DNA of 64,000 bases from Obrimoposthia wandeli (taxonomy: Eukaryota): positions 310,001 through 374,000 of the forward strand of contig CDROCS010000407.1 in NCBI GenBank assembly GCA_977020255.1. Direction: 5' to 3'. A program made the position numbers and the translations under genes. Of the stretch, positions 1-64,000 are shown piece after piece; positions within the stretch are counted from its first letter, which is position 1, and each line of letters begins with the position of its first letter. The notes beneath the pieces were generated by a model, which did not search any database, was not told where the DNA came from, and was given only the letters and a program-made list of their open reading frames with translations.

Positions 1-384
1 TGTGCTGCGACATGGGAGATAAGAGACATATTAGTCTGTGAGGGGAGATCCTTGCAGCAGCAGAGTGGGTAGTGTTGGTAGAGAAGACACAGGGTGAAAC
101 AGCATTGGGACAGGGAAACTCGATAAACTGGTATTGGCAGGGACAGTCGTTGTCGCTCTCCACCGGCTAGGGGAATCGAAGTGATAAATCCCGGCTCTGC
201 ACATACACACACGTGCAGGCGGGTTTTTTTTGCCTCCTGTTCTGTACGACGATTCACTGGCCGAGATTGGGCAGACAGGAAACTGCTACTGTTGTGCTGG
301 CCGAGAACACTGGAATTGGATTTTTCACACTGGGCCAGGAACGCCTCGACGCCCATCAAAGTGCATCCAGATGCACTGTCTGCG
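1..384 (-). other. GC-rich segment with a stop-free minus-strand frame (~127 codons); exon or retroelement fragment, unidentified
   Basis: Frame ADSASGCTLMGVEAFLAQCEK...CCCKDLPSQTNMSLISHVAA runs from the gap to the window edge. No family recognised. Confidence 0.2.
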
Positions 385-522
385 NNNNNNNNNNNNNNNN
401 NNNNNNNNNNNNNNNNNNNNNNNNNNNNNNNNNNNNNNNNNNNNNNNNNNNNNNNNNNNNNNNNNNNNNNNNNNNNNNNNNNNNNNNNNNNNNNNNNNNN
501 NNNNNNNNNNNNNNNNNNNNNN
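385..522. other. Assembly gap (N run)
   Basis: 138 consecutive N; ORF-track entries spanning it are artefacts. Confidence 0.99.
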
Positions 523-620
523 TGACGATGTAGGAAGACTGAGAAGATAGGCCGCTGCTACTGGTCGGTAATTTTCAGTGGTAAAAATACTTGAGATAAA
601 AATCTCTTTTTCCATCTACT

Positions 621-693
621 TTTTCGCCGCCTTCCTGACGAGCCTGGCAAGGCGAAACGGGACGTCCACCCCGTCGGAGGCTGACAAGGAAAA
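621..693 (+). ncRNA. Type I hammerhead ribozyme (Penelope-like/retrozyme type)
   Basis: Stem I GCCTTC 629-634/GGAGGC 676-681; core CTGACGA 635-641; stem II GCC/GGC with loop TGGCAA; GAAA 654-657; stem III ACGGG/CCCGT; GTC cleavage triplet 673-675; distal TTTTC 621-625/GAAAA 689-693. Confidence 0.88.
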
Positions 694-799
694 CCTCCCT
701 GACTGTGGGCACTTCAGTTAATGTCAATTTTAATTGACCAAAAATTCATTAATTTTTATTAATTTTAATTAATTAATCCATTAAATAAATTATTTAACC

Positions 800-2972
800 C
801 AACAGAAGTACAAAAAGCATTAGAGGAATAAAAACAAAAGTTGATTCAAGCACCAACTTTAGCTTTTCCTAACATAAAAAAACAATTTATACTGATTACT
901 GACGCTAGTAACTATGATTTAGAAGCCGTACTAGGTCAAAAAGAAGAGGAATGAAAAGAGCATGTGATTGCATACATAAGCAGAGACTTAAACAAACCAG
1001 AAATGGGATATTCTACACTTGAGAAAGAATGTCTAGCGATCGTATATTCGACAAGAATATTAAGACATTATCTTTTAGGGAAAATAATAATTCTATACAC
1101 AGATCATAAATCGGTCCAATACTGATACAAACACAGATACGAATTGAGTAAATTGAACAGATGGTTTATAAAGATAGCAGAATTCGACATTGAAATTTTT
1201 CATAGAGTAGGTAAAGCTAACAGAAACGCCAATTGTTTGTAGAGAACGTAGATAAAAAGGAAATGTTATGAAAGTGGAATTACCAATTTTCAAAAATTGC
1301 AGATGACGAATTTAATCCTACGACGTGGACCACCCTAAATTACTTCCTGTAATGTTTCACACATTGAGCAGTGAAATAAACAAAAATAACCAAAAGTCCT
1401 ACAGTGTATGCAAACATTCAAGACATCCCGAACCGACTCAAATATGGCAGTAACCCAGAAAGAAGAGTTACACTCTTATCACTAATCGATCACCTACCTA
1501 AACCTTCTTTTGTCAAATCTTGTACCCGTGTTATTCACAATAGGTGTCACCACAGGAACAGTCAAATAGGTGTCACCACAGGAACAGTCAAATACACCAT
1601 CGATGTAGGCAAAGATAGAACATCTCAACACATTATAAGAGATAAGTTGCAAGAACGAGAAGTTAAACGATACACCCAAAAATATCTCATAAAAGTCAAC
1701 CTAATAGCAACTAGCCCAATAGCTCATGTATTCGTTGAACAACCCATATCAGTAAACGAATATCTTTTATGTATACCTATAGAACCTTGGTACCACCTAC
1801 TAGCAACCTTTTCATTAGCAGATAAATAATGTCTTAGAACGAATGATACACCTGAAGTTCTCAAACACAAAGCGATAACAATTGCATATTGTAATATGTA
1901 CAATAAAGAGAACAACGCGCACACAGTCTAAATCACAGTATGTGATTTTGAGCAAAGAATCTCTACCACTATCATTCACACCCCACGTACATACATAACA
2001 AACTGTAATACAACCCAACATGGACTAGCAAAACCTGATCTACTAGGAAGAACATATCAAAGAGATGTGGGTAACCAACTGTTGTCCATGATCAACTGCA
2101 AACTGATAATTGGCAGTGATCTACATACACTGCTAGTATATTTCCATATACCTTTCACATTGCTCATAAGAATCCAAAACCTTACGCAAAACGCCTCCAT
2201 CACTAGACCAGGGGAGAACCCTAAACTTTGTAAAAAGAGGTTGTTATCAAATGGATCCACATAAAACCTTAATCATATCACAAACGCTATGATGATGCAG
2301 ATTGACGTATGAGAGCATTTCGAATACACCACGATAATTGAAAATATGACGCCAAGCCATAGATATGAACAATCTCATCCGATCAAACACCAACATAGGA
2401 AACACCCCACAAACTCTAAAGCGCAAGAATCCCAGTACAACTCATGAAAAATATACGGAAAAGGTCATACCTAAAATTTACTTGAATTCTCCTACCATAC
2501 TCTAGGAAACTAGGAGAATCCTTCGCACCATCTCAAATTTATAGAAGAAGGTTAATAACGACTGAAATACCTTGTGGAACGTCCATTTTGTCACATCTAC
2601 TACCACCATCTGCCGTACCGGCACTACCAACTCGAGGTTACATCACCCGGTCACTGGAGGACATCGAAGCTGCAGGACATCGAGATAAACATTGATCTTG
2701 ATGATCTAGACATTGAGCCAGACATAATCTTACTGGACTAAAAATATTGTAACATTGACACAGGCACTATATGCCAAATCTTGACATATATCTTTCACCG
2801 TATATATCTATATATTTTACCTATCTGTGAATATGTATCTTACCTGATCTATCCTACGATGATTGTGCACCTATATACTTATGTATCACATTTTATATCT
2901 GTCCAACGAGTGTCTGAAAATCATAAAAACCTATTTAATTTTCGGGATGAAAATCTTTGAAAACCTCGCGAA
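800..2972 (+). mobile_element. Decayed Ty3/Gypsy internal region: RNase H remnant (~800-1250), integrase absent, then env-like ORF remnant
   Basis: KLIQAPTLAFPNIKKQFILITDASNYDLEAVLGQ...YSTLEKECLAIVY...YTDHK...AEFDIEIFHRVGKAN with stops; abuts a TG-start LTR at 2973. Confidence 0.85.
1480..2740 (+). pseudogene. Env-like third ORF remnant of the Gypsy element
   Basis: Hydrophobic leader YLNLLLSNLVPVLFTIGVTTG, frameshifted by a perfect 26-bp tandem duplication (1539-1590); scattered Cys; sequons NTT, NLT, NAS, NGS; hydrophobic LLVYFHIPFTLLI; lies between RNase H and the 3' LTR. Confidence 0.45.
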
Positions 2973-3307
2973 TGTTGAGGTCCAGAATCGGATGAATTAA
3001 ATCATAAAACATAAAATTAAAATGTCTTTATTTATAGTCCTGGTGAAGTACATTTCGTAACCCTGAATATTAAATTAAAATAAAAAATAATAAAAAGGCG
3101 ACAAAATAATGAAATTACTTATTTCCAAGAAATCATGGAAATTAATCAATCTCATGTGACTGTTGATTCAACAGTATAAATACAAGTCACATGAGACACC
3201 ACAAAAGTGGATTTTAGCAGACACAGAATTTTATTCGAAATTTTAGCTATCTGTAAACGGACAGTTATTATTGCCAAACATAAACTTCAGGGTAAAATCA
3301 TAACAAG

Positions 3308-4128
3308 TGTTGGGAATGATAAAATGAATTTTTAGGGTGGTCGTTTGTGAGGGTGCTGTTGGTCTTTCTGTTTTAATCTATGTTGTTCGTTTTTTGATAA
3401 GAAAAATGTGAAGTTTTGTGTTTTTTTGGGTTTTAGAGTTTTTTTTTCATAGAAGTTCTTTTTTATTTGTTATTAGTGCTTTTGGAGTTCATTTTTTAGC
3501 TAGTAATAAATATTTTTCTTTATTTTCTTTAAAGACTGCTAATAAATCCCAAGATAATTTTTTCTTTTCTCTTTTTATATTGCTATTTGTTTATTTTAAA
3601 AAAAAAAGATTTTCTTTAAAATTCCAAGAAATTTTATATATATATATATTTTTTTTTCTTTTCTCTTTTTATATTGCTATCATCATCATTCCTTTACAAT
3701 CTCGCTCCATGTTTCCTTGTCTGACTGCCACTCTCTCATCATATCTCTTGCCTCATCTCAACAGGAGACACCCAGCCAACAGCAGCAACCACAGCAGCGA
3801 CCACAACAGCGACCACAGCAGCGACCACTGCCACCATTACTTTTATTTATCTTCACTGATGGCCAGCAGTTGATCTCACATCCTACCAGCAAGCCGATGC
3901 AGACTCCTATTTGACTTATCTCTTTCCTACACACACTCTAAATTGAGACAGTAGTTTTGTTTTTGTGCAATTTTTTAAAATTATACAATTTTCTCTGACA
4001 AAAACTCACAATTTTGATTATTTAGAATAACTTCTCACAAAATGCATTTGGAACAGTTTCCCAATTAACAATTTATTGAGTTGCATTTGTTGGATTACCC
4101 TTTTCACAAATATTGTGAAATATTAACA
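3308..4128. mobile_element. Solo LTR (821 bp) nested in the Gypsy LTR
   Basis: TGTT...AACA termini; CAAG TSD at 3304-3307 and 4129-4132; absent from the homologous LTR at 31.2-32.4 kb. Confidence 0.85.
3782..3830. repeat. 12-bp minisatellite (CAGCGACCACAG-like, ~4 copies)
   Basis: Directly visible inside the solo LTR. Confidence 0.85.
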
Positions 4129-5187
4129 CAAGCCTGAACCAGGTCCAAACCTTCTATAACTTATATCCCTCTCGTTCCAAGAATAAAACCAGCCCGTAAC
4201 GGCATTAAACTCATTTGCATCTAACAGATCGGGAATTGTTTTGGACATACTTCAACCAACATTGTTTAACGTTTTTCGTTGTGAATTGTATTTTGTGCTA
4301 AAGGTTTTTTTTATAATTTGAGTACCGTTTATATTTGTTATCGTAATAAAAATATTATTTGATTAAGGATTGTTTAGAGAATAGCCCTACGCCTTTAGCT
4401 GAAAAACATACATTTTTAGAAGCCATCGAATCACTGATTAAGCGAATATTTGAAATTAGAATGGAGGCATAAAAACATATACCTTCAGATAATTTTTGAG
4501 ACTCAACACGTCCATTTAAGTTCTATCACTCTAAAGAACTCACGCACCATAGGCTTCCTTAAGAAGTATTTTAACTCTGTTCCAAACACATTAATAAGCC
4601 GACATTTGAATTTATTAATGTTGAAATGTCAACACTGTAAAAGTAAGTCATTTTAGGAATTGAAAAACTCATTGACTTTCCCTTCTCACGCACTGAGCTT
4701 ACAGAATTTAAACATGGCGGCAAATTTTTATCTTGGTCACCGAGGCATTCCAAAATTTGGTCTAAATATACACATAATTAAGACATAAATATATTCAGGA
4801 AAGTATTAGTTTTTCAAGATTTTGAAATTTTTTATTTATAGAAATGTCACATTGTACATTTAATCTACTAGACAACTTGAGGTATTTTTATTATCCCAAA
4901 GTTTTTGACAAATAAGCTAAATTTTAAAATATAAATTCTTAGGAAAATGTTGATGGTCTTGAAAAACGAATGCCAGAAAGATGACAAGTGATTCAAAGTT
5001 GTAAAGTTAGCAAATTATAACACAACCAAAGCATTTATAAGATTTTCTTACAATGCGATTATGTGAAATTTTTACTAAATGTAATTATTTTTTGCTTTTC
5101 TTATTGACAAGAGCTTAAGTTGAAGCCTCTGTAATTAGTAATTAATTTTAATAAATGCAAATTTAAAAAATATTGACTGTTCATAAA

Positions 5188-5682
5188 TTAATTCCGACCG
5201 AGAGTACGTTCACGTAACTTGACACACCTCGATTCGTGAAGCTTCATCACTTTCACTGTGTATAAACTATGACAAATTCGGCAGCTTGTCAACTCACTCA
5301 CAGTTATACTTGACAAAATTGAACTTGAGTTTCCTTTCTCCATAATCGGAAGATTGATATCATTGAACATTGTAAATTTTTCACGGTAAAGCTCACTTTG
5401 AGGGCTGCTGGCAATCATGAAATCTGATGGCATTTTGCAGAATTCCAGGTGGTTAGCAAACTTCCTGGTCGGTATTGTCGCCCTACAATGGTTGCAGATA
5501 ACTAACTGTCGACTTGTAAGCATCGTGGCGTCTTTATGTTGCGGGTTGTTTCTTGTCTGACTATTCTCCAATACATCGACATCACTGATAATACTGTGGT
5601 CGTTTCGTTTCAGAATCTGCAATGCTATGTAGTCTCTTCGGTTTGTGAATTTAGCTGTGAATTTGTTATTGACTGTTGCCAT
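5188..5682 (-). CDS. Intronless 164-aa protein with two C-x2-C-x11-H-x3-C zinc fingers (UBZ4/Sgf11/TRAF-type spacing)
   Basis: First ATG at 5682 (ORF-track start 5724 is TTG); fingers CNHCRATIPTRKFANHLEFC and CRICHSLYTVKVMKLHESRC; intact frame in AT-rich DNA. Confidence 0.7.
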   Translation of the reverse strand: MATVNNKFTAKFTNRRDYIALQILKRNDHSIISDVDVLENSQTRNNPQHKDATMLTSRQLVICNHCRATIPTRKFANHLEFCKMPSDFMIASSPQSELYREKFTMFNDINLPIMEKGNSSSILSSITVSELTSCRICHSLYTVKVMKLHESRCVKLRERTLGRN

Positions 5683-5835
5683 CGACTGGCGTAATAATGA
5701 TGTTTCAATGAAATTGCAATTCAAATTAATTAGTCTACACTACTCGAATGTAGAGATTTACTATTGTATTTATCCACAGATTAAACACAGTGAAACAACT
5801 TTTTGTTCCCTCCAAATTAAACTTTATGAAAATAA

Positions 5836-5900
5836 TGTTAAGATTCAGAATCGGACAAATTAAAGAACAAAATTAAATAAAAGTTCTGGCCAAGTTTATG
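5836..5900 (+). repeat. 5' fragment of the same Gypsy LTR family
   Basis: TGTTAAGATTCAGAATCGGACAAATTAAA resembles the LTR starts at 2973 and 31198. Confidence 0.5.
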
Positions 5901-6219
5901 CAGGTATTTATTAATATTTTCCAAACAAAATGACACTGAATATCTGCATTTAATGATTAATAAAACTGTTAGAATATGAAAATAGGAGATTAAAATTCGT
6001 TATTTATAGCAAATGAAATAACCTTAGAATTAGAATTGAATAATAAATTAAATAGGAAATTATAAATGAAATGTAAAAAAATTGTGAAAATATTATGAAC
6101 TTCAAAGGCCTAGAGAATGTCTAGAAAAGATGAAAAGTGTGAAAAGAAAGGACCCAGAAAATAACTAAATATCATGCAAACAAAGTTTAAGAAAGGCCAA
6201 TTACATTAAATTAAATAAC

Positions 6220-9200
6220 TGTAGTCAGACCGAAATTCGTCCCAACGTCTCAGACCGCAAAGAGTAGAGTTGAGATGTAGCGTATTCTGTCGGGAATTGG
6301 TGACGCCCATTTGATCAAGGGATCACCACCCCTTCTATTAAATACGTTTTTGGGAAATGGTGGCGCCCAAGTGTAAAAAGGCTACCACCCTTTCTAACCC
6401 ATAAATTCAATTCAAAAATAGCCTTATTAAATAATTTTAAATTTCTAGTTATTACTATAAAAAATTTGAAAAAATATTTTTTATCCGTTTTTTGATCAAC
6501 AGAGGTTTTTTAGGGATATATAACAAATTTTTAAACATTAGCAGATATACGTTATTTAGAGAATGTCGACGGATTAGGTCCTCAGGGTTTAATAAAATAA
6601 AGACGGCTGAAGACTGTTTTGTGCTCGGTCCTAAAGAAAAATAAGATCAATTCAAAATATATTCAAATATTTATTAAAACCTTGACCAGAAGGTAGTAAA
6701 GATTCTCTAAAAGATGGGACTAGCAAAAAACGGAAGATCTGCGAGAAGCAGAGGAAGTATGTCAAGAAATGAACAAAATAAACGTAGAGTAAAGAACAAG
6801 GTCGAAGATAGGGTAACGGAGATTCGACAAAATTTTATTTAATAATAAATATTGTGAACCAATAAGAAATGCATTCCTGAGCAATGCAACAACAGTAAAC
6901 CCAGCTATGGAAAAGAACGAAATGGGAGTCGAAGTATGGAAAAAGTGTAATAATTATGGAGAGTCACACTACACAGATTAGTGTCAAAAGTTAAGAAGAA
7001 TGACGTTAGAAGACAGATGGAATGTAGTAAAAGAAAAGAAGCTGTGTAGCAATTGTTTGAAACCCGGTCACTGGGGGAAGGATTGTAGAATAGAAAAGCT
7101 GTGTAAAACAAATGGGTGTACGATGAAGCACCATTGGCTATTACATAGAACAAGAGAAGATACTAAAATTAACAAAATCCACAATAATACGTTTACACAT
7201 GTGGGTAGTAGAATGAATTCAACAGTGACATTAAGAAAAATGGACACCGAGAAATTAAGATAAATGTATTATTGGATGATGCAAGCACCGTTAGCTACAT
7301 CGGTCAGGCAGTAAGTTTTAGGCTTAAAAGGAGTGAAGAATGTTACTTCAATTGGAGTGATTGGTGGAAGAACAAAAGATTTAGAAAGTAGATTAGTGAC
7401 TTTCCAGATACAAAATTTGAGTGGATCCTTTCGACGGAATGTAGAAGCATTGGCAATAAAAGAAGTCACTGGAGATTTACGAGTAGTAATTTGAAATGAG
7501 GAAGGAAATAATTGAAAGCATTTACAAAATATTCGCTTTCAATCTACGAATAATGGGAGAGCAGTAGAGATGCTGATCGGTGCAGATTGGATAAAGATGC
7601 ATAAATGTTTAGAAGGGAGGGTTTAAGAATCTGATTGCACGAAGGACACCATTAGGGTGGACATATGTAGGAAAGGCTAATTCAGGAAAAAATATAACAA
7701 CCAAACAAATTTCATTAGAAGTTATTTTAGTAATACCGAGTTAGATGACAAACTACGTCGATTTTGGGAAATAGAACATCAAACCGAAGAATGTAATACA
7801 ATGACGAAATATGAAAAAAGAATGTATGAAAGTAGTGCTAAGGCGATGGTAATGGAAGAATGAAGATTTACAGTGAAAATTCCATGGCAAGAAGGGGTTA
7901 TGGAACTTGAAGTTAATAAACAAATGGCGATAAAGAGATTTCAAAGTTTACACAATCAATTGAACAAAGATCCGGTTTTAACTAAGGAGTATGCAAAAAT
8001 AATTGAGGAACAGAAGGGAAAAGATTATACACATGAGGTAAAACCAGAAGAAAATAAAAATAATAAGTGGTACTTACCACATTTCAGAGTACTAAAATGG
8101 GATCGAAACACTACAAAGGTGAGAATCGTGTTCGATGCAGCGGCAATGAATAATGGGAAGAGTATTAATGATTACATAAACTGTGGTCCTAAGTTGCAGG
8201 GAAATTTGATGGAGAATCTGTTGAAATTTCGTAAGAGTAAAATAGCTTTTGTCTGTAACATTACTGATTTTTGCAAGTGAAAGTCGACAAGGCTGACCGT
8301 AAATGGTTAAGATTTTTATGGAGTAACGATAAAGGAGAAATAACCACATTTGAATACGAACGAGTGGTATTTGGATTAAATGCCTCACCGTTCTTAGCAC
8401 AAATGGTGACTAGAGAAAATGCAGAAAGGTTTCTGATAAATTATCCATCTAGTGCAAAGCTAATCTTGGAAAATACATATATGGATGACATGTTGTGTTC
8501 GATGGATACAGAAGAAGAAGCAACCAAGACCATTGAGGAATTAAAAGAAATATGGCAAGGGGCGAAGATGGAAGCGAAAAAATGGATCAATAGTAGTGAA
8601 AAAGTGAATCAGTTAATCCCCACAGCAAAAATACTTCAGATTGAAGATGGAATACGAATAGTAAAGACGTTAGGTATACGATGGAATTCAAGTGAAAACT
8701 ACTTTACTTGTCAAAATGATATAAAATACGGATCTGAAATAACCAAGAGGGAGTTTCTTAGTATTTTATCAACTGTTTTCGATCCATTAGGATTTGTCGG
8801 TCCATTCATAATAAGAGCAAAGATGCTAATGCAGAAGATATGGTTGGAAGGAATAGAATGGGACCAAAAAATAGGAGGAGATTTGAAAAACGAAGTTATG
8901 GATTGGCTTATGCAATGTGAAGAGTCGCGGAAAGTTCAAATAACTAGATGGATAAAATAGCAAAAAATATGGAAATGGAAATTCATGTTTTTGTAGATGC
9001 ATTCATAAAAGCTTTCGGTACAGTTGCATATGTAAGGACAAAGGAAGCTGAAAAGGTGGGAGTAATATTAATTTCTGCAAAAAAAGGAGTAAATTTGGCT
9101 AAAGTAGTAGCGAGATCATGGAATGAAAATGTTAAAGTTATACAATTTTGATCGGATAGCGAAGATGTATTATGGTGTATCAAACAGCAAGGGAGACAAT

Positions 9201-9955
9201 ATAAGCCATTCGTCACAAATAGAGTGGGGAAAATACAGGAAGAGACAGATATGCGTCAATGGAGATATGTGCCAACGAAGGAAAATCCAGCCAATATGTT
9301 ATCACGACGAATGAGTGCAAATGAATGTGCGTCTACAATTAAGTGGTGGGAAGGACCAGAGTATTTAAAGTCTGAACCTACAAGTTGGCCAATAAATAAG
9401 AAGTTTGAGAAGAAGGAAGATGCGAATTGAACATTAAGTTGTTTGTCAACCAAGTAACACAAAAGAGATTAGAAATCGAAAGATATTCGAATTTAAGGAA
9501 ATTAAGAAAGATGAGAGCTTGGATGGAGAAATGGATAGAATGCGATAGAATGCGATGGGAAAATTGATCATTGATCATCAACGGAGATGTTTTATGAAAG
9601 AAAGACAGGATCTAGTGAACAAGAAAGAGACTCTACGATGTAGTACAATATTAAAATTAAAACCGTATTTGGATGAACGAGGTGTATTAAGATCGAGTTC
9701 TAGATTAGTAAATGCAGAGTTTTAAAGCTACGATCAGAAGTTTCCGATAATAATTGATGGAGAAGGATGGTTGGCGAAGTTAATCGTTAGAAACCTGCAT
9801 GATAGAAATTATCAACATTTATTGAACCAACTACAGAAGAATTTCTGGATAATAAAAGCACGACAATTATTAAGAAAAGTCGAAACCGAATGTATAATAT
9901 GTAAAAGAGTTAAGGCTCAAAGCATGCAACAAATGATGGCTCCGCTACCCATCTG
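6220..9955 (+). mobile_element. Decayed BEL/Pao LTR retrotransposon (possible 5' LTR ~6220-6660; gag, protease, RT, RNase H, integrase N-terminus)
   Basis: Gag CSNCLKPGHWGKDC...CKTNGCTMKHHWLLH; protease LLDDASTVSYI; RT WYLPHFRV...RIVFDAAA and YMDD; TKREFLSILSTVFDPLG; RNase H IHVFVDA; IN FWIIKAR...CIICKR...MAPLP; many stops and frameshifts. Confidence 0.92.
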
Positions 9956-12900
9956 ACTTGCGCTTCTTGTCTCACCTCTTGTTCAAGATCTTCTGGCTTC
10001 CGTTTTCTGAATCGCTTCCCTTCGTCTTTCTCTGGTTTACTTTCGCGTTATCGGAGCTTTGTAATTTCAATATCTTTCCGGTTTCAAACTCTCCTCTAGC
10101 ACAAAGCCCTACCTCATGGTTTTTGAGACGCAGTTGATATGTCTCTACGATTAGAGTGTAACGTTCCAATAAATGTCAGTAGGGGATGTGCATCCTCTAG
10201 CACAAAGCTCTACCTCCTGGTGTTTGTCCTAGAAATGGCAATGACATCATCGACAACCCATTGTTTTTGTTGTCAGGGAACAGGACTCATTGATGACTCA
10301 TCGATGACTTATGGCCTTTGCTCTAGAAAGAACCCTTTGGTCCTGGATAACAAAGACGACGAATTAAGTCCTTTGTTATTATATATTTAGTAACATACTT
10401 GCTATTTATCCAAGAAAACATTCTTTGTTCCAGGGCAGACGAAGACCATAACTCATGTTCGTTGCTATTCTATTTTTAGTAACCTATTTTCAAACTTACC
10501 TATCTTTGGACCTAATGGTAGTATTAACTTTAGGAAAGTCTATGGAACTTCAAAGGTGGTTCTTCGAAACTTGTTCTTTGAAGGTTAACTTTTGAGATAT
10601 GTACCTTCAAGAGACAAAACTTTCGAAACATGTATTTTTTTACTTTTTAAAGAAAAACATATTACACTGGATTTTAAATTGATCATATCTTCAAGGGTCT
10701 AAAAATGGTTGCAAAATTAAAAAAGTTTAAAATTAACTTGAAACCCATTTCTGTATGTTTTGTTCTTTTATGCATATAAATTTTTATTGCAGAATCATTT
10801 TGAAATTTTGTTTCAAATTTAAACGACACATTTTTATGTCTGTAATAATATTTGTTTTACTTTATCAATATCGTAATAATTTAAACAAGAAGCATTAACT
10901 ACATTTTAATTATATCATTGTATCTAGGTTATCACTTAAATTTTTAGAAAACCTCATATAAACTGTCTATAGCTATAAGTAACATATTTTAACTAATTTT
11001 ATTGAATATTCAGAAATCTGCACAAAAGACATTATATTTGCTAAAGGCTGAAAAGATTAAGAAACACTAAAGAATTTTTTGAAATCAAAACAAAAGACGG
11101 TTTCAAAGAATACGTCAACATCACTAATAAGAATAGTAAAATAGATATTATCAAATTAACATCACCAATTTCGATTCAAATCCATCTGAAAAATAAAAAG
11201 TTTAAATTTAAAATAAACATAAGCATGGGAAAAAATTTCAAAGATTTCCCTTAATTTACAAGGGAAGATATCGAAGTAAAAGTCACAAATTTCATAATAT
11301 TTTCAAAATAATTGTCAAGATCAATAAAATATAAGATATAAAATTAAATAAAATGATAAAATTAACTAGAATTAAATGTTACGTTGGTAAGGGTTTCACA
11401 AATTTCAGTACTATAAACAATTTTAAAGCGAAAGAAATATAATTAATGAAGTTACTTTGATGTCAAGCTAAGTTGAAACAATGCACAACCCCTCAAATAT
11501 TACTGAGATTGAGATAAATATCAAAAAACACATATTAGGTAAATTTTACTAAAAAATCATTTGGATTTTAAAATTGGGGTTTTATTTCTATGAATTTTAA
11601 CTTAAATAAACAAATAAATAATTTAAAAATGCATGAATTCCCTTAAAATAACATATATGGGGAGCAAATATCTTGCTAACAAAGATGTTTTTAAATTATT
11701 TGATTTTCACCTTTGGTATGGTATTATATTCGAGAACTGCACCATTATATTTCGAATATGAAACCATGGTTTGTGATAAATTTTGATTGAAACTATTAAA
11801 GTCGAATTGAAGTAATAAATATTTTAACCCGCTTGCAAGGGTAAAATATTCCAATACTGATCTCAATAATCAAGTGTACAAACACATCAATTGAGTATAT
11901 GAAAGAAATTACTGATGCTGTTGATTTTGAATTCATAGAAGAGAATGCAACTCAAGATTTAGATGTCGTTTATTTTATATAAATACACGAATGTTGCTTA
12001 TTATTGGAAACGAAGAACAATCTGAGTACAATTTTCTTAATTCTTTTCGATCGGATCTATATCAGGTTCCCTAAAATTGTAAAACATTTCATATTTAAAA
12101 CATAATTATGTGTCGATAAAATGGTATACAAAATGAAAATCATTCGGCACAAACTGAACATGATTTAAAATTTCACTGATATATTTTTTGTGTGTAACCA
12201 ATACTTAGGTAAGATTAATTTGAAACAATTGATTACCCTGTTTGCGCGCTTCTAGCCGCGGATTATTATAGCAAAAGGTATTTTTAAAAACAGGCTTATT
12301 AAAGGGGTGCGGTAGTATTATATATCATTTTCTCGGACTGCACTATATGACAATAAAACTACTTATTACAGAAAAAATTACTATGTCCATTTAAATTATT
12401 ATACATACATTATTAAAAAAAAATTCTGAATTGTTTTCCTGTCGGGAATTATCCACATACAAATTATATTTTCTCATCCTTTCTTGTGTGGTCTGTATTT
12501 CTATAGTATTGTTATGCATTTTCATCTGTGCTTTTTGTGTTAGGTCTGATAAGATTAAACAGTGAATTTTTTGTAGGCTATAAAATTATGAATACATGCT
12601 TCTACCACAGAATCCCCTTATATAGCTTCTAATTTCGGTTTAATTTCAAATTACCCCCTTAATGAAACACCATATTTCTAGTCTAAATGTGTCAGCTTAA
12701 TATGAAAATGTCAATAAAAATTCTCAAACATCGCCTTGTTTCGTAATCTATATCTGTAATAAAATTTCCTACAATCATCTCTTCAACGTCTACCTGTGAT
12801 ATAGAAATTTTACAAATTACAGTGTGAATAAGTTGTAATCATAATATGATAAATTTAATCATTTTAGACGTGATGGTGCAATAAAATTGTCTTTGTCGTA

Positions 12901-13567
12901 ACTAGGATGCAAAACTATACCTAACACCTATTATCATTTGAGAGAAAATTTCCTCGTAAGTGTTATATAGATTGTTTTTTGTTGTTACAATACCTGAAAC
13001 GAGATGATACATACAAAGTTGTTGAACAAATCGTTCTCTCTTTCACAATGTGCTGTGGTGATACATAGTTGGATTTTAGTAACGAAACATTTTTACGATA
13101 TTTAAATACAAAAACAAGCATCATTTAATCAGTCCAATTTGAAAAACGCAAATCTAACTTTGATTATCAGTTGTCTTAAATATTATTTCATAAAAATCAT
13201 TCCAACTATTGCATAGTAAAAATGAAAAAAAAGTAAATCTCGATTAAACCATTGAAGTCAAGTACATCATACAATTTTCAACAACTAAAATCTAAAGTTT
13301 ATTTATCACTGTGTAATGTAAAAATAATTGAATAATAGCTTAAAACGATGTTTAAGTTAATTTGACATTCTCTCTATGATGCTAGATATGTGTAATTATG
13401 AGATGAGCATACACTTCAGTTTCATATGGTTGTGCTTACGTTTAAAATGAAATAAATTATACAAGTAATAATTCAACGTAAACTTCAACTCGTTGAAACC
13501 ATTCGATTTTAATTTATCGTACAGCAATTTTTACAGGCAATATAGTTGAGGAGACTCACAATTGAAG

Positions 13568-13699
13568 CTATTTTTTGCCACTGATGTTCTGTAACAACTG
13601 AGCAGTATCAGATTCTAAGAATTTTGAAACCCCAAACATGTCTTGGAGCCTCTTTCGTTCCATAGGCAGTTCAATGGTCTCGTAAGTCCGGAGTTGTTG
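13568..13699 (-). CDS. DUSP exon 4 (terminal)
   Basis: ttttag|QQLRTYETIELPMERKRLQDMFG...ISGKK-TAG. Confidence 0.82.
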   Translation of the reverse strand, partial: QQLRTYETIELPMERKRLQDMFGVSKFLESDTAQLLQNISGKK

Positions 13700-16600
13700 C
13701 TAAAATGTGGTGAACAGCAATTAAGCGAGCATAACGCAGTAAACAATAGAAACAAAACAAAACAATAGAAACAAAACTCAAACACAAGTATTTTAAAACA
13801 TATAAATTGAAGTCAAACAGATAAAAATTATATATATACAGTATTTCTCATAAAAACACATAATTTATTTTAAAGAATTAAAATTACTTCTAACTTTATT
13901 AATTTCTTAAAATACTTTAGTAAATATGTATAGATAAAATCTATATTTAATAATATATGTAATTAATAATAAAAATAAAACTTATGTAAATACACAGGAT
14001 TATAATTGCGTATATTTCAAAATTTATGGATTAATTCTTAGGCAATAAAACTCTTCAGAGACGTCTTCTAATGTGACTTAGCTTCAGGAATGCCACACAT
14101 CACACCAATATTGGGTATAACCCGAAAACTATTAAATTTCACGCATATTTGGTACTGGGGTTAGTCAAAGTGTTTTAGGAAAAATATCATAAAATAATGA
14201 ATATTTATTTCAATATAATAAAACTTCTAGCTATAACAAATAATTACCAGATGCATATATTATGTATTTAAAACCTCAAAACGTTTGTTCGATTCTTTTA
14301 AAAAATTGGTCGGTTTGAATTGCTTTAAGGGGTGTCATGAACTACGTCTTTTGCGACTTATTAACTATCAACATTTTTGTGACGACGCTTAGAATATAAG
14401 AAATTAAATAACTACACCTCACAGAAAATATTTATACATTGCAAAAAACATTAGTTTCTTTTAAGGCATCGGCGTCATTGTTGACCAACCAATTGAGACT
14501 ACGGTGAACCATTTCTTCATGACGATTTTTCAAAAATACAATATATCGACAACTTTTCATTGAATTTTCATTTGGTAACTATTTAAATGTGTATTTTAAA
14601 AAATTATTATATGTGGTAAATGAATAAATGTTACAAAAATTAAATTGAACTTTAAAATAATTCAAAAGCTTAAATATATTAAATAGTTTGAGTATTATTT
14701 ATATGAAAAAATAGTACAACTTATTTAATATTATAAACCATATACACAATTGAAGAAAAAAATTCTTTAAAATCGAGTTTCGTTTGAAATGTTTACTATT
14801 TCAGAACATTTAAATAAAATTATTTTGACATTTTAGCTCAAAATTTATCAGTTGTTACAGGTATTAGCAGTTATGAATGATAAACAAACGATATCTTATA
14901 AATATTTTCATTTATTAGAAATACATTATTTTAATATTTAGGTGCTTTGTTGGGATTATTCTCTTATAATGTATGTTTTATAATATTCGCCACTATTTTT
15001 CGCCACTATAATATCTAATTTTTAAATAAATCAGTTTCAAAACTCAACTCACCATAAAGCCTGGGTTTGGACTAGCACAAAACCGAGCAGCCCTTATAGA
15101 CTCCATCACTTCGTCCAACGACAGTTTGGTGGCAGCCAACAGATAAGCACAAGTTAGTGCCACACTGCGCGAGACTCCCATTTGACTGGAGGGAGGGGAG
15201 TTATTAACAGGTGATATTGCATCTATAAATCGCACAATAACTGGAATTTGAATCTATTTTCCTTACTAGGCATGGTTTCTTCAGAATTTACAGATAAATT
15301 TTCTCTGAAGTAATAGTATCATTTTTACTGTCAGATGATACTGTCAAAATAAAAGCTAGTAACTTACAGTTCAACGTTATTTGAGGTCCCCAGAACATTA
15401 AATTCTTGTAAAATAGTATCATGTTCCTTATCACAGTTAGAATGAGCTATACAATATATATAAGCTATACATGAAATCACATACATTACCATGTTTCTGG
15501 GTGTATGTGTGTTTCTATATTTATATCACTGTTGATTTGAGTTATCACGGTTCATTTTGAAGTTAGAGTTCGGAATCCTATAGTAAGTCTTCTTTATTTT
15601 ACCTAAAATTGCATATTTTTATCATAGGTGTTTCACAACTCTGACGATTGTCACCGTTGAGTTGAGCTAGGTGTAGACACATACACACACTAACATGCAT
15701 GCGTAGAAAATTTGCTTGTGTGTAATTTTAATGTAGAGGGTAAAGAACCAAAATTAATACAACAAAGAAAATGATGAAAACACAATTATTTAGGTGTTAT
15801 ATGATGTTTCAGACGAATCTATAGGCACAAAATGGTAATTTAAGAAATATATTTCAAAATTTGATAGACAAATAGAACAAAGAAATGAATCAAAAGGTAA
15901 GGTAGAAACAAAAAAATTTAAATCAATTTGGAAAGTGTAAGTTATAGGGTACCATAGCATTTTTAAATTCAATTTCTTTCAAATATTGAAGATAGTTGAT
16001 CAAATTAATTTGTTTAATAAATAGCTTTCAGATAATTTTTCTCTATATATATATTTATATTGGTCTGTATAAAATACCGTTTCCGGATGTTACAAAAGCA
16101 ACATTCTAAAATTGTGAATGATTTTATTGAGTGATATACAATAGAAAATCTTTACCACTATTTTTTTAAAACATTTTTAATCATTTACGAACTTAAATAT
16201 TTTAATTTTTATTCATCTTGAGAATTTTTTAAACCTAATTTAGTGTAATATTATTAATTTAACTTTTTTAACTCCAATGAACAATCACTAAAACTTGTCT
16301 TCTAGGGCCAAATGGTTGGAAACAAACTGTTACCTCGGAAAATTCACAGCACTCACTCGAAGTAATAGATTTAAAGCTGTTGTGATATGTAGAAAGCCAT
16401 ACAGTCAAATTGTATAAATGGCTATAGACTTAACAAACGACATATCACTAAATATCAATCTACAATACAATGAATTACCAATGGATGAGAACACGACCTC
16501 CTTCCAGTCGAGCTTGGTGGATGAACTTGTTTGACTCAGAAAAATGACGTCTGATATTAGCCGATTCAATATCATCGATCTCTATCCGTAGATACTTTCT

Positions 16601-19600
16601 TTCCTTGTGATGATTCTGAAGCAATACAATTTTTAATCTAGTCCATATAAGAAAATACTTGTAAAATTTCATTTATCAAAGCTTTCCTTTGTTTTCAAAT
16701 TTATCTTTCAAACATTTGTGGACCTTATTTTGTAATAAAAGAGTTTTAAGCCATTGCAGACTATAAAAATTAATTTGCCAAAATCAATTTCCCAGTTGAT
16801 TTTTTGGCTGGCAGCAGCATAGAATAGAATTGGTTGAACTTTTGGAAATTCTGTATATAAGGCTAAGGGAAACAACAAGTGCCCTGTTGATGTAATTTTT
16901 TGTTCTAGAGTTTTGATTTGTTTTGTTCGTGACTCAAGTAGAAAGAAGTTGCAAGTTTCAACAAGGCGTTGCGGACGGTACCGCTTATAATAGAAAGTGA
17001 GGAAGAGCTATTCAAGTAAATGCTCTATTAGATGACGCAAGCACCACAAGTTATTTAAGTCTTGATATTGGGCGCGAATTGAAGTTGAATGAGTGATCTA
17101 CTTGGGTTCCAGTTGGAGTGATCAGTGGACGGACAGAGAGAATGCAGGCTATGCCTGTCGATATAACGATGTTGAGCATAGATAGAAAGTTAAAGACAAG
17201 ATTCCACGCCTTTGCTGTAAAGGAAGTGACTGGGTATCTTCAAGGGATTAATTCAATTAGATTTCCGTTGCTTAAAGGAAAGAACACAGTAAATGTGCTC
17301 ATTGGTGCAGACCATATTCAACTACACAAGGTGGTAAGGGAAATAGAAGGACAAAGTTGTGAACCAAATGCGAGGTTAACGCCCCTTGGTTGGACCTGTG
17401 TTTGGAATGTAGAAAGTAGTGCTTTGGTCAGACATCAAACTAAGTTTAGAAAGACATTTCACACCGACACTCATTTGGAAGAGCAAGTGAGAGAGTTTTG
17501 GGAAATAAAATAAATAATTTCCACATTTGAGCAGTAGTCGATTAATGACAAGAAAGTCATGGATAAGACACTCGAGTCAATTAAGTTGGAAAATGGAAGA
17601 TATATAGTAGGAATACCATGGAAGCAGGATCGGAACAATATCTTAACTAATAAAGTTATAACTAGAACTCGGTTATACAGAATTGGACTTAGTCTTAATA
17701 GAGATTTACAGTTGAAAAAGGAATACATCTCAACAATAGAAGAACATATCAAAAAAGGTTTGTACGAAAAATCGATGAGAAAATTAAAAGAAAAATACAA
17801 AGTGGCTGATTCTACATTTTTCAGTAATAAGAGAGAAAGAAACTACGACAGTTCGGATAGTATTTGAAGTGGCCGCAAAGTGCCAAGGAGTTTGTTTAAA
17901 TGACAATATAGAAGCTGAACCAAAACTTCAGCGAGATTTATTTGATATATTGTTGCGTTTCAGTAAGTTTGAAATTGCACTTGTGTGTGACATATCAGAA
18001 ATGTATTTACAGGTGTCATTGAAACCAGGAGATCAATTGTGGCACCGAGTTTTTATGGCGTTACGATATGAGAGGTTTTTTTGCCTGATGCTGCCTTTGC
18101 TATTGTGCTATCCATGCCTCGCTTGAGTTGACTTGGTGAAGTCAAAGAGAGGGGTATGGAGAAACGTGAATTTTGTAATAAACTAGTTTTAAACCATTGC
18201 GGGCTATACAAATTATTTTGTCAAAATCAATTTTCTAGTTGATTTATTTGGCTGGCAGCAGCTTGCTGCAAATAGAAATGGACGAAATTTTAGAGCTTAA
18301 TTCTGTATATAAGGCTGAGGAAGACAACAAGTGCAATGTTGATGTAATTTTTTGTTCTAGAGTTTTGATTTTTTTAAAAAGCGCTTTTAGTGCTGTTTGA
18401 TTATAGTTAATAAAAAGTTCGAGGCCTTATTTATATTGATGAAACAAAAATTTCATAAAACAACACATGGTTATAACTATAATTGATTTATTATTCTTCG
18501 GATTAAATTGAAGTTGTAATATTTACAGTCCCAAAATTTAAAACCAAGTGCACCTTGTTTATCTTTAAAAGAATCAATACAATAGAGATCGAGGCTGATA
18601 AGGGAATAAATCTCTTCAAAAAAAGTAAACTTGAGCCGTAATAAATTTATTTAAAATATAAACGAGCAATTTAAAAGCGGCTGTGGTGTAAAATAATAAT
18701 TGTATTAATCGGAATTGAACAATAATAATAGTGACATGGCAAAGTAATCCTAATTAATTAAATAATCAATCAAAGCAAAATTGATATCCAAAAAGTGTCA
18801 AAACAGGTATCGAATTAACTAGAAAACAAGCTAGATGGAGCTAGTGGAGTTACGTTTTTGGAGTGTTCTGGGAGCATCAACCGATTTGCGGATATATTAA
18901 TTGTAATCTATAATGAAGCAGCATTGATTTTATATTTCAACTTATCTCATGAATTATACAGGCTTAACTTTTTTTAGAAATTGCAATGATTGTTGGTAAA
19001 TCCATTAAATATGATTGAGAAAACTCAATGACTGTTTATTGAAAATAATAACGAATAATGATCCACCTTCCAGAACTATTCGAGGTCGAAGAAAACGATT
19101 TTTGGAGACTCAGTTTAACCAAAACAAAATTCTCATTATAATCGTGTGAATAAAATTCCAGCTCAAGTGAAGGACAATATTGTTCCAGCCTTTGAATATA
19201 GTAATTGTATATCCTAAAAACAAGGCTCTCCTCTGCTCAATGTTTCTTTAGCTTTGTCATTACTATTATTAAATGTCACGGATTAAAGGCACATAAATAC
19301 AGAATGCTGCAGCAAATGTAGGAAGATGACGACTTGAATTTTCTCACTGGTTACCAATAGTGGTAGAATTTGAATGAAAAGAAGAATCTCTACATCTTAA
19401 TGGCAATATAACCTGTTATGACTGTTACTACTATGCAATAGAGAATGAAAACTGATTCAAAGAGAAACCTTTAAAACCAATGTCATAACAATTTAGGCAA
19501 TGATACCCTATGATGGTGATTTGCCCTTCCGGATGGAGACAATTTGAAATGATGCTATTTCTACTCTGTCTACAATGCGATATATGCATCACATTTATTA

Positions 19601-21578
19601 ACAAAAGGAGCTCCAATGCGTTAGAGATTGGCTGTTCGAGAAATGCTGAATACTGATCTAAAAGATTGCTGGATTGGAAAGGCAGGTCCTATAGAATAGC
19701 CTCATCCTGACCCGGAACTCACAATCAATGTTTACTGTATGTGGGACTTCTTAGGAGATACCGTTTACAAGTTACCACGTACTGAAATATTGCTAAGAAG
19801 TAGCTTAAAGACGTAAAGAATACATTCGCAATATCGACATTTATCATAGTGAAACGAGATTTACATGTGCCTTCTATATGTACCTTAAGAATTTTTAGCT
19901 AGCTACAAACCTTTCACACATACAATATACACAACACTTTGATTGTTGAAGAGTTGATTATTATAGGCAGAAACAAATCAAGAACAGTAAAAGTTTATTA
20001 ATAAAATCAATTAAATAGGGGGCAATGAGATGACGATGATGGGTGGGTAGTGAAAGTGGTGAAGGAAGAAGGACCTAAAAGTTTATATTGTTTTACTGAG
20101 GTGGTCGGAAACCACAGAAAGAAGTTAAGGTTGTAATTGTTTTTTTATGTTTTTGATTATGTTCAATAAAGAACATTAAGAAGTTTTATTTTTGCTCTAC
20201 CCTTCGTACCTAAACATTGATAAATATACACAAAAATCAGCGGACTTTACCTAAACACCCTGAACAAGTCTATTTTATTTATCAATTAAATGTTGAATGA
20301 TCAATACTGTTGTGCATACTTAAATCTAAAACTTGAAGCTAAAGTCCAAAAAGTGAATAAAGTGTGTACAATGAAATATATTTTGTAGTGAATATTTTGC
20401 ATTCAAATAAACATTGATTAGTGAAATTGTGACTACAACAGCGTCGTTTTGAAAGCATTGATTCACTTACCCCTAGAAACTTTGCATGCTTAAACATCTA
20501 CGAACTTCTCCAGGCATCGTGTGGTAGCTGAATAAACCCTTATTCTAGATTTTTTTGAACTTATTATTTCTCATTTGCCTTTAATTTTATATTTTTTCGA
20601 AAATTCAGTGCTCAGATTAGTATGGTATGTTAATTTTTAAAATAAACAGGCTAGTTTCTTGACTAATAAACATTTGTTTATGATTTTCATTAAAATGTAT
20701 TCTTTCTCATTTAAATATAAAGTTATACTTTGCATACTCTATACTTGCAATTTCTTCAAATGACATTTTGGGACATTGTAAAAAAAATTGAAATATAACT
20801 TAGACAAAACTATGGCCGGTGTAATTAATATTATCGGTTTTGATGGATATTTATATATATAGACTGTTGTTAAATTTGAATCTAAAACGCAACCTATGTG
20901 TTTTATTATGCTTTTAAATTCAGTAACATGATCTTTGACTTCAATACCTAATTTTAAAAAACTTTGAAAATGAATTTTGAAGACATGTCAACAACATCCA
21001 TAACTTCCTATGTGCACAGTTTTCTTTAAAACTCAGCTTTGAGTCTGCGAAAACAGGAAACATTAAATTCCGACTGGAAACTATACAGACTATAATGAAA
21101 GTAAAATGTTGACACCAGGAGTAAAATGGTCTATGTATATAACTAACAGTTCTAAATCAACGAAATATAGTGAAAAGAACAGTCTTGCAGTATCTAGAAG
21201 TAGATGCATATTGACATTGATTTCAAAAATAATTGTTAAAAAACGTTAACAGTTCAATAATCGTGCTTTTCATGATATACACCGAGGACTTCCACAACAA
21301 TCTACATTCAGATAAATCAAAATACATTAGAATGATTTTAAAAAATTCTGGATTGGAAAGAGAACACTACAGCGTTAAAAATGAATTATTTCCTAATTAA
21401 TTCGTTGAAAATATTTAAATAAAAATGAATCGATATAAATTACTTTAAATGGGTTGCTCGACATTTCGTGGGCTGAAACAATATGTGTAATTTCTTCGTT
21501 TTCGAGGTGAACCTCATTGGAAGCGTTAGACCAACCTCCAACATATATACCATCAATAATCTTTGACATTTTCATCAT
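13568..21578 (-). CDS. DUSP22: Atypical dual-specificity phosphatase, DUSP22/DUSP15 type; 4 exons, 178 aa
   Basis: Exons 21444-21578, 16479-16615, 15053-15185, 13568-13699, all GT-AG and phase-consistent; catalytic Cys codon split (TG|T) giving HCQMGVSRS; ASPNPGF motif; N-terminus KIIDGIYVG...ITHIVSAH. DUSP22 vs DUSP15 cannot be resolved. Confidence 0.9.
15053..15185 (-). CDS. DUSP exon 3 (active-site loop)
   Basis: tccag|T QMGVSRS...SPNPGFM|gtgagt. Confidence 0.92.
16479..16615 (-). CDS. DUSP exon 2
   Basis: ttcag|NHHKERKYLRIEIDD...GRVLIH TG|gtaatt. Confidence 0.9.
16717..18370 (+). mobile_element. Internally deleted BEL/Pao element with two LTRs, antisense in DUSP intron 1
   Basis: Diverged direct repeats ~16717-16963 (ends TTTCAACA) and ~18155-18370 (3'-truncated); purine tract AGAGAGGGG before the second; internal LLDDASTTSYL, NARLTPLGW, GRYIVGIPWK, PKLQRDLFDILLRF...CDISEMYLQV. 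Confidence 0.88.
19280..19790 (+). mobile_element. Degenerate Tc1/mariner transposase remnant
   Basis: GAPMR*RLAVREMLNTDLKDCWIGKAGPIE*PHPDPEL...MWDFLGDTVYK matches the recalled GAPxH...WIGRGGPxxWPxRSPDL...LWGxLKxxVY pattern. Confidence 0.7.
19944..20216 (+). mobile_element. Solo LTR (273 bp) with 5-bp TSD
   Basis: TGTT...AACA termini; TTGAT at 19939-19943 and 20217-20221; AATAAA near the 3' end. Confidence 0.82.
21444..21578 (-). CDS. DUSP exon 1
   Basis: MMKMSKIIDGIYVGG...SNPFK|gtaatt. Confidence 0.88.
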
Positions 21579-23489
21579 ACAAAAATTTTAAAGTCAATCA
21601 ACACTGTGTAGTATTGATTGTTGTTTGTTTCGTTCACAAGGTTAAATATGTTCAAACTAAACTATTTAAAGAAATTTGTTAATTCTTCTTATATTCATTA
21701 TACAATAAAATATCTGAATTTTAATGTAAAACCATCAGTTATTTTTTATTTTAATGTATTTATCTTATAAAATAGAATAGGTTTTACATCTTTATTGACA
21801 AAATTGAACTTTGAAATTCTATTTAGTATTGCATTTTTAATTGAATAAAGTTTGCAGGAAAAAATATTTTGAAATTGATAATAAATCATTATTTAACATG
21901 GAGACCTACATAATGACAGAAGCTAGATCTGGCCAAAAATACAGTTATCAATAGAGTCAATGATTTTCTAAGGCAAAATTTTTAAAGTTCTGCTGGAAAA
22001 ATTTCCAAATCCGCGAGTTTTCAATAAAGTAATCAGAAAAATAAATAATTAGATACTATTATTGTAAAATAAAAAAACATATGAGCACCTGAGATAACTT
22101 ATCAGATGTGAGGCATTAGAGCATTGCTTAAGCCAAAAAGCGTTTGTATAAATTTCAACCTCCGTATAAAGTATTTTCTATTTAAACGTTAAACCTTAGA
22201 ATACTGTGTTTATATCATTTTCATTTTAAACGAATAATCTTTTTCATTGCATAATAAAGACATACAACACGATTAAACTAATCTCACTGATTTTCATATG
22301 ATACATTAAACAAATTATTGTCATTCATTTATATTATTTAATGTGATATGCACAAATTAATGGGGTCAGCTTACTGACCCTTTATTACAGAACAATAATA
22401 CAGAGTGAAGCCGGAGCTGAAGCCATATAAAACACCTCAGCGTCAATGCCATGTTCAAGAGTAGTGATAAATACCAATATATGGGTATATGGCATTTACG
22501 TTTAGTTATATTTAAAGTCATGAGCATTTAGCAATTAAAATATCAAAATTATTATACTTTACAAGATTTTAAAGGCGACAAGAATAGTGAAAGAAAAATA
22601 TTAACATCAAATGCAATCTTTGTGTTAGTCAAAAAATTTATTTTATTTTAATTTAAAGAAGCACCAATTTAAAAAGTCCATAAACACATTAAACTCGTTC
22701 TAGTACACCTTCTTAGTACAAGCAAATCAATTGATGATGGCTTTCAACCTGCGAAGAAATAAGCGAAACAAGACTTTTCAAGAGAACAAATTGTAACATC
22801 AGACCTGTACATCTCCTCTGACCCACATCATCGAAAACTATTGACAACTGCATACTGTAGAATCTACGTATTTTGTGTCATTGTTAAAATGTGTTGATGG
22901 TGCCCAAATTTCAAATCGCCACACGAAAAACAATTAAAAATCACTTTAATGCTTTTTTGCTACTATGAAATCGACAATAGTTCAAGTTTTACAAGATATT
23001 AAACATATGTGAACTACTGTAAATATTTGATCTGTAAAAATAAAGAGTTACATCGCAATGATCGGGCATTGAATAAACGATTGTACTTGGATGTTTCAAT
23101 TACAGGTAATTGTATACGATTTAATTGCCTAAAAACTGAAACTAGATTACTTGGATTACAATATGCAAAACAAAAAACTCGTCAAATATCACATATCATA
23201 AAAGCAACTTTGAAACCATGGGCGACTTGTCTTGATATACTTCAAAGATAATTTTGTTTTATGTTTTTATATGTTGATAAACTAACTTGTTTAATATGAA
23301 TAAATCTTTGTCAAGAATGATTTTGTGTATTTTGATAATATTTTCAGTGAATAATATAAAATTTGAATCTATGGGAATAAGGCAAATAATTGTTAATTTT
23401 CGAGGACATATTTAGCAATCATAAGATTGAGGCATTTACAGATAGAAGCTCAACGCTACAATAAGATAAAACAAATTACCTTTTGACAA

Positions 23490-23581
23490 ATCAGGATAGG
23501 CCTTTCACACAAGTCATATTACTCTTAAGAACTCACGCACCAAAGGCTTCTCTAAGAAGTGAAATAACTTTGGTCCCAACA
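23490..23581 (+). repeat. 3' end of a Gypsy-family LTR (candidate 5' LTR of the 24-32 kb element)
   Basis: Shares the AAGAACTCACGCACC..AGGCTT..TAAGAAGT block with 4528-4567 and 32343-32382; ends TTTGGTCCCAACA. Confidence 0.6.
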
Positions 23582-24329
23582 TAAGGAACAGTTTGATATG
23601 AATTTTGATAATCAAAAAAGCGTTAGGAAATTCATGAACAAATATTTTGTGAAAATAATATTATGCATATAACAATTCTAACAAATCCCCAGGTAGGATG
23701 ACTTTTTTGACATTGATAAATTGTGAATTTACTTCAGGGAATAAGAGAAAGTTGTTGATAAGCATATTGAATTACTTAATTTGATTGAATTTTTTATTTT
23801 TCTTTAACGTAATTAAGTATTTTAATATTATATTATTGATTTTAATATATATTATATTTGTGAATTTATTGTACAACGTATTTTTGACTACATACTTAAG
23901 TAAATTGACGAAGTAAAATAAGAAATTTTGTAAAATAAAAGCTGATTTTAATTTTGAAATTTTAATTTTTTGAATATGAAAGTAATAAAGGTTCGAACTT
24001 TGATATTAAGTGACAATAAGAAATACTAAGTAACCCACAAATATTGACAAAAGATTAAGTTACATAGAAGATTTTTTATCTTATCTTATCAGATAATACG
24101 ACATCAACATACCTTATTTTTTGATAAAATGTCATTTTTAAAAATTGCGTAAAAAGTGATTAAGTGATTTAAAAGTAACAGCTATACATAACCTATCAAT
24201 CAGTGAAGACTCTGATACAAATGCAGGCTCAATTTTATCTGCATCACACTTTTTAGATAACCTTAGTCTCACGGAAGCACCAAAGATATGAGGGAACACA
24301 GAGGAGAACACAAATTTTAAACAAAATTG

Positions 24330-25430
24330 TGAAATTATTTGGTCAAGCCATGCAATTTAACACTAACACATCCCTACCTATTTGTAGATATAAGGGATAC
24401 TATGAAGGTTTATGCGAATTTCTCGCTGAATATTCCAGATGTGTTGATGTACCTGGCTGGAACGAACAAGAGAAATGCGTTTGTGTTCAGGAATACTTGT
24501 CTATATTAGCTCTATAAGTATTTAAACATATTCTCTACGATAAGAAAGAGATATGGACAGAGTTCCCAGAAGCATTCATGAGAGAATTAGTAATATGAGA
24601 TTTAAATAAATAATAATTTTAAAAGAGGATCCTTAATGGACGTACGTTCGATGCAAGAGCATACTCAGCACTTATACTGCCAACGCATGCAGTCAAGATG
24701 AATTGAATAGAAAACATGACGGAAAATTTATAAAGTTTTGAGCGACGTATTTAGAAATAATGTTAAAAAAGAGATTAAAATTTTAATTGCTGTGTCAGAC
24801 GCGGGGGGGTTTTATGTTTTTATTGAAAAGGCGATACAAAGTAAGAAACAAATTAAATAAATTACGCAGCTAAAATAAACGAGGAGCCCAAAATTAAAGA
24901 TAAAGGTAATGAACAGTATGTTACAGTAAATTATAGGGATAATTCCCAAAATGATGAAATCATTGAGTGGCGTACATGCGAGCGGAAATTCCAAAGAGAT
25001 GACTCCAAAGGTATATATTTTATATAATTTTAACATAGAAAATTCTGAAGGTCACAAAGACATAAGTTTCGACAGATGTGATTCTAGAAACCATTTTGGA
25101 AATAGGTTTAATCAAGACGATTTCCGTAACAACACAGATGATTCCCGTAATCGTAACTTTGCGAGACAAAGACCCAGAGATGACTCTAGAATAATAGAAT
25201 TTGGACCAGAAAAATATAGGTCACATTATGAAGATCAAATTGATAAGGTTTAGCCAAGATCTGCCTTACCAAAGAAGATTTGACGATTGTGCCCAGTATA
25301 AAATGAAACTAGGAAAGTAAATTTTGAAGACAAGCCAGGCGTGATAGATACAGGTGGTTGAACTCAATGTCCTGATTGCTGTAAATGTGTCATATAGCTA
25401 AAATCTGTCGTCGTCTGACACGAAATTTTA
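24330..25430 (+). mobile_element. Gypsy gag remnant
   Basis: YKGYYEGLCEFLAEYSRCVDVPGWNEQEKC...; frameshifted zinc knuckle CPDCxKx(G)HIAKIC at ~25370-25412. Confidence 0.7.
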
Positions 25431-25438
25431 TCTCAGAC

Positions 25439-28258
25439 TTTCTCTCTCTTTTGGTATTTATTTGCACCTATTAGCATGTACAATCATTGGCTCTTTCTCC
25501 TTTACGTCAATTGCTTTTACTTTCAAGTTTGTCGTAGTCGTTTGGATTACCTCATGGAGTCTCTTATAAGGTCTAAAAATTATAGCTGATAATCCAGGCT
25601 TCATACTTGTATAGAATATCATTGCATTATCTCCTACTGTAAATTGATGATCTTTTGATTTTTTATCATATTGTACTTTGTATTTTTCTTTATTAAATTT
25701 CAATTTTAGACCTTAATCCATGGGCATGTTCTAAGTCGGAGCAATAAGATTGTATCATTGCACAAAGTGTTTTATTGAATCTTTCCACTAATTCATCTAT
25801 CTGTGGGTGTTACGGTGATGCTTGAAGTTTTTTCCAGAATATTTTGAACACTAATTTGATAACTTCTCCGGTAAAGTTCTTTCCTTGGTCTATAAGCAAT
25901 TTCGTTGGAGCTCCGTATCTGGATATTATCCCTTCAACTGTATCTGCTTTATGGTTAAGCATCGCGTAAGCTTCAACTCATCTCGTCATATAATCCGTGA
26001 AAACAAGCACTTATTTGTTTTCTTTTGTTGATTCTCTCAGTGGTTCAAATATATCCATAGCAGTGAATTCAAATCAGTATTAGCATTGGTTTTAGTGGCA
26101 CTTTCGTTCTCTGACCGGTATCTTTCCAAGTCAGACATTCCTTACACAGTTTACACCATGTTTTTATATAATTTTCAATCTCATCCCAATAGTATTTTCC
26201 CTTCATTCTGTACGCAGTCTTTCAATTAGATAAATGCCTGCTCTACGTTTAGTCGTGATATTGGATCATTATTTCTTGAATTTGTCAAATGGAATCCAGT
26301 ATTTGATATCATTACAACTGTTTTGCCTTGACTGTTCACGAAGTGTATTATTTCTTCCTTAATCGAATATTACCTGGTTAAAATCTTTTTCTAGTTATCC
26401 CTTAGCTAGCAGTTCTTGTATTAAACTTAGTTCTGGATCTACCTTCTGCTCTTTTATGATTTCTTTTACGATTTAGGTTATTTTAGCTAAAATCTGTCAA
26501 CAAATTAGGTGACTATATTTTCATAATGTTTCTTTTCTCATCTAAGTTCTACAGTCAGTTAGCTCTACTAGCTCTATAAGAGATTTCAATGTCGAATTCT
26601 GCTATTTTCAAAAACCATATGTTAAATTTACACAATTCGTCGCTCTCTTTGTATAAATATTGAAGCATTTTATGTTCTGTGTACAGCATTATCTCTTTTT
26701 TCCAAAAGATCATATCTGAATTCGACGTTAGACATTCTTTCTCAACTGTAGAATATCCTGTCTTTGCTTTATTTAATCCTCTGCTTGGGTATGCGATCAC
26801 TTGCTTCTTTCTTTCATCATCTTCTTGACCTATTACTGCTCTTAAAGCGTAGTTATTAACGTCAGTAATCAATATAAATTGTTTGTTTATGTCACGAAGA
26901 GCTAATATAGGTGCTTCAATTAATTTTTACTTGGCCCATTTGCGCTGCGTCGGTTAAACTTTAAGTATAGAATTTTCTAGTTTTTTTTAATACACTTTCT
27001 ATGTTTATAGATGTTTGATAGCAGAATTTGAGAAAATAATTATGTTGTCTATGTTACCATTGTGTTTGCACATCCTGCTTAAACAAAATTCATGCAATGC
27101 TGAAATGTTGCTGGTGCTCCCGTTAGTCTAAAAGGCATATTTTCACACTCATACGTTTTTCGATTATTTTCGCTTTCTTAATTATATTTACTTTTCTCGC
27201 ATTTGTTTATAATACGGTAGTGCTTATTTTGGCTGACTATTATTCTGATGGATAATTATTATTTCAAACAAGTTTATGATATCCATGCCAATAATTGAAG
27301 ATGTCGCAATTCCTGATTATAATGTCGCTTCTAACTCTACGAGTTTTCCTTCGATTCTTATTTCGCATAATATCCTTCCGACCACAACGGAAAGGAATTC
27401 ACCACTGTGAACGGTTCTTGTTCTTTTATCATGTCTTGTCGTTCTCTGCTAGTCAGCGTGTTAATGCAAATAATTGTTTTTCGGCTCCTTTCTCATTATA
27501 GTCATTTCTCACATTAGTTTTATCATCATTCGTGTCAAACTGTTCGTTTTCTTTTCTTAACTCGCGTAACTCATTATCGTGATGTCGGTGCAATAAACAT
27601 TTTGCCAAAATTGGAAAGCATTCAATAATCAATTTCAAGGTTACTCCTGTGATTATATAAGTTGGCAATACTTGTGATATTAAAATTTGTAGAAATTAAT
27701 TAGTATTCAAATACCAATTATTCCTGAAAACCTTTATCCTAAAACAACGAATTTTCCCCATATATTTTCTAACGTTCTGTTCGCTGCTTGCTTAAAAGGC
27801 TCCTCAGACAAAATCATTTTCAAATCAGCAAGGTCTGTTCCTGCTGCCATTGCTACATCTACCATATCTATAAATTATGAAAATCTACCCTAGAAGTTTC
27901 TGAGCTAACCATTATAGTCAAATGAAGTGTTTTGAAAGAGATGAGTGATGACTGACTGTGTTGATCACAATAAAATTCAACAATGCTCATTTTACTTTAC
28001 ATTATTTTACTTCTGTTTGAAAAGGTTCTGCTTCGTGCTACACGCTGTATCGGTTCCCGAGTATGAAAATTATATATATTTCCTTCAGCTTGTCCAGTAA
28101 CGTTATTTTCCACTTTAATTCTGACAATTATTGTTTTTTTTATATTCTTTTAAACTATTCTATCATCCGTTGTCATTTATCGATTATTCCATGAGGTTCT
28201 CGATCAAAAATGTGGCTTCGTCTATTCCTATGTTCAAGACTTCAGTTCGAATACTTCA
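25439..28258 (-). mobile_element. Gypsy pol remnant (protease, RT, RNase H, integrase), opposite to flanking gag and env
   Basis: VEFYCDQHSQSSLIS (protease-like) ~27960; KLIEAPILALRDINKQFILITDVNNYALRAVIGQ...YSTVEKECL...AEFDIEISYRA; IN C-terminus YDKKSKDHQFTVGD...IVHANRCK. Confidence 0.85.
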
Positions 28259-28269
28259 CTCAGACAATT

Positions 28270-29400
28270 GATACATTAAATATGATAATTAGTAGAATTA
28301 GTAAAGCATAAAAGATTATCAGAAATATTGAAATCTGCACTAGATATGATAAGAACACCTATAGAAATCTCAAATAATTCAGCTGAATAAAGCGAGACTG
28401 AAAATAATGATATAACAGATCCCTGGAAAAAGACGTCCACGCCTGAGGTAAATGACAATGAACCACAGATTGTAGTAAAAAACAATGAGTTGACAAATTT
28501 AGTAAATTAAGTACAACCAGAACAAGTAATTAGTCAGACAGGACATGATCAAACTAAAAACGCAGCCGAACAAATTAGACAAGATGAAGTCTCAGAGATT
28601 GTAGATCTTGACCCACCAATTTGGCATGCTGCCTACAGAGATAGACAAGTGATTCACACAACACGACAAAGTGAAGAGATACGATATAACAATATAACCA
28701 GATTATCAAACAAATTATCAAGCTGAGAATCAATATTTTTGAAGAGGACATGGAAGACCTAGAAAGGATGAGAGTATATTGAGAAATGTTTTGACTGCAC
28801 CTCAGACTGACGAAGAAAGAGATCACAGTATTAGACAGCTGGCAGCGTCATTAGAACTGTACAGTGCAGAGCGAAATGAAGACATCAGAGGTGATACGAA
28901 TTGAAAAGTGTCAAGTAGTAAGGAAATAATTACAAGTATTCTCAGATAAGTAAAGACAAAATTGTTTAAAATGTACAAAGAGGAACTACCGATATAACAG
29001 ACAAATTGACTAAAGCAGTTAGATCACAAATATCAAAAGTAAAAAGAAAGGTTACAAATCAAGGATATCATGTATCAGTAGATAGATTCTACGATGGCAA
29101 AGTTATAGCTATATTGTTGGGTACTCAACCCGATCACGGCGATTACATATTTATGTTTTCAATTGACAGAAAGGACAAGTCAACCGAATGAAGTTAAACA
29201 AGAAATAAATAACGTTTTTATCTAATTGAGAACGTATTGCAACGACGTATCGATGATAATGGAGGATAGATAAAACTGAGTGATTATACTAAAACGTTTA
29301 TGGAAGCGAAATAAAATGATGATGAACAAATTCATGAGAATCGCCAAAAAGAGAATAAACAATATCGTTCGAGAGAAAGAAATAGTCAAACTAATATGTC
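28270..29400 (+). pseudogene. Disrupted coding-like region between pol and env, unidentified
   Basis: Purine-rich plus-strand frames broken by stops, e.g. KAVRSQISKVKRKVTNQGYHVSVDRFYDGKVIAILLG. Confidence 0.35.
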
Positions 29401-29407
29401 TACAACG

Positions 29408-30360
29408 ATGATGATTATGTTAGTAATGTTCATGGAAATGCAAAATACATCAGTACTACGATTATAGCGTACCAAAATTGAGAAAAAGTACTTATTGCTC
29501 GACAGCGAAGATTTTCCAGAATCACGACCATTAAAATTAATGATTGAAGGTGTGGAAAACTATTATATTTATCAGGAAGTTGATAAAATAGGAGTACAAG
29601 TGAAGGAATGTTCAGTTTATTCAATCTATCATGAATTTTACTGTGGTAATATATGTTTTTTGTCGTAAATCACACCGTATAAACCACAAAAGGTCCTTCC
29701 GAGAAATTGTGAAGACGCATTTCGAACAGAAAAAATAGAAGTAGATAAGAAATACACACCCGATGCAAAGATTGGTGTGAGACGATATGAAACAGTCACG
29801 AGAATAGGGCAACGATGGGATGGTGGATCTTGCAATGAAGGAACAAAAATGTGCGTGGTACAAAAGTAACATCTTTAATAATGGACGTGTGTTACCAGAT
29901 TGAATTAAAAACATGGACAGCCAGTTTTTATAAAATTACAAAACCTATGATGAAATATCCGGAGTGAAATATGACAGATACATCTTGCCAAGCAGAAGAA
30001 TCCACAATAATATCACACAGACCCGCCAAAATGCTCGTTGATATTTTTAAAAGAAATAAAGTGTAATAAAGTAAAAGGTTTCCTGTATAATAAAGGAGGA
30101 AAAGGATTTCTTAACAAAACAGAATCATTTCCTACATCGCCGTCACCTACACTATTAATGGTGACATCAGCTGAAGAAAAGTTGATATTTATAAAAAGAA
30201 ACCAAGGTGCGATGCGGAATGACAATTAGTATTACAAATTATCCAGGTATAGTTTTGTTAAAAGAACCAATACCAATGAATGACAAAAAATACAAGACAC
30301 TAAAAAGATATTTTCCAAAATTAAGATTAAACATTTTAATATTTCACATGATTATCTATT
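29408..30360 (+). pseudogene. Chuvirus-glycoprotein-like envelope remnant
   Basis: Met-rich hydrophobic leader; VKECSVYSIYHEFYCG; LPRNCEDAF; TVTRIGQRWDGGSC; YQIELKTWTAS; KCNKVKGFLY; RCGMTISITNYPGIVLLKE. Cys and motif order match my recollection of chuvirus-type glycoprotein ectodomains; stops and frameshifts present. Confidence 0.65.
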
Positions 30361-31197
30361 AAAAATTCCTATAAATATTTGCTGTCGATATCGTGATCAT
30401 GGTGAACATTGCGCATATAAAAAGGGTATACGTATATCTTTATATTACCTGATATGCAGATAAACAATCCTTCTAATTGGAGGAATAAAATAAATAAAAA
30501 ATTAATATTTTCATCCAATAAGATAAGATCATATGTGAATAAATTTTAGTATATAAGCTCTCACATTTTTCATTTCAATCACCGATTTTTGAAATTATGA
30601 ATATGGTAATAACCTTATATTTTTTAATTATTATATCATTCAAATGTAAATAATCACTATTGGAAACCATTAATATTTAATTTTAAATCGGTTAAAGTGA
30701 TTCCTGAAACTGGGTTAACTAGAAATATTAGTATACATTATTGGATTACTTTTGATCAATTTTACTTATACAAAATATTTCATCGCTTCAATTCTGATAA
30801 TTTTTTTTAATAAATGGAGTAGAGCTAGTATATAAAATTCGAACATTTTTTTTTTCTTATATTTTGCCTTTCTAATATTTTTTTTATTCCTGTTTATCCA
30901 AATATCCATAGAGTTTTTATCAGTAACATATATTGGTCTCATTCTCTTGAGACTTATGTGTTCAGAATGATTATAAGCACAATGATTGTATTGTACAGAA
31001 TGATTGTATTATTTTATGCAAAACTTAGATCGAATTTTGTTTAGAGATACTTTTTTTATTCGATCTCTTAAAGTACGTTTAAATCTTTCTGATAATGCTG
31101 TTTTGTATTGCAAAATACAGAGTAGTGATTTATATTATTTTGTCGGTTTGCACATTTTAAGGAATGTTCTCTTTAATATTTCTTTAATGGCTTCAAT

Positions 31198-32403
31198 TGT
31201 TGAGGTTCAGAAACGGACGAATTAAATTAGAAAATATTAAATTAAAATGCTTTATTTATAGTCCTGGCTAAGGACATTTCGAAACTGTGAATATCAAATT
31301 AAATTTAAAAATTAATAAAAAGGGGACAAAACGCAGAATATAATTATTTTCAGAATATAATGAAAGAAAATTTAATCAATATCACGTGTCAGCCGATTCA
31401 ACAACATAAATACCAGTCACATGAGACACTACAACACACAAAAGCAGTGGATTTAAATGAACCAGAAACAGCAGATAATTTTTTGGAAAATCCTAACTAT
31501 CTTGTGGTAGATTTAACAGCAAGGATTATTTAAGAAGATAAACAGTCGATCACATGAAACGAGTTTATCGGACAAGTACCGAACGAAGAGCACGAAAACC
31601 AAAACGAAGACAATTTTTCCTCCGAGAAGAAAACGAAACAATTCAGAATAAGGAGCCTCAAGAAGGACGACTCAACCACCAACGGATCACAACGTCCAGA
31701 CGACGGGAAGCACTACAGGAGGATCGATTTATTCACGTTAAGTATTATAATTTGTTTTAAATTTATTTCAAAATCCTAATTTAAATTGTTTAGTAGGAAA
31801 TTGTAGCTATCCTGTAAACGGACAGTTATTTTTGTTAACTTTAAACTTCAGGGTAAAATCATAATAAGTCTAAACCAAGCCCAAGCCTTCTATAACTTTA
31901 AACCTTCTTGCTTTTAAGAATAAAATAAGCCTGTAACCGGTGAACCATTCGTTTACACCAGACTCATCTGGAAAATTAGACAAATTATAAATAACATTAT
32001 TGAACATATTATTGTGAATTGTTTTTCATACCAACGTGTTTTATATTGATATTGTGATTGAGATTCATGTGTATAATAAAGTATTTTATTTGGAGTTAAA
32101 TCGTTTTGAATCTGACGCCGAATACGACAATCCGATAAGTTTGAGAATAGTTTTGTCCTTATACGATTTAGAATCTTAGAAAATTAGCTTTGCGCTTGTA
32201 ACCAAAAGAGCATACATTTTTAGAAGTCATCGATTCTCTGATTAAAAACATATTAGCAAATAAATTGAGGAATAGAAAATACATACCTTCAGATAAATTT
32301 TTGAGACGAATAAAAGTATAGGATGTCTATACAAGTCCTATCACTCTAAAGAACTCACGCACCGAAGGCTTTCCTAAGAAGTATTTCAACTCTGGTCTCA
32401 ACG
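31198..32403 (+). repeat. Gypsy LTR (~1.2 kb including a ~0.3-kb segment absent from the 2973 copy)
   Basis: TGTTGAGGTTCAGA...TCTGGTCTCAACG imperfect terminal IR; colinear with 2973-4588. Confidence 0.8.
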
Positions 32404-33766
32404 CAGGCATAGCTATTACGAGAAATATTCGCTAATAACTCGCATATCTCATCCAACATAGTAGTCATACGGAATTTTAAATACGTAAATTATTTCAGTT
32501 ATCACTTTCCGTAACTGGTATCAACATTCTATCATCTAGACATCTTCTGTGAAATTTAAAAATTCTGTCTAAATTAATTGTAAATTAGAATTGATTTTCA
32601 AAATAACATGATAGCTATTAAAAAAACTACAGAGACCGGTGGAAGATTAGATTGTGTGCAATTAAAAGTTTCTAAAGTCACCACAAATATACAATTTAGC
32701 ATCGGAGCGACAAGTCTCCCATTACATTATTGATTTTATAAATATAATAAAAAATAATTTTGTTAGTGTAAATGAATTTTTTATTTATAAGGTGACATAA
32801 AAGTGTTATTTATAAAATCAAAAATGAATTGACACACTATTGCTAAAGGTTCACCATCACTGATAGAGTAATAACATTGAAACTAAGTATTATATCAAAT
32901 CATATGGTTTTAGTTACTGTATAAATGAGAAACGGCTAACCATTTTTCTGTTAAATTAGAAAAGCTAAAATCTGCATAAAAATATATGCATATATAGATA
33001 AGTATTTTATTACAAAACACAGTATTAGGTTTTTTTTGCGTTCCAACGAAAATGTTCAATGCAATGTGTAAAAAAGTAAAATAAGTACAAAATTCAAGTA
33101 AATGTGTATACCAATGCAAACACAAACAATATCATATATAGTAAACATTCGGGAGTAGCATAAATTAGTAAATGTACTTCTTCTGAGTTGCGTATACTCT
33201 AATCTTTAGCGTTTATGGATAGCATTTTGGTTGTAGATTTTTTTCACTCAACTTGTACTATGTATATAACAATGTAGAATAAAAAGCAATAATACAGTTT
33301 TTGACACAAAGCAACAAAGACAGTTGTGATGAAATATGGAATAAAACAAAAAAAATACAAATACACACATATCAAAGATCTGTATGTGGTGTCAGGAGAT
33401 TGTCAAACTCAGCTGGGATAAGATAGGAATGGAAGGATAGCGCGGTTCCAGGCACTTGTGTGAGGGAGAGAGAGACAGAAGACGGGAGAGGGTAAGTGAG
33501 CAAAAATGGGCAGAACGTGAGCTGGAATATGGTGCCATTTCATCTCAATTCGTTTTCTGAAATTGTATCATTAGTTGGATATCACCGATCGGGTGAAAGT
33601 GTGTATCTCAGGATAGTGTTAATCTAAATGAACCAATCACAATGAAGAAATGAAAATGTGGGCCAATCAAAATCTCGTTTTCATTTGATTGATCAATCAA
33701 AAACGTGATGTGTCTAACTGATTTAACCTATAGGAAGGCAGTGATATATAAATACATATGTATCTA

Positions 33767-33980
33767 TTAAGCACACTCAATGGCTTCAGTGGGACAATTG
33801 GTGACTGACACCACTGCAGTTTGGTGGGAAGAAGACTCATTGATTTTCTTGACGAGTACCAGTTGTACTTTGGAATTTATCTTCATGATTTGCTCAAGAT
33901 TGCTGCGCTGGTTCTCCTCCTTCAACAGATACTGTTCCGCCAGACAGTCGCAAATCAGTGCATCCGCGTAGTCTACATAC
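33767..33980 (-). CDS. RasGAP probable terminal exon
   Basis: gtctag|G YVDYADALICD...LKEENQRSNLEQIMK...IECA-TAA; phase matches the previous exon. Confidence 0.72.
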
Positions 33981-36900
33981 CTAGACATATGAAATTGGAC
34001 TGTAATAGGGTAGTTCTACTCGGAATTGGTACCATCATGAATTCTAGGCCCATTCAAATCCAATACCAATAACGAGAGAAAATGTTTCAAAAAGTGCTAT
34101 TAACCTTAGCAGTATGCAAAAATTTCCAAAACAAATGTGTAGATTGTCACTCCATACATAACCATTTAGAGAACTGACTTCAACATGTGAATGAAAGTAA
34201 GCCTAGTTTCTTCAAAGAATGTTAAGAAAGATTTGCTGAAATATTAATAAAAGTATATATAAATAAATATAAACCTTCATTATTTGGTAAAATTAACACA
34301 ATATAACTAATATTAAAATAACAGTTGTAAATCAAAGCTATACTTGACTAAAAACTCTGCTATATGTTCACACCATTATTTGTCAAAGATCGTTATAACA
34401 GAACAGACAAATACGTAACATTGATTTGGAGTTAAACTTACAAAAGATGCATCCTCATTAGAAATCACAGACTAGAGAAAACTTCTTATCATGTTAAGCC
34501 TTTATTTTTCTAAGAGTATTGGTATAGTTCCAAAGTTGCTTTAAACAACCGACTGCAGCGAAGGGATAAGTATAGAACTTGAAGGGGGAAATGATGAGTC
34601 TGGTAAACCATTAATAGAAGTTTTGAAAGAGATAGCAGCTATTATTTGCATTTCATCTTTTTTGGAAGACAACTTTGTGAAAGTATCGATCTTATTCCCA
34701 AGAATTTTCTACAGTAACTAACAACTATTTTCTACCGAACAACGGCCCCAGAAACAGTTATTTTTTACATTTGTGAAATTTAGAATTTCAAAACAACAAC
34801 ATGAACAAAGGTGGATAAAAATATATATTGAAAACTATTGACACTGACTCACTTCTCAAAGCTGCCCTTGGAACCGAGTATCTGACGGAGATTGGCGCTG
34901 TGGTAACTCTGTGTTCTGATGTCATCGTCTTCTTCACCCACTTCTCCCTCACACCACGAAGAATCTGCCGCCCGACGACCGTCTTCTTCTTCAAACTGCA
35001 TTCTACCTCCGAGATCTTTGATGAGACACAATTTCTGGAGCTCCAGCTCCAAGATATCAGCCATCGAATTGTCTTCACCCTGAACAAACAGTATGTAGTT
35101 ATCATTAGACATACTAATGTTTAATGTTAGTAGTACACTATTTTTAAATACTCAAAAATGCAATGTTTGAAACGGAACAAAACATTTAAGGATAATTGAT
35201 AAAATTATAACAAAGACCAGTAAACGAATATGAAATAATGACTGACTGCAAGACTATTAGTTTTAGAAATCCCCAAATTAGTGTTAAACCGTTGACTGTA
35301 ACTTGGAGGGCGTACTATTACATCTAGCACATCCTAATACATCAATAAATAAAGGTAAATACTCTTATTGATTCATATATAAATGGTGAAACTAAAGATC
35401 ATGTGTGATTATAATCGTTAGAAATATTATTTCAATTACTTGTAACTTAATAGAATCAACTATTAAATTTACATATAATGTAAGGAACTAGAGCTGGATA
35501 TGCGGCTACGATTCTGGTGTGACACGTATTAAAATCTGTCGAAGAACGTATCCTTCTTGAGAAATGTTTTTACAAAGACAATGAATGTATTGAAGCAGCA
35601 ACCAGAGCCTTCGGTACTTCCATGAATATCAAGGAACGAGGAAACTTACCTAATCGACACACTGTCCGAATTCATATCACGAAATTCGAGAAAGAAGGCA
35701 CAGTGCACAATTTGCTGAAAAGTGGAAGACCAAGACTTGGAACATGTGCTCAATAGTTAATCCGAAGTTGTAAATTTTCGAAATATATGCGTACTATAAC
35801 ATTTAGAATCATTCTTTTCATATGAGATGGAATTGAAGATAGTAGATTACTTAGGAATAACCCAGTATAATAAAGAGTCAGTTATTTTATACAAAAATAC
35901 ATAAAGTTCCATCCTTTAAAGGTAGCACATTGTACTTGCCTTCTTATTCTTATAAACTAATGTACGTACCCCTTGGGAGCGGACGAGACTGTCGAAATTG
36001 TGTTGACTGAAGTGAAGATCATCCTGTGACAAGTTGCCTTGGAACTGTTCCCCGTAGGTGGAAGAGTAACCGGATGACTTTGTGTTCATCTCCATTTGGC
36101 GCTGATTGTACATGAGCTGCTGCTTAAAGTTGGCCTTGATCTGAGCAACAGTACAGGGCTATAAAGATAATTCAGGTGTAAATTTATGAATTAAAATGAT
36201 TTAAAGTAGATAAACAATTACTTTATCGATAGTGTCCATATCTTCAGCAGTTCCATTTTCAAGACGCTTCAAATCAGCCAGAATTTGTTTAGTATCGTCG
36301 ATCAGTGAAGTAGTCTGAAATGTAATTTAGAATTGTTTCAACAAAATCATAATTTGAAAATTGTAACTTTAGTTATGACATACTATTGACAACTATAACT
36401 AGCAGATCCTAGACAGAAAATGCAATCGAAGCTCACCACTTTGATGTTTGACCTATCTAGAACGTAGCGTAGGTGATAACTGAGTCTGGCGGCATCGTAT
36501 GAAAGACAGTCGCGATAGTAGCTGGATGTGCGTGCATAACCCATCGTGTCAGTGCAAGGAGAGTTGTCAGGGACCAAGTTCATACTGGCTGAACCGGATA
36601 TGAGGCGCAGAAAGTTGTGCATTTCACCGTAGAAGTTGCGACAGTACAGGACCATTTCTTTCATGTAGTCCTCCTTCATTTCCTCGATGCTGGCGAAGTT
36701 GGCCACGTTCTGAACGCATTTCGCTACCTGCACCGGAGAATGTTAGATCGAGGTACATCTGTGGCACTTGTGCAACAAATTAACCGATAAGGGGAATGGT
36801 GAAGTGCACTGACCAGAGTGAAAGCGCGGTGGACTGTGCGGTCCTCTGAGTACTCGGGCAGCAGCTGGAAGAGGTAGGGCGTCATTATGGCCGGGCACAC

Positions 36901-39900
36901 GAGTCGCAGAAATAGACAGGCGCTGACCACATTGTCCACAAACTCCGCGTTGGCCTCGCCGTTCTCCCCACCTTGGCGCAGACGAGAACACACCTCTCTG
37001 AAGACGGCCCTGACACGACTGCGGCAGTGGAGGAGTCACCAATTGGGTCGATTTCGAAAAACACAGGATGTAGAACCAACACAAATGGAAGTTAAGTTAA
37101 CTTGAATCTCATTTAAAACTCTCTTAGTCATTGTTAATATAGATTAAAATATTTGCGTAATGATTCCAAATGGACCATGGCATCGTACTCGTAAATAAAT
37201 AGGACGAAAAAATCAAAACAATGTTAAAATCGAATTAGAATCTTCTTTTTTAATTACTTTATTTCAATTGCCTAACTTTATTGTCCGATAAACTGCTGAC
37301 AAAAACAGTGAGGAATATTGCAAATCCAATGTGTTGCCACAGTTGGGTATCAGAAAAAACAGTTGACGGGGATGTTGTGAGAGATCTCGTATTCCCAGCA
37401 CTCGTCAGTCAAATCCATCCCTTCGTAACTTACGTTTATCAAGCCAATAATACTATATATATATGCCGCGTATACGGAATTTCAAAATTGTTTATTGTAC
37501 AAATCATTGAAAAGTTTATTCCATTATGTGTTTATTAGAATAATAACAACCTCAGCTATGCTTATTTTGGCCTATCACAGAAATAAATGGTTGGCAAATA
37601 GGAGAGAAATTAGTATGCATCCCAGCTCTCTTGACATGCCCAAATAAGAATTACTAACTGGATATTTTCTATTTAAAAATACGAAATGACACGCTCCCCA
37701 GATGGCGAAAGATTACAGAGAAAACATTTTGAATCTTAACAGTGTCCTATTTAATGCACATCGGTATTGTAAATTAAACCCTATCACAATCTTTATTGAA
37801 AGCTATTTGGCAAATAAATACACCACATGATGTCAGAAACAGTTGTACAAGACTGTTGACGTAGCCAGACTCTGGCTCCAATCATCGCACAGATACCTCG
37901 GATTGCGGGAGAATATTCACCGCTGGCGACAAATTACCACGACATTTAGCATAGATTCGGGTTGATCAAAGTGCAGAGAATCTGTCAAAAACAAGATTAC
38001 TGATTCTCAGATCTTTCTAAAGGTATAGAAGTTAAAGTATCACTGGTGATAAGGTTTAAAGAGCTTTTTCACTTTGTTTGATGCAAAAATGGTCTTATTA
38101 TGCTTAGATGACGAAATAATTTTAAGAACAGAATTTATTTACATATAGAGGTTATATTCCCCATTATCACTGATTATTGATTAAGGAATTGGTACCACAA
38201 CAAATTTATGTGTCAGCATTGAGGGCAACAGTGGACAAAAATCGAGATAAATGCTGCGAGCAAATGAGGTCATTGAAGTCATAGTCCATGAAGCAGTCTC
38301 GGCATGGAGGCAGCATGTGAACCGCTAGTGCAGCAGCGCTAGGAATAAATAAACAACCAGCTGACTAATTTATTGGACTCGATAGATACAATTTATATCT
38401 ACTGACTTATCAAGCCATCCAACTTAACCCCACTTATTTACTTTATCTCCAGCAAAAAGTATCGATATTTTAATCCCAATATTATTTTTTTCGTCTAAAC
38501 ACTTACAAAAACTTGCAGGACAATTTATTTGGTGAAATGCAGATTGACTTCATTTTTCATTATGAAATAAATAAAGAAAGAATAAGACAATTACCGACAT
38601 GCTAAGGTTATAAAAGCTGATAATTAGATGCTAAAATTTAAGAAATTGTTCTCAGCACTATTTTACAACTTAGAAGTGACGTTCTTTTACCCGTGACTGT
38701 GTCTGACAGATCTTGCAACTGAAAATGTTTAAACATTTGAAGTTTATCTAATTCGATCGGTCCCAGTTCAGATCCAAGCTAGTGCAACTAACCTGGGCAG
38801 TACGTGGATGTTGGCGAATATCTTGCTGAGTACGGAGGACACAATGGACTCGAGTCTTTCCTGACGTTTACGCATCGCTGAGACGGTGATCGGCTGTTTT
38901 TGCTTGAGCACTCGCTCCCGGTCGATCTCTAGGTCAGGACAACTCAACACGTCCCTGATCATGTCACCCAGCACCGCCTTCAAGTACTGCAAGAGGGTCG
39001 GCATCGTGAGATTGAGATCGTGTACAGTCAAGTCAGTGTTAGGTTATTCGATGTCGAATGTAGAAAATATGGAAATTTAATTCAATCACCTGGGAATTTC
39101 AATGGCATATTTTCGTCAAAAATAAACAGAGTTGAATAGTCGATAATAGTAAATGGTTTAAAAATATTTTGTCAACTTTTTCGTGAAACATTTCTATCAA
39201 TTTTAATTATGAAGATTCAATAATTTAAAATATTTAATATAACATTTAGTTTTAATTTACAAAACAATGAAAAAAGATTATTGTTTACTAAGTATTTAAA
39301 TATATTCAATAATACTTTAATCAATTACTAGCAGCAACGTCTTTGTTTTACCAAATTGGTATATTTTTATTCAAACTTTTATTAGAATTTTCCTAGTAGC
39401 ATTTAATATTTTAATTATAAATTTTCATATAAACCGATTTTAAGCAGTCAGCTATTGTACTTTATTGCATCCAAAAATGCATACAAAGCTAGAGATTTCC
39501 GTGGTCACGAGAACTGTATTCCGACCAGGTGTCAGGCCCCCTTAATTATGAATGTGTAAAATATACTTTCATTTTTAATGTCCAGTTAAAATTTAATTAT
39601 CTTAATTTATATCCCCCTATTTATGGCACGCAATTGACAACTTTTATTACGTCCTTTTCCCAGTGGGTTTTAATAGGGTCTCCTTTTTCTAAGCTTCTTA
39701 TTTTGAACTGCGAGTTTGTTAAATATTTGACGCATCACATATTAGTCGGGGTCAGGGCTCCCGCTAATTTTTTTTACTCGTGTGCGGAAAACTTGAGATT
39801 TGTGCGCTGTTTTAAAAAAATTAAAATTTTTGTGCGCTATATTTTATAAAATTTTTGACACCAATTTTTAATATTACTAATATATCTACATACTTTAATA

Positions 39901-42900
39901 TAACAGAAATAAACATTATCCAATTTATATTTAAAAAACATTTTTCTTAGTTCTTTTCTCGTCGATCTTTCCTACTTATCCACGCTTTGTAAACTTTTGC
40001 CTTGTCTACATCATACCCATCTTGTAAATAGGACTTTGTCCTCATAAGAATGTCCAAATGTTCTTCTCCTAAACTACTCCTAAGCTTGGTTTTAATGGAA
40101 TTCATCAAACTGAATCCACGTTCACAGTCAACACTTGAGGCCAAGAAAGTCCCGCCGATGTCCATCAGCTTAGACAACTCTGAAAATTGTTCATATTGAA
40201 ATACAAAATCTACCATGTCTGAAAATGAGCTCACTGATCCACACTTAATTTTTTCAGCAAGTACGTACTTAAATTCATTATATTGTTCAATTATGAGAGC
40301 ACGGTCTGACAAGAAATGTTGATATTTGTTCCAAAGGGATTCAGTTTGTGTGATGCCAAAAGCATAGGAGGGGGATTTTAATGAAACTAAGTCAAATGCC
40401 GCCCAGTCTTGCACTTCATTTTCTGGGAATCTTTCGACCATATGATTACATAGAATTTTTATGAAATCTTGCAGGCTCTCAATACAGGATGTAACAATAT
40501 CTTCTTTATTAGAGTTTTTAGATAATAAATCATCCACATTTTCTCCCCAAAATACAGTTTCTCCAAGATATCTCTGTCTTATTTTGTTAATTTTCGCATG
40601 TACAAAATTAAATGCATCAAGTGGAGTTAGGCATCTTTTTTGAAGCGTTTTGCTCAAAGCAGCAAATTCCCTAAAAATATCGTTTAAGACCTCTAAAGCT
40701 ATATGAATTTCGAATTTTTCCAATTTCTTGTAACAATATTTAGCGATAGGATCTTCTGCTTTAATTTCTTCGAAGTAAGTAATCAAACTATCATAATTTC
40801 TGACAATAGCCTCCAATGCGAAATGCCGGGATAGCCATCTGACTTCATTAAGTGGCTTAAAGGATATAGCCTCATTTGACAAGCTGCAGCAATATCTTCA
40901 AATCTGCATCGTTTAATTGTAGAACGGGAAAATATTGAATAAATGGTTCTCATCAATGTTTCGACATCTTTCAGCAACTTCACCTTTTTCCAAGAATCTG
41001 TTATACCCAAATCTTCACGATGCAATACGCAGTGTTGCTGTACCAAATGAGGTATACTTTCTTTTAATTTCGAAGCCACGCCATTTCTTCTTCCAAGCAT
41101 CACTGCTGCGCCGTCAGATGTAAACATCACCATTTTCTGTAAATCAAGCTCATTTTTTTCATAAAATTCTCTTATAGCTTTAACAATTGATGTAGCGTCA
41201 CATAATTTTAGTTGAATTATTCCTCCAAATCGAGTCTTATATTCAGAGTGTTTCGTTAGTATTGTCTCTGGACTCAGGGTATTTCCCTAGAAAACCCGAA
41301 TATTATTCCCCTATTAACACAGGTGATATTTTCATAGTAAAAATTGACTCATTAAATACAAAATTACTTTCATTCCAACTTTATTACTTGATCTCCAAAC
41401 CTTTTAACCTTCATATCTCCTATTTCAGAATGTAATTAATCTCGTACCTTGCAAATTTGAATATAAGAACATTTAATGCCGTATGTGATTCTGATGGTGG
41501 ATTGCAAATTCTCTAGGTTCCTATAGGAAAATTATTTATATTCCTGGCTGACATTCTTCTATGATTCGATGTACAAAAATTTGACCATTCTTCTTTACTT
41601 TTTACTTCACTTCTTGGTTTTATTTATTTTTTGTAGTTAAAACATTTTATTACACATATTAGTCATTTTCAAAATTGTATTTAAATATGGATCTGTGATA
41701 CCCACATCGTTTGTAAACTGTTTTTTAATATCTATAATTTTAGTTATTTTATTTCTTTAGTAATTATATGTTAAATGGCAAAACAAACTCATGTAATATT
41801 CAGTTCATGAAATCAATATGAAAAATTTAATTATAATATCAAAATGGTGTGCCAGGTCCTATTCGTAGTTCAACCGTTAAATACCAGCTTCAAAAACATG
41901 GACCCCAGGTAAATATCTTTAAGGGATTTTCATTGATGCACGAACTAGTAGTCACCGTAAAATATGAAGGCAGGGTTAAACCTGAGTTTGATGCTGGGGC
42001 CCAGTTGAGGTTGATTATCAAACCTGGGTGGAGCATGGTTTTTTCGTAGTGCCAAAGTAATAATACCTAGGTATTCCCCAGTGCCAGGACTCCACATTTC
42101 CCCATTTTGGAACCCATAAGGGGTTTTTCACTGGAATGACAAAAAATCAGTTGATTACAATTGCAAAGCTGATATCATTGATATAATAAAGGTAAAAACG
42201 TACTGTATGACATTCCATTTTTAAGAAGCACTCAATGGCCTTTGATCCCATGCTGTTACCGCGCAAAATCAGGTTGATATCTGCACAGAAGTTATTCAAA
42301 TTAAGAAAGAAAATCGTTAAACTGTTAAAATTAAAAACATTTTAAAATATAAAAATGGCAAAATTGTAAAAGAATAATATAAATTTAAATATTCAAATTT
42401 TTATACCGTAACTTCCGGAAAACTACTTACTAACAGTTGTAATTGTTTTTATAGGTGTCATTCTTCCGTCAAGATAGAGTTAAAATAGAGTTTATTCTGT
42501 CATCAAAATGTAGAAAATTCTTAACCACGTTCAAAAGTAAAAGTGCTTATATTTGTTATCAAGGCTGGATTTACATATGAGTTTGTATGGGCAGAATCAA
42601 AACTAGGGGGCCTCAGGACTTCTATGAACCAATTTATAATTTTAAGATACTTTGCTTATGCTTTTAATACCGGAAATTTAGCATAATACATAAAAATATC
42701 AAAAAATTGGTAATGAAATAAATTGGTTGAGTACCGAAATCATTTTAAAAAAATTCTTAACACAAGGGCGAACATACGCAATGAAGGCCTTCAAATTATT
42801 TAGGGTCATGGGCCTCTCGAATCCTAAATCCAGCCATGTTTGTCATGGTTACATATTTTTATAACAAATATATATGAAAATCATTCGACACAAACTGGAA

Positions 42901-45900
42901 ATTGAAGTCACATAATTTAATAAGAATGTCTATTGGGCCATATTTGGTAAGCAGAACTGGGGATATGGGAAATAGCTGAATTTAAACAGAATTTGGAATT
43001 CATGTCAATGTTAGAAAATTTTCATAATAGATTTTTCTAATTTATATATATCGATAAATATATAGCCACAAGTGTTTCCTCGTCCTCAATGAGTTACATG
43101 TGTGTACTAATCGTATATATTCGCAAACAGCTATTTTTCATGTCTTGTTTATATTTCCATAGTATTTTTGGAGCAAAATCAACAATGAGTTTCTATGTTT
43201 AGTGAGTTTTTCTTTATTAATAAATTTCGATTTTACGTTTATACTGTAGATGGCGCGAGCTAGTCTGAAGGGAACAAGCACACATGCGTGTTCCCAACAT
43301 GGGGGTCTGCATTTGTATTGTGTGGCAATAGAATACTGCAGTATAACACACACACACACAATGTGGTCGTAGCGAATAGCACCTACCACACTCTTTGGAC
43401 TCATCACACACGAGTTGTGCCAGGAAGGCCTCGACCCAGCGCTGACGAACGGCGATGCGGACCACGGGTAAAACGAGCTGCTCGCGATATTTGGCGGTGA
43501 TGTACGGCTCGAGCTGCTGCATCAGAGACACCGCCTGGGTTCGGAACAGGTCCAAGAGGCGCGAGTATGCTGTGCCCTTGCAGATGATGCAGAGCGGGAA
43601 GTAGCGGGCACTGAGACGCAGCAATGGAGCCGTGTCACGGACAACAGCCTGTGAAGACGAGACCACTGCAGTGTCGGGGCGACTGGAGTTAAGATCGCAG
43701 GCGGCCGAGAATTTCAGGGATGTGCCTATCCCTGCTGATTGGGGTCCAAACGGCATCGAGATCGGGCTCGGAGAGTACCACTTCTCGGTGGCGCAATGTA
43801 GGTCCAGATCGTCAGGCGAGATGTTGACTTGGCCTGCGTGGCAAGAACCCTAATGAATAATTATGTATTAGCAATCAATAATATGGCATAAAGAGTGATA
43901 ACTTTATTCATAATAATTTGAAATGTAATGACTATTTTCATGAAAATGGACAAGTGTAACTTATCTTGATGAGTAAAATAAATACAAACATTTATCAATA
44001 AACAAATCATTTCATTGTTGTAACTGAACCAATATAGTTTGTTAAAACTTTACAAAATAATGTGGCCAACATTTTTGAACTCCACTGAATTGTGTAACAT
44101 TTTATTTGGTATAGCCGCTAGTACCCCATGCATTGCAGCGATTAGATTAATTGTGCTTCAGTAACGTTTCACGTAAACTCTATCCCGAAACCAATTCAAA
44201 AAGAGTCCCGTATAATAAACAACTTCAAAAGTCTACAATGTTAAAAACGTAATGGCAAAATTTAAAAATTGTTATAAAACAAAAATTATATGCTATAAGT
44301 TACTGCAGATAATCTTTCAAAATTTAAAACAATAGTAAGAATTTATTTTCTCTCTTTTTCCTTAACAATGCGCACCAAATTATTTATTTGACATGGAATT
44401 TAATAAAACAAAAATTACTGAAGAAAATTTTATTTTTGTTCTTAAATTTTGAAAGAAACTTTTGATTAACGCATATAGGGTTAACGCATATATATTAACC
44501 CTTATGAACAATGAGTTGGCATAAATATTTCCACCAAAAGTGTTCTACGTGCAATGTAAATATAAATTTTTCTTTATTTTAGAGGTATTTTATCAAAGTA
44601 TTATTTATTTTTTGCGATTGTAATTATCCCAACAATATTTGGCGGAGAAGGTATTTGTAGAACCAACTTTAGATGGCGTTGATTTTTCTATTCTGCTGTA
44701 AAAGAAACAAGTTGATCGTGTTACTGAGGTGGCAACTCTGAAACTCAGTTATATAATCCTTTTGTAATGATTAATATACTATTGGTGGGAAGAGAAATCT
44801 TTATGTGGGGTAAATTGACTCTCTAACGACCAGTTGATTTTACTCCCGACCTGACTCTTCCAATCCGGCAATGCACGGCTTTCCCAGCGTCAGTTGGGAT
44901 CTGATTGATGTAATCTGCATCAATGCACCTGTACTCGTGCAATTTCTGTGTCCAGTTAGGTGAGCACCGGGAGATTTGCAAAGACAATAGTGTGTGTATG
45001 GGTATTTGTGACAAAATCATTGTTCAGATGAGCCCAGTCCCACAGTTGTAGTTCTGAGACCAGCTACACACAACTGCCGGATTTCTGCTACAATGCTAGC
45101 AAATTCATGCAATTCAACAGTACTCTACAGTTGGAATCCTGGGTAGCAATTTCCCCTTTCCTATATTGAATTAGTACTTTTGTGGCAATTTTAATAAACA
45201 AATTACAACTCAAAGGTCAAATTAGTCATAAATTTCTCGAATATACCGGTGGAAATATGGCTCGCTCCAACTGAAATTTTCATTACACAAAGCAATGTAG
45301 GCCTGAATTAACTTCAAACGACACTTGCATCAGTAGTAGAACATAGTAGTAGTTTAGCGATAAATATACGACAGTCAAAATATACACCAGCTCCAATTAT
45401 TGACTGATATTTACAACACACAGACACACTCTCATAGTAGTTGTTAATAGATCAACAAGCAATCCAATTTGAGTAACTTTTCATAGTGGAAGAAGTAAAA
45501 GAACTGATTGTGCTAAAGTACATCATACCAAATCAATAAACCATTCAACTTACACACAACTTCGGGCGTGTTCTGTCTCTCCTTGGGTCTGGGCATCTTC
45601 CAAATAGTTACGGAAATCATCTCAATCTTCGGCAGACCCCTGTAGAAATGAACACGCCATTATAATTCAATACGACAAAAATATATCTTGCCATTTTGTC
45701 AACACATATTTAATATTTTTACAGTGGAATTGTCATTTTAACGTTTGGAATCAATTATTTAATTTAATTAATGCTGTGATTCAAATTTCTTTAAATGCAC
45801 CACTAAATCAGAAAGGCACAATTCAAATTTTCTTCCTAAGAGCAAGCTTGTTTAGTCCGCATCTGTTCCATTATTTTTTTAGTACAGGAAAAAGTATCAA

Positions 45901-48900
45901 AAAATTGTGATTTGAAATTTCAGAATAATGTAAACGATATAAAATTAGCATCATCAAATAGTTTTTAAAAGGTTCTTTAGTTTTTCTTTTCTTTTTGTAA
46001 TAAAGGCTTCAAATCCAAAATATTTTTACAGTAATTTGCAGTTGTAAGTCGCATCTGCTTCAGTTATTTTTAAAATTTATTCGAAATTGACTAAAACGAA
46101 TTGTACGAGGAATTTTCGAATGTAGGCTAGTATGTTCTAAAAATTTGCCACATGGATTTTGCAAAGATGTCTAAGTACTGTCCTGTAAAACTCAAAATAT
46201 GGATTCATGTTGTCCAATTTGATTCAGAGATTTAAGGATTTTAAACAGCAAATAACAATTGATTTCAAAATAATACTAAATTCTAGGAATGTTACTTGAG
46301 ATCAAATTCTTCTCCCCAGTACAGCATATCCCGCATCTCCTTCACAGAAGTCCGAGCATAAAGAATATCATTCAGCTTGATATCGCAATAGTACCTGGAA
46401 AGCAATGGGAGCATTAATATCGACGTTTCACAAAACCAAGTACCAAAAACGATTGTATGTTACTTATTTATTCATCCAGTAACGGATATTCAATAAATGT
46501 AATTTAACTGGTCTGTTGAAGTTTTTTATAGTGGAATTGTCTAGAATTTATTCGGGTAGTATGGAGCCACTGTTGATCACAGTTTTACTTCGCGATTTGA
46601 TTTTGAATTTCTTTTTATTCTGGCATTTCTCGAATTTATTATAACTCGAATCTTATATCCTGTGATTAGTTCATATAGATATGCTGGCTGCTTTTTAATA
46701 ACACTTATGCACAATTGTCATTATTTTTAAATGGATTGTTCCTCTAACCAACCACTTTCAGATGATTAGTACACTTTCACATCGTTTCATTACAAAGAAA
46801 TCATTTTGAATCATTCGCAGCTTCTTGAATATTTTTAGTATTTAACCAAAATCCTCCACTGAAATTGAAGTATGAAAATTTAGACATAATTAAATAATCA
46901 AGAACCTTATTTTAAAAAGTTCCAATTTTGAAATTGATCTGTAATTTTTCCATGTAAAAATTGTTAACAGAGTGGAGTGTATTATGATTAAAGAGCTGAG
47001 TCTTTCTAGAATACTATGTTAACTGTTATGACATAATTGGATGTCATCTTCTTAATTGAACTAATGATTATATTAAAATTTTGTTTGATTTTCACTTATA
47101 ACTTTTCTATAAAATTCATTAATCCTTTGAATCTGTACAGATATTGTTTGGATAAGGTGTTGAGCGAGTATGGAAACAAACGAATAAACTCACCGGTTCT
47201 TGAGACCCAAATTCGAAGCTTCCTGTACTGTGATCTTCAGCGATGTTTCTTGGGTCACAACTTGGCCTGATTGATCGATAATCTGCTCGATAAGTCTGAA
47301 AATAGCGGGAGAAAATAAATTAGATCCTATCTCAGCAATAGCTTGTTTGTTCCATAAAATATTTTAATTGAATAAACATCGAAAGGAAGCAAAATAAATG
47401 TAGACGAGAAGACAATTGTTCAAACTTGTCAAAATATGGAAAATCACAGGTAGACCAAGTAGAGTATTTCATTTGGAGAATTATATCAATTCGAATATAA
47501 AGTGTTTGATTGTTAAATCTTTCTTTACCGTGTTAAATTGTAATAAATAAATAAGTATAACTATAAACATGTGTATTAAACTAATCAGAATTGTATAAAT
47601 AATATAATATAAATAGCACTTTCGGATTACTTCTGCATTTCTTCTTACCATGTTTCGAATGTAGAGTTGATTACATGGAATTAATTTTGATTTAATTACT
47701 TTTTTCATTAATGATCAAATGCTTTCTATGGTATTAAAATCGTTCAATATATTGTTCTGAATTCCAACCGACATTTTAAACTCTTGGTTAATATGCTTCA
47801 ACGAAAAGTTGCATTTTCATCTATGCCGGGTCTCGTTTAATAAATAAATCTGCTATACATAATTTTCTAGAACATTTACATAACTTTTACTATTCATTTC
47901 ATAGCTAACCAGATTGCTCCTCATATTAAGACTTTTGCACTATATTGTTGCAACGGCACAAATGCTTCGTCAATTTGATCTTCACAACTTCTTACCAAAA
48001 CTTTGATTCTTCCGTCCAATCGAGATAAATAGACACGAACCTCAATTCTGTACCATTGGGCTTCTCCACCAACAATGTCGCATAGACCATTTTAGTCTAT
48101 ACTCCGTCTGAATAATTTCATGTTTTCGTTTCTTATATTTAAAACTAAATGACTTTGATTAACAGACGCTTCTTTCTGAAATATTTAAATCTAAACTTTT
48201 TACAATTTCTTTAAATCTGATTTTCCGATTACAGACAACACCTCGTCTTATATGAAATCCTATATGGTAGTTGTCACCCAGAGTCACATTTCTTGTCAAT
48301 CGGAAGATTGATTAAATAAAATAACACACATCTAATTCTTATTAAGTTACCTGTTTTTCTCACTAAATCGGCGGCATTAAATTTCAAATCTACATTTTTG
48401 ATATTAAAGGTCATTTTGTTCAAGCGCAATGAATAGATAAGTTAATAACACTTCATAACATAATTATTATTACTATCTACAAGTTTTTATGGCCACTTCT
48501 ATATTTTTTTTATTTATTATCTCTTTTGCTTTTTTTCACAACTCAATAGGTTTTTGTTTTACTCAACAATTTACACAACCCCACATTTTAATGTTAATGA
48601 AAGGAATTTGACAACATATTAAATTTTTATTCCAACATATTTTCAAATCAAGGAAATTTGAAGCGGAACAGTTTCACTTTTGTTACACAAACTGCTTTTA
48701 TAAAATACTTATTTACCGGTAATTTATACAGTTAAACCAATTTTAATGTTTAAGTGCATGATTAAATGTTATATTATTAGTTTACTACAATAAAATCATT
48801 AGTATAGTAGTAAATGTTTAATGAGTAGATGTTTATACATAATATTAACTATTAAGACTATCGATTTTTTTTTAAAATTAATACAATTTTATTAGAACGT

Positions 48901-50175
48901 CACCAGTTGAGAAAGTTGATTTATTTGTATTTTATTTCAAGGCCATGCGAGAAAAATGAATTTCTAAAGAGCATTTATCAACCATTAACATTCTTAACAG
49001 TAGTTGCTTGAATACTTTCTTATATCTTTTCACTGTCATCCGAGCTTTCTTCCAACGTTTCATCAATTGATGATTTTGCTTTATAAGCATGGATCATCCA
49101 AGCTACCAAACGGGTCAAGTTGGCGTTCTCTTCCTCTATTTCTTGCATAGACAGTACGTTGTCAATAACTTCCTTTATAAGATGATTTGTTAATTGTTTG
49201 TCTTCTAGTGTTGCAATAAATTTTTTTCTTCGATAAACGCAGCAACGTTAAATCAATTTTTGATTGTAGAAATTTCAACACAATCCGTAAAATCTACTTC
49301 TAATTGAATAAGCTTTAAAAGATTCAATAGCATTTTCCTTTAAACTTTTCAATAAAATTTTTTTTATGTTTGAATTTAGTTTATGGTAAATAATCGAAAT
49401 TGAATTTTTTATTAAAACGTGAAATGTGATATATATATACAGAATATTAACCTCAAAAATCATGGTACTATAAAGAGGGATTACACTTTTTTAAATCTAA
49501 AATATTTGCACTACATCAAATAGCACTATAACAGAGGGGCACTATAGTAGGTGGATGTGTCCGGTCTAATGTGTACCCCCCATTCGTTGCTTTTCAATTT
49601 TTTTAAAATTTCACTGCACACACGTACGAAATTTCACTCTACACACATGCACAGTTTTAAAGGACAGTAGTAGCCCCCCGGGGGCAGGGGTGTATTAAAC
49701 CGTAAACATCCACCTACTCACTATATCGAGGATTGGCTGTTTATGAAATTCTTAGCAACGTTCATTTTGAATTATTATGGATAATTATACTTTAATTTAG
49801 ATTTCCAGCTATGTATGATAATGCCCTATATTCAGAATTTAATTTCACCGATACCAGTACACTTTTTAATAATTATATAAATCTAACCCTTCTAATGATC
49901 TTTTTTAGTCAGAAAACGTAATTTTATCCAAAAAAATTGGGGTCTTCTAAGAGTAACCTCGATCATTTGTGAACTTTATTCAAAGTTGGAGCTTTGTGCT
50001 GGAACAACGAACCTAATCACTGTCGAACAAAGTTTAATCGAAATCCAATAGTTTCATTATTAGTGAATTAACAGAAATTGAAGACTCACTCTTTGATTTT
50101 GCTGTCCCTCTCTGATTGTGTGCAGCAACTGAAGACAATTGACTCGTGATCCCCAGAATCTTCTTTTTTGATGAT
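33767..50175 (-). CDS. Ras GTPase-activating protein, SynGAP/DAB2IP/RASAL2 (nGAP, raskol) family; PH end, C2, RasGAP, tail; 5'-incomplete
   Basis: 13 GT-AG exons join in frame (2310 nt, 769 aa plus stop). PH FSCCTQSERD; C2 LKITVQEA, YYCDIKLNDILYARTS, YWGEEFD, EKWY; arginine finger LILRGNS; SACLFLRLVCPAIMTP; LVAKCVQNVANF. Confidence 0.92.
34853..35079 (-). CDS. RasGAP exon (acidic tail)
   Basis: gttcag|GEDNSMADILELELQK...KGSFE AA|gtgagt. Confidence 0.78.
35537..35757 (+). mobile_element. Tc1/mariner N-terminal HTH fragment in a RasGAP intron
   Basis: SVEERILLEKCFY...PNRHTVRIHITKFEKEGTVHNLLKSGRPR matches the TIxxxVxKFExTGSVxDxxRSGRPR pattern. Confidence 0.7.
35970..36158 (-). CDS. RasGAP exon (tail)
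   Basis: ttatag|PCTVAQIK...LVRSQG|gtacgt. Confidence 0.8.
36222..36314 (-). CDS. RasGAP exon
   Basis: tttcag|TTSLIDDTKQILADLK...DTIDK|gtaatt. Confidence 0.8.
36437..36727 (-). CDS. RasGAP exon (GAP C-terminus)
   Basis: gtgcag|VAKCVQNVANF...DRSNIKV|gtgagc, after an 86-nt intron. Confidence 0.9.
36814..37018 (-). CDS. RasGAP exon (FLR motif)
   Basis: ccgcag|T RVRAVFREV...LFLRLVCPAIMTP...RAFTL|gtcagt. Confidence 0.92.
38793..38986 (-). CDS. RasGAP exon (GAP core)
   Basis: ttgcag|YLKAVLGDMIRDV...KIFANIHVLP AG|gttagt. Confidence 0.9.
39753..41270 (-). mobile_element. hAT transposase (ZNF862-like), 5'-truncated, one frameshift
   Basis: TSDGAAVMLG, HCVLHR (CxxH), EVRWLSR, SSVDCERGFSLMNSIKTKLRSSL; ORFs 40783-41133 and 39947-40882 join by a 1-nt shift near 40883; TIR-like CAGGGCTCCCGCTAA at 39753 with subterminal TTGTGCGCT repeats. 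Confidence 0.9.
42204..42280 (-). CDS. RasGAP exon (arginine finger)
   Basis: gtgcag|AT INLILRGNSMGSKAIECFLKMECHT|gtacgt. Confidence 0.88.
42560..42838. mobile_element. hAT-type MITE (279 bp)
   Basis: Inverted GGCTGGATTTA/TAAATCCAGCC; near-perfect 8-bp TSD TTTGTTAT (42552-59)/TTTGTCAT (42839-46). Confidence 0.8.
43387..43833 (-). CDS. RasGAP exon (C2 end, linker, GAP N-terminus)
   Basis: cacgcag|GC QVNISP...EKWY...LLRLSARY...LEPYITAKYRE...ESKEC G|gtaggt; the acceptor was chosen for phase fit (the AG at 43850-51 is out of phase). Confidence 0.88.
45554..45639 (-). CDS. RasGAP exon (C2)
   Basis: ctacag|G GLPKIEMISVTIWK...PEVV T|gtaagt. Confidence 0.85.
46296..46394 (-). CDS. RasGAP exon (C2)
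   Basis: ttccag|G YYCDIKLNDILYARTS...WGEEFDL AA|gtaaca. Confidence 0.9.
47194..47295 (-). CDS. RasGAP exon (C2 start)
   Basis: tttcag|A LIEQ...SLKITVQEASNLGLKN CG|gtgagt. Confidence 0.85.
47550..48500 (-). mobile_element. Degenerate Tc1-like transposon in a RasGAP intron
   Basis: LDLNISERSV; RLKWSMRH; LDGRIKV...VLI*GAI; MNSKSYVNVLENY; NTIESI*SLMKKVI in the expected order; heavily frameshifted. Confidence 0.65.
49546..49718. mobile_element. 173-bp miniature inverted-repeat element with AG...CT termini and 6-bp TSD
   Basis: Perfect 13-bp AGTAGGTGGATGT/ACATCCACCTACT ends, imperfect to ~30 bp; CACTAT at 49540-45 and 49719-24. Confidence 0.78.
50090..50175 (-). CDS. RasGAP exon (end of PH domain)
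   Basis: atacag|IIKKEDSGDHESIVFSCCTQSERDSKIK GA|gtgagt. Confidence 0.78.
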
Positions 50176-53100
50176 CTGTATGAACGACAGTAATATAAGT
50201 TATGTAGAAAAACTAAAACCGTTTTACCGGTCCCAATTTAAATTTTTATGTGTATTTTTAAAATTAAATAATATCTTTACACCAACATTTATAAATAGGC
50301 TAACATTTCCCATTGACAGTTTTAGTTCTGTCAATGAGTTTTGTCTCATACTTCTTTTCTTTTTAATGTTTTTGTTATGTTGCAATGAATAAACTAAACG
50401 AGCTTGGTTGGTTAGAGGAAGTATAAATTGTAACATAATGACAATTATGCAGAAGTGTTTATTTTAACAACAGCCAGCAAATCTCCATGGGCGAATAACA
50501 CAAAAAAGATAAATAAATTTGCGTGACTTCAAAATCAAAATGAGAAGAAAACCGTTAATCTGACATCGTTATTATTTCTCACAAATAATATTATTATTGC
50601 TGTCTAACTTTGAAGTGCAATAAAACTTTTGATGTAACAGCTAATTAACGACACAGTTAACGAAACCAAATGTAGATTTGTTTGCCATCAGCCTAGCTGT
50701 TTGTCAAACATTGGTAATAAAGTAGACCTTATAGTGATAAACGCCTGTTGTTATTGTCTAAATCAGCTACAAAGCATTTGTGAAACTGCACCATCATCAA
50801 TCATTAAGAACAAATATCAATCATCTCACAACACACCGAAGAGCCAGCGTGGATCAGATGCAAGATCTGCAAAGTGCTGCACTCACTTGCACAAGTGCTA
50901 AATTCATTACAACACAATGTTGAAACTTTCTACAACTTCTGTACAAACGTAACAAAAGCTCACTTCATTTATATAGCCTAAATTAACTTGTTAAGATTAC
51001 AAAAGAAAACAATTTATTGGGATTGTAAGTTTCCAATAAATGTTTAGATTTTTCTGAAATTTTTCACAAAAATCTTCATAAGAAAAAATCCTCACTCATT
51101 TTCGATGTTACTAATTTTTTTGCAAGCTAATTATTGACCCTAACGAATGATCATTGCAGAAATTATCACAGTAATAACTGTTTCGATTAATGTCAGAATT
51201 TAAAATAATGATATGATATGATAAGATAATCTTTTTTCGAATAGGATTGAATTAAGATGCTAATCAAAGTAAAAGTCGATTGAAACAGCTGATATTCGAT
51301 AAACAGCGGGTTAGAGCTCGTGTGTCAACAGCAAGTGACGTAATCATTCTCTGAACATGACTCGATTACGTCACTGTCTCACACAGAAAGCTACAAACGT
51401 AGGTCAATAAATGATGCACCGATTCCAGCCGAACCAAGAGCCAAATCAAATGCTGATCATGTTTAGAACTGGTCGGTGAATTGTAGGAAAATGAAGGAGG
51501 GAAAACAAGCAGATTAAATAAATAGTCGACGATCATATTCTTACCAATGAATAACTGCCTATCCATTAAGGAGGTTAACTTCAAAATATTTCTGCTTCTG
51601 CTGTTTAAATTGAATAAAACGGGGAAATAATTTTATCAAGAAAAACTGTAATTTTTTATTTCCATTAGATAAAAACTTTATTTTTCTATTTTAGAAACCC
51701 AAATTTGTAATTTTATCTCTTATGACTAAATAACAATAAATGAAAATATTAATAATTTTACTGAATTACAATTTAAACTACAAATTCAGAATTAAGAAAC
51801 TTAATATTATCTGAATTAAAACACAGCTGTTTCCACTCTTGTAACCTAAAAAGCCATAGGGAAAGTACATGGGGAAAATAGTTTTTCCAAGAGAACAAGA
51901 ACAGTTTATCAATTGATGTTGAACATGGTAATGTTCGGGTCAAAAATTCCTACTTATTCATCCCAAAACAACAGGATTGGCAAAATTAGTACTCCCTATT
52001 TTCATTATTTATATACGTTGTTTGCGTTAAAATTGTAACAAATATAAGCCCAATTTTCAAATTGAATTTATTAATTACTATTAATTAACTAATCACCATT
52101 TCTTGTTAATCCTTTCAACGTCAGTAACTTTTGATTGTTTATACATCTTCTCAACTTTACTTATCTCATCAACGTCATTAATTAGACTCATTTTCATTTT
52201 AAAATTGTATTTCAATACATAACTTTATGAAACCATTAGCAACTTAACATTAAAATAATATAATTATTTAAAATTTATTCTTGATTTTGTCTTTGATGAC
52301 TTCCTTGATGCAACCCGAAAACTGGGTTTTATAAAAATAAAATTATCTAACACTTTTGTTTTGATATTTTGAAAATTTATCATGCTTAAATTTATAAGAC
52401 TTCACCGAACAAAAAACTGGAATCAACTGAAAAATATCCCTGAGCAGTACATCAAAGAATTCTGCCTTTTCCAGCTACAAGCATGAGGTTGCTTCATTTC
52501 ATTGTTATTTCCCTAATTTCTGAGAATCTTAACTAAAAATAATTTAGCTTAAGAGCTCCTGAATTTTTTCTTTGTCCGTTTCATAAATAAAATTTGGATT
52601 TCTTTCCCTAATGAAACAGGTATGGAAAAATTTACGAAACAGAATATTTAGTTTCCCGTATTTTAAAATTGCAAAACTAGAATTATTAAAATAATTATAA
52701 ATAGATCTAGTAACACGTTGATTTTCAGAAAACAAAAAATTCAAAATCCAAATATATTAATAACCAAAATAGAAGCTTGAAACCTAATTACTTTCGAAAT
52801 TAATCATAAAACTGCTCATTTGATTTTATTCTTCTAATAACTTTGAGTTTATCTAATTTTAAATTATTGAATAAAATTCCAATAAAAAATTAATAAGACA
52901 TATTAAATGATTATATAAAAGAAAAATAGCTATATGTTTATATCATTTTCGAATAAAGTTAAATCTTCTTTATTTTATTAAAAATTATATTAGAGCCAAA
53001 CAATTTTAAATTTAATTGGTGTAGAAAAAGTATGGTAGAAAAATAGATTACGTTAACAAATTCGAAATAAAACCAATTAATTTAATTTTGTGTATTGTGG

Positions 53101-55438
53101 TAAATTTTCTTGTTTTGTGGTAATATTATAGATTTGAACACTTTTTTTTTAATTGATTAACTGTAGATCTTATCTTAGACATATTTTATAAGAACTTGTA
53201 AAATTGTATTTCTTAATTTTAGAAACTCATTTAATTTCTGGAAAAAATATTTTCATTATAGCGATTTTTAAACTAATTTGAGTAAATTCAAATTTTAAAA
53301 GTTTATTCAACATAAAATTAATAATGTATCCAAAAACTGTTTTTAATGATATTAATAAATTACATGGGAAGTTTCATTGTTTCCTTAAAATAGATATTTT
53401 TTAATAATTTCTTTAGATAAGGACTCTTTATGAATACCAATGGTTAAAATTCCTTAGGAAGCTTTGTAAAAATTACAAACCATCAAAAACTGTTCGTATC
53501 GTATTACGGGATGTGTCACTAAACAGGAATTATCAGCCACCAATCTTATACCTTTTGTCGAGGCACTATCTTCACACCTTTTATTCATTGTTATTGTGAT
53601 TAATAGATAAGAAAATAGTTAAATTCACGAATCACAAGCACTCAGAATAATCTAGTCACTGGGTTGAGTCTTTCATTTGTTTAGCAAGAAATTCTGACAA
53701 TTTAATACAGTTGGTCATAAATTCTCACTTTCTTTTGTCATCAATATGTACTACGAGAGTGTTGCACCTACACTAATCTAATCTACGATAGTGACACAAT
53801 GCGCCCTCTACCAACCACTTATAAACAACTGCAATCTCGGCTGAATCGAGTCACACTTCCACACAATCACACCCAATGTGACCAACTCGTTTGCCAATCA
53901 CACCCAACACGGGACCGAGATATGGCCAGTACAGCTGAGATCTCTCCACTATCTCGATCTCACTTTGGAGTCGCCTGAATAAACGGCCATTTCACACCAA
54001 CACAATCCCAGCTATCGATCTCAACCTTAGTTCTTCACAAAACATCGTCCAACACGGTCGTGTAAACAAAATATCAAAACCCAGATATAAGCCAGAAAAC
54101 AAATTGTTCTAAAGTAAAATAATGACAATTAAAATATAACGAAATAACTTGAAAACCTTCAAAGAAATGAAAATCATTTCACATAAAATATTCTCGGGTC
54201 CACAAATGTTGAAATATTTACAAATTCAAATAGAATTTTAAGGCCTATTTGAGAAGTAGCTAGGTGCTGGTGCTATTGTAAATTACTATAGAAAAACACC
54301 GAGAAACAACAGCTGACCAACAAAAGTTGTACAAGTTGACCATCAAGTTCGGATCTGACTATGGTAGAATTTTGGTTGAGGACAAACGTCCAAGTCCACC
54401 GATTGATGAGTTACAGACTTGACTCATACGTTGAGTAATTTTGACAATATTATAATTGAAAAAGTTTACAGACCTTGCCTACAGCGTCGATAACAGTTTG
54501 ACTTCATATAAGTACCTTTATGATCTGTAAAAACAAGTATATTTAAAATTCGATTTGCGTCAATTGACGCTACCATGCTCCCAGTGTATTATGGAATACT
54601 GAAAGTTAGATTGAATAATGTCAAAACTTTTAAATGAAAATTATTTAAAACTCCATGATTATCTGTGCACTAATAAACGCACAGAATAATGAAACATTGT
54701 TATCATAAGGTAGTTCACTTAAGCATTCATTCAAGCTAAACTCTCAATTTCTCACCTTTTGAATGACAAAATTCAGGGATTTATTTAGGACAGGTAATTA
54801 TCGAGATATTAGTATGAGAACCTAAAATTTATTCCAAGGCTATGTAGAAAATTAAGAAGCATTTAACCTAATACCCACATGAAAATAACGTTAAAAAATC
54901 AAGAAAATCAATAAGCGAATTAAATTAACATTTCAATATCTGCCATCTCCAGAAAGTCGGATCATTATTAGCACCTATTTTATTAACAACGTATTAGCTG
55001 CATGACTGAAAGGCTGGCAAAACACAGTATTATGTTTGCAAGTCGACTTTCAGCAAATTTTGAACTTTGTTGTCAATTAAGAGTTAAATATCATCACCTA
55101 CTAAAAATCCATCTTGAGGTGGCAATTGGGAATCCAGGTCACATACTGATTCATATCGACAGCTGAACCGCATGTTAAACTGGCCTAGCAAAGTAAACTG
55201 ATCGTCAGTTCGTAATGTGCAGTGTGTGTGAAAATTGTGCCGAGGTTTATTGCGCGACAGTCAAAGTCGCACTTTGTGCAGGTACGAAGCGATCTGGATG
55301 TGCGTGTGATTTTAGTGAGGCTCATTTCTTTGGCGGCCATTGGTTGCGATCAGTCGGCTAGTGAAGATGCACCAAAGTCGTCTGGAGATGGAGAATGGCT
55401 TGTTGTGCCTCGTGACAATTTTCGTCATCTACTCTCAC

Positions 55439-55546
55439 TGGCAACGATGACTCAAACGGTGACAGTGCGTCATTGTCAGTCCAATAATCACTGCTTCTGT
55501 GAGGTTTCAGAAGTCGGTAGCACATCTTAAGCGACTTCAAACAACT
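55439..55546 (-). CDS. Candidate upstream exon, possibly of the RasGAP gene
   Basis: ctttgtctgtttttccag| 36 open codons SCLKSLKM...ESSLP |gtgaga; phase 0-0; no homology support. Confidence 0.3.
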
Positions 55547-56974
55547 CTGGAAAAACAGACAAAGGAACAAATATAAATTTTCAAATACAGTAATGAAAAT
55601 GTGCTATACGTTTTTGTTATATATAGTTTACAGTTAATAGTTGACATTCTTTAAATTGTAAAATATCTTTTATGTGATGGTCTCTTGACAGTGAAGAGAA
55701 ATGGAAGCAATTTACCCGTAAGTTTTTGGAGATACTGACCCTTTAGCCACCGTCAAGATGTCATAAAAATAGAAGATTGTCGAATGGTGTGTTTTATTGT
55801 TCATTAACTAAGTGCTCAAAGAAACATTCCGTCGTTCAAGTTTACAAAATAAATGGCATTTGGAGTGTGTCTAGTAAAGCGAATGATTAGAAGCAATGGG
55901 GATGTAACGCCTTTGTGTGGCTTTCTGTTTTGAAGTCGCACGATTTAACAGTGAGCCATTTTGGTAAGCTAAACTAGCGATGTATAGACATAGCTCCATC
56001 GTACCCATTTCAAGCTCAACATGGCATTCTTTCCACGTAGTAGACCGTCCCATTGATAGTTGACATGGACAGTATTAATCTCGTAAATACCACATAGCTA
56101 GTTCACCTTATCAAAAATGGCTCACTAAGCATTTGAATTAATTTGTGCAACTAATATGAAGGAAAAAAAGCCACGTATTGTACCCAAACAAAATTAAAGA
56201 CTAAGGAGCACTTTACACCAAAGAAAGTCAAAAGGGACAAACAAAATATTATAAGATGTTCGAAATATGATATAAAGGTAACGTCCAAAATGGTTAGTAA
56301 TCAATTAACACAATGAATGACGCAAAAAATATGTTCAAACAATCATTTTAGTTTTTACTTCGAAATGTACAGAAATTATTTAAATTGTGAAATGTTATAC
56401 ATCTGATTCGGGGGAATCAGAAAAATCTCAAGGCGGGAAAAATCATTCATTTTGAACTCAAAAAGCCAATCCACTTTAGTCCATTTAAGGATAAGATAAG
56501 TTTTTCCCAAGATAATTTTCGATTTTTTCGTTCGGTAGTAACTGTGTGATGATGTTTTTTTATGTTAATTTAAAACGATCTGATGTTGGAGTGAGTCACA
56601 GGTTTGTGAGTTCGGTTTCAGTTGAACATTGGTCAAACTCTTACTAGAGTTCTTACTAGATGGATCGATAAATGAGGTCACTTTGACACTGTACTCTCCT
56701 CTATTACTAAGCCAGGTCACGTATAGACGGCCAGGTATGTGTGTTTTTATACATGGTTTCTTTACATGTATGAGTATTACTCAAAATAAACGGAAAATGG
56801 ATCGTCAAGTCAATGTCTAGATCGTTCTCAAAAACCAATTAAACTACATAACAAATAATAGCTTTTATTTTATCACTTCTTCCGTAATCCGCAGTATTCA
56901 GCGATGATTGGATTTAGTGTATTTATTTGTATTTATATATGATTGATTTATAATTAGTAACACAACTTTCTCAG

Positions 56975-57328
56975 AGAATGTCAATGCAGCTCTGTGTATG
57001 GAGGCTTCGGGGTGGAAATAGGTGGCTCTTTGATTTTGCCAATACAAGTAACAGGAGTAACGAGAAAAAGATAATCTGACACGACAGAGTTAAGGCAATA
57101 TACGGGAAATGAGGAGTTAGTGAGGAGCTTGGAAACAGCTGGCCAAAGCGTGCCATCAGTTTCTGGAAATTCCGTGTGGAACACCCACTGGAGCTGTGGG
57201 CTGAGAGATCCATGGCTGACCTGTGCCGGCACTATCCATCTGCAATTGATTCAAAGGGAGCGGAGTTCGACCCCAGCCTGAACAACAACCTCACCAGAAA
57301 TATCATCTACTGTCCAGTTCATTTTTAA
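56975..57328 (+). other. Coding-like plus-strand frame (118 codons) with two in-frame TGA; unidentified exon or pseudogene
   Basis: Strong acceptor ctttctcag|; from 57122 synonymous bias (AAC, TTC, GAG, ATC, CTG) resembles the RasGAP exons; ends in TAA at 57326-28. Confidence 0.4.
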
Positions 57329-58569
57329 AGAAACCCAGGTTGTGTATTTTGATCAATATATTTTCTGACTTATAGACCAACTGACTTATAGGCAATTGAG
57401 GGAATTACACTTGACTGTGGTTACCTACGTTGGAATTGTTAAAAGATATCACTTCTCAAGGGTACACTCTATGACACAAATTTATTCAACTTACTTCAAG
57501 TAAAGATGAGGAATTTCCCATTGAATATTAAATAACTTTAACGTTCTCAGTAGATGTGAAGTATCTAAAAATACTTTTAAAGTGTAAACATTGTTTTTCA
57601 CCAAAAATCCAACTTCAGTAAGAATATAGGTCAATTTATACTTGCAAATTTATAATTAGAAGTGTAGAAGTATATACAATATTTTATGGATATGTCAAAT
57701 ATTTGTAATTGCAATTTGATTTGTGGAATGCACTATTACGTTAACTAACGATTCCTTATTTCTGATCATTGACCTTAAATAAGGTCACTGAAACTATAAG
57801 ACAAGGTCACAATTGGTAAATGGGGCTAACCAGTCTGCATATTGAACAATTTTCATTATGCATCTTGGTACAATTAACAAAGTTAGTGTAAACGTGAAAA
57901 TTTTCAGAAGAAAAATAAAATACTTTTAATTTTAACGAGAAAATTTAAACAATTAGTTGAACTACGATAAAATATTTTGTTTTGTTCAGCATGGAGTTGA
58001 GCGGAGTTGATCCTATGAAAATGCTGTTATTAATTTGATTTTATTTATTAAAAATGTTGTATTGTGGTAAAATAAATATGAACTGCATACAATCTGATAA
58101 GTTAATAAACTGTAAAATAAAATGTTTCAAATCAGCCTACATTTTTCTGATAAGTGGAATTTTGTTGCTTAATATTGGCAACTAAACACCTTTAATGTAT
58201 ACTTTATCAGGGTGTCGAACGACTAGCAAAAAATAATTCGTAATTGTAATATTTTACATTTCTATCTGTTGCTATTTTATAATTTCTTACATCAGCTTTG
58301 ACAACAACCACTCCCTCGCTTTAGACTGCGCAACAAACAAATCGCAATGAAGCCAAACCTACTAACGAATGAAGTAACAGCTAAAATGCAATTGGGTCGG
58401 TTTTCTGAAAGCAATTTGTCTAATCGATATTTAGACGCAGCAGTTGATTCGTTTAAGGCATTTAGTTTTGACAATATTGCATATAGAGAAGTAAATTCAA
58501 CTGTCATTATTTAATCCCAGTATATTGGGATTAAAAATAAAAATATGCCAGCATCCCAAAAATAAAATA

Positions 58570-58800
58570 CCTCTTTTCCTATGACACTATTTATCAAACG
58601 ATTTGTCACGCAAATGTGATCGTAACTTAGCATAGAAGCCTGTCTCAAAGCAAGTATGCTCAGCTTCAACAGACGTCAGCAGATTGGCATAAAATATTCT
58701 TAGGCCACGTTTTGATGGTGTTTGGTTGAAATAAGATAGCTGACGGCAGCGATGGTTTCATTGCCATCCTGTTTCTGTAGTCATTAGCTTCTGAATTCGT
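58570..58800 (-). mobile_element. hAT dimerisation-domain remnant
   Basis: LLTSVEAEHTCFETGFYAKLRSHLRDKSFD resembles PTSVEAERAFS...TKLRSRLSDKSID. Confidence 0.45.
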
Positions 58801-59299
58801 TTTGGTGACGAGGTTGCAAGTTGCGTACACAAATGTACATGACATTGCCTCTTATGTGAGAGAAAAATGCAAACAGAATTGACAAAATCACCAGTGTATG
58901 TAGTTTACTGTGACGAAAATCTCAAAACGTTGAACAACCCGTGTAAATTTAGCAGCTCTGCGTCAAATAAAATATGAATGTCCTGAGAAAACTTCATCGA
59001 TATTTTATTCAAAAAATCTGCAGAAAGTATGGTTCAACACCCTGTTTAATATACAATTTTATTTAAAATGCTATTATGGTATAATAGAAGTATATTAAAT
59101 ATATTATTCAATCTGAAAATTGTTGACTGTATAAATTTAATAATTTCCTTTACGTTTGGTTGAGCTTATTTTTATTCAACTACTTGAAAAACTACATCGG
59201 TTTCCTATAAAAGCAAGTTCTTATGATAATTTAAAAATGCTTTTATATTAAGCGATATATACTTATAAAAAGCTAATAAATATCCGAAGAAATGACAAA

Positions 59300-59430
59300 G
59301 AGCTTCACGATTTGAAGATCGCCTATTTATAACATATGTTGCAAATTTGTATAATCAGTTGCCACTTCAAACTAGGAATAATGATGTCTATATGTTTATT
59401 TTTAAAACTATTGGTAAAACATTACTGACA
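59300..59430 (+). mobile_element. Possible LINE (CR1/L2-like) ORF2 C-terminal remnant
   Basis: FITYVANLYNQLPLQTRN...FKTIGKTLL resembles the LWNxLPxxIR...FKxxL terminus. Confidence 0.3.
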
Positions 59431-62335
59431 GAAGGAAATTTGCGAAGTATCGAGGTTCAGAAAAATCGATGTAATCAAAAATCAGTTTGATATTTATGGC
59501 TGACTCGACCGCTCACTCGCGTGTGCAGCTATCTCATAAATTAAGCCACAATCGTCCGATAGGAATTGTCTGTTGCTGCTGGCTATCAACAAATTTGATG
59601 GAGTGATTACCAACAACTCTATCTGCTAGACTCCGATTCATAACTACACAGTTTCTCTTAGACCTAGTGCAATTATCACAGTAATATGGAAGTCTATGAT
59701 ATTTAGATATATATTAACATTGCTTTGCTACCAGTTTAGGAAAGAAAACATGATATTATGACAATTGTAAATGAGTGTTTATTAATGAAACATCCAGCAT
59801 ATGTATGTGATCTAAGGGATCTATCACTATGCATCTTCGGGATTATTGAACGGGGAACTTACGTCTCCTCGTAATGAAGTCGGGGATTTTTGAATTTACA
59901 AACTGTATTTTTACTTCAAATGTATGAAACTAAAAATTATCTTTACGGGATATTAATTACAGCTGAGTTAACTCAACTCGATTTTTCTACCACTAAATAA
60001 GTATGAGACAGCCTGAGAAGTTAACTATAACTAACCTACACATTAACATTTAGTTGTGTGAAGGTTCTTATTTCAAGAAGTAAAAATCATTCAATTTTGG
60101 GGTTTCTGTACATTTTGCAATACCATTGACGTTTACATTGTATGCTACTATTGCCTATTAATTTAGAACATTTACAGTTCATTACTATGCTGTTAACGAA
60201 AGAACGCGCTATTCCCATGAAATACAGCGTTAAATTTAGCCGTGAAACGCGCATACTTGTAGTAAAAACTAGCTGTGAATCTGGAAACGGGTCATTGTGT
60301 TTTACAAAATCGCCTGTTCAGCACGATTTGTATTGTAGATTAATGAAATTAAGATTCCAGTGTCTCACGCGACATCAAAGTGTTCTAATAATCAAGATAC
60401 GGAGAAAGAGAGAAACCCCCGCCATATCGCGACTGCTACCCTCGTCGCCCAGAAATTAGCCGCGGGCCTAGCATAGCCCGGTGGTGTTATCAGCCGACTA
60501 AGTAAACACGGCCGTGCTCGAGTGATGAAGACGGTGACGGTGATGCTGATGATGCAACAACAGCGGCAAATAAAACACGGCTGATATCAGATTCCCTGCC
60601 TTATCCTAGCTGCACTCACAATCACTTGTCGTTGTTTGTATCATGTCTGATGCACTTTTCCCATCCCGAGGCACTGTTGTTTAGTCGCTGTTGAATAGTT
60701 AAACTTATCCCGGAATTATTTCAACCTTTCTTTTCCGGTTGTTTTTCTCTAAAACCGGATTTTCAAAATGTTGATGATTATTACAAAATTTCTAAACACA
60801 ACACAAATTTATGAACTAAAGCGATACTTTTCTAAAGCAGTTCTGTGGAAATAATTTGTAATATTTTAATCAATTTTGTTTTTACCGAGTACATTTTTAA
60901 TATATTAAAGTAACTCTTAGAAGTTCATTTAGAGGTTAAAAATACTTAACAGACATGTGAAAAGTGTGACTATTTGAACGATGTATATTAGAATTGAATG
61001 AGGTTTGGTATGAAATCTTCATGAAATTAAATGTACATGCATTTCATTTTATTATATCGACATTAGATAAAAATCATAAGACAGTTAAGTCATTACTGGA
61101 TATATTATCAGTATTTTTTTTGCAAATAAATTGTTTCCGAAACCTTTTTCTAAATTCTCTGAATAATAACCGCTGAATTTTTAAACGTTATTAAATAATT
61201 AATTCAGAATTTTGTCAAAATTTCAAGGCTTGTATTTTTGAGTGCGAAGGAAATGACATATTTTTGTATGAGCGCTTTCTTTGCCTTACAGCCGAGGTCA
61301 TATCTAAATAACTGGAAGACAATATTGTAAGGTTACATGACGGGCCTAGGAATAGCCCAAATCTTAACTCCCTTTAAAATCTTTGTCAAGTGGTTAAAAA
61401 AAAGATCGTTAGAAACGTGAAAATGTTACAAATAGCCAGATACTTTTATAATTGTAATCGCGTCACTGGTGTACAGGAAACTCTTAGAAAACTTATATCA
61501 ATGCCTAGTACAATTTTAGATCAATGTAAATAATTACAGGTTAGAAAGACATTTATACAGAACACACAAACAAATGCAGGTCAAAATATATTATATTAGA
61601 ATAGCATTTTTACAAGGAATTCAAAAATGTAATATTGTGAACATAATTCATGTCATAAGTTGTATTTATAATATGGTACAGCCCGATTTACGAGAAGGTA
61701 TTATTTTTTAAAAATTAAATTAATCTTACGTAAAATAAATTTTAATCACATATTTTAAAATATCCTCTACCAAAATATATTTAAATGCAATAAGTTGAGA
61801 TCCATCATAGCGATTTTTCAGGCAATCGTTATTTCGTACCGGTCTAATAAACCAATGCAGTGTTGGCAACACGAGGTCTGTTAAGCCTTTATCCAGTTGA
61901 AAGCAACAACGTAATTTTTGAAAGCTTCTTGTTAATTCAAAATATAAACTTGTATTTGTATATATATATTAATCGATACAAATTATCTACAAAGTCGTTA
62001 GTTACTAAATAAATATAGCCAACTCTTTCAATTCCAGACAAATTAATTAAAATTCTTCTTCTGACAAATGTTAATATTCTCAATTTGATTTTACAAAGAA
62101 AATTACATACAACCCTTGTGATATTAATAGTTATCCGATAAAAATATGCATACAAAAACTGTTTAATTATTTTGATTCAAGCTTATTCTGTCCATCTTAT
62201 AGTTTAAAAATATTGTCTCTTTAGCGTATAAATTTTAATTTTGAAAAATGATTTAAAATTAAATATGAAATTGTATTTCATTTACTTCCAAATTAAATGA
62301 AAAAGTGTTTCTCAGGTAAATTAATTGTAACTCAC

Positions 62336-62746
62336 TCGAAAGCAATTTCTGTTTCCAGCGCAAAGAGAATGATGCATTGGCACGATGAGATAAATCCTCT
62401 GGAATTTGACATACCTTTCACTGAGAGTTTCATTTTCACGGTAAGAGATGTTTTTGTTTTCTAAGCTGACAGTTAAGTTAGATCCATAATGAATATTGTT
62501 GTCTAAATTGAGCTGCTTGGAGGTTTTCGCCGGAATACTAATGAGATCTCCCATTGATCCGGAGAATGAATTGATTCTAAATGTAAAGCAGTCTAAGTTC
62601 AGCGATTTAATCGCATCATGCATTTGCAATTTAATATAAAATAAACAATGTATAACTGATAAATTTTGTTTAAACAACACAAACTTACTCGGGTCTATCG
62701 GCAGTGTTGTAATCTGGCTTGATGCAACAATAATTTGCCATTGCAT
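62336..62746 (-). CDS. Candidate coding exon (137 codons), unidentified
   Basis: Long stop-free frame in AT-rich DNA; ATG at 62746; strong phase-0 donor CGA|gtgagt just before the stop. Confidence 0.4.
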
Positions 62747-64000
62747 TAATTTTATATTTCGTTTATAAAATGTTTCAAAATAAATTTTAAATGCTACAGC
62801 TGATTATTTTTCATTTTGAAAAAAAAATCAGCCAACAAGCAATTCCGAAATACAATTACTCATTTGTATGAATGACACAGTGATCAATACACACTAATTA
62901 TTTGCAAGCATGTACTGAATAAATTTTAACGAACAGCGTTGTTTGCAATTCTGTAACTGTGTGTTGAATTCAGTTGTACTTTATGATTACAGAAATTGGG
63001 TATGTTTTGTCTGATATGTGCCTGGTTTGTACTTTGTTTGTGTGTAACGGAGACCCCAATCCGAATGGAACAATGGTTAGATTAACTCATTACTTTTAAA
63101 TATATAATTTTCTGATCGTCTGGTTTCGATACTTTTATTATTGAGACTGCTATTCTATCAATCATCACTTTGGGTTATTTTTACTGTTTTGGATTACCTG
63201 GAAAAAAAATTATGCAATTAATTATTAGGCAGAATAATTTTTAAATATCAGTACTTCAATTGAAATATACGATTTTCTTGGAAAGAATTTAAATTTTTTT
63301 ATAAATTAATCCTTTTTCATTTTGATTTAAATTAGATTGAAAAAATTTGAGACATTTTTTAAATTGATTATTACTTTTTATTAGATATTCATAATTGCGT
63401 AATTGAAATATTATCCCAAATTAAAAAAATAATTTGTTGTAATCTTGTCGCTTTGATCTTTAACGATAAATAAATAGTGAGTATATAAACAATCATATTG
63501 TTGTGGGCAATTTGAAGCAATACTACAATATAAAAAGCCAAAACAGCTATATTTATATTTTATCATTTGTTTTTTTATAAATATTAATTTACAATGAAGG
63601 TGAATTCCATCGAAAGCCTATGAAGTAGGATATTGCAAAGTATTTATTTATTTTGGAAAACTATTGCACATATTTGTTTATATCATTCAAATTGAGATGC
63701 ATAAGTTTTGTTGAAAACATCAGAAAAATGTTATAAAATTCATCTTTTATTTCTAAGTTAAATAATTTTTACTTTTCTGAAATTGCATATTTTATAAATA
63801 ATATGTAACTGCTTTTACCTAAATTGTACTAATTGGTTGAGATTTAAAAAAAATTATGTTCATGAAATAGAGTTAACCGTTAATTTTTTAATTCAGTTAA
63901 ATTTGTAAAATAATCTTAATTTATAAATATAATTTTTTCATTAAAAATCTTACGTTTCATTTACACATGAAATTCATTTTATTTTTATTAAAGCTAATCC

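What the first reader, a model, noticed from the sequence alone, without database searches (positions are those of the whole stretch)
621..693. Complete type I hammerhead ribozyme beside an assembly gap
Seen: every canonical core element is present (CUGACGA, G-C-closed stem II, GAAA, A-U-closed stem III, GUC site, 6-bp stem I with one G-U). Stem I extends through an asymmetric internal loop that could contact loop II (UGGCAA). Known: metazoan type I hammerheads mark Penelope-like element pLTRs and tandem non-LTR retrozymes. Inference: the gap ~100 bp upstream may hide a collapsed tandem array, i.e. a ribozyme-bearing retroelement family possibly undescribed in this genome.
Basis: partly seen in the sequence, partly recalled or inferred. 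Interest (0 to 1): 0.8.

Follow-up and report, generated by a model that had tools for sequence, protein, structure and literature searches.

The report
Antisense hammerhead ribozyme in solo LTR
The self-cutting hammerhead RNA motif is really there, but it is a standard part of the long terminal repeat of a virus-like gypsy-type jumping gene, present in thousands of copies on the strand opposite that element's genes, and is not part of a Penelope element or a tandem ribozyme array.

Summary
Observation confirmed. Window 629-681 (+) holds every hammerhead core base and three helices, with the cut expected after C675.

Rfam Hammerhead_1 scores it at 21.6 bits, below the cut-off of 34. Sibling copies in the same genome reach 36-38.5 bits.

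The Penelope / tandem-retrozyme reading is not supported.
- The motif lies about 125 nt from the ...CCCAACA end of an LTR.
- The window's copy is a solo LTR (TGTT...AACA, 4-bp duplication GAAG). It sits inside the pol gene of an older gypsy-like element.
- A full-length relative is 14.3 kb, with 1,035-nt LTRs and a TCTT duplication. Its genes run gag?-env-PR-RT-RH-IN-exonuclease, the "Burro"-like gag-env-pol type.
- All those genes lie on the strand opposite the ribozyme.

About 25 otherwise unalignable LTR families carry a hammerhead at the same place, with compensatory changes in all three helices. I therefore read it as a maintained ribozyme that can only cut antisense or read-through RNA crossing the LTR.

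Cleavage, transcription and biological role are untested; no RNA data could be obtained.

The N run falls in a length-variable part of the LTR.

This scan has already noted the same antisense hammerhead-in-LTR arrangement on other pieces of this genome.

The parts
1..804 (-). The part of a solo LTR that lies inside the window. The LTR starts 538 nt left of window base 1 and is about 1,343 bp long including the N run. The strand given is the LTR's own sense, inferred from full-length relatives; the ribozyme is on the + strand.
   Evidence: Homology to the LTRs in L034 and L035 runs from L001 440 to window 804. The right end is sharp at 804 in all copies. TGTT...AACA ends and a GAAG duplication are present.
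385..522 (.). Run of 138 N inside the LTR. It was not filled or looked up.
   Evidence: Seen. The flanks 1-384 and 523-804 both belong to the same LTR family. The corresponding interval is 84-1,080 nt long in other copies.
629..681 (+). Type I hammerhead ribozyme motif: helix I open, helices II and III capped by loops.
   Evidence: Rfam RF00163 aligns the full model at 21.6 bits. My own model R1 gives 66.6 bits. Sequence read.
635..641 (+). Core box CUGACGA (C3-A9).
   Evidence: These columns are invariant or nearly invariant across 25 families.
642..653 (+). Helix II hairpin: 642-645 pairs with 650-653, loop GGCA.
   Evidence: Covariation at pair 18/29 of alignment A1.
654..657 (+). Core GAAA (G12-A15.1).
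   Evidence: Invariant in A1.
657..674 (+). Helix III hairpin: A657-U674 plus 658-661 pairing with 670-673, with an 8-nt loop.
   Evidence: Compensatory changes in sibling families.
675..675 (+). C17. The predicted scissile bond lies between C675 and G676.
   Evidence: Position follows from the Rfam alignment. Cleavage itself was not tested.
620..625 (+). 5' strand of a possible helix I extension. It would pair with 688-693 across the internal loop GCC / UGACAA.
   Evidence: Complementarity seen, and the extended fold was evaluated. Sibling families have A/U-rich complements but in a shifted register. This is not demonstrated.
688..693 (+). 3' strand of the possible helix I extension.
   Evidence: As for 620-625.
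693..717 (+). Conserved box ACCTCCCTGACTGTGGGCACTTCAG just 3' of the ribozyme. Its CCUCC can pair with the 3' strand of helix I in a competing fold.
   Evidence: Conserved across families. The sibling form GATTGTGGGCATTTCAG occurs 306 times exactly, against 0 for the control. The competing fold appears.
723..738 (+). Small conserved palindrome GTCAAT-TTTA-ATTGAC.
   Evidence: Present in most sibling families at the same place.
794..804 (+). LTR terminus ...TTAACCCAACA.
   Evidence: Flanks differ between copies immediately after this point. Sibling families end in CCCAACA.
805..808 (.). Right copy of the 4-bp target-site duplication GAAG. The left copy lies outside the window, at L001 436-439.
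809..1260 (+). Decayed RNase H region of an older gypsy-like pol gene into which the LTR inserted. Its RT part lies left of the LTR, outside the window.
   Evidence: Removing the LTR and one GAAG copy joins RT (YIDD) and RNase H (TDAS...) in one frame. tblastn hits to RT on the + strand lie on both sides.

Best explanation
The 53-nt motif is a genuine type I hammerhead ribozyme. It is an inherited, family-wide part of the long terminal repeats of gypsy-type, envelope-carrying (gag-env-pol, 'Burro'-like) LTR retroelements in this AT-rich animal genome.

The window's copy sits in a solo LTR, left after an insertion into the pol gene of an older gypsy-like element. The ribozyme lies about 125 nt inside one LTR edge. 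It is on the strand opposite the element's genes.

It therefore cannot cut the element's own genomic RNA. It can fold only in RNA made across the LTR in the antisense direction. Such RNA could be antisense LTR transcripts or read-through from neighbouring promoters.

In such RNA it would fold into the three-helix junction and cut after C675. This leaves a 2',3'-cyclic phosphate upstream and a 5'-OH downstream. Antisense or read-through RNA would thus be severed at each LTR.

Shown: the motif, its membership of an LTR family, the solo-LTR anatomy, the antisense orientation, and conservation of the fold across diverged LTR families.

Inferred: catalysis, the existence of the antisense RNA, and the benefit. 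Possible benefits are blunting antisense or double-stranded RNA, or uncapping outward read-through.
For: Motif:
- Sequence read and full-model Rfam alignment.

Repeat family:
- 1,992 candidates at the first look; all 40 scored were 94-100% identical.
- The window's motif equals the modal sequence, identical in 12 of 30 copies.

LTR nature:
- Sharp end at window 804.
- In contig C3875, two 1,035-nt direct repeats are 97.2% identical and 13.3 kb apart, with TGTT...AACA ends and a TCTT duplication. Both repeats carry the motif.
- The window's copy is flanked by GAAG. Excising it restores the frame of the interrupted pol gene.

Orientation:
- The Pfam-identified PR, RT/RNase H, integrase, envelope and RNase T-like ORFs of that element lie on the opposite strand. 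No ORF on the ribozyme's strand matched Pfam.
- The exonuclease ORF lies in the same place and on the same strand beside the LTR in L004, L013, L015, L028, L054 and L056, at 45-91% amino-acid identity.
- A TGG-initiated primer-binding-like site abuts the LTR in the coding orientation in two subfamilies.

Conservation:
- The RF00163 search of the genome gave 30 diverse hits, 6 above the cut-off.
- Most share the same downstream box, palindrome and CCCAACA end.
- On 25 families, 91.7% of cells pair, against 29-49% when partners are slid. Eight pairs change on both sides. None of 500 shuffles reached the observed score.
- RNAalifold recovers helices I and III and part of helix II de novo.
- Copies collected by the core boxes and the downstream box, not by pairing, show compensatory helix III variants such as CGUGG/CCACG, CGAGG/CUCCG and CAGGG/CUCUG.
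- Alignability between families peaks at the ribozyme and vanishes beyond about 250 nt.

Literature:
- Animal type I hammerheads are described in non-LTR retrozymes, Penelope elements and Terminons (PMC7761336, PMC7229834).
- Burro and gag-env-pol elements are described without any ribozyme (PMC6431247, PMC13524379).
Against: - No RNA evidence exists.
- The window's copy scores below Rfam's gathering score.
- In its 86-nt context the minimum-energy fold is not the hammerhead: -27.3 against -21 to -22 kcal/mol, z = -0.88.
- The family set used for covariation was ascertained with a hammerhead model. This favours sequences that fold.
- G-U pairs (23) exceed A-C mismatches (13) only mildly.
- Individual copies decay freely, core included.
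- Only 125 of 306 exact copies of the downstream box keep both core boxes at the set spacing.
- An antisense position gives no obvious role in the element's own replication.
- The primer-binding site was not matched to any tRNA, and no polypurine tract was seen.
Confidence: 0.6

Rival explanations
1. Passenger relic. An ancestral LTR captured a hammerhead, for example from a retrozyme or a Penelope element. The motif has been carried along ever since without any function. Its apparent conservation then reflects shared descent and the way the copies were found.
For: - The antisense position gives no role in the element's RNA.
- There is no expression evidence.
- Copies decay in the core as elsewhere.
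- The sibling set was ascertained with a hammerhead model.
- Penelope-type minimal hammerheads coexist in the genome, in L052, L053 and L068.
Against: - LTR families that are otherwise unalignable keep the core invariant.
- They change helix pairs on both sides: 8 pairs, 38 cells, 0 of 500 shuffles.
- Copies not selected for pairing show the same compensatory changes.
- The position relative to the LTR end is fixed across families.
Confidence: 0.2
2. LTR-retrozyme-like excision. RNA made on the ribozyme's strand across a whole element is cut in both LTRs. This releases a unit-length antisense RNA with 5'-OH and cyclic-phosphate ends, which is then circularised or otherwise used. It would be an animal counterpart of the plant LTR retrozymes.
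For: - Both LTRs of the C3875 element carry the motif in the same orientation.
- Plant LTR retrozymes work this way, with a hammerhead in each LTR and 4-bp duplications (PMC4918200, PMC7761336).
- The stable helix III allows cutting by a single motif.
Against: - The excised RNA would be 13 kb of antisense coding sequence.
- Most copies seen are solo or decayed LTRs.
- The elements are autonomous and coding on the other strand.
- There are no RNA data.
Confidence: 0.1
3. Sense-strand element. Selection acts on the coding strand, on a DNA site or an RNA three-way junction in U3/R. Its complement merely imitates a hammerhead.
For: - The reverse complement forms the same helices.
- The adjacent conserved box and palindrome could be promoter elements of the LTR.
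- The excess of G-U over A-C is small.
Against: - A sense-strand element would have to match the complement of all roughly 13 hammerhead core bases by chance, and these columns are invariant across families.
- Rfam finds no family on the opposite strand.
Confidence: 0.05
4. One reading: a Penelope pLTR or a tandem non-LTR retrozyme, with further units hidden in the gap.
For: In animals, type I hammerheads are typical of those elements (PMC7229834, PMC4209133). A gap lies about 100 nt upstream.
Against: - One motif per locus, with no tandem period.
- LTR ends, target duplications and gypsy genes are present.
- Helix III is long.
- Both gap flanks are LTR sequence, colinear with copies in which the interval is as short as 84-133 nt.
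Confidence: 0.03

Closest known systems
Plant LTR retrozymes (Cervera et al. 2016, PMC4918200)
   Same: A hammerhead lies inside each LTR of an element flanked by 4-bp target duplications and linked to Ty3/gypsy machinery.
   Different: - Those carry type III motifs, are small and non-coding, and are plant elements.
- Their ribozyme is in the element's transcript sense, so that a circular RNA is released.
- Here the motif is type I and the host is an animal.
- Here the elements are large and coding, and the motif is antisense to the genes.
Metazoan non-LTR retrozymes and canonical type I hammerheads (PMC7229834, PMC7761336)
   Same: Type I topology, a 6-bp helix I and a 4-bp helix II. Invertebrate motifs there also have a stable helix III and cut as monomers.
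   Different: Those are 170-400-nt tandem repeats without LTR, PBS or duplications of LTR type. Here there is one motif per LTR, in dispersed copies.
Penelope-like element pLTR hammerheads and Terminons (PMC4209133, PMC6431247)
   Same: A ribozyme sits in the terminal repeats of a retroelement.
   Different: Those are minimal motifs with almost no helix III, thought to act as dimers, next to a Penelope RT/GIY-YIG ORF. Here helix III has 5 bp and the genes are PR-RT-RH-IN.
Burro / gag-env-pol Ty3/gypsy errantivirus-like elements of planarians, nematodes and bryozoans (PMC6431247, PMC13524379)
   Same: Large LTR elements with a mononegavirus / class III-type envelope gene between gag and pol, many copies, and an AT-rich flatworm-like genome.
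   Different: Neither paper mentions a ribozyme in the LTRs. A search of PMC13524379 found 0 occurrences of 'hammerhead' or 'ribozyme'. In PMC6431247 hammerheads are named only for Terminons and Penelope elements.

Membership tests
Hammerhead ribozyme, type I (Rfam RF00163) | Conserved core: CUGANGA, GAAA, the A15.1-U16.1 pair and a cleavage-site triplet such as GUC. | tested here: met
   Window 635-641, 654-657, A657-U674 and 673-675.
Hammerhead ribozyme, type I (Rfam RF00163) | Three helices around the core, with helix I open and helices II and III capped. | tested here: met
   6, 4 and 5 bp. The full model aligned. RNAalifold on 11 relatives recovers helices I and III and part of helix II.
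Hammerhead ribozyme, type I (Rfam RF00163) | Score at or above Rfam's gathering threshold of 34 bits. | tested here: not met
   21.6 bits for the window's copy. Six sibling copies elsewhere in the genome score 35.8-38.5 bits.
Hammerhead ribozyme, type I (Rfam RF00163) | Helices supported by covariation among relatives. | tested here: met
   91.7% of cells paired, 8 pairs with changes on both sides, 0 of 500 shuffles, slid controls 29-49%. Caveat: the set was found with a hammerhead model. One search gives examples not selected for pairing.
Hammerhead ribozyme, type I (Rfam RF00163) | Mg2+-dependent self-cleavage at C17. | not testable with these tools
   Needs in vitro transcription. No RNA reads could be laid.
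Penelope-like element pLTR hammerhead | Lies in the terminal repeat of an element encoding Penelope RT and GIY-YIG. | tested here: not met
   Full-length relatives encode PR, RVT_1, RT_RNaseH_2 and Integrase_H2C2. The flanks of the window's copy are gypsy-like pol.
Penelope-like element pLTR hammerhead | Minimal helix III (0-2 bp, small palindromic loop), acting as a dimer (PMC4209133). | tested here: not met
   Helix III has 5 bp with an 8-nt loop.
Metazoan non-LTR retrozyme | Tandem repeats of about 170-400 nt, each with a hammerhead. | tested here: not met
   One family motif per locus in 30 of 30 loci. No tandem repeat at the site.
Metazoan non-LTR retrozyme | No LTR, PBS or LTR-type target duplication. 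| tested here: not met
   TGTT...AACA ends, 4-bp duplications and paired 1,035-nt LTRs.
Plant-type LTR retrozyme | A hammerhead in each LTR, with 4-bp target duplications. | tested here: met
Plant-type LTR retrozyme | Type III motif, a non-coding interior, and the ribozyme in the sense of the element's RNA. | tested here: not met
   The motif is type I. The interior encodes env, PR, RT, RH and IN on the opposite strand.
Ty3/gypsy LTR retroelement of gag-env-pol (Burro-like) type | Paired LTRs with TG...CA ends and a target duplication. | tested here: met
   Contig C3875: 1,035-nt LTRs 97.2% identical, TCTT duplication.
Ty3/gypsy LTR retroelement of gag-env-pol (Burro-like) type | PR-RT-RNase H-integrase order, with an envelope glycoprotein gene upstream of pol. 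| tested here: met
   Pfam hits to PF24664 (three pieces), then aspartyl protease, RVT_1, RT_RNaseH_2 and Integrase_H2C2, in that order on one strand. The arrangement is described in PMC6431247 and PMC13524379.
Ty3/gypsy LTR retroelement of gag-env-pol (Burro-like) type | tRNA primer-binding site and polypurine tract next to the LTRs. | tested here: inconclusive
   A TGG-initiated site lies 3 nt from the LTR in the coding orientation in two subfamilies. No tRNA gene was available to match it. No purine run lies beside the other LTR.

The most novel reading that the evidence does not exclude
A whole clade of autonomous, envelope-carrying gypsy-type retroelements of an animal keeps an active hammerhead on the antisense strand of its LTRs. 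It would use the ribozyme to process RNA of that strand. One possibility is destroying antisense or read-through RNA that would feed double-stranded-RNA or piRNA silencing. Another is releasing a unit-length antisense RNA between the two LTR ribozymes, an animal and antisense counterpart of plant LTR retrozymes.
Probability: 0.35. Interest if true: 0.8.

Novelty: new variant of a known kind. Interest (0 to 1): 0.55.

Why it matters
Self-cleaving ribozymes in animal genomes are currently tied to non-LTR retrozymes, Penelope-like elements and Terminons. In plants they are tied to small non-coding LTR retrozymes.

This case is different on three counts. The hammerhead is well formed and capable of acting as a monomer. 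It is kept at one fixed place in the LTRs of large, coding, virus-like gypsy elements. It lies on the strand those elements do not use for their genes.

If it is active, it points to a use of ribozymes in handling antisense or read-through transcription of retroelements. It also offers thousands of natural copies on which to test this.

For this particular window the practical result is modest. The site is one ordinary solo LTR of that family. It is neither a new Penelope or retrozyme family nor a hidden tandem array.

Tried and rejected
- **Rfam at gathering threshold.** No hit in the whole window.
- **Single-sequence folding.** The minimum-energy fold of 615-700 is not the hammerhead and is not unusually stable, z = -0.88. 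It is neither support nor refutation.
- **5'-truncated non-LTR or Penelope element.** My first reading of the coverage profile pointed that way: a sharp 3' end and ragged upstream homology. I rejected it once LTR pairs, target duplications and subfamily structure were seen.
- **Expression evidence.** Two run searches found only four runs of unknown kind from one sample, none on record as RNA. Nothing can be said about expression or cleavage.
- **Unbiased sample of LTRs.** Only counts and the tool's own match lines were used.
- **Alternative helix.** I considered pairing between the 3' strand of helix I and the downstream CCUCC box. In L050 the change in helix I is compensated in helix I's 5' strand, not in the box. 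The box is therefore probably conserved for another reason.
- **Strand test by G-U against A-C.** 23 against 13, which is too weak and biased to decide.
- **tRNA match for the primer-binding-like site.** No tRNA genes in the window or in 60 loci.
- **Taxon from the RT.** The Atlas search gave only generic gypsy RT clusters.
- **The N run.** Locus L001 covers the same place and holds letters there. I masked them in my scripts and did not read them. One search printed the LTR pair of another copy, reaching somewhat beyond the part of the LTR that is readable in the window. I made no use of it for the gap.

Full report
**The observation**

The stretch read has all the parts of a type I hammerhead at the stated coordinates.
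- Helix I: 629-634 pairs with 676-681, six pairs including one G-U.
- Core: CUGACGA at 635-641.
- Helix II: 642-645 pairs with 650-653, closed by G-C.
- GAAA at 654-657.
- Helix III: A657-U674 plus 658-661 pairing with 670-673, with an 8-nt loop.
- GUC at 673-675.

Rfam's Hammerhead_1 model aligns 629-681 from its first to its last position. It scores 21.6 bits, below the gathering score of 34. This is why the whole-window scan at gathering threshold listed nothing.

Single-sequence folding does not help. The minimal 53 nt fold into the hammerhead at -19.6 kcal/mol, against an MFE of -20.1. In an 86-nt context a competing fold is 5-6 kcal/mol better, with z = -0.88.

So the motif is real as a pattern. 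Its significance has to come from relatives.

**The repeat family**

A search of the window's own 1.35-Gb assembly with 523-720 found 1,992 first-look candidates. All 40 that were scored match at 94-100% over the full length, on different contigs.

Each fetched locus has exactly one family copy within +/-1.5 kb. Tandem Repeats Finder sees nothing at the site.

All copies end at the same base...TTAACCCAACA, which is window 804. After that base the flanks differ.

Upstream homology is ragged and falls into subfamilies.

The window's 53 nt are the modal sequence, identical in 12 of 30 copies. Other copies carry scattered substitutions, including in the core, as expected for decaying insertions.

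**It is an LTR**

In contig C3875, two 1,035-nt direct repeats are 97.2% identical and lie 13.3 kb apart. They begin TGTT and end AACA, and are flanked by the duplication TCTT. Both repeats carry the motif. The right LTR matches the window's copy. The left one has three substitutions in helices I and III.

Between the two repeats, the identifiable genes all lie on one strand. In order they are:
1. Two ORFs without Pfam hits, probably gag.
2. A mononegavirus-type fusion glycoprotein (PF24664, in three pieces).
3. Aspartyl protease.
4. RVT_1 with RT_RNaseH_2.
5. Integrase_H2C2.
6. Further ORFs.
7. An RNase T-like exonuclease.

This gag-env-pol order with a mononegavirus-like envelope gene matches the giant planarian 'Burro' elements (PMC6431247). 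It also matches the gag-env-pol errantivirus-like elements of flatworms, nematodes and bryozoans (PMC13524379).

The genome has about 31% G+C. Earlier notes of this scan call it planarian-like. I could not verify the species.

**The window's copy is a solo LTR**

- It starts 538 nt left of window base 1, at L001 440, with TGTTAAT.
- It ends at window 804.
- It is flanked by GAAG on both sides.
- Deleting the LTR and one GAAG copy joins an RT (YIDD motif) and an RNase H in one reading frame on the + strand.

The LTR therefore inserted into the pol gene of an older gypsy-like element and later lost its interior.

**Orientation**

The ribozyme is on the strand opposite the element's genes. This does not rest on one copy.
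- The exonuclease ORF lies just beyond the CCCAACA end, on the opposite strand, in L004, L013, L015 and L028. It does so too in two other LTR families, L054 and L056. Amino-acid identity ranges from 45 to 91%.
- A TGG-initiated primer-binding-like site follows the other LTR end in the coding orientation in two subfamilies.

In the element's own sense, the complement of the ribozyme lies about 125-175 nt from the start of the LTR. It follows an AT-rich stretch, a small palindrome and a conserved box.

**Conservation beyond the family**

A search of the genome with RF00163 listed 30 diverse hits, six of them above the gathering score.

About 24 of them share the same layout. The hammerhead comes first, then a conserved box. 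The box takes one of two forms...CCTCCCTGATTGTGGGCATTTCAG or ...AAAGTGCATT. Next come a palindrome, an AT-rich tail and a ...CCCAACA end 100-200 nt downstream.

My own model found four more in sequence that had been fetched for other reasons.

The 25-family alignment gave these results:
- The core is invariant or nearly so.
- 91.7% of cells pair, against 29-49% when partners are slid.
- Eight of 14 pairs change on both sides.
- None of 500 shuffles reaches the observed covariation.

RNAalifold recovers helices I and III and part of helix II without being told.

These families were found with a hammerhead model, so I looked for a less biased sample. The downstream box occurs 306 times exactly, against 0 for the control. 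Of these, 125 keep both core boxes at the right spacing. Their helix III shows compensatory variants, although pairing was not part of that search.

Between families, alignable sequence peaks at the ribozyme and is gone within about 250 nt.

The G-U to A-C ratio of 23 to 13 is too weak to add anything.

**How it most likely works**

A motif with all 13 core bases and three covarying helices is best read as a ribozyme. A stable 5-bp helix III should let it cut as a single unit. This differs from the canonical metazoan and Penelope motifs, which have 0-2-bp helix III (PMC4209133).

Because it is antisense, it cannot process the element's genomic RNA. It can only act on RNA that crosses the LTR in the other direction. 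It would cut after C675 and leave a cyclic phosphate and a 5'-OH.

I think the most likely use is to sever antisense or read-through transcripts at each LTR. The benefit is a guess. It might limit double-stranded RNA, or uncap outward transcripts.

The rival readings are listed with their odds. They are a functionless passenger, release of a unit-length antisense RNA as in plant LTR retrozymes, and a sense-strand element.

No RNA evidence could be obtained.

**The gap**

Both sides of the N run are LTR sequence.

The interval between the homologous flanks varies from 84 to 1,080 nt among copies. In L012 it is filled by a 9-nt-period array.

A break of the assembly at a simple repeat is therefore conceivable. 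Hidden ribozyme units are not indicated.

**Comparison and novelty**

The papers I could search place animal type I hammerheads in non-LTR retrozymes, Penelope elements and Terminons. They place LTR-borne hammerheads only in plant retrozymes (PMC7761336, PMC7229834, PMC4918200, and the 2026 preprint 10.64898/2026.07.22.740005).

Full-text searches for an antisense hammerhead in animal LTR elements found nothing.

I class it as a new variant of a known kind. Earlier notes of this scan describe the same arrangement on other pieces of this genome. I reached the reading before consulting them and tested it independently here.

Noticed in passing
L037 5665 to L033 9963 (contig C3875): A full-length 14.3-kb LTR element with a TCTT duplication. 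Its genes run gag?-env (PF24664)-PR-RT-RH-IN, then about 4 kb of extra ORFs ending in an RNase T-like 3'-5' exonuclease (PF00929). All ORFs are interrupted, so the copy is decayed.
   Followed up: partly
L037 about 6688-6740; L056 about 100 nt past its hammerhead: No polypurine tract lies next to the LTR on the 3' side of the element. Instead there is a conserved hairpin-like GTCAGA-4 nt-TCTGAC motif about 20 nt from the LTR edge, in two diverged families.
   Followed up: no
L001 437-658; L034 7683-8123 in ribozyme orientation; L012 about 1700-2560: The LTR of the window's subfamily holds a 74-nt repeat in 1-6 copies at its far end. It also holds a 9-nt-period array of very variable length directly upstream of the part that is readable in the window.
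   Followed up: partly
L022 276-333 (-), L030 479-534 (-), L008 2163-2220 (+), L036 5345-5400 (-): Further hammerheads of other LTR families turned up in flanking DNA that was fetched for other reasons. This suggests a very high genome-wide density of such LTRs, very roughly one per 50 kb in the DNA sampled.
   Followed up: partly
L052, L053 and L068 (about position 1500 in each): Three Hammerhead_1 hits have a different build: ...ATACTGACGAGTCCCGAACAGGACGAAAT..., with hardly any helix III. They resemble Penelope-type minimal motifs, so both kinds of hammerhead coexist in this genome.
   Followed up: no
window 805-1260, continuing rightwards: A decayed gypsy-like pol gene (RNase H, then integrase-like sequence) lies on the + strand with many stop codons. 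It is the host of the LTR insertion.
   Followed up: partly
window 1539-1594 and 3779-3828: Two short tandem repeats: a 26-nt unit in 2.2 copies and a 12-nt unit in 4.2 copies.
   Followed up: no
L001 1363-1500: The locus cut from the window's own contig carries letters where the window shows N. I masked them and left them unread, as the operators' note requires.
   Followed up: no
L033 7697-7969 (+) and 8617-8889 (+): Short open frames lie on the ribozyme's strand in the 1.2-kb leader between the LTR and the first large ORF. They are conserved in L031 and L032 only about as much as the DNA is, and have no Pfam hit. They are probably not genes. If they were, their RNA would run through the ribozyme.
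   Followed up: partly
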